A DNA stretch of 63,043 nt, counting the filler, from Bigelowiella natans CCMP2755 (Eukaryota; Protista; Cercozoa), in assembly GCA_000320545.1 (NCBI GenBank). It is 5 parts of 5 records of this genome, joined end to end, with 100 filler letters (N's around TTAATTAATTAA, not from the genome) between each part and the next. Parts side by side here need not be neighbours in the genome. Positions count along the whole stretch, not along the records: positions 25,139 to 36,062 come from ADNK01001918.1; 4 more parts are not named here. One strand, given 5' to 3'. The notes under the pieces are model-generated. The model was not told the origin of the DNA. It saw only the letters and a program-made list of their open reading frames with translations, and searched no databases. The translations under genes were made by a program, and so were the position numbers. Position 1 is the stretch's first letter. Each line of letters starts with the position of its first letter. Below, piece after piece: positions 1 to 63,043 of this stretch.

Positions 1-812
1 GGGGGAAGGAGGACGATTGCACTATCATCATCGTCATCATCATCATCATCATCATGCTGCTCATCATCACAATGTCGACAACTACCACCACGGGACTACG
101 AAGAGAAAGAGCTGCTGCAGCAAGATCTTGGATGCTTTGTGCTTATTGCTGCTGGCTGCTGTAGAATTATACTAGTATAGTGTGCAGCTATGAAACTTGC
201 AGTAAATACCCGTCATCGTGACTAGGAGAATAGGAGTGCGTTATATGTAGGTGTTGATGACGGTTCTTCTCTTCTCGTTTCATCTTATCATCATCATCAT
301 CACCACCACCACCACCACCACCACCACCACCATTCGTGAAGGTTGAAATGCTATCTGATTGTTAGGAGGATAATAGCAAGGAGAAGAGGAAATACTACAA
401 GCCTGGCCGTGTAGAGCGGAGGGAGAGGAAAGGTAGTAGCGGTGTTGTGTGTGTGGGGGGGGGGGGGGGGGGGGCGGGTGAGTGTGTTGGCGTGGTAGGA
501 CAATACATGGATAATACTAATGATTATGGTGGTGGTGGTGATGATGATGATGATAATTTCAAATCGTAGCAAAACACGCACTGATCATCGAATGACGGAG
601 AATAGTGACAAATATGTGCCCCTCACCATTGAGTGCTAAGAGTGTGTTGCGTGCACTGTGACGTGTATTCCAAGATGCGACATGATGATAATAAGCCACA
701 CAAGCTGTCATCAAAGCCCCCCCCCCCCCCTCCCCCTCCTCACCTTTTGACAATTACATTATTCTCACGCAAATGATTCGGACTCATTCTCTCCCCGCTC
801 TTTCTCTCTATA

Positions 813-1393
813 AATGATGTCAAAGGAAAGGAGAATGAGCTCCCAATAAGGCTGTCGTTCCATGAAAATCACTACAACTTGGTTATTGACCCAAGGGTCA
901 CCTACCCGTTAGGTGATGCGATGAGATATGCTTATGATAATAAATATCTTGGTGTTCGAAAAATGATGATGATGATGATGATGATGATGGTTGATGGTGA
1001 TAAATCGTTTCCGTGCAACGTCGGAAAAGCCCCATTTTCCCCATTTGATTTTAGACATCATCTCTCCATCTTTCTTTATTCCCCGAGGCAAGCAAACGAG
1101 CAGTTTTTGATGTTTTCAGTGCGAATACAAGAGAGAGAGGGAGAGAGAGAGGGAGCCATAGCATGGTTCTAAAGCCAGTAGTACCTAAAATGAATTGGGT
1201 GGACTAGCCCAAGGAGAGGATGGGGGAGGGGGGAGGAGGAGGAGAAAGGGGAATTCACAACAGGATGTATTATTCTCTTGTCTGAACGGTTTTATTGGCC
1301 TTCTTTCTGGTAGGTGACGGCAAAGCACGGGATGCTAAAACTAACAACGGGGGGTTGAAGGAAGATACGACACAAAATGATGAAGCGCGTTGA
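813..1393 (+). CDS. 3' exons of a probable OTU-family deubiquitinase (5' part unresolved)
   Basis: Frame reads ...ELPIRLSFHENHYNLVIDP, resembling the OTU His-box (PIRLSYH..HYNS). Donor after 912 (G|gt) splices in frame to acceptor 1313, giving GDGKARD...EAR* with the stop at 1391-1393. Confidence 0.45.
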
Positions 1394-1550
1394 CCGTGAC
1401 GTAGTTTGGGCTGAATATCTGACTGCTTGTCTTTCTTCAATCCAACGTATTAAGCATGCAATTGTGCGCAGAATTGGGTGTAGCAAGAACATACATGCTC
1501 GCCTGCCATATTGGCAATGTATTACATATATATGTATATGTATATGTATG

Positions 1551-1605
1551 TGTATGAGACGGATGTAATGAACCTATTAATTTCTTTCAATGGTCATCCT
1601 TATAG

Positions 1606-1609
<4 letters not shown>
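1551..1609 (+). repeat. Dispersed spacer element, copy A
   Basis: tgtatgagacggatgtaatgaa-N~12-ttcaatggtcatcct..tagctat; aligns by eye with copies at 14285, 18845, 19129, 23889 and 43266. Confidence 0.85.
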
Positions 1610-1648
<39 letters not shown>

Positions 1649-2453
1649 CGCATGGCTAGCTAGATGTCCCTGTGTCATACGCAGCATCTCGAGCGCACGC
1701 ACATCATATGCAGTAATCTAGACATTTTTATGTGCTTTCCTATATCGCTGTATAATATGTTGCAGCCACCCCGTTGCCACGAAAGCTAGAATCGAATGTC
1801 TAGATTTGTTGCGTATTCAGCAATGTGTACATCGCAGATCTAGAGATATGTGCTTACGTACAATGTACGATATCGTACCTTAATACATCGTAGCCCGGTC
1901 ACACATTCACACATTGCTAGATTACCAGTGTGGTCTAGTGGTGATCATACGCGCTGCCCTACCTACCTACTGCTGCCTCAGTCTTGCGGTTTCACATGGC
2001 GCCGCGTCTAGCACACACAACGATTCAGCCATTGCTAGATTGCTACACGTAGTACGGTGCTGCCTGCTCCTTGTCAGGTCTAGATATGGAGGTATGCATA
2101 CACATCTAGTTGTAGCTAGCATAGCCAGCTAGAGATATAGTAGCGCATGCCGCTTCCAGTGCAAAATATCATTATTATATGGCGCTACAGCATCGTATGC
2201 AACTGTGTATCTGTTTAGATGCATGCCGTAACCATTCATACGCATGGCTACCGCCGCACCATGAGCCATGAACAATTGACAGTCGGTGTGACTAGAGCTA
2301 TATAGCTATGCTTGAGCGAGCCGTTAATATGACGACCATATATATGCTGTTGTCATACGTAGTTAAAAAGACTAAAGTTGTGCTGCACACGATCCTGTTT
2401 TGGTTTATGAACATCGGTAACTGTATTTCTAGTCTGCTGCTTCGCTGCAGCGA

Positions 2454-3538
2454 TCAATACTTAATTTGGAGAAATTCGCCGGCGTAGCAGTTATAAAATG
2501 CCTCGTCGTTATACCCCCCAACGGCTTCTAAAAAGCGACCGTCTGCGCTTACGGATAGAATACCACCAATTCTACTCGACATCATTTGGGGAAGACTATA
2601 CCATTTCAGGACCTCAAAATCGAGGAATTCGACAGCTGCTCCAGTATTATGATCCCCGCCAGCCACGTAGAGGCGGCTGCCATCTTTGGATGTGGCCAGT
2701 CCAAACAACCATCGCTCACTACTCATAGACGGAAGTATTTGCCATGATTTTGACCTGGAATATCATAGGTTCCTGAATCGCTTTCTTGCGGTTTTAAAGG
2801 AAAGTTGTAAATCTCTCACTCAAAGGATTGGCTGTGTTTTCTTCTTCTTCTTCTTCTTCTTCTTCTTCTCCTCGGGTTGTTTGTGTAAACTTACTTGAAA
2901 TCATAGCACTCGATTTCTGTAGTTTTCGTATTACCAGTACCCCCTGCAACCAATATTCTTCTCCCATCCGTCGACATATTGATTCGAGCGCCACTTCGTT
3001 TGTTCAACATTTCAGGGATTTCTTTCCATTCCCGGCGTTCAAAGTCGTAGGCTTCTGCTGAGCTAGTTCTCACACCTTCTTGTGTCTCCCCCCCAACCAC
3101 GTATAACTTGGTCCCGTCTGATGAGACTACCACACCTGGCGACTTTCTGCATCGCAACATTCTCGGTAAAGACGTCCAAGTTTCAGAATCTAACGCACAC
3201 ACCTCGACCCGGCGAGAGCTTGATTCATTCTCGAGTTGCCCCCCGACGGCGAAAATCTTGCGACCATCATGGCTCAGAGCAATGCTGAAATCGGATCTTT
3301 TCTCATTCATTTCTGGCAGTGAATGATGGCTCGAAGTGGTGATATCATGGTATACGACGCGGTTGCTATAAATCTTGTAGAGCCTTCTCCTATCAGGCGA
3401 GATCAAAGCCCCTGCTTCCCAATCAAAAGATGCGTCTCCTAAAGAGAATTCCCACCGTGATGGCTCGAACTCATATTCCCGGACAATCACCGATATAGAC
3501 TCGATAAACGAGCATGTGTCTGTGATTGCACCAACGCG

Positions 3539-3575
<37 letters not shown>

Positions 3576-3857
3576 AGCTTCCTGTAGAATGTAAGAGAAT
3601 CACACATGGACGCGAGCAACGCCTAATATCACCTGTTACCTGTCTTTTCTTGAAGTATGAGCTGCACTTCTTTTCTTTTTACTATTTCCTGTTACTTTAA
3701 GCGATGGTGTCATCATACATGGGCTCTCTTCGGCGAAGTCCAGAGTCCAACAATGGCTTCGCTTGAAGCAACGGTTGCTCAGTTCTTGCACCCTGGGATC
3801 CAAAGGACTAGATATCTGTACAGTCTCCTCTCCCTCAAGCATAGAAAATTTTTTCAC
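2454..3857 (-). CDS. Kelch-repeat beta-propeller protein (spliced; 5' end uncertain)
   Basis: Repeated Kelch units (xYxxGG...xExYD....W..xPxM..xR) in ORFs 2891-3619 and 2454-2726, joined in frame by a GT-AG intron at 2755-2894. In-frame (GAC)n poly-Asp near 3540-3573. Confidence 0.85.
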
Positions 3858-4371
3858 GATCTTGTGCGTCTTTTGCTGTTTTCTTGACGTGTATTTGTAT
3901 CGACACAGGCGAAGCGACTGGGGGAGGGCGTGTAGAGCACGTGTTTTCCGTTAAGATTATTCGGAAATGGGAAGAATGGCATCTGCGGATTGTCGTATCT
4001 ATAAAATCCAGGCCAATTTATCTTAGGGTGCGAACTCGATAGCCAACCGTCCCGAGGTCCAGACGGTAACCAATCTACGTCTTGGGCAGAGCTTTGTCGC
4101 AAAATAATGGGAGAGAGGTCTCAAATCCAGATTTAAAATTTGAGGAAAGAGCCCGTGGATTCTTCCCTTGAGACATGCATTTTGGGATGGTTTTCGTGTG
4201 TAATTTAGCGTCTTAAGCTTAGCTTCCTTCGGAACTTCCCTCCTCTCGTCACTTTCAATCAGCAGGAGGAAGGAAGGGGTCTTCGATAGCGTTCGCCTCT
4301 TACGTGCCTCCACACAGCCACCCCTTTGCTCCCTCTTAAATTTCATTTAGAGGAGGGTTTCGTGACCCATC

Positions 4372-6752
4372 ATGAGCAAGCCTCCAGCCCTGTTCAAACC
4401 GTTTAATAAGTACCTCATTCAGGTATGCAGGGGCACGGCCAAAAAATAGGCCAATGCACGAATATTTATCACTTGCTGCGTCATTTGTACTTAGGCAAGG
4501 AAGCTCGACAAAGTGCACCCAGTCGCAGCTTACTACTGTAATAGGAGGGACGATAAGAGAGAGGGAGAGAGAGGGGGGGGGGGAGAGAGAGAGAGAAAGA
4601 ACTTTCTGATCTCATTTAATTGTCACAGGCCGATATCACTTCCTCCAAAAAGGCGTTGCAGTGGTGAAAGGGAAGAATGAGCCGGAAGCGAAACAAGTCC
4701 GTATTTTATCTTTCAGAAGATTTTGATATGTGATACTGAAACGACCTCCTCTTCTGCGCTAATCGACGTGTATCCAAATCCAATTAAGTTGAACCAATCG
4801 CTTTCTTGCGAATACTTCGTCTCTGTATGTAAATTATTGGCTACATTCTGAAAAGACGACGATTTTGGCCAGTTCTTAGGTGGTTTGATGGGTCAATTGG
4901 AGAAGGCGAAACCCCAACTCCCCGAGCAAAGCAAGGTGCACACAACACGACGATTATATGTTATTTCAATGAACAATACATTTTATACCTACATGCACAA
5001 AACAATGAATTTTCTCGCGACATGCTATCTAAATGCTTAAGTTTATCGAAAATTTCACGTATAATCAAAATCCATTTCAACGGATGTACTTGTTTTTACA
5101 GCACGATTCCATTATCCGCCATTTCAGTGATTAGTATGCCTCACTAAACAAATGCACTTATTAAAGGAGGAGAAACAGGAGAGTATTTTGGAGCTGGCAC
5201 TCAATGTTTTCACAATCGCCGATAACGTAATGAAAGATTGACGATGTTGGAACTTGAATTCACTTCGGCACGTACCACTGAGGCCTTCTACTCGTTTTGA
5301 CTGCTCCAAATACTTTTGTGTTGGTCTTTGCGCAGGAAGATCGTGCGGGAAATGCAACGAAAGGAACGGCTATTAAATTCAGGACATGGTTAAGAGTAGA
5401 GAGAGTGATAAAAGAGGAGGAGACGTCAAATTGTTTCTCTCCTGTCTAAGCAAAGATTTTCCTTATCATCATCATCATCATCCCACATATTCGTATCAAC
5501 ACACCCTTCCTCTTTAAAGTTCAACGCTGTTCGAAGCTTGCTCAACTCTGGGGGATATATCAGAGGACGTATGTTATGCCACATGCTTTATATCTTTTCA
5601 AGAAGCAAAAGGGTGAATGCTATTTCTTGTGTGGCGAGCTCGCTGGAGGATATGTACTGTGGTAGTTGATGTGATCGCATGGGGGTGTGGGCTAGGTGAA
5701 CGAAAAGCTACGATACGCACGTTGGAAGCAAGTTGATATTATGAAAGCCATTAAGGTAGTCACACGTGATAGCAGCTGCAACTAGAACTCCGGCTCTCCC
5801 TTATCATGCATTCGTGCCGGTTAACAGGAGGGACGAAAGCCAACACCTGGTCCTCCCGGGGGGGAAGAGGAGCAAGATGAAGGTGCTCATAGATCATTGC
5901 CAATGCTCATCTTTACAAAGAATTGGATGCCACATCTTATTGTTATTGTTATTATTATTTACTTTGTTGTTATTTTACAATGGCTTCCAGCGGAAGGAGT
6001 TGTGGGCGATGGAGGAAAAGGAAGTCCAGAGGAGCAGCCTTCGATAAACGCTTCAGAGTAAGATCAACACACAAAAGAAACCACGAGGGAACAGAGAACA
6101 CACACAGTAGAACAACAACAACAACAACAGAAACAACTGCTGAAACGTATCTAATTTGGTAATGGTTATGGCGGATGATGTTGCAGGTATTATCGGCGGG
6201 GGGAAGATGGCGCCCATGTCGAGCAGGAGCAGCAGTTAGAGCAGCGGCAGCAGTCGGAGGAGAAGAGATCGAGAAAAGAAGGTGATTCACCAATCTACAG
6301 CAGCCTTCTAGTAGAAACATGCAGTACAACAATACACCTGATGACGAGTCAGTGATATAGGGTCATTTCCTCCAATTCTCTTAGCATCCCTTTTATTCGA
6401 CCCCCCCCCTCGCATACTATGCATCCCTTTTGTCACCCCCGTCCTCTTCCATATCTTTGTTTGCGTTTTTGGAATATGATTTCGACGATTTTGTTGGAAC
6501 AAAAGAGGCTCCTGCCGCTCCCACGCATATTGCACCGGAAGACATCGGTTTTTGACTTAGAATTAAGCAACGAATTAATGATGATTACCTGATTACCTTT
6601 TATCCTTACAGAGCAGACGCCTTCAGCTCCAAGCAACAGCGGAGACCCTCGGGTAACAGTTTGCCATCATTCTCTCTCATCTTACACCAAAATGAATCGT
6701 GGAATTTATGAACGTAGCTGGATTCGGTCATGGGCGATCTTTTATCCACGAC

Positions 6753-6785
<33 letters not shown>

Positions 6786-7092
6786 GCCAACTATCGCTAC
6801 CTTGGAGCCTACGGCGCCAGTAATCGTCCCTACTAGAATGGAGAGAAAGCAGCCGATGGTTACTTCTTGGCAGCAGCAGCAGCAGCGGTATGGCCACCAT
6901 GGTCCCTCTGCATCTTCGTTGGTTGTCAGGTAAAGAACAACGCATCTTCGTAGCAGAATCCGTCGTTTTGTGTCATATTAAAAGGCAGCTTAACACTGAA
7001 TGATTACACCAGAAAGGAATAGCACGTCGTCGCAGTAGGAACATTTCGATATTTGTTTGTGTTCTTGGCTGTCGTATGTTATATATAACAAT

Positions 7093-7137
<45 letters not shown>

Positions 7138-7569
7138 CAATATAGTGCCAGGAAAATGAAGGATAAACTGAGCGCCGAAATTGAGGCGGAAAGGGTAATG
7201 TAATGATAAGTCTTGTATCAATTATTAGCAGTAGAAGCAGTGTTTGCTATGCCTTTCTCAAACGAATGCACACCGTCTCTTAATTGAGGTGTAATCCGAA
7301 CATTTAAAAGAAACACACACACCACACACACACATACACACACATACACACACATACACACACACAATGGTGAGAGGTGCGATAAGTGTTGACGATGCTA
7401 AAAGGGACGCTTCTTCGTCGTAAACAGTTGATAGGTCATGCCCAAAGTGCGCTCCGTTTTCATGACATCGATTCTGGTAAGAAATGTATTCGAAGAGTAA
7501 TAGACAGTGGACAAGGGAAGACAGAATGGGGAATTCTTAGAATCGATTCTTCTCTGGTTATGGATAAAC

Positions 7570-7602
<33 letters not shown>

Positions 7603-7740
7603 TATTATATAATATTCATATAAATTTGCACACATTACTGCATCTTCTAACTATCACGTGTTTGTGTTTCGTGACGCCATTAAGCTGTGGAAAAGATGAA
7701 AGGCGCGCTTGCAGTACTCATACCTTACCAAGGAAAATAA
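4372..7740 (+). CDS. VTA1: VTA1/LIP5 ESCRT regulator of Vps4 (multi-exon)
   Basis: Spliced exons give MSKPPALFKPFNKYLIQ-ARKLDKVHPVAAYYC-RYHFLQKG...-FLGGLMGQLEKAK-...ILELALNVFTIADN-EDRAGNATKGTAIKF-...EKLRYARWKQVDIMKAIK-EGRKPTPGPPGG (tandem MIT domains). The C-terminus HAQSALRFHDIDS-AVEKMKGALAVL is VSL-like. Junctions are GT-AG. Confidence 0.88.
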
Positions 7741-8594
7741 TGAGCCTGATCGGTTGATTGTCAGCTTGTTTGACATTCACTTTCCACAACTTCTGGGAGA
7801 GGGATAATATAGTTTAAAATAGATGTATGGTGCTCAAAAAGTTGCCTTCATGGGCCCATGCAATGCGTATCGTAGCTTCACAAGACCATAACATACGGCA
7901 TGATTCAACAATTCGCTCCCGGCTACAGTTGTATCACAACAATCTAGCAATGTGTCATGTTTCACAATGAAGCGTTAAGTGTAAGCTACTAAGCGTGCGC
8001 GTCAGTCATTTGATGAGGCGATCGGTCGGTCAGCATAGTCGTCATTGTAACTAACATCTAAAAGTGGTTTTGTGTTATCAGTTGTGCACTGATGCATCAA
8101 ATAATGCAACTCCTCCACGACTGAGGGACTATATACGCTATCGAGCTATGCAGCGCAAAGCATTTCATGCCCGCTATCGTCTAGACATCTAGATCCACCT
8201 GCGGCATGCTAGCTTGCATATTAACATACTGCTGTACAAGTACGAATCGCCTACATATAATGACATAACATAATTATCTTGCGCAGTACTGCTAGTTCTA
8301 GATTTGGATTTACGAAATATATAAATACATCTAGTGTTGGAAAACATCCACGGGTTTGACAACCGAGATGGATGTTCTCCTGCTGCACGTGCCCCCTCCT
8401 ATAACAATGTTTCTGGGCATGCAACTCACGTTGCATGCCCCTAGACATACTAGCGCGTGCGCATACGGCTTCATGTGATTATGTGCTTATACGGCAAGAT
8501 TTTGCAAGATGGCAGCACGACAATAGGTACGTGACTCTACAGGTCGGAGTCGACGGTCTAGCTCTTCTATAATAATTTTCAAATTCTCAGCGTT

Positions 8595-10293
8595 TCAATT
8601 GAATTCTTCCGGAGGCGTGAGCCATAACTTCTTTCGAAATGCATCTACGCCGTTCATGTAGTACCTGGGAGAGAGTGGCAGAAATGTTAGCAACGAGAAA
8701 TAACCACGCCAAGCCAACAACTGGAGACTTCGCGCAATAGCTAGAATTTACCTATGGAGGCGCTTGTCGCGGACAAACCCCAAATTCGCATATAAGCTTA
8801 GTGCTCCCTGAACAAAAGGTACCGAATGAGGCTATTAAGCAAATGGTAGAGACCGTTGAAAAATAGAGGCGGGGGTAAGTAATGAAAGTACCTGGTTTGT
8901 GATCTCAGTTTCTAATACGACCTTGAAGATATGATAAAGCGGGATGATCAAAATGACAAGTATGTGGGGGAGACGAATCCAGTAATTCTGTTCGTTACTA
9001 TTTTTACCATGTTGGCTTTCTTTTCTTTCATAACATTTACTGCGAGCTTAACGAGTTTACTTCCTGAGGAGATACCCACAATAATCAAATCCCGCTATAC
9101 TGTCTCTTCTGTCATGTCAAGTGCTAGATACACAATAGCATGTTAATATTCATGGAGCCTCGAAGAAATTGATTTTCGAAAATATCAGGAATCATCTGTG
9201 TTTTCTTTCACAGCCATACAACAATATTCGTGCTTCTAAGCAAAACCCATCGATTCTAGATTTCGTTAAAAGCACTAAGTTATCATAAAATCTTCGCAGG
9301 AAGTTTATAACCTATGCCCCTTTTTCTGAAATCTTTGTCCACGGCCTGATAACCCACCCCAAAAAGTATAACAAGCAACTAAGATAACGAATTTCTTCAT
9401 CCTGAGTCTGTCAAAATATTGTTGATGCATTCCGCCGGTCACTTACCAACATCGCTATATATCCCCGCATTCGGTTTTTCTTATCTCGATCCAACTTACA
9501 TACGATAGTTCCTGATTTGATTAATGATGATGAGGATGATAATTCAAAATTCGAGGGAGAGGTGGCTGAATGAGGAAGGCGAGGTTTGGAGAATTTTTAC
9601 AGGACTTGTCATACCGACACATTGATCATCAACCCACGCTAAGAAGCAAAGATCCGGCCAGTTATTCAGAAAATAGCGGTATGTATACACGGAATAGGGC
9701 TCCGATAAATCCTTTGCAGAGTTTATACAGACAGCAGTACGAAAATGTTGATAATACGGTCAATTGTGTCTCCCGTTGTATTATTGAGAGATGTGGAGCT
9801 AATTGTCAGAATATGCACAAAGATCACTTCCCTTTAAAGTTATCTAGCGAATGAAGGCATTTATTTTGTTGTTTTCTCTTTTTTTTCATTGGATTTTGCG
9901 CTGGACATTAAAGTAAGTTCTTTATCTAAGAGCTATCAAGATCTCCGAAACAAATGGTTTTGACCTTCTCAATGAGGCTCTGGATGTATTTCAGCTGCCA
10001 CATAACAACATTTGAACGTTAGATACTTTTAAAAGAGTAATAATGATCCTGTTGTGGGCAAAACACACACCTGATGCTCCCCCTTATACTGCGTGAACGT
10101 AATTCCATTGCTCTTGTCGCTCGCTTTCACATCCTCCTTCTTTTGTATTTCCTTCTTGCCCTCATCAGCGGCAGGACTGAAAGACATTATACACGTAAGT
10201 GCCTTCGCTCTAAGATCCTAATCCCATCTTCCTTGGTTTTGCCAGAGGAGGGGTGTGAATTTACCTGGCTGTGCCCTCGTTGGTCTCCGCCAT
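8595..10293 (-). CDS. NAA30: N-alpha-acetyltransferase 30 (NatC catalytic subunit), about 10 small exons
   Basis: Spliced exons give [64 protein letters not shown] and [34 protein letters not shown], which are the NAA30/MAK3 signatures. The gene is missed by the ORF track. Confidence 0.93.
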
Positions 10294-10582
10294 GGGCACC
10301 AACACAGTCTCTTCCGATTTCTTTTTCTGCGACAATTATTTTCGTTGTCGCGCACCAGAAAACATCTGCATCTACGTCCCCCTGAAGATCCACGAAATGC
10401 GAACTTTGAACTGCAATTTTCAACATCTTCTTTGACGCAGAGCGGAAATCTCCTCTGTTTCGGCAGAAGAGGGGCCGATTTATTATGTTTCACGACAGGA
10501 ATATTTTTCAATGGAGGGCAGCGTGTGACGAGCTCCACAAGCACAGCAAAGCTTCGATTGTTCAACGATACGTTGGATCAAG

Positions 10583-13500
10583 ATGACGGAGATTGCACCG
10601 TTATTAGTTATGCGTCGAAATTCGGGAAGGGGCCGAATGTGGACGTGGTTGGGTGTTGGGATGATCGTAATGGCGGCCGCGGCTTTCATAGGCAGGTACC
10701 CTACCTCGCATTTCTGCTTGCCATTCCGGGCTATTCTCACATTTTGATTCATTTTTCGAATCGTGATTCTATCAACTTATTCGTGGAAAGCTAAATAAAG
10801 AGTTGCTTTTTTGGTGTAGGACCTACTTTACTTCCGGTTCCAATCTCGAGCTCCGACCATCTCGGCACACAGTTGGATTGTTTTCCCTTCCGTCAGCGTC
10901 TCGTCCTTTGTCACGTTCGAACATTCGCTTGGATTCGGCAACGCAGAGAAATCTGATCTCTAAACTAAACTTCCCATCACCGACAATTTCAGTATCCCAA
11001 TCACTGCATCCACGCGCTTCGGTCATTACAGAGGAAAACAAGAAAGAATCGTCTGACACATCCTTATTGCCGGATGTTGCGGTGGATGCGGAGATTCCAA
11101 CCCAATATGATTTTACAGCTGTAGAGGAAAAACTATATAAATTTTGGGAGAAAAACGGGTACTTTAAACCGAGGGAGCAGGAAGACGACGCGGCTGAAGA
11201 CGGAGCCCCTGCCGAGAAGAAATCATACGTAATTCCCATGCCACCCCCCAACGTGACAGGATATCTCCACATGGGGCATGCGCTATTCGTTGCAGTTCAA
11301 GACATATTGGCCCGATTTCACCGTATGCTGGGGGAGCCTACGCTTTATCTCCCAGGGACTGACCACGCTGGGATTGCAACACAGCTGCTCGTTGAGAGAG
11401 ACCTGGCGACAAGGAACCTGTCACGGCACGAAATGGGCCGTGAAGCGTTCCTAGAGAAGGTGTGGGAATGGAAGAACGAGAAGGGGGGCTACATCATTGA
11501 GCAGATGAAGCGACTCGGCGCATCCGCCGACTGGGATCGGGAGAAATTCACGCTTGACCCCGAGCTGAATGAGGCTGTCAACGAGGCCTTCGTCCGCCTG
11601 CACGAGAAGGGACTTGTGTACAGAGGCGAGCGGATGGTAAACTGGTCTCCGAATCTGCAAACCGCTGTTTCTGACCTCGAGGTAGAGTATGAGGACAGGC
11701 CTAACGGAAAGCTGTACGTGTTTAAGTACCCCATCGCCGACTCCGAGGAGCACCTTCCAGTGGCCACTACCCGCCCCGAAACCATTCTGGGAGACACGGC
11801 AGTTTGCGTTCACCCGGATGATGACCGATATCGGCACCTAGTCGGCAAAGAGGTCGTAGTGCCAATCGTAAATCGAAGAATCCCCATAATCGCTGACGAG
11901 TATGTAGATATGGAGTTCGGAACTGGGGCTCTGAAGATCACCCCGGCACATGACCCAAACGACTACGAAATCGGCAAGAAGCATGAGCTCGAGAGCATTA
12001 ACATCATGAACAAGGACGCGACGATGAATGGAAACGCCGACAAGTACAAGGGAATGGATCGATACGAGTGCAGGAAGCAGCTGTGGGCGGATATGGACCC
12101 TGCCGGGCTTGTGCTGAATGTGACAAAGCACGCAACAAGAGTGCCTATCAGTCAGAGGGGTGGGGAAATGATCGAACCCATGATTTCCACGCAATGGTTT
12201 GTGAAGGCCGATGGAATGGCGGCCAAGGCCTTGCAGGCTGTAAGATCGGGCGAGACCAAGTTCGTCCCCCCCCGGTTCGAACGAATGTGGGACTATTGGC
12301 TGGAGGACATCCGCGATTGGTGCGTGTCGCGCCAGCTCTGGTGGGGGCACAGAATACCAGTCTGGCACGTCCTCGATGAGGACGGAGCCTACCTGTCAGA
12401 CGAACGAATGCGCTCCTCCTCCTCCTCCTCCTCCTCCTCCTCCTCCTCCTCCGAGCTTCCCGGATACGTTGTCGCCAGAAACGAGGCGGAGGCTTACGAG
12501 AAGGCTCGGGGGGAGTATGGGCAGGATGTGAAGCTTGCTCAGGATGACGACGTGCTGGACACGTGGTTCTCTAGCGGCCTCTGGCCTTTCGCTACGATGG
12601 GGTGGCCGAACACCGAGAAGGACGACTTCAAGAAGTTTTACCCTGCCGCCATTCTGGAGACGGGGTACGACATTCTGTTTTTCTGGGTAGCGAGAATGGT
12701 GATGCTGGGCACAGAGCTCACCGGGGAGACCCCCTTCGAGACCATCTACCTGCACGGGCTAGTACGAGATGAGAAGGGGAAGAAGATGTCTAAGACGAAG
12801 GGAAACGTCATCGATCCCATCGAAACGATCGACAAGTACGGCGCGGATGCGCTGCGGTACTCCCTCGTCACCGGCGGGTCGCCCGGTCAAGACGTGCCCC
12901 TCTCCATGGAGAAAATAGAGGGAAACAGGAACTTTGCGAACAAGCTATGGAACGCAGGTCGCTACTTGATACAGATGGTGGAGCAGAAAAAGCAGCTGCT
13001 CTCCGCTGAGGAGCTGACTGCGAGCCTCGCCGTGGACGGCGCCATGACGCAGGAGAGCCTTGACCAGCTGCCGCTACCAGAACGGTACATCGTCTCCCGC
13101 GCGCACGAGTTGGTGGAGAAGGTCACCAGCGCGCTGCACGATCACCGGATATCGGAGGCCGGGTCTCTCGTCTACGACTTCTTGTGGAACCAGTACACGG
13201 CGTGGTACATCGAGGCTTCCAAGGTGCAGCAGAGCGAGACGAGCCTGAAGACACTCGTCTACGTGTTCGATACGTGCCTGAGGTTGCTGCACCCTTTCAT
13301 GCCGTATGTCACGGAGACTCTCTGGCAGCGCCTACCGCACCACGGCGACGCGCTTATGGTAGCTAGCTGGCCTTCAGTAGAGGGAATGGCCGCCTTGCCG
13401 CGAAGCAGCTCTGCGGAAGAAAAATTCGGTCTTTTGCAGGATATCGTGAATTCGGTGCGTTCCGCTCGCGCTGAGTACAAGGTCGAGCCGGGTAAGAAGA

Positions 13501-13904
13501 TAGGAGCATCCATCCTCATATCCGACAAAGACGGCTTGGAGGCGATTCAGCAGGAGCAGAGTGTGCTAGCTTTCATTGCCCGCATCGAAGAAAGCAACTT
13601 GGCCATCCAGGGATTCGAGGACTACAAGCCTCTCTCGGAGGGCAAGTCGGTGAAGCTGGTGATTCGCGATGGGGTTGAGGCTCATTTACCGTTGAATCAA
13701 TTGGTGGACGCCGAAAAGGAAAGGGTGCGCCTCTCGAAGCAAGCCGAGAAAATGGAGAAGGACATCGAGCTGCTGAAGAAACGTCTCGAGTCAAAGGGTT
13801 TTGTTGACAAAGCTCCTCCGAAGAAAGTGGAGGAAACAAGGCAGCAGCTCGAAGAAAAAGTATCGCAACTGGGAAATATTAAGGATACTATAGCATCCTT
13901 ATAG
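10583..13904 (+). CDS. valS: Valyl-tRNA synthetase, organellar (bacterial-type) with bipartite targeting presequence; exon 1 10583-10695, exon 2 10820-13904
   Basis: Motifs PPPNVTGYLHMGH (HIGH), DWCVSRQLWWGHRIP and KMSKT, plus a C-terminal coiled coil. Exon 1 (MTEIAPLLVMRRNSGRGRMWTWLGVGMIVMAAAAFIG, AG|gt) splices in frame to ag|G at 10820 and is followed by a Ser/Arg-rich transit-like stretch. Confidence 0.96.
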
Positions 13905-14284
13905 CATTTACAGTTGGCTATCCTTTAACAAAGCGTAACGTGAAACGAATCTGCTGCCTAGACTGAATATGTTGGAATTATGCTTTGTTTGACGCGCAGA
14001 GCAGCCTGTAAGTAGCGATAGTACAGTGTGCAATATGTACTAATGCTAGGTGACTATATGTAATAATATTTGCTACGAGCTGTATTTATGCTGGTAATAG
14101 GCAACTTTGCAGCAAGGCAGTTAGGACGTTTATAACTGACACGTCGTAGACCAGCCCACTACATGAATGCATGCATTCTGACATATTTGATATTTTGAAT
14201 CGTATACACGCACATTACATGTAGCTATTATGTATAGCATGCGCCACGTACTGCTTTTCATATAGCCAGATAGCGTACTAGCGT

Positions 14285-14350
14285 AGCTATATAGGCAGAT
14301 TGGATGACTATTGGAAAAATGTAATTATTTCATTACATCCGTCTCATACA
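14285..14350 (-). repeat. Dispersed spacer element, copy B
   Basis: Reverse complement is tgtatgagacggatgtaatgaaataattacatttttccaatagtcatcc...tatagct; the first 22 nt are identical to copy A. Confidence 0.85.
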
Positions 14351-14467
14351 TGGATGTGCACTTAGCATTTTCACAGAGTTCCGATCCAGTCTTAAGAGTT
14401 TCTTCTTCATGAGCAAGCTTATGCCATTTAAAATATGTTTTGATGAGCAGCAGTTATTGCTCCAACG

Positions 14468-16520
14468 TTATTCAGCTTTCTTTGCAGCCTTCTTGTAGAG
14501 TGACTTCCAGGACGAAAACAAGGTCTTCGCTCTTCGAGAAATCTCCGCTGCATCACTCTTCCGGAATGGGTTCAACGTCTTGATAACATATGAAATTGCA
14601 AGAAGTTAAGCTTAAAAATAAAATTGGTGTCAAGGTAGGAGGCGCCTTCTATCACGTCATGTTTATACGTAAGGGCAGCCGTTACTTTTACATCATTTTT
14701 CAATTTTCCTTTGGCAACGGCATCATACCTTCGCAATAAGAGTTGTCTTGAGGGTTTGGACATCCATTTCAGCCCCCTGAAGCTTCTTTATCGCCTCCAA
14801 AATCTGAGTGCAATCGATTGCTAAATTTCCTATTCTTTGTTTGTCAATTTCCGGAAATAAAACCCCCACCTTATCATTATCAGAATCCTTGGACTCCAAA
14901 ACCGCTTGAATGACCTTGATTTCTGTTGTACTGTAGCGCTTTTTAGATTGCGCATGATTTCCACTCTCTGGGTCGGTGTCCCCGTGAACAACCTTCTCCT
15001 TCTTCCTCTGTTCGGTGAGTTTTCGCTTCTTAAGCAACTTTGCCAGCGCCGCCTCTTCCTTCCTTTTTTGCTCACGTTCGCTCTTCATTAATCCTTCCTC
15101 TATTGTCCAAAGGAGGAAAAAAAAGGGGGTAAGCTAGCGAGTAGTTGTGGGGAGCAGGCGGCGCGGAAAGCGTTTCGTTCGACACCTTTGTCTATTTGCT
15201 TGTTTAATGCTGCGTAGTCAGCGCCCCCGCGTCTGGATAAGGTAAAGAATGAATCAGTACACGTACCCCTCCTAATTTCTGTCCGCCAGCTTTCTCATGT
15301 AAAAATAGCTATATCATTCACACCGTCGCTTGCCTGTGACGACGTTCTTCTGATCGATGCCAACATCCTCCAGGCCTTCATGAAGGTCGTCCTAACGCCG
15401 TATGAACACCCGTTGCTCTAAGCTTTCAATATCTAAATCTCCCTTGAATCTATAGGTGTATAGGTGTACTTACGGAACAGAACGTCTACCTCGAAGGTCC
15501 ATTTGAGCGTATTCTCGCCCTTTTTTTGCCACACAACCTCCTCTGTGGAACTCTTTGCTAGTTTTATTCTCCACCCATCCATCTCGATGGTGTTCGCAAC
15601 TTCCTTCAATTCATACTTGAGGCCATTTCCAAATTCTGCGTGAGATCCTCTGACCTTTATTGTATACCCAAACTGGGCGTGGTTCCAAACACCTTGAAGG
15701 TCTGTTTTACGAGGAGGGAGGAGGAGGAGGCAGGGAGGAGCACAACGCAAGGGGTAGTGCGATCAGAAATTCACTCATTCACTGGATGCCTAACACTTTC
15801 CCCATACTTTTTAATGAGACTTCCTCCATGGCTTTCGCGTGCTCGAAGGATACACAAAGAAGTTGTTATATCCCCAACGCACGAAGCTGTCTCCACGTCC
15901 TCATTCAATATCAGCACTGCAAGAAGGGGAACGTCAAAAATCAGATAAATCGCCAGGTAAATAACCCTGCGTCACGAAAATATTGTTGTCGCAGACACAA
16001 AACAATCGGTGTTTTCGCAGTTGTGCGTCTCGAGATAGATGTTTTCGGCTTGAGTTGTTGCCGTGTTGAAGGAGGGTTGAAAACGAATTGCTTCCCGTCG
16101 ATTTTCAGGTAAAAACGGATCTGTTTTCGCTCTACGACTTGTACGAGTCCCTCCTAAGACAGACGGCGACAAGGGAAGACAACAGATTTCGGGAACAACA
16201 GCATCCGGTTTTATCTTGGAAATCTGTATTGAAATCATGTCGCACTCAGAAAAACGCCTTGATCGGTTCCGATTGAATGTTAAAGTATTCCAAGCATCGA
16301 CCTCCGACTGGCTATACCCAACACGTCTTCCCTTCGTGTGTCGCGAGCGCGTTCGTACGCCTCCTCCACCCTTTGCACCGGTGAAGCGAGGCAATTTTGT
16401 CGTCATCGTCGTCGTCGAAAGCTTGTGCAAGGTTGATTTGAATCTGTGGAGAGGTTGTGTGAGTGTTGGTTGTGGGTTAGAGACGGGGAAGAAACAGGTG
16501 GAGGCTAAGACGAGCACCAT
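14468..16520 (-). CDS. TFIIS N-terminal (LW/Med26-like) domain protein with CHZ-like motif (multi-exon; start uncertain)
   Basis: Spliced C-terminus ILEAIKKLQGAEMDVQTLKTTLIAK-TLNPFRKSDAAEISRRAKTLFSSWK matches the TFIIS-N pattern. Upstream exons give LEDVGIDQKNVVTGKRR-RGGADY (CHZ-like). Stop at 14468-14470. Confidence 0.7.
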
Positions 16521-16703
16521 GCTTCTGGTGTCAATTCCCCCTCATTTCCCCTTTGCTCAGAGCACGAACCAGGCAACGAATCTGAGTAAGCTGTTGAAGA
16601 ATCCATTGTCAAGGCGATTCTTTACGAAGTAATGCATCAAGCATGAAGACCCTCCTCTCGTTAGTTTGAAGAGTTCAAAACTACTTTCCTCCTTGCACCG
16701 AAA

Positions 16704-18528
16704 ATGGGATCGCTTGTGGCAACACCGTCATTCGCCACCAACTGTAACTCCCGGAGAAGGAGAGAATTCCGTCCGAAATCGTTCGCATCGCTTCAGGTGA
16801 TGGATTGATTACCACCGCGTACAATGTGCTGTCACTCGGCTAATGAACGCCTTTATTTGTTGGTGTGCCATTTCAAAGAGCGAAAACATGAGATTGCTAG
16901 AGGAAACAGAGAACCTCGCTGTTCAAGTGGAGGGATGGAAGCGTTACCGCTCTAAGCGCCTGGTGGAGATTGAACGTCTAAAAAAAAAGATTGCGGAATT
17001 GAGGAGGCTTCATGCAGGTACACACCGCCAACAACCATTCAAATCATATCTCAAATTTGTCCATTCAGGCTCTGGACAGGGATCGTCATCAACCCTGACG
17101 ACGATCAACGAATCAACTAGCGAATCATCAGCAAGGATTCTGAGTACAGGAGCGGACGCAATCTCGCAGGGCAACATAGATTGGAACCAAGCAAGGGTCC
17201 ATCGGCTGCGAATGGATTGTCGCAGCAGCAGGAGCAATAGCTCGAATAATACCTACATTGATGATGGAAAAAGAGGCACTTTTAAGGGATCTGCTACCTC
17301 GAGACACTCTGATGTGTTACTCGGAAACACAAGGCCAATGCTGCCCCCATCATCTCCGAAGAAATCACAGCAGCAGCAGCTGCCGGATCGATATCAGAGG
17401 GACAATGAGCTCAGCCACCGCCATTTTCACGACCGGAAAAACAGCTGCACCTCACTTACGAGTACCGTCGCCACTGGCAAATCAACCGTTGGATCAGCTA
17501 TAAATTGTAGTCAGGCTACTAACACGCAACTCGAGATTGAGGCGGAGGCCGCACCGATTGAAACATCACACGATGTTACAAACAAGAGCAAGGTCACCCA
17601 GCCCCAAAGAAAGTTCTACTATCGAATGAACGACATCAAGGTCGTCCAAAAGGTGGGGGAGGGGGTATTTGCAAAGGTCTTTAAGGTAGAAATACTGGCG
17701 AATAAGAAAATCGCAGCTCTGAAAGTGCCGAAATCAGCGGATGCGCACAGTAAATGCCTGAAGGAAGTCTTAGGTATTATGGGACTATCAGCGCAGCGTA
17801 ACATTCTGAGTATCCACGGAATGATAAAAACAGACTTTGACGACGCGGCCTTTCTACTCGAGTTCTGTGAGCTGGGTTCGCTGGACAAACTTCACGATAA
17901 GTTTGACTTGAAGCAAGAGAGCTGCTTCTACGGCATCGCCAGGGGAATCTTCATGGGCCTTATGCACCTGCATATCCACGGCTTCATCCACAGAGAGATT
18001 GCTTGCAGGAATCTGCTTGTGAGGAGAGACTGGAGCATCGCCATTGCTGATTTTAACCTTGCTGTCCGTAGTCATGATGCAAACGGTGAGTTCCAGGCTG
18101 TTCCTGGCGAGTCCCTGCCTTGGCCTTGGATGGCGCCTGAAGCTCTTAAGTATCTTACTTTCTCCTTCAAAAGCGATGTTTGGGCGGCAGGTGTAGCTCT
18201 CTGGGAGGTCCTGAATAAGGGCAAGGTGCCATATTCGAGCAAGCGCGGAACTAACGCTACTATGAACACGATTTCTCTGATATTGAAAGGCTCCTTGAAG
18301 CTACCGGTGAAAGGTAAGTACAAGAAGATTGTTATGGCTTGCTTGGAGGGGGACAGGCACCTAAGGCCTGATGCATGCGACGTATTCATTGACTACATTC
18401 CGGGAGGCAGGAAGTATATACTACAGTACGGCACAAAAGAAATGAGAAAGTGGTCGGAAAAGAGATTCACTCAAATGCTTATGGCAAGGAGCAGACCGAC
18501 AACGTCACATTCGATAAACACGGTATGA
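16704..18528 (+). CDS. Tyrosine-kinase-like protein (probable pseudokinase); exon 1 16704-16796, exon 2 16879-18528
   Basis: Motifs GEGVFAKV, AALK, HREIACRN, DFN, LPWPWMAPE and SDVWAAG, with an N-terminal coiled coil. The upstream exon splices in phase 0. Confidence 0.85.
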
Positions 18529-18844
18529 CGACGATTGATAGCAGACGAAATATTGATTTCGCTATGATTTATTATTCGCAAATTGCCCGCTTATCCTCGG
18601 ATGGGTTAAATTAGTGCGCAAAGGACAAAGAACGAAAGAGTGTTACCTGATGCAATTATAAGTGTTTCGGAATGCCGCTGAGGTAGGCAATGCATTTATG
18701 TACATATGACATTTGTACATGCACGCATTCATACTCGTGAGACTACACAAACGCAATGTTAGAAATGATCGGCGCGGACTACATATTTTCGGCATCAATA
18801 AGGCCAACTGTGAATTTTTATTGTCGTACTTACGTATTAGCGCT

Positions 18845-18942
18845 TATGAGACGGATGCAGTGAATATATTTTTTGTTTTTGGCAATTGTCATCCTAACTC
18901 TATAACATAGCTATGCAAAGCTACAGCTACAGCGCTTATGTT
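18845..18942 (+). repeat. Dispersed spacer element, copy C
   Basis: tatgagacggatgcagtgaa...caattgtcatcctaa...agctatgcaaagc...acagcgcttatgtt; the extended 3' tail is shared with copy E. Confidence 0.8.
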
Positions 18943-19128
18943 AAATTTATTTGTTTTGCTTAACGCTTATAGCTTAGCAAGCATGCTAGCATGCATCACA
19001 ACAATCTAAACTCATGCTTGTGGCTTAAGCAGTCAAGCTCACGCTACACATTCCACAGCTAGCTGCTAGCGTGCTACCACTAGATCATAGCTATTGCGTG
19101 TGCAATGGTGCGCAGATCAAGTCACCAG

Positions 19129-19162
19129 TACACAGCTACATTAGGATGGCCATTAAAAAAAA
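19129..19162 (-). repeat. Dispersed spacer element, partial copy D (inverted relative to C)
   Basis: Reverse complement is ttttttaatggccatcctaatgtagctgtg, compared with copy E ttttcaatggtcatcctaatgtagctatg. Confidence 0.75.
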
Positions 19163-19553
19163 TCGCTTCCGCGCGTGCAACGTGCTTTGTCATGTAGTCT
19201 AGATGTGCTCCTTGCTGTTCAATCACTATTCCGGTTGCGATGCGAGTGTGGAGTTAGAGAACACAATGCTTGTAAAACGATTTCACAACAGGCACGGCGA
19301 CATATGCCCAAAGTGTTTTTTGGAAATGTCTCGCTCAAAATCCGTGTGCATGCAAGCAATACATCTAGACATCTGTGCAAAATTATATTAGTTTTCACCT
19401 ACATTTAACGCTTGCACTTGCAATGCTTTTGTGAATACATTTGTAGCCATAAATTTATATATGCATAATAAATATATTTTCTATGTGTAATTTTATAATA
19501 AATTAAACCTAAAATTAACGCAACAGGCTCACTAAGCAAACTGCTTCTGTATC

Positions 19554-20205
19554 TCACATCTTTGGAGAAAAGGACACCCCACAACCGCATGCGGATTCAG
19601 AGTTTGGATTTGCTGCTACAATAAACTTGCTGCCAATGAGCTCTTGCTCGTAATCAATGGTAGAACCTTTAAGAAACTCCATTGAGGCCTCATCTACGAC
19701 TACGGTAGCCCCATTCTCCTCAAAGACCGAATCGCCTTCCTCATTTTCAGCCTTCATCGGTTCAAGTACAAATTCATACTGAAATCCAGAACATCCTTAA
19801 GAAAAGAAATTCGTTAGTTAGTCAGAATGTTGAGAATACAGCTACTAGATAGACACGAACCTCCACTGTCAACTCGCACACGTAATCTAAAGTCCTCGTT
19901 TTTCTTTTCCTTCAACTCCATTAATCGCTTGCAGCATGACTCCGATATTCGCAATTCCTGAGATGCCTCCGTAGAAAGAGGTCTTTATGCAAAGCATCAG
20001 AGAATGTAACCCGAGTGCAGGGCCGTGGATGTCATGGTGGTGGGGTAACTACAAAAAAAGTGCGATTGAAAGACGCCATCTTCTTCGTCTACCTTGTTTC
20101 TTTCGTCTCTAGAGAGGGGAATGGAAGCTTTCTTATTGTGATCCCAAGATAAGTTGAAGGCCTGGTGGTGATTCGTGTGACCTTGCGCGTGAGCAGCCTC
20201 CGCAT
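19554..20205 (-). CDS. ISCA2: Iron-sulfur cluster assembly A-type protein (ISCA2/HesB), mitochondrial-type presequence, 3 exons
   Basis: Spliced product reads MRRLLTRKVTRITTRPST...RLRVRVDSG-GCSGFQYEF...VVVDEASMEFLKGSTIDYEQELIGSKF..NPNSESACGCGVSF. Confidence 0.92.
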
Positions 20206-20830
20206 ATTCGCTCCTCCCTGTGGCTTCGTTGGGTTCTGAGAGGTCGAGGGAAGGATAAGTGAATCCTGAGGATTCGAGGAGAAATTAATGTTTCTAAAAA
20301 ACATATATTTACTAAAATATAAAAGACGCATACATAAAATACTACCTATTTTTCTTATTTCTGAAATCCTCCAGCTCCAGTTCCAGGATGAAAACCCCCA
20401 TTCCTTCTGGCCTCCGGTTTATTCCCGATAAAATAATGACTTCCGCTTCGTTCTTGAAACATTCATAGACACAATCCTTTTTACGACTACGACAAGATAA
20501 ACATGTAGATATTCTACCGGAAAGCCCCGCGTCGCTGGCTTGGAGATCGCGACGAGCGTAGCTGCAGGCCGGGAGGGGGAGGGGACTCATAGCCTAACAT
20601 TTAAAAGACCCAGCCTTCTGCCTCTCGCGTCGATTGCAGCATGTATTAGTGGAGAGCGGGGTCGAGAAGGTGCACGAGCGACACCAGCGTCAAGTTTAAT
20701 TTGGGTGTGTTCAAACACAAGAACAGTGATTTCCGTCGTCTGGATTGGTTGTTTACTTCTGTCATATCCACGGGGGGGCACGTTGCATGTATAGCTTAAA
20801 ATAATCCCAAGCAAGATACATCAGCACGTT

Positions 20831-21984
20831 ATGGCTGAGGCCAGAGACCTCGAGAGCATCAACAGAACGCTAGAAGGCCCGGTAGTAGTAAATTCGCAGC
20901 ATGAAGCTCGTGCGTTGTTAGCACCCTAATTTTTGGTATTAGCCATTGTCATGTATGTAGCTAGACACATGTAACATATATACCGTGCATGCTACGACCC
21001 ACACCTTCATCAGACGCAGCCCCTCGCTTGATGTCAACTCTTTCATGTTTCTTTAGATGTACATCGAAAGAAGAAGGGTCGATCCGCAGGTTTATGGACG
21101 GCGGCCAGATGCCTCTCAACGCGGGTATCATCGAGCTTCTCGTGACGTTTCAGATCGACTGCGCAGTCACCGAAGAAGCGGGAGATCTGGTCATACAAGG
21201 GACAACAATCAATCTGGAAGGCACTTTGCTGCAGCAGAAGGCGGCTACAATGATGACGATAGCAATAGCGAGAGGAGGCCAAAAACAACAAAAAGAAGCT
21301 CAGACGTACTACGACGACACAATCCGGGGACCAACTACCTCCGTGATAATGACGACGACCACGAGAGCAGGAAAAGAAGAGCGGTAAGGCGTTATAGGCC
21401 GGAGATATGGGATGAAGACGATTGCGAGAAAATTGAAGATCACAGCTGTTCGCATCGGTATGAGAACCAAGATAGTGATATAAAACGTCGCGGCAGGACC
21501 GATACTGGTTGCCCTTCTATGTTTCCTCGGGAAAACAGCATCCGGGAAGGCACAGTGCTCCGAGAAGATGCAAGCGGCGTGCATGTGGATATTGGGTGCT
21601 CCGACTCACTTCGTGCAGTCATCAGCTTCGATGATATCGGTGATGCGAGAGATTATTGGAGGGGGAGAGAGGTCAAGGTACGGGTGAAAGCGGTCAACCA
21701 TAGGCGCGGTGTCATCAATCTAGCCCCTCTTAACCCGGAATTGTCATCGTCATCGTCGTCTCAAAGTAGTAGCTATCCGTCGTCAGAAAGAAGGGGGAGG
21801 AGGGGGGGTGACGCTGCCAGAGGAGGACGCATGGGAGATGTCAGCATTCCACGGAAAAACCGGATGCACAGGGATAATGTGCGTAGGAACTCTGCAGATA
21901 GCAACCGCTTATCGGCACGGATGACACCGTCGATTCATTCCAAAACTGAGGATTTTCTGACTGAAACAAGGGAGGGGGAGAGGG

Positions 21985-22018
<34 letters not shown>

Positions 22019-23253
22019 GCATCATCATCATCATCATCACCAAAGCAAAGATTCTGAGTTTAAGAATAGAAAGAAGAGCAGCAAGGGTGTTAAGGTGGAG
22101 AACCAGCTAACCGAATCATCCCATGCTGCCGACGATGGGAGTGTGAGCAGTAGCAGTTGGGAGGAGGTTGACGAAGACGATGATGCTCTGGTCTATAATC
22201 TCGACAAGATTTTCTCGTAAGTTTGTCCTTTCTTCCTAGCATGCACATGCGATCGAAGCGGCACTAGATTGTCCTTATCCGCGGTGCTCATCAGCGCAAA
22301 CAAGCACGCACACACGTACGCACGCGCAGAGGCGCAACAGCACATTTAAAATTACTACCCATGAATTACATTCCCCCATCTCTAAACAACGATATAACTT
22401 CCCTATGAAGGAACGCGTCGGAGTTCCCAGATGTGCACACGTTAGCGAATCAGGACGGGGCATTAGATGGGAAAGCCGAGGAGGAGAAGGAGGGGGGGGG
22501 GAAGAAGCAGCTGGCGCTGATGGAGCCACTCCCCGCAAGAGGATTTCTGTGCGAGCTGGATGGAGTGTAAGTGCAATTATTTCCACCTGTGCTGTGTGTA
22601 ACATATAAACACATAAAGATAAAGAAGAAAACATTCCTATCGTTAGATACGCGAGACAGGATGTGAAGGGCTTTGAAGTGCCAAGCAACAAAACCGTTGA
22701 TTTGAAGGATCTCATCGTTCAGCAGCGCTCATCTTCAAGGAGAGCAATAAAGGTAACATCGACAAGTATCATCGATACCCTTCATTCCTTCCCATATCTA
22801 ATGATAATTGCGTTGTTGCCCCCCCCCTCCCCCTGCCGTATTTCCAGAACTTAAATCGGGTGAAAATACACAAGGAGAAGGACAAGCAGCAGCTCCTCTC
22901 CAAAATAGGTATTCTTTGCCCTGTTAAACATTAGCAAGAACGCCGACGTTTTCCTCCCCGTTGTTTTTGCTGCACGAGCATTGCCATGGCTACTACTAAT
23001 GCGTGGACGAAGTACCCAAATGATCTACATTTTCATGTTTTCAGGAGGTGATACGATAGAAGTGCATAACCATAGACATTTCGTGGAGGAGTACGAGCGA
23101 CGATTCGTTCGATACCTATCTCAGCAGCCGCGGCAGGGGGGGGGGGGGCAAACAAAGGTTAGAGCACGAGTGACTTTTTTGTAACATGCACATGTTTTGT
23201 GTGTTGGATAAAGAATATGAATGAAACTTTAAAGATATAAGTATTTATATTTA

Positions 23254-23321
<68 letters not shown>

Positions 23322-23613
23322 GCCATGTTTTTCTTAATGGTTGATTCCCTCATAGTCTTCATCACTGATGCGTGCATATATATCTCAGAAGAAGAAGGAA
23401 GCACAGGATGTTCAGCCATTACTCAACGAGCTTCGGCAGGTCTAAATGAAAATCCATTCTCATCCCCCCCTCTCCGCCTCTCCCTATTATCTATGTAATT
23501 GTTTTTTCAATATGGTTGACACCAGCGTACTTCTCTCTGCAGATGTTCCAGACGACAGAATTCGAAGGAAAGTAAGAACCAGGAAAGAACAAGCTGACCA
23601 AATCTTATCCTAG
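20831..23613 (+). CDS. Low-complexity protein with an S1-like RNA-binding domain (multi-exon)
   Basis: Large exon 21057-~22218 contains IREGTVLREDASGVHVDIG...GREVKVRVKAVNHRRGVINL (S1/OB pattern). Small GT-AG exons flank it and the stop is at 23611-23613. Confidence 0.6.
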
Positions 23614-23888
23614 TCCGGCCTTTTGCTTCAACACGGCTATAATGTCATCTCGGCTTCAGGGACGAAACACGATCATGAGTAGAGGGGGAGGCGTAAGAGC
23701 GACGGAAAAGCTTAGAGGGAGAAAAGGAGCGCGAGTTCGCAATATCGCTGTGTATAGCAATCACAGGCACCACTCTAGCACTAGATAGACCAGCAGGCAT
23801 TCAATGATGCCACTACATGTGTCGTGCACGTAGACACATCTAGACATGAAGTAGCTCTGGAACTATAGTCGATCACACACATATACTA

Positions 23889-23974
23889 ATGAGTCGGATG
23901 TAATGAAGTGATTAAGCTTTTTCAATGGTCATCCTAATGTAGCTATGCAAAGCAGCGACCACAGCGCTTATGTT
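23889..23974 (+). repeat. Dispersed spacer element, copy E
   Basis: atgagtcggatgtaatgaagtgattaagctttttcaatggtcatcctaatgtagctatgcaaagcagcgaccacagcgcttatgtt. Confidence 0.85.
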
Positions 23975-24557
23975 GTGTCTGTGTGTCTCCGCAGTCATCA
24001 ATATGTGCTTCATGCATGAAAAAGCATTCTTGTCTTGTCGTCGGTGTCGAGCAGTGCTAGCTAGCTAGTAGCTAGCTAAAGTGCGCACATAGTGGTCCGT
24101 AATTCTAACTCTTCTTCAGCAGCGACCACACACGATATTAACTCATTATAGCTTCGCAGTCATCATTGTACATACTAGCATAGCGCGTAGCGTGCAAACT
24201 TTATTTGCGTCGTTACATAACTAACATTCGCATAGCGTGCAATGTTCTAAGCATTGTGCAGTCAAAGTCCAAGTACGCGCAATTAAGGCTCGCGCTGGTC
24301 TCATATTGTAACATTGTTATTGTTGAGGCTGAAGAACACGCATATAGCATGCCCTGCAAGCCGCCAAACTCCATACAGCTATTTATAAGGCGTGTACGAC
24401 TACTACTGCTCATCGGGCAATTCAGCGTATGGTACGTGCTGCCGCCAATCATTTCTTGAGATAAATCTCATCTCCCCTGCTTCTACTTCTGCTTCTTCTT
24501 CTTTAGTTTTTGCGGCTTAAGCCTCACCACCATCCCCCTCTTCACCAATGGAAACCA

Positions 24558-24909
24558 TCACGGTAGCTGCGACACAGATTTGCACGTGTTGATTTGTGAG
24601 TAGTAACTTGTCGAGGAAGAGGGTGTGAATGAATCTGCCATCACGACGTTTTCTGGAGGCTCCCTGAGGATCGGGGCAGGGGAGGAGGAGGGGGAAAAGG
24701 ATGAGAGAATTACAGGAGAGAGCATTTATTCAAGATTATTGTATCACCCTATTTTTCATAAATTGCCATTATTACTCCTCCTCCTCTTCTCTTCCTCTAC
24801 TACTACTACTACTACTACTACTACTATTACTACTGCTACTACTGATGCTGCTGCTTTATGTAGTACCAACAGGTTTTCCCCGTGAGCGCGTTATAGTAGT
24901 ACGGTATGC
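24558..24909 (-). CDS. C-terminal exons of a WW-domain protein
   Basis: Exons splice to GIPYYYNALTGKTCW-EPPENVVMADSF...LP*, matching the WW pattern YYYN..T..T.W.PP. The upstream part is cut by the gap. Confidence 0.65.
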
Positions 24910-25038
24910 CTGCAATGTTCATCAAACATCACTCACTTGCAATAAGAAAAAGAAGAAAAAGAAGCAGCAGCAGCAGGAGCGGCACATATCTTTCAAAGCG
25001 CGCACACACATAAACACACATATATACACACAAATAAG

Positions 25039-25138
25039 NNNNNNNNNNNNNNNNNNNNNNNNNNNNNNNNNNNNNNNNNNNNTTAATTAATTAANNNNNN
25101 NNNNNNNNNNNNNNNNNNNNNNNNNNNNNNNNNNNNNN
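25039..25138. other. Assembly gap linker (44N-TTAATTAATTAA-44N)
   Basis: Artificial six-frame-stop spacer, identical at four sites in the window. Confidence 0.97.
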
Positions 25139-25194
25139 GAGAGAGAGAGAGAGGAAGGAGGGGAGGGGTGAAGGGAGAGAAAGGGCTGGATACC

Positions 25195-25322
25195 TGAAAG
25201 GGGCAAGGGTCCAAACCAGTAGTCAAAAACCAACGTGCGAATATTTCGCGTAAAGCCTTTGCTGTTTGTGACGTATAAAGAACACATCCATGAGGAGGAC
25301 GATAATGATGATGGCGACGCAA

Positions 25323-25369
<47 letters not shown>

Positions 25370-25738
25370 TGTACGATACGATATACATTGCCAAAGGCGG
25401 GAGTTGTCTTACGTTGATAACGATGCTGCTGCAAAGGCTAGTGGCCAGATCTGTTCCTCAAGGCTAAGCCGCCCTCCGTGAATGAGTTCTCCTTCTCTGA
25501 CGTCACTTTGTCTCCTGCTCTGGGCGCTAGGTGCTGTTATTTATAACATGGCGATGATGATGATGATCATGATGACGATATGGAGGAATGAATTCCAAAA
25601 GTGCGCCGGAAACATCCATGGCGCTTTGGTCTACTGATGATAGCCGGTGGCCGCATCACAGAATAACTATCGTTCGTATTCTTGCAAGAATGATTGTGTA
25701 GAAGAAAGTAAGTGAGTGTGTGTGTGTGTGTGTGTGTA

Positions 25739-25779
<41 letters not shown>

Positions 25780-28096
25780 GGGTGAGGGTGAGGGGTGGAG
25801 GGGGAGAGGCATGAGCAATGAATGCTTAAGAGAATGGTCGCTGCATGTGTTTACTGTATACAATATACTCGCACCTTGTAATCGTGAAGAAGAAGAAGAA
25901 GAAGAAGAAGTGATGGGAGATAACGATGATGCTGATGTTAAAGCTACTGGAGTTGATGGAGGAACAACGAGACTTCGCGGCGAAATATCAGCTGCTAATA
26001 ACGAATCCTGCTCACCACAAACACAAAGACGCACGCACGCATGCACACAAACACACACACACACACGTTTTCAAAATTTACATAGATATAAGAATAAATA
26101 AAAGATTATACTGAATACACACACCCATACACATAAATTTTCTTAATTGTATCCTTTTGCACACAAACAGGTGCATAGAAGGCCCCATATTCATTTGTGA
26201 CATATTGAAAGCTAGAATTCGTCGTTTCGTAGATCTAATAGAAAGAGTGCGGTTGGGTGATGACACTGAAAACAGTTCGCAACTTCAACTAACATCGTTG
26301 CCAAAAATTATGCCCCTCACATTAGATGTCCCCATCTTTGTGTCCGTTAGCGCAGGGGGGGGAGAAGAGCCTTGGAGAAACGAGAGAATAGCCAGCAAGT
26401 ATTCTGAAATATAGATAATGTGTCGTCATATACATTCCTGCAGCTGTGTGTATGTGTGCGTGTGCGTGTGCGTGTGCGTGTGCCTGAGTGTATATCTGTG
26501 TTTGTTTGTCTTTACAGAGGGAGAGAGAGGGGGGGAGGGAGAGAAAGGCTAGCATATCTCCCCTCGCATGGCCTCATCGTTTCATCAATTCTGCCCCATC
26601 AATTTTCATCGTCATGCTCATCGATATCCGTCATCGTGCTGATAATAGACTGTCACAACCCAAAAGAAGGGGAGAAGGGAAACTATGAAAACCTTGTCCG
26701 AATGACGCACATTCGCCTCCTTTGCGCAACGACGAAGAAGCGTCATCACCAAACACGATGACAATCGCGCTCACCGCAAGAATGGCTGCTGCGAGCCACC
26801 TGTGTCCATGCAAAAGAGAGGAGGACCAAGTTCAAAATTTGACGTGTTTCAGCTAAAAGCTATTAGCGCTCACATACCTTCCTGTCGTGAAGCCAAGATG
26901 CAGAACAAGCGCCTACGTTGTAGAAAATAATAACAACCGAACATCAGCATCGTATTTGCCTTGCAATGGTGGGGACATCGAGCGGCGGCTTCAAAGACAC
27001 GCATACAGGTGAAAGACTAAAACAAATGAAAAAAAAACTGATGATGTTTGGGAGTGGAATGATTGCGAGCTCATGTTCCATCGAATCGGCATCATCGTCG
27101 TCGTTGTTGTTTTCGTCTACGACTACTCCTACTACTACAGTACTACTGCAAATGTCTATGTGAAAGAGCTGTGACCATAAATACGCATGCTGATAACCGC
27201 GCTTGGGTCTTTTTTGCACGATGGAGAGACTGGTACTGACGTCGTAACCTTATGTATAAGTGAATGTATATATTTAATGTGTAAACAAATACAGTATCCG
27301 CATACGCACACAAAAATCATCGTCATCACGTCACTGCTGCTAATGCTACTACTACTGACCCAATGCTTTCATTCCTCAAGTTTGCGATCGAAGAACGTTG
27401 GACATTGAAAGAGCTGTTCAACGCCGAGAAGGACGCTGCGTGGTGATGTGCGCCACTTGCATCACGCCATTGCCTCGGGCGATGGTGTTGATCATCGGCA
27501 TCATCGAAGCTTTTGGATTTCCTAATCCCTTTGTTCGACGCATTCAGCAGGAGCACGCAACACACAAATCAGAGGGGGGGGGGGGGGGGGGCATTACTCA
27601 ATCACACAACGACGCCGCAGATAGAACCCCTCCCCCAACACGACAACGACAACATCCCACACACAGAATGACTATCCTAATGAGAATACGAGTCAGTTAG
27701 GGAGGAAATCACGCTACGTAAGGAAGGGGGCACGATTGGCTGTGAAGAAGTAGTAAACAACATACTTGGGCTGCCTCGTGCATCTATTCCATCATCGAGC
27801 ACTCCACTGTTCTTGGCTTGTCCTCGCTGCAACAACGAATCACCACGGAGCGTCGTTTCTGAGGAGGAGAGGCAAACAGCAAGGGGAGTGATAACGACGC
27901 CTCAATCATCGAAAATTCCCTGCAATAGCTCTCACTGCACGGAAACGATGCAGATGTTTCAAGCACCATATCATATTAAGATAAGGTAGGAGAAATAGAC
28001 GAGTAGGCTGTGAATCATGTTCAAAAGATGAGTGAACAGAAGGTGTTTCTCTCGTTCTCTCTCTTTCTCCCTCTTCCCCCCCCCCCCACCCCCCCA

Positions 28097-28139
<43 letters not shown>

Positions 28140-28260
28140 ATCTCTATCTCATCACCCAGGGACTTTTGAGAGGCCTCGATCTCCACTCTCCTCCTTGACG
28201 TTTCTGAGTAATCTGATGACGTCACAGTACCTAGTAGTAGTGGGAGACAGCGTCTTATGT

Positions 28261-28298
<38 letters not shown>

Positions 28299-28501
28299 TA
28301 TATATGAATGTGCACATCTTTCCCCCTCCTCTCCTTCCCCCCCCCCTCAACAGCTCAAAGGACGTGGATGACATTTGCATTTATTCATTATTGATAGTTT
28401 CAAATATACCGTTGTCTGTGGAGGGAGTCGAGGCTCCTGGCCGTGCTTTGAGGACATTATAGAAGAGATAGTCGTCCTGATGAATACACATATAAACACA
28501 C

Positions 28502-28540
<39 letters not shown>

Positions 28541-28730
28541 AAGATAGGAAAAGTATATACACAACACTCCGCATCATATCAGTTCTAAAATAAGGAAAAA
28601 TAAATGTCAAGAACGTTAAGTTGCCCCTCCACTCTCCCCTCCCCCCCTCCCATCGCTTTCCGTGAGGGATGACTACCTTGAACAAATGGTCGTTCGCTAC
28701 ATGGCGAATTAACCCTTCAGAGAGCAGCAA
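25195..28730 (-). CDS. Uncharacterised multi-exon gene(s) with microsatellite-rich introns
   Basis: Short open minus-strand segments between microsatellites (e.g. KALREIFARWFLTTGLDPCPFQ and HRWLAAAILAVSAIVIVFG). No recognisable domain. Confidence 0.3.
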
Positions 28731-29193
28731 ATTTCCCAGCCGAACCTATGTAACATAAAGCACAAATGCGTAAGTAAAGAGGACTTCTTAGTCGACGTGA
28801 TTGTACCGCATCTATTCGTGTTTCAGCGATGTTTCTTGCCACCATAAAGTCCACGGCCTTCTGACCTATAAATGGAACATTATTAGTAACAATGAAGCAT
28901 TATTAGATTACGCGCCTCAAAGATCCTGCGATGTTATTTGCTGCTACTTTACTCGGATACCATGTAAGTTTGCTCGTCTACGATGCGTGATGGCATTTGC
29001 GTTATGAGTGATGTGAGCTAAGCAAAGGGTGCTAACTACCAATGAAGGCGTTTCTGTAGGATTTGAAACGGTAGCGGAGGCGGCGGGCAACTACATTATC
29101 CTGTTCCAACACAATAGGATATCAACTATATTCAATATTATACATATACATATACACACATATGTAAATATAAATAAATAAATAAATATAAAT

Positions 29194-29267
<74 letters not shown>

Positions 29268-29679
29268 AGAGGTGGTACATATTCCCCCCTTCCCCCTTTG
29301 GTGTTTCTAAACTAGATTCAACCTCAAGAATCTCTACAAGCTCCGCAAGATACGAGTAGTAGTTCTATCGCGAATACCAACAATTGCACGACGTCATAAA
29401 GGAGTTGGAGGAGGGAAGCGAAACGTAACTGAATCTAACGTACAGATGCTCAACCGCAGCTCGCAACTAAATGAGTATCACACAACTATGCGGCAGAGCA
29501 TTATGCGAAGGTGTTTTCCACGGCAATAGGTGTGGTTTGGAGCTATCCTCCGGATGTGCTTAATGAGAAGCAAGCACACCCTCCCCCCCACACACACACA
29601 TACACACACATACACATACACTGACTACTCAAGGAAGATGCATACACTTAACACACACACACGCGCGCGCGCACCCGTA

Positions 29680-29722
<43 letters not shown>

Positions 29723-29730
29723 CACACACA

Positions 29731-29770
<40 letters not shown>

Positions 29771-29829
29771 CACACAAACACAAATATAGACCGGTTGGAG
29801 GATTAGATCAAGCAAAGGACCACGATTGA

Positions 29830-31150
29830 GTCGGGACTTGCGGTCAAGCATGAGCTTCAGCTCTTTTTCCACTGCATACTCCTGTTTAAGTGTGCATCCG
29901 TAAATACTACAATTACGATAACACTGAAGAGCAGACATGCGAACTTTTGAGGAACTAATAGAGTTGATGCAATCTACCCCGCATTGGAAAATCTCTTCGT
30001 TTCAGTTGCCGAATATAAAATGCACACAACCTGCTGCTTAATGCTGCCGCTCAGTGGATTTTTCGCATTCTTTCTGTATCTCTTCGAGTTTCGGTCGATG
30101 GCGTCAGCACTTACGATCCCCAACCCTATTCTGGCGGAGTTCTTCTTGTCTTGCAACGAAGCGTTTATCTGCGTTGATTCCTCCGCGATGGTGTCGCGGG
30201 ATTTCTTTTGCAACGGTTCCATCAGGCTACTCGTTAGCTTCTTCGATTAATTGCACTGCGAAAAAATATTGCACTAGTTTCGTGAGGAAATCAAACGAGT
30301 GGGGGCGGAACACAGAAGATAATTGTTGTCGACGTCACCAGGTGTTGTGAGGAGAATCGAGCATGAAGCGGTCATGGTCCAACAAGAGTGACACCCTGTC
30401 CTGAGCACAATCCTTGTCAACTGAACATCTCTGCGCTCATGTCTTGCACACAACATCATTAAACGTGTCTTCAGTGGGGGGGGGGGGATGTGCAAGGGTG
30501 CATCAAGTAGGACCCACAATTCAACCTTGTGAATCTGGAAGACGAACATTGCTTTCAGATTGGCTTTCAGATCATGGAAATCACAGAAACACATGGCATT
30601 TCTGCAGATGATTCTGCATTTGGGCTGAAATGAACTGAATCGGAGGAGATTTAGGACACATGGTGTTCCATCAAAGTCTCATTTCTTTCTGAACTTGGTG
30701 GGCCGTTCGAATGCAGATTTCATGATGACTCAAAGATGGGCCGTTTCTTGACGGCGATTATCCCAATCACTTGTCGTTTTGTTTTTCTGGAGTGTTGTGC
30801 AAGAAGTCGCATTGTGAGTCTCAGCTTCAACTTGGAGCTTTTTGAAGTGTGTCGCTGACCTGTGTTTTGGCTTGCAATGATTGATTCCTGCAGATTCCAA
30901 AGTGTGCTTGTGAGCTTGTGAGCAATCAAGAAATGGAATGCCTGTCTGAGAGAGCTTGAAGCATGTCGCTAAGGAACAACGCCTTGTATTTTGGCCTTGC
31001 ATTGATTTCTGCAGATTCCACGCTGCAAGTCGTTGGTATTGCCTTACTTGGGTGTTTTGGTCGAGCACCGTAACAACACTGGGGGAAATCTCCTGTGGAT
31101 TGATCTTGCGACAACCATTTAGAGCTGATAATTGTCAGAATCGCCACGCG
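29830..31150 (-). pseudogene. Broken, TpA-depleted gene or TE relic
   Basis: Fragmented minus-strand ORFs in shifting frames, with an internal repeat ESAEINARPKYKA / ESAGINHCKPKHRS. Only 4 TA dinucleotides in 30322-30969. Confidence 0.45.
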
Positions 31151-31432
31151 TTTTGCTCAACATAGCACTCTCTTCCTTCACACTTCGTACCCAGGTCAAC
31201 GCCGCCCCCTGTTTGAATCCTTGCTCGTGCAAGCCTTCGCTTTCTACTTGGTTCGAGTGGAGGTGTTTCTGGGGAGGCAGATTGAATGGAGAGTGAAAGC
31301 GTTGCATGGCCTTCCGAAAGAGTTTGGCAGTTGTTTCCTGCGGGGAGAGATTTTGTAAGAGTGCGGCTTTCATTTCACTCTCTGACCGCCTTTTCTCCCT
31401 CCCCATTCTCAACATTAGGCTCATTAAACTCA

Positions 31433-33489
31433 ATGCGTGTATTGGTCTCCGTTGTCTTACCGGCGATCCTTGCCTCTGCAGCTTGGGGACCGCCCCCTGC
31501 ATCGGATGGCATCGCTGAAGCTCTTGCGAAGATCAAAGGCCAGCCTATTCCTCAAGGAAGAGCTGTAACCCAAGGAAACACCCCACAGGTAACTGCTACC
31601 GTCGCTACGGCCCCTCTCCCTGCTACTCCTTCTGTAACATCTGCTATTGAAGAAGACTCAGCAGAAAGTACCCACGACTCTCTCCATCCAATCGGCGATG
31701 ATGCGGCAGTGGGAGCCTCTTCCAAGCCAGCAGCACTAGAGGTATCCGAAGAAGAGAAGATTCCTTCGGTCGAAGCAGCTCCAGGATTCGACATGAACGC
31801 TGGTTCTTCTACGATGAACGGTGAAGAGCAGCAAGGCGACAATAGCCAGGCAGCTGTAGCTTCAGCTGCTGCAGGCGCTGATGGAATCAACCCAGGCTTC
31901 TCGTACCTTGGCGCATCTTGCGGCTCCTCCAACTTGTCCGCCACAGTTTTCGCCTCAGAGTTCTTCTTTCAAGCTGTCAACTACAATGGGAAGGATGCGG
32001 AGGGGGTGGAGCCGCGTACTCTCGTAAATGCGTGCATGAAGAAGTGCGAGGTGGCTCAGACCAAAGACACGCAGCTTCCTTGCACCGGTGTCCACTTCGA
32101 CGAGGAGGGGAACTGCAAGCTTCACTTCATGGAGATGGATGTTGCTGCCTCTAGCGTCAGCTTTCTGAGTGCCAACAAGCCGTATGGTTGCTACCGCCGT
32201 GCTGATGTTCCCAGCTTCCAAACGTAATGTGGAATCTAGCATAGCGTTTCAAGTGGACGAAACAGAGAGAGAGTCGAAGTGTTTCATGATATGATGCGAT
32301 TGGCATTGAAAAAGGCCAATTTAGAGGGGGGGAGGGGATTTTCTGCGTCATTTGTTGAATTATTTGATTGATATGTTTATTCATTTGTTTTCGATTTTAT
32401 CGTGCATGATAAATCTGTAGTCCTGGGTACGCGCTCATCGGTGCTGCGGCATGCGAAAGCAGCTACAAGAAGCTATATGCAACTGTGGCGACCGAATTCA
32501 ATGCTCCATGGTCTCCTGTCGATATGATGTCCTACTGCTCCAAGATTTGCGACAGAAACCAAGACTGTGTGGGATTTACGGTACCACGACGCTTCTTCTT
32601 CCAAACATGTAGAAGAGATATCCGAAATTGTTACGCGCTGGCATCTTTGCAACGATTCCCCCTCCTGTCAATCTAGAGCACCATATTCTTAACTGACCTT
32701 TTTTTATCCGTGCATTTTCGCCTTTTGTGATTATCGTCTAGGCTTCTGAGACGTGCAAGGTGCTAATGGGCAGCATGCGCTCCGCGCCCAGCGAAATGGA
32801 AAAGACCTACCTCCAAAGTATGATTCTCCTCTCTCCAGCGAATCTTTCGAGTTTCAATATGAATCTTCTCTTTCTTCCCGACGTCGTTATCACCACTAAC
32901 GCCTTTTCAAACGAAAGCTCACCCTCCCCCCCCCCACCCCTAACCACTTACAGAGCCATTTGGCTGTTATCGAAAGCTTGGTGAGGGAGAAGAAGTGCTG
33001 GCTGAGGCTGAAGAGGCAGCACCGGAAGATCCCAAAGAAGAAGTAGAAGAAGTAGAAGAAGCAGCCGTTGGCTCTCCAGGCCCAACTCAAGCCGAGGCAG
33101 CTGCAGTAGGACGCATAGACATTGGGAAGGAAGAGAGTGCTACTGTAGGTGTGGAGGAGGTGGCCAAGCCAGAATCATCTGCGGTTGAAACGACGGCCGA
33201 GGCTCAACAAGAAGAAGTAGGAGAAGAGACTTCTGTTCATGCAACGACCTCTACCGAAGATTTGGAAGCTCAGAAACCAAATGAGTCAATAACTCCAACA
33301 TCTGCTATTGAAGAGCACGAAGAGGCTCAGGAGGCCTCCGCTACTACTGCTGCTACCGAAAATGATACCGCTACTAACGATGCAGCTGAGGAAACGACGA
33401 AAGAAGTTGTGAATTTAGAGGAGGTGCCAGCGAAGACAACCCCTGCAGCAATAAGTGACATCTATCCGAACGTGCAGGCACTCTTTTAA
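31433..33489 (+). CDS. Secreted acidic/Ala-rich protein with PAN/apple-like Cys domains (multi-exon)
   Basis: Signal peptide MRVLVSVVLPAILASAAWG. Cys modules ACMKKC...CTGVHF..GNCKL and YCSKICDRNQDCVGFT. Glu-rich final exon ends at 33489. Confidence 0.65.
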
Positions 33490-34819
33490 GCTAGTCAACA
33501 CTGGTGGTGCTGTATGCGGGTGATGGACTGCTACAATTCAATAGATTGATCAGAGTGCGAGGCGGCATTTAGGGTGAAATTTATCATGGCGCTTACCTTG
33601 TTGATGTCTTTATTTTAGCATTGTATCGTAGCGAGCATCAACAAAAAGAATAGCGCGCTGAGGGATGGCCGGAACGTTTTGAAGCAGCGTTTTAGATTGT
33701 GCAAGTTTTTTGGCGCAACGCATAGCTAGCTAGCTAGCGTAGCCGCGATGCGTTTATGCAAATCCAGACATCCTAGCATGCCTAGCTAGATGCGCACGCA
33801 GACGCACATTTCTAGATCCAACAAATCTGCGTCTATAGCTAGCTAGCTAGCTAACTCTCATCGATGCATCATCATCTGCTAGCTAGCTAGCTTTGGGGCT
33901 AATCTAGTAATGTGATCATGCCATGGCATGCTGTCATGCACTACACATAGCTAGATAGTCATTGCTAGATTGTCGACGACCATCATCACACAACTTAATC
34001 ACGTACTGGACAAGCTACACTAGTATATTGTGAGCGGAGAAGAAAATGATGGGAAAGTTGAGCAAAAATCCCTTCTAGCCTTGCTACATGGCTTGATGAA
34101 GGCAGGGAATGCTGGAATGGTTTGAAGCTCACATCACATGATCATGCTGACATGCGCTAGCTAGCTAGCTAGCTAGCATGGTCTAGATGTGGTGCTCCTT
34201 TTTTTTTCAAAACTAAAATTTGACAAGCAAATTGTTGTTCAATTGAACTCATTCTTTGTTGGTTCCAGCACGCTGTGCATGCTCAAACACTTTGCTACAT
34301 CTTCTAGATTTTTCAGATCCACTTCTGCATTTTTGACAGCTTGTTTTAGCTTTTTCTCGACCCTCTTGATCTGGTTTAGAACATGATTCGGGCCCACACA
34401 CACGCGCGCGCGCACACACACACTCGCACATACAGACATCTCTGGAACTAGACGTAATGCATCTATCATCAGGGGCTAGCTAGCTAGATCGCGACAGAGC
34501 TGGCTCGTGTCTTTGACACCCCTTCAAGATAGGCGTCGTATGCGGGCGCTGAGGGACAAGTCTCATGCGCACAAGCAATTGTTGCTGGTGGACGGAGTAG
34601 CACAGCCTCGAAACGCCGCGGCAAACCAACCTGGTGACAGAATCAAACTCAGAGTCAAATGAAAACCAAATCAAAGAGAACTAAATGATGATGCTCATAA
34701 AGATGAGTTCTGTCTATGGCATCAGCGAAACGAACGTTGTCTCTTCTGAATCAAGATCATCGAACAAATCATCAAATCGGCTTCGAAAATTTGTTTTTCC
34801 ACATCAAACTATCGTTCTT

Positions 34820-37760
<2,941 letters not shown>

Positions 37761-37885
37761 GATGCACAGGGGATTTTTTAAAAATAAACGTTTAAAATTG
37801 ATGTCGCAGAATCAAAACGCCAGTGATTTCCTAGGATTTCCACTTTATTGCGTTGCCTCGAGTTATCCGACGAGAAAGGAAGGAG

Positions 37886-39385
37886 ATGAGGAGCGGAGAG
37901 GAGGAGGGCGGAGAAGGGGGTGGGGTATTCGAATTAGATTCGAAGCATACTATTGCGATACAGGTTACCAATGCTCGCCGTCGCCACCCCCCGTCGTTGA
38001 CCTCCTCATCGATGTTGTCTCGTTGTCAGTTTTTTTCGTTCGGATACCGCTTTGGGCAGCCGAAGGACACGGTGTTCAACTTTAATGCTCGCAAGCTAAA
38101 AAATCCCGGAAAGTAAGGAGAAACCGAAAAATGTTCGAAAGAAGAGGGGAATGAATCTGTGGACCTACCTCTTGTATTTATCTGCATGAAGAGCACATCA
38201 AACGTGGCACCAGCTAAACCTGTCCTTCAATTTCATCAAAGCCAGCCTTCTGAGGATTGCACGCACACGTTAGGTGTAGTGTTGGAAGGACAGGCTTGAG
38301 CGCTAGACTTCGAAAAGAAGTACATACACGCACGACACAATACAGTACAAATTCTCCTTAGCAAGCAACACTGAGCATTCTCCAGAGTTTCATGGTACGA
38401 GTCTGCATTAAAACGCGAAATGTACTTGGATGCTAAAAATTCAGGTGCTTGCACTTCCGGGAGCGAAGGAGCTGTGTGGTCAAATTGTTGAAAGATCGAA
38501 GAACGAGGTTTGTAGTTACAATGGTGGTGACAGTGGTCGATGCATTGAGGGGGCATTGCCATTATGTTCATATCTAGAATTGCCGATAACCATGCACCAT
38601 CAACGTAGCTTAAGACAAACTCAAACAACAATGCCAAAAGAAATCAATTGCGGAACTTGATCGTTGTCGGCCGACTTTTTCATCCATATCTAATTTCTGG
38701 CTCTGATGTTCTCTTTTTGGACTCTTATTCGAAAACACCGAATACTAAATTATCTAACCAATCCCCCAACTAACAATTTCTCCGTATCATCCCTCGAGGT
38801 GCTCCTCCGCAAGCGACTGATGTCCAAAAAAAGTAGCACAGAGGTTGATAGGAAACAGGAGGAGGAGGTGGTGGTGGACGGGGAGGGGGGTGATGAAACA
38901 GAATCGAGAGAGAAAGCAAATGCAGAGGCCCCAGAAGTAGCAGAAAATGGGCACAACGTCGTAAAGATAGGCGTGGGATGCGAAATCGGCCGTCACCGCT
39001 CAGTTTCCTTGGTATATCGGAGATGATAAAAAAAACGAGGAGTGGTGGGGGTAAAATATAAATTTTTGAAATATTCTGATGATTCGACATAAACTAAACG
39101 CTTCTCTGAATCGTCACGGGCTGGGGGCAGTCAACAAGCAGTAGGACCGACATTAACACTCTTCACCAATGTATAGGTGGTGGAGGCGGCCAAGCTACTC
39201 CGGAAAGAAGGGATCGTTGTATTGGAACCTATTCATCGGGTACGGAAGACTAAAAATATCTAATCGGAGAAAGAAAATAATTGCATGTCTGTGTTTACTA
39301 GGACATTGAGGCAAATAAATCCTCAGCATCTAAGAACGCACGCGGAAAGCGGAGAGGTGGGAAAGGCAAATTCCATGAGAGATGA
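37886..39385 (+). CDS. Stand-alone RapZ C-terminal-domain-like protein (multi-exon; start approximate)
   Basis: Spliced product reads HTIAIQ-FFSFGYRFGQPKDTVFNFNARKLKNPG-NVGRTGLSARLRKE-VLALPGA...VKIGVGCEIGRHRSVSL-VVEAAKLLRKEGIVVLEPIHR-DIE. This matches RapZ-C (SFG.K.G.P..FD.R.L.NP; TG; IGC.GG.HRSV; HRD). Confidence 0.75.
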
Positions 39386-40646
39386 TGGCTCCGTGTGTTC
39401 TCCTGGCCGAAGGCGCTTCGATGAAGGACTAAACGGAAGGGGGTGGGATCCATGTGGTGGACACATATCTTTTGGATGCTCATTGCCTTGGGAAAGACGT
39501 ACATCTTTCGTCGCGTCATCTGCTATCATTACAGTGATAATGGTCTAGAGGTGCAGTGTAGCTGCTGCTACTGAGCCTACGATTGACTAACAACACATGC
39601 AAGGCTGCAGACACTCATTTGCTGTGGTCTGTGCAACATCTTCTGGAGCCTAGATCACGTCTCCAGCTAGATCTGTTGCACATCTGCATCGTCCCAAGTG
39701 GCACGATCCATCCACGCTACCTAGCTACGTGCGGTGAAGGAAAGCTAGAAAGGCACTTGGCGGCGAGCTGTTACACACTGTCATTTGTCGCGGGCATTCA
39801 GTGTCTAGAGTGTGCCTAAATGCGATGCAAAATTGATTTCATTACGGTGGCGGCATGCATGCATGGGAGTCGCGGTTGCATGCGTGATCGAGTGGCGATG
39901 CACCATCTAGCCATGCCAGCATGTCACAGCTTGCTAGCTTGCAGCACAACTGAACAAAGCGAACGCGCAAAATTTTTGCTGCCTCACGCACCATTCTGGC
40001 ATTCTCAAGCTAGCAAGCTAACTAGCTAGCTAGCACCAAGACAACTAGAACTGCACAGCTAGACAGCTGCATGCATGCACGTCTGGACGTGTCAATTGCT
40101 AGATTGGTGCATGCTTTCAACACCTGCGCATGCTAGCATGCTAGCATGGCTAGATGGCATGCAGTGACAATCAGTGGAACAGCTTTCGGCGGGCGCCAGT
40201 CAACCTTTTCCACTGAAGACTGTGTGAGATGCTCGGACTTGCTTGTCACACTGTGAACACACAACGTCGTTGAACGTGCATGCAGGCATGCCAGCATGGC
40301 TGACGTCGACAACACAGTTTCCCAGCTAGCCAGTCTCGAGATTCCCAGTCGCGAAGCATTTGAAGACGCTCAAACAGTGACTCAATTGCGCTTCGATCAG
40401 TGTTGCTCACGGGAAAGAGTCCGGGGTGACCCACTGAACGAACAGGGCAGCAGCCCATCCAGGTTCGTTTCGGGGGGGGGAAAGTTTTCATTCTAGTCAT
40501 TGCATAGTCGATCGTTTGTCGTAGCAATCAAATCCCATCGATTTAGAGACAAAACTGAACAGAATAAAACTCGGAAGGGAATAGCCTGCTGGGTCCAGGA
40601 AGGGGGCACGTCGCCTGGGTTGAATCAGCACCCGAGCCACTTCCCG

Positions 40647-41473
40647 ATGAAGAACATCGTCCGCAAGCGTGGAAGTCGACGACCCAATCGCTGTGGTGGC
40701 AAATTTAACCGTCCGGACGGCGGTCGGGGCAGGGGGAAAAGGTGGGCTTGCTTTCAACTCCTTCATGCACTCGTCATCGCAGTTCGGCTCCTCAATCTTC
40801 CTTTCTGTTCCTTGAATATGGAAATTTCAGACGGGGTCGTGGAAGGGGGAGGGGACGAGGACGGGGGCGAAGAAACGAGGGCGATGCAAAAGATGAGAGT
40901 GGCGCTGGTCGCAGCAAGCCGGCTTCGCAGCCAGCATTGAAGAGCTCTTTAAAAGGAGGGCTCGAAGTCGTTTTCACGGGAGATTCAAGGCCGAAGCCGA
41001 AGCCGAAACCTGTCGAAATTGAGGTTTGCTAGAGTCCTCTATGTACTTTGAATATATACGATGTCTCCCCTTGCAGGGAGGGGGAATACAGTGATAGAGC
41101 TCAGGCTTACAACAGTGCGCTTTGCCTTTTGGACGATTTCATCCCCATAAAGGAGGCCTGATCTCATATCTTAGCGGTATTCGGCACTAATTGTAGGTAA
41201 AGGAAACGATCACCCTCTCCCAGGATAACAGGAATATCATTAAGGACATCATCCTCGACGATGTACGTGAGGAACCTCCTCCTCACCATGTCCTATCTCA
41301 CCAAAATATATGTGTATAATGAACGGCGGTTGATCTGCCTATGATATTGAATGTCGATGCTCTATGAGAGAATACACGCTACTCGGGAGAACCAACGTGT
41401 ACTACGATATAGAAGCGTCTACTGATGACGTTCGCACGTCTGAATCGATTTTTTGATAGCACACACATGTAAA

Positions 41474-41521
<48 letters not shown>

Positions 41522-41742
41522 GTGCGCATAAAATTGTGTTGGCGGTGTTTTATAGGCTCTTCCAGCAACGGCCTCGCCATTCGAATCGGCAGAACAAGCT
41601 GTTGACAAAGGCGGCCGCCCAGTTGTGACCGCTAGAGACCGGAGTCGGGCCGCCGTCGAGCAAAGACAGCTCAAAATCCTAAGAAAACGCGAAGTTCGCT
41701 CCTGGCTTGAGTCGTTTGGATTCCGAGAGGACGATGCCAACG
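40647..41742 (+). CDS. 5' exons of an RG-rich protein with a UBA-like segment, truncated by the gap
   Basis: Exons read MKNIVRKRGSRR..GGRGRGK, RGRGRGRG, VKETITLSQDNRNIIKDIIL and VRSWLESFGFREDDA. Possibly the N-terminus of a DExH helicase (inference). Confidence 0.4.
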
Positions 41743-41981
41743 TTTGTGAATATTATTGAATAGATAAGTACAGCTGCTGTTGTTGTTGGTGATGATGATG
41801 ATAGTGGTGATGGTAATGATAAGAGCACCTCCTCTAAGCCTTACCTCTGGACAACTCCAGGATTGCATATATATAATGTTTTATGAGATCATCCATTCAC
41901 GTTGTTGCTGCTATGCTCAGCTTGCTATCAAGCACCACCCACCCGATAAAGGCTCTACAGACCGAGAGTAATCCTCAGCCG

Positions 41982-42081
41982 NNNNNNNNNNNNNNNNNNN
42001 NNNNNNNNNNNNNNNNNNNNNNNNNTTAATTAATTAANNNNNNNNNNNNNNNNNNNNNNNNNNNNNNNNNNNNNNNNNNNN
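41982..42081. other. Assembly gap linker
   Basis: 44N-TTAATTAATTAA-44N; the exons on either side belong to different genes. Confidence 0.97.
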
Positions 42082-42105
42082 GGGGGGGGGGAGAGAGAGA
42101 TGCGA

Positions 42106-42142
<37 letters not shown>

Positions 42143-42148
42143 GCGACA

Positions 42149-42634
42149 GATGTTGCTGGGATGGGCCTTCCCGCGACCGCACAGGTGGCAATGCAGCAGT
42201 CCGACTATTGCGCATGGAACATATTCGCCTCGGTCAATGCAGCGGTGGGCGACGATGACACGAAGCTGCTGAACTTCCGATATCAACACCTTGGCAGCTT
42301 GATGGCCTTGGGTTCTCTTAGTGGCACGGCAACACTCAATCTTCCCGGCGTTGGTGATTTGACACTCAAAGGCCCGGTAATACAATACTACTGCCACTAC
42401 TGCTGCCACCTATTCATACCTAATGTGAGAACTAAGAGGAGGAGCGAGAGGAGGCGGCGGCGGTGGGGAGGATTTGGTGTATGTGCACATGCTGTGCGTG
42501 TGCGTGCGCGTGCGCGTGCGTGGTGTAAATGAAAACACACACCAGCTCTCCGCCCCCGTTTCTGTTCTCCTTTGACCCTTATATTTTCTTCCTCTTTGCT
42601 TATCCTCCTCCTCCTCCTCCTCTTCCTCCTCCTT

Positions 42635-42666
<32 letters not shown>

Positions 42667-42999
42667 CGATTATCCGACTATCAGCTTGCCTCAGCTCTCC
42701 GCAAGATGGCGTACGTGTACCGCATGCCCACCAACGCGCAGCGGTTGAAGGTGGGCAGCGAGTGGCTGCAGAATCCCGACCTCTTCCTCCCGCCAAAGCT
42801 TCCTCAGGACCCCAAGGAATTCGAAAAGCTCAATCCGTTCGTCGGCACGCCCAACCTAGACAAGCTCTTCAACGAAAAGGAGATCAGAAACGTGCTCGGC
42901 GCGTTGTACGACAGGTTCCAGGCTGAAACGAGAAGTAGTGGTAGTAGTAGTAGTAGTAGTAGTAGTAGAAGGCGTTCTCCTCCTGGGAAGGAGGAGTAG
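42149..42999 (+). CDS. NDC1: Type II NAD(P)H dehydrogenase NDC1/NdbB (demethylphylloquinone reductase), last two exons
   Basis: LPATAQVAMQQSDYCAWNIFA...LLNFRYQHLGSLMALG...LTLKGP-LASALRKMAYVYRMPTNAQRLKVGSEWL matches the NDC1 C-terminus. Confidence 0.85.
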
Positions 43000-43265
43000 G
43001 AGGCGGCAATGATGCCCCGCGATGTGTGAATAGCGTGTTGGGCATTAGTCATAACCACATATATAGCCACAACAGCGCTCAAGGATGCATACGATTTGCT
43101 TGAGTTGTATTAGTGCGGCGACCAGATCCTCATGCATTGTAGCCAATGTGATGCTTTGGCCGCTGCGTGCGTAATGGCGATTCTTTCGCCACCACTCGCT
43201 CTAGAGCTAGTTACTAAAGCAGTACACATGAATTACCCAACATATGATGTAGTCGTACATGCACA

Positions 43266-43346
43266 TTGCACAGCTACATTAGGCCTACGGATGACTATAA
43301 TTGAGCGCATGTAACATCGTTTCACTGCACACACCCGTCTTCTCAT
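43266..43346 (-). repeat. Dispersed spacer element, degenerate copy F
   Basis: Reverse complement is atgagaagacgggtg..tgcagtgaa...caattatagtcatcc...cctaatgtagctgtgcaa. Confidence 0.65.
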
Positions 43347-43697
43347 TCATATAATAATGTATGAATGTATGCTTAAAACCAAAGAAGGCGATGAATTAAT
43401 TACTATTGTATACATTGACCATAACGCATGCAAAATGCCTAGATCATGATTCTAGCTCCCGCTTTACTCCTATACCTCGTCACCATAAATCAAAAGCTAC
43501 TCCACCTCAATTCTGATTTCTTTTTAATCACGCGGCCTTAATGCAGCGTTTGAGATTTTCGACCTCATCACTCATTCGCGAGTACTCTCCCCCAGTCTTC
43601 ACCGTCATTGCATTCGGATGCACAATGTGCTATGCTAATGTGGAGTGTACAGCTTCCCATGACTAATGAATCATGTAGCGGCAGCTAGATATGATGT

Positions 43698-44296
43698 TCA
43701 AGGCCCTGCATTTGACTCGAGGCACAACAATCCTTCGAAGAAAAGCGGGGAGGGAGGACCGGAGATGATGCCGTCCGCCATCATTTCTCTGATAGCATCC
43801 GCACGCGGCACCGATGCACGCCACGCGCTAAAAGAAGCCTCAGAATCCCAGACTGAGAGTGTGCTGTGCATGAAACCATCATCGACACGCAGCCCTGCTC
43901 GCCTCATGAGCGTCCTTACCTTGAGGCCTGGAGGAGGTCCCGTGTCGCGGTTCGTTCTAGAAGCTTCCATCTTTGCTTCAAAATCCGCCTCTCTACCTTC
44001 TCGCACCGGCCAGCGATTGACCACAGCAAAGCTTTCAGGCTCGAGCAATGATTGCCCGTCGGCCCTGATGTCTTGCCGCCACCCTCCTTCTGCATCAACG
44101 GTAGGAGAGGGCGTTGCCGCAGTGCATACTGCGGTAGCTTCGTACAGCGCAGGGCTCGGCTTGCCTTTGAGGAGGAATATTGCTGTCTTGAGCATTGATG
44201 CGAAGGCTGCGATTCCACCAGAACCTCCATGCGCCTGTCGGAGTAAAAACATAGTATATGCTGTAAGTCGAACGTTTTGTGCAAAGTACGTGATGG

Positions 44297-44348
<52 letters not shown>

Positions 44349-44810
44349 CGTGCGTATATGCGGTAGAATTTGCAGGAGCATTACCTCCTTGAAAGCATCG
44401 CCCTTACGCCAAGCCGTGTACTCATCTTCGCTCTCCCAAAGCGTGCAGCTAATATAGTCGGGGGCGTCATCTTTCCCAGGTCTCGAATCCTTGAAGAAGG
44501 CAGGTCCATCGATCCTCCTCAGCAGCGTGAAGTAACGAAAACCGTCGAGAGTTCCCAATCGAGACTTTCTCTCCGCCCACCTTTTCTCAAAGCCTGCAGC
44601 ATTTCTTACACGAAACCTGTTCGTGGCGATGAAGCGCTCGGCTGGCGCTAGATTGCTGGCAACTGGGCTTACAGCAGATCGAAGCTTCGAAAGAGCTGGA
44701 GAGATGAGGAAGAAGGAAGTGGCGACCATGACAAGGAGGGCGGGCAGCATCCTTCGTAGGGCCCTTGTGCGGCAGAAGAGGGGGGGGTGCCTCGTCATGG
44801 AGCGGAACAT
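43698..44810 (-). CDS. Tandem ABM-domain (IsdG/HmoA-like heme-degrading monooxygenase) protein with signal+transit presequence; intron 44235-44384
   Basis: First domain FIATNRFRV..FEKRWAERKSRL..LDGF...TLWESEDEYTAWRKGDAFKE-AHG carries the IsdG Asn/Trp/His positions. Second domain AVVNRWPV...SVWDSEASFSAW. Hydrophobic N-terminus. Confidence 0.85.
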
Positions 44811-45075
44811 GATCCAAAAATGCTGCTTTGAATCTTCGGCTCTACGTCGAGAGAATTACTGGTGGTTTTTATCCTACGACATCATCATCATGCCCTGTCG
44901 CAGACTGGAAATTCATTGGCAATCGGTACTAACTGTTGCTTCTGTTGCCGGAGCTGCAAGATTCGGGTATACTGAATAAACCTTAAAAAGATTGCCCAAA
45001 TACAGAACCAGGGTACCCACGTGGTCTGGTCTGGGGGAGGAGGGAAGAAAGCAGGGAGCGAGACAGATAGAAGCT

Positions 45076-45807
45076 ATGGCATTGTCCCCCCCGCTCTTCC
45101 GCTTCTCGCAAGCTTCTATTCGTCCTTTTCGCCGAGTCTTTCAGAAGTTTGGGGGCGGTGGGTCAGGGGGGGGGGACGATCCGTGGGGACTTCGAATGCA
45201 ACCCGTGCTCTCAGATGTCGATTGGGAGGTCAAATCCGCAGAACATTGGGTCATTCGCGGAGAAAACGGGGCAGGAAAGAGCACTTTGCTTGCTGCTATC
45301 GTTGGGAAGGCTCTCGTCACCAGAGGAAAAGTCGAGTTTGGGGAGGGGCTAGACGTACAAAGGGACATTAGGCACGTCTCATTCGAGCATCAGCGCGAAC
45401 GGTGACTCTTTCCTATGCACGCGATGACAATATTCAACGTTGCTATTATCACTAGGGAAAGGCATTACTATTATAGCAGAAATTTGGTGACGCCCATTAC
45501 ATGATCATCATCATTGTCATCAGGCTGATAAAAGAGGCCGACTTAGAAGCTGTGAGTCAAGCCATCGGGCACCATTACCGCGGCGCGCCCATAATCCCCG
45601 CAGATGCTCCGCATTTCACCAAGGATGTGGCAAGGCGGCTCGGGCTGTCACCGTGTGTTGCTGAACGAAGCGCAGCAACTCTGTCCACAGGTGGATCAGC
45701 ATCCCCATGCATGCTGTGCCATTGGCGATAATTCTTCGATGGGGGTTATGAGGAGGAGCAGCGGCAGCATGTTGTTATCCCAAATCATCTGTGGCATACA
45801 TAAAACA

Positions 45808-45847
<40 letters not shown>

Positions 45848-47025
45848 CATAAAATTAATAACACAATATAATGCAAAAATTAACCTAAGGTGAGCTCAAC
45901 AAAGGCATGCTTGCTCGAGCGTTAGGGGAGCAACCTAAACTCCTACTTCTCGACGAGGTACTAACTATATCAGTGAATAAATTGTTGGATGATGATCGTG
46001 TCTATTTATCATATATGTCTCCCTTCCTCCCTTCCTCCCTCCCTCCCTCCGCCATTCGTCATTCTCACTCGTCCCAGTGTACGTTTCATAAGCACAACTT
46101 GAAAGCACACACACACACACTTCTAGACGCATATTGCGCTTGCGTGTGTGTTCCGCTATCTGACGCAACATAATCATCTAGGTGCACAATGGACTTGATT
46201 TCGATGCACGTTTGGCCCTCAACGGCATATTACAGGATATGGCCACCAAAAGTCAAACGCAAGTAAATTTATGAGTGAACCACCACCACCACCACCATCA
46301 TTATCCATAGTTCTTTCTTCACCTTCTCAGCCTGCTTCCCCCCCCCCCCCCCCCCAATTCTCCATCCATGGATTCATCTACTATAGATTGTGATGGTATG
46401 CCACAACGCTGCGGAAGTGCCTTCGTTTCTGACACATACGCTGGAGGTGGAAAATGGAGTGCTTTCCTCCGACCTGTACGTTCCACCACAGATTGAAGAG
46501 CAACAGTGGGTATTTTCCAATAGAAGGGATGAGAACGACGACGAGGCGGCTGCCGCTGCCCTCGGACAGGCAAATAACTGGTATTAGTAGTAGTAGTAGT
46601 GGTAGAAGCAGCAGCAGAATTATTTGGGAAGGTTGCGCTTTACACATATCTGTTCATCGATTGTGCCATCAATGTTTGTGAGGGAGTGTTGTGCGTGTGC
46701 GTGCATGTGCATGTGCATAGAAATGCTGTATTGGTGAAGCTGTTCTTCTAAATGTGTAATATACGTCCTCACACGCGCACACATACGCGCATGCACCTCT
46801 TAACAAAGTAGCAACGAGCCCGGTAGCGATGGTGTCCTCATCTCAATGCGAGGTGTAACCGTGCGGTACAGGAACAGAGACGTGATTAGCGAGCTAGATT
46901 GGAAAGTACGAAAAGGCGAGCATTGGTAATAAAAATAGCAGCAGCACTAGAAAGCGTAGTGGTGGTGGTGGTTAAATGGTCCCTGCTACTGAAATCTTAT
47001 TAATCATTAATTCGGTGTGGATGTG

Positions 47026-47058
<33 letters not shown>

Positions 47059-48770
47059 AGGGCGGTGGTGGGTCCAAATGGGTGTGGAAAGTCGACGCTC
47101 TTAGAACTTGTTCATGGACACCATCCACAGGTGACCGGTGGTGGTGGTTGTGTGCCTATACTGATGAGAAGATTCTGATGAGCACGCTGCTAATAGCACC
47201 AGTTGTGGTGCCCCTTCTCCTCAACCCTTCCTTTGCTCTCTCGCACTCCCGTTGTATTCCATCGTTGAGCGTGTTGTGCCGCTCCTGCTCATCTGTGTTG
47301 TAATGGGCGATGATAGGGGTATGCGAACGATATCTCGGTGCTAGGAATGGCCCGAGGGGGGCGGCCCCAGCAAGATGACAGCAGCCAAACGAATGATGGG
47401 AACACGTCAAGAGCGGAAGTCGCCTCGGAGAATATCGTGGATTCATCTTGGAACCTTTTCCAGCTTCGACAGAGAATCGGGGTGGATGATTTGGGGGGAG
47501 GAGAGAAGGGTTTTGGAGAGAAGTGAGGGACTTATTACATGCAGCAGGAGGTAGACCAGCAGCGATTCTACGAAATTAACGATCATATATAAGCGTATAG
47601 TATCACGTAATCAGATACAGGATTGAGATGCTTAGAGTGGTGGAGAGGGGAATGAACGTGTTTCTTCTTTTCCAACATCAGGTGGTCAACCCTCGGCTCC
47701 AAATGCGATACAACAAGAGGGAAAAGGCTAAGGACGTTGTTTTATCGGGGTCTGGCGATTTTCACAACAATCAAATTTTTAAAACGATTCTGGGGGGGTG
47801 GTGAGGGGGGTGGGTCATAGCGAAAAATATTGTCGAACCTTTATCTCAGACTATCACAAGTTTCCGAATCCTCTTTATGCATTCTTGCCGCTAAGGGTTT
47901 CCTTCTTACTTATTTCTTCTTGCTTTGGAGACCCCATATCTAGTTGCTTCTATGTGCGAGAGCATGTGCACTTGCAAGCATATTTATGCGTTTGTGTGTG
48001 TGTGTGGGCGTGCGCGCGCGCTTCTACTAAAAATGCGTTTACTTGTCCCTCATTTTTTTTCTCTTCCTCCGTGCACTTTGGTAGGTATTTCGACACCATA
48101 GGGTTGTACAATGCATGCAGTCTGGATCAACATGATGCTGCGGAGAAAATCATGAAAGTATATTTGTCGGTGCGTGGTGTGTATGTGTAATAGAAAGACG
48201 ACACCCCAGCTGACTCTTGGCGTTGGTTGTGTTTTGCAATCGAGCGTGAGCCTTCCATTGTCGCACAAAGAGAGTGACAAATATCATTTTGTTGTTGCTA
48301 CAATAAGAGGCGAGCTATGAGTTATATAACCTTGATATAGAAATATTTATTTATTTGTGTCCGTGTAGAAATTGGACATATGGGATCTCGAAAGTGTATC
48401 GTTTGCGGACTTAAGTCTTGGCCAGCAGGCTCGTGTTTTAGTGGCGAGAGCGATGGTAAAGGTAATACTACTACTGCCCGGTTTTGTTTTTTTGGGCTGT
48501 TGTTCCAACACAAGATGGATAATAACACGCACACACACACACACACACACAAATTTTGATGAATTATCAAAATGACAATTGCAGAAGCCCTGTTTGCTGA
48601 TCCTGGACGAGCCGTGCGCGTCTTTGGATGCTGAATCGCGCGAGAAACTCATTGCATCGATTGATGCATTAGCTGCCGGGAAGGACACAACCATTCTCTA
48701 TGTCACGCACCACGCCGATTCCGTGCCCAAATGCATTACCAATGTTCTTCGACTGTCAATCAATCTTTAG
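45076..48770 (+). CDS. ModF-like soluble ABC ATPase with two NBDs (multi-exon)
   Basis: NBD1: GENGAGKST, LSTGE, LARAL..PKLLLLDE. NBD2: VVGPNGCGKSTLL..GHHP, LSLGQQARVLVARAMVK-KPCLLILDEPCASLD, ILYVTHH..CITNVLRL. Confidence 0.85.
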
Positions 48771-48950
48771 AACAAATTGTGTGTTGCACACAATGAACTG
48801 TGCGACTGTGACATCTAGATCTAGAGATGCCAGCAGGAGAGACCGATCTAGCGATGTTGCACATGCTAGCATGTCACGTCAAGCTAGTCAAGCCACGACT
48901 CATCGATCGTGTCCAGGTGTTGTGCGCGCGACACCGGTCTCGTGGTCTAG

Positions 48951-49870
48951 CGGTGCACGCACGGCTGAATTTGCACTGGACATCAGCATCCCATTTCCAG
49001 CGGATCGGATGTGCTGGAGACTCGATCAATGATGGCCTGTGCGCGCTCGTCACTGTGCGCAGTTGAGCAGATGCAAGTCCACAGCAATGATGGATGCCAC
49101 GACTTGACAGCGCTGCTGCGTTGCATGAGAATTCTCTCTGTTTCTGTCTTTGTTTGAACCGTCGACAAACAAACCATTGACATCATTGGTTGCGAGTTCT
49201 GAAGTTGTCAGAGCCAAGTTGTGAATGGTTGTTTGATTGCTCTGTGTCTGAGACAAGTGAAAGGGAAGAACCCTGCCCAGTCGGGATTGGTCGCAACCAG
49301 AAGCCACTGACACACTGAACCCGCATGAACCAAGCGCACTCTCAAACACATTGACAACCAGGGGATGATCAATGAACAATGAACAATGAACAATGAAGAA
49401 AGCGTTGATCAAAACTACATGCGCCAGAAAATGAACAGAGCGTTGATCAAATCAGTCGCGAACTCGCAACGAACTAAACCCAGTGTTGGTGTGAACTAAA
49501 CACACCTCGCGAACAGGTTTAGTCGCAAACCATCCCTGTTGTTTTGCCTAAATGCATTGGAGATTCCGTGCTGCCACCATCGTCTTGTCGCGGATCTTGA
49601 TCGTTGGCGAATTTCATCAGCTTTTCCAGCAGCACAACCACATGCGCTCGGCGATTGCCCGGCCTGCCAATCACCGAGTTGCGAGCGTGCTCAGCAGAAC
49701 ACGCTCCGACTGAAGATCTCTCACGTGCGGGTTTACCACGGCGACACGTGCGTTTGGGATGACGCGATGAATGAGAACAGGGAGCGTTCGTCGTTGGCTC
49801 ATCCGTGGACAAAGGTTCAATCTTCATCTTCTTCTCAAAGTCACTCAAACACCTCAAACACGTTTCCCCT
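48951..49870 (-). pseudogene. Probable TpA-erased gene relic
   Basis: Coding-like but broken minus-strand frames, rich in Cys/His and lacking Tyr (ORFs 49050-49412 and 49519-49857). No TA in 48951-49415. Confidence 0.35.
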
Positions 49871-49909
49871 ATCGCGTTTGGATCAAGATCATAGCGTTAC
49901 AGCACAGAA

Positions 49910-51591
49910 ATGGCAACCTATCGGGAGGATTACCTTGTATCCGATGCTCTAAAGTGTCTCGTCTCTTTGGTGCTGCTTCTTAACGCGATAAGGATGACTA
50001 GGAGGAAAACCTCTGAAGTAAAAGTTAACTTTGGATGGTGGGTGATACAACTTTGTGCGTTACCTGCAAAGCGCTCACTATGCTTTGACTTGGTGAAGGA
50101 TGACTGGGTGCTTGGCTACCATACATCTTGCACTGTTCCGGGTAATGTTACACGTAGCTATGCAATTTTCCACATGTGAAGCAAACCTTTTTTGAGCAGA
50201 CCTATTACGGCCCCCCGCGAGCACCTTGGCAAGCTGTTGTCATTATGATTGCTGCTCTCCTGGTAAACAAAGAACATGAAGAATTCTAGACTTGAGGGAG
50301 CTTCTTGTACATTCATTCTATAACACCTGATATTATTGTCGTAGACCGTTCTCGAAGTCCAAATACAGGTTTATCTTTAAACTCTATCCTCCTTTTAAAT
50401 CACGCTTCGATTTCTGTGGTTGATTTGAGTCGGTAAGAAATTTAGTGCCGCTCCTATGATTACAGTATATTTTATTTCTATGGACAAGAGCAATGTACAC
50501 CAGCTTCAATATGGCAAATACTGCCTCGATCTATTCAAAATGGATCATAGCAGGTGTTGTGGTAGATCGTTTGTTCCGATATGTGTTAGTATTTTGATTG
50601 CTATTCGGATTCAATATGAGATTTTTATACAGAGCTCATCATATCCATGTTATGCAACGGAGTTGGATCAATAATGCTCATCTACACGGACGAAACGGCT
50701 TGGGCATCGTTGATGTGGTTCGTTGCATTCGCGAATAGTGCATTCTCGGGTACACTTAGCATTGGAAATTTGTTCCGGCTTCGTTCTCTTCTCATAAGTG
50801 CTATCACACGAAAGAAGTGCACATCTTGCTATGTTTCGAAGCACAAATCCTCCACACAGAAGAATTTGCAAGCTGGTATTGTCAGTGGAGAGACCAATCT
50901 TTCGAAGCCAACTTCACCATTACACAAACCAACGGATAGAAAGGGTAATCGGTTGCCAAAGTCTGCCGTCCCGCTAAACGTAAAATCTTATGACCATCAC
51001 TTCTCATCTGAAAGCAAATTGAAGAGTGAAACACGGGCTTCACAAAAGAATTCCGCTGCCGTTACTGACGTCGAAAAGAAACGGAGCTTGACGTTCTTGA
51101 CACAGCTCAATGACGATATATGGGATGATGAAAATACTAAATTTTCGAAAAGCATTCGAAAATTAAACGCGATGCTGTGCATTGGGGTACTGATCCTGTT
51201 ATCGGTAGTAATAGATAGGTATAATCGGGCAAGTACAATAGTGGCGTTTTCAACGGAGTCTTGTTTTTCCAGTTTTCCTGATCGTTTCTAAACCAACTGC
51301 ATTTGAACCTTATTAACATTTGAAAATCGTGTTGTCAATGTCACTACGCGCATATTTGTGAAAAAGAAATCACACATGTAAGACTATCTCTTTTTCTTAT
51401 GGTTGGATTAGGTAATTGCCATTACCCTTGCAATTGCGATTGCATTCCTATTTGAAGGAAAAAAGTCTTTCTCGGACATATGGAATGATTCTCGCGAGCG
51501 ATTCAACGTTACCCAAGATATTTCGGCTTGGTTATCTTTACTTTGCAATGCCTTTCCGCAATGGTATGTATCTTATTCCTCTAGCCACTAG
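49910..51591 (+). CDS. Multi-pass (7TM-like) membrane protein (multi-exon)
   Basis: Several hydrophobic helices in spliced exons and a long Ser/Lys loop. The last exon VIAITLAIAIAFLF...WLSLLCNAFPQWY..* ends at 51591. Confidence 0.55.
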
Positions 51592-52822
51592 GGTATGTCT
51601 ACATGTACATGTTACAACGGTCGTAGCTACGCTTTATGTATGCATGTCATTGCTCCCAGCGATAACAACTCCTAACACCTACAAACATTGACTTGATGTT
51701 GAGGCTCACAAGGCTATTAGTGAAATGTTTGTCGGCTGCACCACAATGATCACTAACATTTGTACATGCTTGCAATGTCTATGGAATTTGTTGGTAGCAT
51801 CGGTCCATGGACATGTTCAAATGATGTGTCTGCATGCGTGTAGCTGTGCATGCGCAACGTCTACCCACAACCTGCCCCTTTCATCATCATCAGAATGTGC
51901 ACTTCACTTCACTAGTGCTAGAGTGCCCGGACAGCTGACTTGCATGCGCTTGCAAATGTTGCAGTTGTCACAGCTCGGAGAAAACAGCAAAACATCGACG
52001 TTGTCGTCGATCGTAATTGCAGACATGCTAGCATGGTGCACACCACTAGATCATGTCATGTGCATGCTGCACACACATCTAGCTAGCTAGACATGTCATG
52101 CATGCAGTGTCAGTGTCAGGTGTGTCCATTGCTAGATTGTTGTTTTGTTTTCAAGCATCTTCCTTTGCACGACAGTCTAGCATCGCAGTACGTGCTATGC
52201 GAGATGGTGGTGCACAATGTGCACATTGTCGCACAGCAACTTTTGCAACAACTCTAGAATTAGTTATCGCATCGCATTGTATTTCATGCGATCTAGCGAT
52301 GCTTGTGTAGCAACATCATGACTTGACACAGCTAGACAGCAGACTGCAGAGCACCACACAGCATCGTGAGCTACATCTAATTGTGTAGCATTGCGAAACA
52401 AGATTGGGAGAGGCTGTTTGTCCACCACCTAAATACATGACAAGAAATCTACTAAATTGAGGCCTCGTTTGCCGGGTCACAGGCAGCGCATGCGCCACAC
52501 ACTCGCACAGTTTGTTTTAGTATCATAGCACAATTACGCAATGGCTTCGTGTACAATCGCTGAGTCGGTTTCCTTATTAGTGTTGTCTCCGTGATCAACA
52601 TGATACATACTCATAATAAAAGGAAGTCTAGATAGTTCTGCAAGCTGCATGAACTCATAATTTCGTTCTTGGGCTGCGCAAGTTACTGAAAACCATCAGG
52701 TTTTTGGCCACGCGACATAATATTGCCATGTCGCATGACAAAAACTTTAAGTGCTTCGCTCGAACTTCAAATTCCGGTTTTAAATTATTACTGTACTAGT
52801 GGTCTTGACGATTCCCTACTGA

Positions 52823-54544
52823 CTAATACTGAGGGACATAAGCGAGGCTGCCACCCTCCATCATCCTTCTCGAGTAGTACGCGGTGTCTTCGAAGAGCTC
52901 AATAATGTAACCGTTTGGGGCTTTGATCAGAAGCCTTTTCCCACCCTTGCCTAGCATCAGGATAGGCTCCTCGTGCACCTTGAAGTTCTCGATATAGGGA
53001 GTGAGGGAGGGCACCTAGGGGCGGGAAGGGATGGGTGATAAGGGTTAGGATGATGATATTGAGGATGATGGTGATGCATGATTGTTCTGCAAAGTATCAC
53101 CAGGGAGAGAGCCATACTAAAGCACTGCTAATGCTATGGCTGCGTATACTAATACTGATATCCTCTACTACATCCAACCGAAAGAGCAGCACGATAGCCC
53201 ATGTATGCATCGATCTCTGAGAGATCTCCATGAAGCTCGTTGACGAACTTCTCGTGCTCTTTTATTCGAATCAGGCCTTCCCTTTTGAACTTCTGCTGGA
53301 TGTAGTGGAGGGACCTATTCAATCAATTAAGGTAGGGGGTCAATGATGAGGAGGAAACGAGAGGATGATGCTGACCAAACATACACGCAGCAACCCTGCA
53401 TCCCAAGCCTCAACCCCCCCCCGCCCTATTTCCGACTCTCCTTTGTCTGTTTCGTTGGTACGGGCACGCTTACTACCAGAAATTCTCCACCGCCATCCAC
53501 TGAATGTTCGCACATGTTCCGTTGGCGTAGGCGTGGCTCTGGGTCGGCTTGGTAAGGGTGTCAAGCTTCGTGACGTTAAGGAACTTGTACGTCCAGAGCG
53601 CATTTTCCACCGCATCTAGTAGGTAGGTAAATAGCAATGGTGGAGATGATCATCGTCGACAGCTCGATGTATTCTCATGCAACCGCCGCCCACCAACACC
53701 TCCTTCTGGAAAAGGAAAATGAAAAGGAGGATGATATGTTTTCTCGCCTCTCCTATCCTCTCCTCTCCGCCACTCTCCCTCTCTTTGTTTTATATCCCGT
53801 CGTCATCATAGTCGACAGACACCATTGTTACGTTCATCATGTGATTACTATTACCGGAAGCATACATAGACTGGTGCGATGGGATAAACTCAGGAAGTGG
53901 CTTTGAAGGCACCGAGGATATGTCTGTCACGTTGATCTTGTGGGAGGGTGGGGTGCAGCAGGAGATAAAGGTAATCAGAGGTGGTTCCTCTTATCAATGC
54001 ATGTGCAAATTCACATTTAATGCGTCAGCTTACACAGCATTTAATCCAAAAGTTTCACGATGAGTCGAAACTCGAATTCTGCCGCTGCTTTTGCTATGGC
54101 TGCGTACCTTGTATGGCTGCATGCGGCCTGTCCCCGCGTTATCAGTTTTTCGGCAAAAAAGGAAGGGTTCTTTCCAGTAAACGGTTGCATTTCCCAGCAC
54201 CTTCACGTCAAAATATATCGATTTATGATCAGATATTGAAAATCCTAGAATGCTCTGGACAGAGCGACCCTCGAAATATCACAACTTTGGCAGTAGGGCA
54301 CCTGGATGATGAGGCCTGTGTTCGCAATCTCGAAGTAAAGCGAGCCACGACTGACGAAGGGCACATCGTTCTTCATAAGGTTCAGGGCCACGGCGTCCAA
54401 ATCTGACACGTAGAAAGCAAGATGCCAGTCCTGCCACCAATCCCAATCATCGTTCGCCATCGAATGCCCTTTGCTCACAAGCTACATAACAACGATAGTC
54501 ACGAAAGCAATAGGATAGATTAGAACTCTTTCTTTCCTCTCCCT

Positions 54545-54591
<47 letters not shown>

Positions 54592-55084
54592 CTTCCGCTC
54601 GCCCCTTCTCCCAAACGTATGCTGTACATTTTAGTTATGAATTACGTTTGAATACATAGGAGTTGACACGTGTTACAGGCAAGAGAAATCTGACCTCAGA
54701 GAAAGTAGAGATGGATTCAGCCCCAGGCAGAGAGGAGCCGGCAGTGCTCTGGAAGTAAACGTCGGAGTACTGTTGCCTATCAGCGTAGTACAAACGACAC
54801 CCCACGACCTATGCATTGAATATCATGGATTTATATCGTATCTCACACAAATGCACACCAAACACAAATACATTTACATTTATGTCGACCTCTGTCTCCC
54901 CAGCCTCGATTAGGAAGCTCGAACGGGGAACGAGCTCAGCGCCGGTGAACCTCTTGAAAAAGTCGGCGGCCACCGTTGCGTTTGGTACAGCGAGACTAGC
55001 GTACCGGTAAGTGAGGGCGGGCAGAGATGAATCCGCCAGGCCCCCGCCGCAGGCAGCGAGGAAGAGGAGGAGGGGGAGAGCCAT
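52823..55084 (-). CDS. Secreted tandem VOC/glyoxalase-like protein (multi-exon)
   Basis: Signal peptide MALPLLLFLAACGGGLA. VOC-like motifs YASLAVPNATVAADFFKRFTG, WHLAFYVSDLDAV..L.KNDVPF..SLYF...GLIIQV and LLIKAPNGYIIELF. Confidence 0.7.
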
Positions 55085-55505
55085 AGTAGATGGGCTGTGC
55101 ACACTCAACTTAAAAGTAGTAAAATGGATACGATTTGTAATATGCGTCAAGCATCTCTCCCAATATTTTGGATAAAATCCCATTCTATTTTGCAGAAGTT
55201 AGCTCTTCAACGAGAGCGTATCATTTCAGTTCCGTCAGGAAAATCCGGCAATAGCCAGGAATCTTACCCTGCGACTAGGTCAAATTTGCTAAAATTTCTA
55301 GGAAATATTGTTCTTTTTCGAGAGCACGGATGAATCTCGAGAGACGTTTCGGAGCTTACGGGACCAAATCCTCTAGACACTCCCGATGCAAAATGAGTAA
55401 TGATGTTTCTGGCTCAAATATTTATCTAACTTAACACATTTTAGGAAAGAAAATATCCACTGGACTACCTAGGACGTTCAGAACCAAGTCCTCTCGGAAG
55501 TCACA

Positions 55506-56595
55506 ATGGCGGCTATCGCGGAGGTAACTCGCCTGGCCCTCAGGCTCCCACTGACGAATCCTGTTAGGGTTAGAGGGAAATATGCTGATGTTTGACGGGG
55601 GGAGTTTGGGCGGGAGTATGGAATTTTACCTGTAAGCATTCCAAACTGAAAGCAGAGCTCCCAAACAGTGATATAATGAATATTCGTAGATCATTTTGAA
55701 CCCGTGTTTCCTGCTTGTCCTGGCGGTGTTACTCGTTCTCCTTTTCCTCAAACCGTCGCTTCCCGAGCGCCTTCTCATTGGGTGGGTATTTCGAGCGAAT
55801 GCTGCTTTCTTTTGTGTGGGACATAATTGACTTTTTATTGGGGATACGATTGGTTGGAGTGTTGGTGATAGTGGATGAGGACGATAATGAAATGGTGATG
55901 ATGTTCACGATGGAGATTGTGTTAATGAACATGTGAGCAATATTTATGCATACATACTCAATTATGTAATAAATACTCTATGTACGCCTCGAACAATACT
56001 CCCTCTCTCTCTCTTTCCTCCTTCCGCATTCTCTCATCCCCATCCCCTCTCTCTCTCATACAAGCAATTCCAACCACAGGTTAAAATATGTGGTGCCTCC
56101 AAAGCAAGAAGAGGTAGCATTATTTTCGCAAACGAAACGACTTAGGGGAAATACTTTCCATTATTATTATCTCAAGGGTGGCCTGCTCATCATCATTTCC
56201 TACTCATCAGATCGAGAAGACCATAAAGATGAAATACGATGCAGAGCAGACAAGGAACAGGTCATGATGCTTTTTAAGTCCTTGATCACTTGCATGCAAG
56301 ATACGCGACATTCCGACCAACGTGAAAGTGGACCGATCACGTGCGCTTATTCACATTTTCTTGTCGGAAGGAGTGTAACCATTGACCGTGCATCATCGTG
56401 TTTTGGTTCCGAAGTTACCCCCCCATATGTGATTTGCGTGGTCAACGAACGAACTTCCTCATTTCTACTCACAACAAAATAGGAAGAAAGCCCGGAATAA
56501 AGCTTCCAAGGTTGCGATTAGCGAGAGGGGGGTTTGAATAAGGGGACGATGCTGACGATGATGACGACTATGAGCTCTGAACCGCTCTCACTCTG

Positions 56596-56679
<84 letters not shown>

Positions 56680-57343
56680 TGTGTGTATGCAGATCCCTGT
56701 GTTGCATCAATCGCACGCCGAGCTAAATGTGGGCGTCATTAATCGAAGTGCGCTGTACGAAGTGTTCGGCGGCATGGTCACCGTTTCCTTCCTCGGAGGT
56801 AATAAGTCACTCATAAATGTCCAGTTTCCGTAAGACTATCATCTACTCGATGATCGCCTCTATGGGCATAGAGAAGATTTTGTTTCAGTTTTTTAAAACA
56901 AGAGATGCAAGAGTTGATACAAAACTAAAGTCCTTGCGCACTTGTTTCCATCGCCTCCGGCTACGAAAGCGTTTGTTTTTCTTTGGTTTTCGAAAAGGCA
57001 AAACACGCCCATGCACACATGCAGTAGTCGAACCCCTAGTGCAGTTGTCGTGTCTATCGTCGTCATTTCATCGTCGCGAGCATGTCAATGAGTAAGTCAC
57101 GGCAACGATATTATTAGTGTGCGGGATTATTCTTGGCCAGATTATGAGGGTGGTCATTCAGTATCTTTTTTACAACGATGGTGATGCCGATGGAACAGCT
57201 GTAAGTGCATTAACATCAACATAAGAATGGGGAGAGCGGGGTGGGGTAGAGAAGCAGCAGCAGCGTCGTCATGGAGGCGTGTACGTGTGAGCCATCTATC
57301 ACGTGAAAACCATGGCAAGCAGCAGGGGTTTTACTACTCATTC

Positions 57344-57399
<56 letters not shown>

Positions 57400-57789
57400 T
57401 GTATGTGTGCGTGCGTGCGCGCGTCTGCCTAGGTGTATTAATTGCGAGTGACTTTTATATCACCATCCAGGTCGGAGATGGAATGAAGTACGAGATTCTG
57501 CTAGCGATGGCTGCGATTGTGCACGGGTCCTCCTCCTCTTTTTTGTTTGTTCAACTTGTGGAAGAAAATAGAAAATAATGGACGTCTTTGAAGAAGATTG
57601 TGTATTCGTGGGTGGATGCGTGTGGATTGATGCGCTTATGTGTTGTTATTATTGTTGTTTCTGTTGCTCCAAGCTGGTACTCGCTCTTCCAAATCTTCCC
57701 TTATCTCTCGTGGGATTCTTACCAAGTAATGATGCTACCGTTAGGATATATTATAAAACACACACACACATACACACACACACACACCA

Positions 57790-57837
<48 letters not shown>

Positions 57838-58058
57838 TCATAGTATAGTACTCCATGTGTATTTGTATTCATATATTCATTTATGAGCCAAACAGAGCTA
57901 CATGTAATCACATACTCGCTCTGAGTCCTATATCCCCTTGTGTCCCTTCATTCTTCCTCTGTTTTATTTTGTTGTTGCTTTAATTCTTCTACAGGTTCGA
58001 ATCTCTTGCCAAATTTCTATGGTGATAAGTCGATACTGTCCTATCCCCTCCCCCCACC

Positions 58059-58097
<39 letters not shown>

Positions 58098-58400
58098 CCC
58101 TACGACAATTTCGGAGGGAGGGGGAGAATAAGAGGATAAGAGGAAATTATAAGAGCTGTTTGTCCTGCGACACGCGACTATCTGATTGGATATTTGTGTG
58201 CGCCTGGATGGTATTTAGGTGACGCTTGGCGTCGCATTGGCGTGCTTGCGTGTCTCCTCATTAGAGGGAGGGGGAAGTGGTCGTTCTCCTTTTTCTTCTG
58301 GGCATTATGATGATGACAGAGAGATAGATTCGTATCGACTGATGGATAGGCGAGCGATGACGATAACAATGATGAGTGGGTTCTACGTGACAAGTGCCCA
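55506..58400 (+). CDS. Multi-exon membrane protein, possibly an MBOAT (SOAT/DGAT1-like) N-half, truncated by the gap
   Basis: GT-AG exons include IPVLHQSHAELNVGVINRSALYEVFGGMVTVSFLG, IMRVVIQYLFYNDG, WYSLFQIFPYLSW and VTLGVALACLR. The family assignment is weak. Confidence 0.35.
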
Positions 58401-58571
58401 AGTGCGTGATGCTAACGCCCTCGTATCCTTCCCCCAACCACACATCAGGCGAAAAAGACGGCAACCACAATGCCTTCGAATTCAGATTGGACGAGGTAGT
58501 AGAGCCTCCCTTCTCCCAACCGCTCCGCCGTTTATCGCTCACCCCCTCCCCCCCCCCCCCACCACACACGG

Positions 58572-58605
<34 letters not shown>

Positions 58606-58756
58606 CTCTCGTGGACACCTGGGGCACGGGACCCACGTATATTAAAATTAGGGGGCCCCCTCTTTCAGGGGCCTTTTGTTGTGGAAAGATCTTAGGGAAA
58701 ATTCCTACCCCCCGGAACAAGAGGGGGGAGAAAAACATAATCTCCTCACGTTCCTC

Positions 58757-58856
58757 NNNNNNNNNNNNNNNNNNNNNNNNNNNNNNNNNNNNNNNNNNNN
58801 TTAATTAATTAANNNNNNNNNNNNNNNNNNNNNNNNNNNNNNNNNNNNNNNNNNNN
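58757..58856. other. Assembly gap linker
   Basis: 44N-TTAATTAATTAA-44N. Confidence 0.97.
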
Positions 58857-58948
58857 GAACAATCACGCGTCCTCTATATAGAACTGCTCACTCTACACTC
58901 GCACTCTCTATCTCTCTCTCTCACGCAAACTCACACACACATAATCAC

Positions 58949-59029
<81 letters not shown>

Positions 59030-59089
59030 CGAGTGTCTATATGGTGAATATATGTAAGTGCCATAATTCTTTAGGAGTCGCTATTTGAA

Positions 59090-59201
59090 CGCGTACAAGC
59101 CACCTTTCGTACAGTAGAGAAAGATCCCACGCCGAGTACCTTGAAGGAAATCGATATCAGTACGTGATGTGATGTGGCATGACGTGATGTGATGTTTCCC
59201 T

Positions 59202-59246
<45 letters not shown>

Positions 59247-59916
59247 GTGATTATGTAAGATACCGTGTCCATCTCAAGATCTTCCAAGGAGATTTCTTGG
59301 AGCTCCGTTGTATTTTCGAGAGCAGCAGCATGTTTTCTGTTATTTTTGGCCTCTCGCTCCGTCGTCGTTGTCGTTGTCTGGGCCTGGTGACGAATTAGCA
59401 GCTCACGACATTGTTTTCCGAGCGCATTCATATACATGTGAAGTAGCCTTGCATGGCCTCGTTGTCAGCTCTCTCTGTGTATGGGTGTGTGCGTGTATGT
59501 GTGTGTGTGTGTGTGTTTGCATATATATGTGTATTTGCGTGTGCTTTGGAGAGACATTTTCTAGTGTCCCTGAGTGAGAGATTACATCAGATGATGATTT
59601 GTTCTCGCTCTCAGTTGATTTAGCTTGCCCTGCTCCTCCTCGTCGTTCCTTCGTTTCTTTATCGTCCCCATCCTTCCCATCCGCCCCGGACTACCAGTGT
59701 AGAGGACAATCAATTAAAACCGGAGTTAAAGTCAGCATGCGTGGCGAAAGATCGTTCCCACGACGATTTCCAATGCTTCGTCTAACATGCTAATCGCAGC
59801 GTTTATTACCAGTTTCAAGTCACTCAATCTTGCGTAAATGCCCGCCCTGAGTATATCAGATTAAGGGGAAAGAAAGTAGTGATAGTAAGCCTTTCCGATT
59901 TTCATCAATTATCGAT

Positions 59917-59960
<44 letters not shown>

Positions 59961-60353
59961 TAACCTCCCTTAAAATATATGTCAAAAGACAACAAACTAC
60001 AGTTTTCCCCACCCTTTCCCCTCTTTTTTGATATGAATATGTATCGAACCCGGTCTATCGAAAATCTATATTGGTATCTAGTTTCTGAACGTAATTGCGT
60101 ACTTGTCATCATCATCATCCTCTCGAAGCGAGGACCTCGGCTGTGAAGCCGCATCGCAAGCTGCTGTTGAAGGCTCCGCAGGATCATCAGCTGTAGCTGG
60201 AGAGCGTGGTGTACTCAGGATTTCCTTCTTAGAGGCTTTCGTCTGATTGATCAACTCGTAGTTGCGGCCAACGAGGTTTCGCGGACGCACATTGAGAATT
60301 CTGTCGCTTTCGATCAAACGAACAGGCCATCGTCCCTCCTGCCATGTCAACAA
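59090..60353 (-). CDS. Internal exons of an uncharacterised gene adjacent to the retrotransposon
   Basis: Exons include WQEGRWPVRLIESDRILNVRPRNL (small beta-barrel-like motif) and LHMYMNALGKQCRELL...EDLEMDT, with GT donors. Confidence 0.45.
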
Positions 60354-60472
60354 AGGAAGAAGACAAAAAAGAGGTTTCTAAGTGACTGTTATTTCATTTC
60401 TGTCTCTATGGAGACTCTCTATTACCAACCTTCCGCCCGGATCCCCAACCCTCCCCCTCCTCCCCCTCCTAT

Positions 60473-60825
60473 TGTTACGCGCGAACCTTGAAGGGCCCAT
60501 GTAGCGCGTACCACTACGCGGGCACAAGTCACGTGCGACAACAAAGGGGTTGTCGCGGATATAGAATATAGATAACGTAGATATTAATACAGCATAGGCA
60601 CGTGGGTTCCGGCGGGACTCATGGCAGCACACCGGAAGTGTGCTGCCCCACGTGCGGCGGCATTCGCGAAAGCTTCGCGAATGATTACGCAGTGCACGAT
60701 TTAATAAAAATATAATCTTTAATAAAAATAAACACAACTCTTCAAAAGGAAGCAAACGTGCCTTTCCCCCCCCCTGCCTACTTGTGCACGTAGCGCCTCG
60801 GCCTGTGAACACCTTACGCGCAACA
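60473..60825 (+). mobile_element. 5' LTR (~353 bp) of an LTR retrotransposon
   Basis: Begins TGTTACGCG and ends CGCGCAACA (TG...CA, 8/9 inverted termini). Contains a TATA-like stretch near 60559 and three AATAAA at 60703-60733. Followed by a PBS-like sequence and gag. Confidence 0.8.
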
Positions 60826-60830
60826 ACCTT

Positions 60831-60848
60831 TGGCTTCCACACACGGGA
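60831..60848 (+). promoter_or_regulatory. Candidate tRNA primer-binding site TGGCTTCCACACACGGGA
   Basis: Starts with TGG (complement of CCA) 5 nt after the LTR end, and its reverse complement resembles a tRNA 3' end. The cognate tRNA is not identified. Confidence 0.6.
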
Positions 60849-60854
60849 AACGAT

Positions 60855-63043
60855 TTGACTAACAATGTCACAGCAGCTAGAAGAACAGCAGACTTTGGCT
60901 CGCAGGCCGTGCAAGGGCACGAGCAGAAACAGGAAAGGAAGGGCGATACGGACGCTAAGGAAGGAGGAGGAACACCTCCACAGGCACCGCCGGGACCAGC
61001 ACCCGGGATTAAGAAAGCAGATGCAGCAGCAGAGGCACTGGAGAACTTCTACGAGGCGGACGACGAGGACGTGGCCGCCGAAAGCAAGAAGGTCGTAATG
61101 GCATTACGAGCCTTGCGACCCAGGGCGAGCAACTACGCCAAACTGAAAGTATCGATAGAATACAAGTATCAGACACATGATGTTTGGGCAGCTATCATGC
61201 AGGACATCATGGATTACGAAGCAGACTTACCTCCAGAGTGGGCAGCTTTGTTTAGGAACGACGGGGGTCTGGGCGCCTCGCGGGGGACGACCCAGAGCAC
61301 CGTCAAGCAGCAGCAGCCGGTACAGCGGAACACCCAGTTCATGTCTGTTAAAACAGCACCGGTTATGATAACGAAATACAACGGGAAAAGAGGTGAGGCA
61401 AGGAGGTGGTGGAAGAACGCTAGGAGTATACTCTGCGACTTTACCCCTAACCCCACCGAAAACGACAAGCTCAAATGGCTAGCTATAATAAAGCAAGCCA
61501 TGGACCTTTACGAGACAGGCAGGACCCGGATCAGGCAGCTAGAGAAAATACACACTACAGTTAGTGGGCTACGAGACGTTGAGGCGATAATGAAGGCTTT
61601 TGTAAATGAACAGGATGCTAACTCCCTACCCCAGGCTATTAGAAAATACAGAGCAATGATGCAGCATGAGAGAGAACCTGTTAGAGACTTTGCCACGCGC
61701 TTCCAGGATATGATCGACGAACTACATGATTTTAATTACAACACAGGTGATGATCAGGCAAGGTTTGAAGAGTTCAAGTTAAAGATAAAGGAATCCACTT
61801 ACGTTACGGAGAAAGGCTACACCACGATGGAGGCAGCAGTGCAGGCTATATCCCTACGCGAGCAGGAGCAGGACCGCAAGTTTACCAGCCCTAAGGTACC
61901 TGGCATAGGAAACATTAACGCTATTAAGCCGCAGCGAGACTGGTACAAGGACAGGGAAGGTAACCGACGTTGCGGATACTGCTCACGTAAAGGGAAACAC
62001 ACCGCTAAAGACTGCAGAGACAGGAAAGAAGGACGACCCAGGATGACGATCAGGCAGCTCAACGAACACTACGAGAAGTTAAAGAGAAAGAAAGGCAGAG
62101 GACAAGGATATAACAACAGCAAATGGCAAGGCAGCAACAACGGGAAGAACAATAAATATAAGAACAAAAAGCAGAACAGTATCAATGCTATACAGCAGCA
62201 GATAAACGGAATATTAGATCACCTTAAGCAGGCGCCGACGAAGACAGCAGTACCAGCAACGCAGGACCAAGACAAGCCCATGACCCTAGACGACATAAAG
62301 AACTTAGGAGTATGCAACATTAATGACGAAGACGCTAACAGGACTATCAAAGTTGCTATGACCAAGGTTAAAGTTAAAGACAGCTACGGAGACTACAAGA
62401 AACTACCTGCCCTTTGGGATAGTGGCAGCATGCCGAAGTCCTTCATAAGCCTAAGCACAGTAAGAAGGTTAGGACTATTGGATCAAGTGACTAAGAAAGA
62501 ACGTAAATATGCTCAAGCAGACGGAAGCTCTTCCATGAAGACCGTCGGTGAGCTAATGCTAAAGCTACAGATACCTGGCAGCGACGCGGAGACCCAAATC
62601 AAGACCCGAGTAGCCATGACTTTATCCATGGAACTACTCCTCGGACAGGATGCCCTAGAAAAATTAGGGGGGATCATATCATTCTACAATCACAAGATAT
62701 ACTTTGCTAAGTTGCCAAAGAAGTCAGGCAGGACCATCAGCCAGAACATGATACGGCTTGACGAGTGGACCTCTGAGTCAAGCGTTAATGCGTTAGAGTT
62801 TATGGACCTAGCGGACAACAAGCTACCTACACCTACCGAGCTACGGAAGAAGAACCCCGGCAAGACCATCCGACAGATAACGGAGCTACTGGACAGACCC
62901 CCCCAGCTGATGATTGGGATATCGACAAAGGCAAAAGTACATTAATAAAATATTAAACGAGAAGTACTCTGACATCACCAGCCGACGACGAAGCCCTTCA
63001 GCAAGCTTACCCCAGGTAAAGGATCGAGCTTAAGAAGGGATAC
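60855..63043 (+). mobile_element. LTR retrotransposon gag-protease (probably Ty3/Gypsy), running off the window
   Basis: Gag motifs KYNGKRGEARRWW and QHEREPVRDFATRF, zinc knuckle CGYCSRKGKHTAKDC, aspartic protease ALWDSGS...LLLGQDAL. After frameshifts, IELKKG resembles the pre-RT region of Gypsy pol. Confidence 0.9.

Follow-up and report, generated by a model that had tools for sequence, protein, structure and literature searches.

A TA-erased island between two head-to-head genes of Bigelowiella natans, probably an old fragment of foreign or mobile DNA altered at TpA sites

Introduction

In a stretch of 63 043 nucleotides of Bigelowiella natans DNA (hereafter the window), the segment 30322-31150 is so poor in TA dinucleotides that a preliminary description, made from the sequence alone, called it a gene relic, struck by a process that turns TA into CA or TG and that left an apparent Tyr-to-His change in former coding DNA. 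The locus raises three questions: which process removed the TA dinucleotides, what kind of DNA did it act on, and how does the result coexist with the host genes on either side?

A process of this kind has been described in the same species. According to the main text of a preprint by Mettrop et al. (bioRxiv 10.64898/2026.01.13.699255), two integrated viral regions of B. natans have a mutation rate roughly 1000-fold that of the background, and 230 of the 231 mutations seen there are A>G or T>C changes, all at TpA and on either strand; the hypermutable NCLDV region is transcriptionally silent. The same text reports 124 genomic clusters that are TA-poor and CA/TG-rich, TA-poor coding sequences (324 and 470) enriched in transposase and reverse-transcriptase domains, many Pfams of likely host origin among the TA-poor coding sequences, and unannotated degraded genes, and it puts forward an ADAT2-like adenosine deaminase, Bn78255 with Bn77986, as an unproven candidate for the enzyme. 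Going by that text, the process and its reach into coding DNA are already in print for B. natans and are not new here. Our literature search found no second paper on the TpA process in B. natans and nothing on 5mC in this host.

That the island belongs to the nuclear genome of B. natans follows from a valyl-tRNA synthetase gene in the window, whose product shares all 859 aligned residues with jgi/Bigna1/45073, the second-best match standing at 73%. The gene (10767-13904) reads as one uninterrupted frame, 1045 codons long, from which the public model leaves out 29 residues around a poly-Ser run.

Results

Composition of the island

The features on which the argument turns are given here and below, one per line.

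30322..30969, no strand: TA-erased core, enriched in CA and TG and with CpG halved, defined by TA count and rho values
30970..31160, no strand: right shoulder, made of repeat-related sequence, with TA mostly kept (rho 0.56)

The low TA content noted at the outset was confirmed. The core holds just 4 TA (at 30460, 30508, 30652 and 30759) where 46.6 are expected from its composition; no 648-nt window in the 63 kb has fewer, and the median is 34. Against 60% of the expected number, the Poisson probability of such a count is about 3×10−8, a value to be read with the coordinates having been picked post hoc; a two-state segmentation placed the best-fitting core at 30324-30964. The loss of TA is real and is matched by a gain of CA and TG: rho in the core is 0.09 for TA and 1.61 for CA+TG, the CpG value being 0.50 as against a window median of 0.91. 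The host exons flanking the island have ordinary TA (rho 0.58-0.66). When about 36 TA and about 8 CG are put back, the core returns to the median composition of the window; about nine-tenths of its TA would therefore have been lost, and about four-fifths of the CA/TG gain would come from TA.

The preprint defines TA-poor DNA by rho of at most 0.43 for TpA and at least 1.52 for CpA+TpG, and a cluster by at least three consecutive 1-kb windows (main text of bioRxiv 10.64898/2026.01.13.699255). The TpA value lies below the first cut-off in the core, in the wider segment 30322-31150 (0.19) and in 1-kb windows over that segment (0.24-0.27). For CA+TG, where the combined formula used here may differ from that of the preprint (bioRxiv 10.64898/2026.01.13.699255), the value exceeds 1.52 on island coordinates (1.61 for the core, 1.55 for 30322-31150) and lies at 1.40-1.48 in fixed 1-kb windows. 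None of the 63 fixed 1-kb windows passes both cut-offs, and the island is not a cluster in the sense of the preprint. Among 1188 overlapping N-free windows of 648 nt, 17 pass both, and they represent three places: the island itself, 39851 and 48500-49700.

Edges of the island and its internal repeat

Depletion had been described as fading toward both edges, like a spreading domain. On the left there is a step instead: the ratio TA/(TA+CA+TG) goes at once from 24/92 in 29800-30321, which is background, to 4/135 in the core. On the right, the ratio in 30970-31200 (9/47) is indeed above that of the core (P = 8×10−4), but it is like that of the right host gene (24/138); between the two, in 31201-31416, it is 3/31. 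A two-sided spreading gradient around the core is not supported. On the right, just one observation points to partial mutation: repeat-related sequence crosses the core edge and retains TA there.

30840..30902, minus strand: repeat copy B, in the core, with TG facing TA, TA and CA of copy A
30955..31022, minus strand: repeat copy A, straddling the right edge of the core, with TA kept at 30970 and 30987

The internal repeat is genuine (alignment score of 79, against a maximum of 57.5 in 500 shuffles). Three of the roughly five clear differences in its conserved block are of the TA class, i.e. TG/CA (30848/30962), TG/TA (30856/30970) and TG/TA (30863/30987), copy B being named first. The Tyr-to-His change had been read from RPKYKA in one copy and KPKHRS in the other. 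The nucleotide part of this reading stands, since TAC (30986-30988) does face CAC (30862-30864); the codon effect depends on the frame. The two peptides come from different minus-strand frames (offsets of 121-124 nt), so the T/C difference alone has no codon effect, and in the other two frame pairings it would be Ile>Thr or a silent Asn. A 10-nt indel within the repeat brings the offset to 114 nt, and both copies are then in the most open frame of the island, where the TG/CA pair gives ATCFK and ATHFK. Such a Cys/His pair is what might be expected if a single Tyr codon had been mutated on one strand in one copy and on the other strand in the other, although it may also have arisen from CG. By translation only, one frame shows a third look-alike: ARPKH, 22 codons upstream of ARPKY.

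Transcripts over the island

Spliced contigs were taken from four runs (X15-X18) under three study codes, the RNA type being known from the spliced joints themselves. They give the following features.

30526..30539, minus strand: upstream 5′-UTR exon of the left host gene, of which only this end is visible, the true 5′ end lying further right (X17)
30401..30525, minus strand: 125-nt GT..AG 5′-UTR intron, wholly within the TA-erased core (deduced from the loose end of the X17 contig)
30339..30400, minus strand: spliced 5′-UTR exon of the left host gene, within the core (junction in four of four runs, X15-X18)
30256..30338, minus strand: 83-nt GT..AG 5′-UTR intron, with its donor inside the core and its acceptor outside
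30031..30255, minus strand: the left host gene's first coding exon, with the ATG at 30222
29882-30030, minus strand: GT..AG intron in the transcript of the left host gene (runs X15-X18)
31417..33591, plus strand: spliced right host gene, transcribed away from the island (contigs)

Over the leader, the contigs end at 30402 in three of the four runs and at 30358 in the other one. The contig of X17 has a loose end of 12 nt whose unique placement is 30528-30539, and the exon 30526-30539 and the intron 30401-30525 rest on that one contig end. Because an in-frame TAA lies upstream of the ATG at 30222, the island exons are 5′ UTR; exon 30339-30400 contains two upstream ATGs, which open uORFs of 21 and 15 codons. 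Contigs of the right host gene start at 31417 or 31418 in all four runs. Taken with the left leader, this places the island in the 1.2 kb between divergent genes, where it overlaps the leader of the left one. In the remainder (30540-31416), a contig of depth 3 covers 30562-30780 in X16 and there is no contig cover in X15, X17 and X18, which is not the same as silence. A 6% share of the short reads of raw RNA run X21 gave scant cover even of the flanking genes. An expressed, spliced and conserved gene had been named as what would refute the relic, and a silent pseudogene would lie outside any transcript. In part the refutation applies, exon 30339-30400 being spliced in four of four RNA-type runs; the transcription is that of a neighbour's 5′ UTR, not of a conserved coding gene.

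As to the two host genes, Pfam gave no match for the left one in 15 candidate frames except one chance match, and none for two long frames of the right one. For the product of the latter, a signal-like N-terminus is predicted; it also has low-complexity stretches rich in Ala and Glu and two segments containing Cys.

Coding potential and search for relatives

30277..31134, minus strand: most open frame, with two internal TGA; possibly a former coding frame (stop counts)

The description of the minus-strand frames as coding in appearance holds, weakly, for one of them. In the core this frame has 2 stops, against 7-12 in each of the other five (P = 0.046 by dinucleotide shuffles), and over 30322-31150 the corresponding P is 0.031. 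It shows no 3-base periodicity (P = 0.57). Open frames of 133 amino acids occur in 20% of shuffles, because the loss of TA deletes TAA and TAG. Former coding DNA at 30322-31150 is thus possible, the signal being weak, and the term gene relic keeps this one few-stop frame in its favour (P 0.03-0.05) while the protein searches gave it no homologue. Among 1.84 billion representatives, phmmer found no match to the most open frame at E 0.001. For two other minus-strand frames, word-seeded searches of longer proteins yielded 174 and 141 candidates, none of which matched. Pfam, run on all six frames, returned a single sub-threshold match, to HTH_70 (E 0.003; 18 bits, the cut-off being 27); none of the six frames matched PHROGs, and the ESM Atlas gave no usable match for two pieces. 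Pfam and PHROGs were the searches that covered the plus-strand frames. Three scans of viral contigs and one of metagenome contigs with the island gave no match either.

At the DNA level, contigs from three runs (X2, X12 and X13) match the window letter for letter across the island, and these runs may be the window's own source. In each of them the island lies in one contig, with flat depth in X2 and X12. No second copy was found among these contigs at 80% likeness, contigs being able to show presence and not absence. These contigs give no sign of present mutation activity at the island. Thirteen inverted pairs were found, none of which are terminal repeats. Elsewhere in the window, a 655-nt direct duplicate (36163-36813 and 36887-37540, 97.6% identical) flanks an N gap and is probably an assembly artefact.

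Other TA-erased islands and the TAG context

The window contains four further TA-erased islands. A second, stronger one (48770-49870) has no TA in 467 nt (48949-49415) and a normal CG content; Pfam found no match in its six frames. Although it was chosen on TA loss alone, it keeps 17 TAG against 7 TAH (P = 4×10−7). In the three others (33690-34620, 39600-40600 and 51690-52500), TA is lost outside CTAG and CTAG is kept; within the first of them, the segment 33830-34390 occurs in multiple copies among the DNA contigs and has many short CTAG repeats.

The effect of context was assessed in six regions chosen solely by TA loss at sites outside TAG, after simple repeats had been masked. TA survives at 22 of 622 sites without TAG, a value biased low by the selection, at 47 of 291 sites with TAG on one strand, and at 46 of 82 CTAG sites, the last count being one that the short CTAG repeats, a multi-copy family of the genome, may inflate. 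Window-wide, the corresponding survival is 0.27, 0.28 and 0.39. The island at 30322-30969 does not spare TAG (4 TAG against 18 TAH, Fisher P = 1.0). No significant skew of the products toward CTGH over CCAH was seen in any island (136:107 in five islands, as compared to 1413:1313 window-wide). The retention of CTAG in the other islands offers a testable clue to the target motif of the mutator, and one that is absent from the main text of the preprint. None of the words TAG, UTR, promoter, spread, trinucleotide and flank appears in that main text; the supplements of the preprint may cover the locus or the context.

The window also carries, at 60732-62945, a long intact frame resembling gag and aspartyl protease of a Ty3-type retrotransposon, by weak Pfam matches. 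With a TA rho of 1.09, this mobile element is untouched by TA loss.

Discussion

The idea that TA was turned into CA and TG by a mutational process agrees with the composition of the island, with its internal repeat and with the mutation-accumulation data for B. natans in the main text of the preprint. We consider it probable that 30322-30969 is an old fragment of foreign or mobile DNA, lying between head-to-head host genes, in which about nine of every ten TA were changed to TG or CA by the TpA process. Such a fragment would have inserted between the two genes and then become a target of the TpA mutator. An A>G change on the top strand would give TG, and CA would come from the same change on the bottom strand. 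Within a coding frame, Tyr would become Cys or His, and TAA and TAG would vanish from all frames. A minor loss of CpG, of some 8 sites as compared to about 36 for TA, may have contributed to the gain of CA and TG. Later, or meanwhile, the left host gene would have taken up the dead DNA as its start and leader exons; its transcription would begin at 30539 or beyond, with two introns spliced from the left end of the island. Since neither a parent nor a paralogue was found, the direction of change and the foreign or mobile origin are what we infer, together with the order of events and the enzyme. Several points speak against this reading: CpG is halved and TG and CA can be derived from CG, the coding signal is marginal (P 0.03-0.05) and shows no periodicity, the island falls short of the CA+TG cut-off in fixed 1-kb windows and is far too small for a three-window cluster, it is partly transcribed where the NCLDV region of the preprint is silent, the three DNA runs have no changed letter in it, and it lacks the TAG sparing of the other islands.

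A more detailed version goes further: an active host gene would owe its transcription start to a TA-erased coding fragment of foreign origin, along with upstream ATGs, splice sites and two of its leader exons, and TAH would be preferred by the mutator and TAG spared. As a whole we regard this as doubtful, though worth keeping in mind. If it is true, TAH preference and TAG sparing would narrow down the enzyme.

Other explanations have to be weighed. The same TpA mutator could have struck native host DNA, such as old 5′ exons, a promoter or a duplicated fragment of a host gene, and we hold this to be unlikely. Host splice sites and 5′-UTR exons do lie inside the core, the searches gave neither a viral or transposon match nor terminal repeats, and Pfams of likely host origin occur among the TA-poor coding sequences listed in the main text of the preprint; however, the sharp left boundary near 30322, beside host DNA at background level, resembles an insertion edge, and the flanking host exons have kept their ordinary TA. 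If the island were a normal TA-poor promoter and 5′-UTR region separating divergent genes, without any unusual mutational past, its position exactly between two transcript starts would be accounted for, and the window has further TA-poor stretches at 15901-17200 and 40150-41050. But those stretches have a TA rho of 0.3-0.4 and a CA+TG rho below 1.3, far from the values of the core (0.09 and 1.61), and we regard this explanation as very improbable.

Ordinary decay of methylated CpG to TG or CA, acting on DNA that was already TA-poor, yields identical products and would fit the low CpG of the core. We give it even less credit, because decay of CG cannot remove TA, the loss of CG accounts for only about 8 of the roughly 44 CA/TG gained, the second island combines a TA rho of 0.19 with a CG rho of 1.0, and two of the repeat differences oppose TA to TG. 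Hardly credible at all is a protein-coding gene that is expressed and conserved and has an unusual composition: two open frames of 133-134 amino acids lie in line, X16 has its depth-3 contig at 30562-30780, and HTH_70 is hit below threshold in another frame, yet splicing makes the transcribed part a UTR with an in-frame stop ahead of the host ATG, TA loss by itself should produce long frames, and the 1.84 billion representatives hold no homologue. The old foreign or mobile fragment remains our preferred reading.

Several known systems resemble the island in part. Ascomycete repeat-induced point mutation (RIP) wrecks inserted DNA by C>T changes, for the most part CpA to TpA, and increases TA. 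It has in common with the island a local, context-specific transition mutation of inserted DNA, but the signature is the mirror image: instead of TpA enriched and CpA/TpG depleted, the island has TA down and CA/TG up, and no second copy of it was found. CpG decay of 5mC-methylated transposons gives TG and CA and leaves TA untouched; the products are the same and CpG is halved in the core, but this decay would cover about one-fifth of the CA/TG gain of the island. The exaptation of transposons as promoters or 5′-UTR exons is a general phenomenon, to which the island is similar in that a host gene draws leader exons and splice sites from one end of it, the difference being that its mobile origin is a putative one.

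The closest likeness is to the TpA hypermutation of Mettrop et al., as presented in the main text of their preprint: the species is the same, TpA loss is accompanied by a gain of CpA and TpG, and TA-poor coding sequences are reported. Compared to their clusters, the island is shorter than 1 kb, is partly transcribed as a host 5′ UTR and is also reduced in CpG; compared to their hypermutable regions, it shows no new mutation in three DNA runs, a number too small for a rate. The island is one more example of a process already reported in B. natans, and one in which TA-erased DNA stands in a working host leader, so that the reach of the mutator and its leftovers touch host genes.
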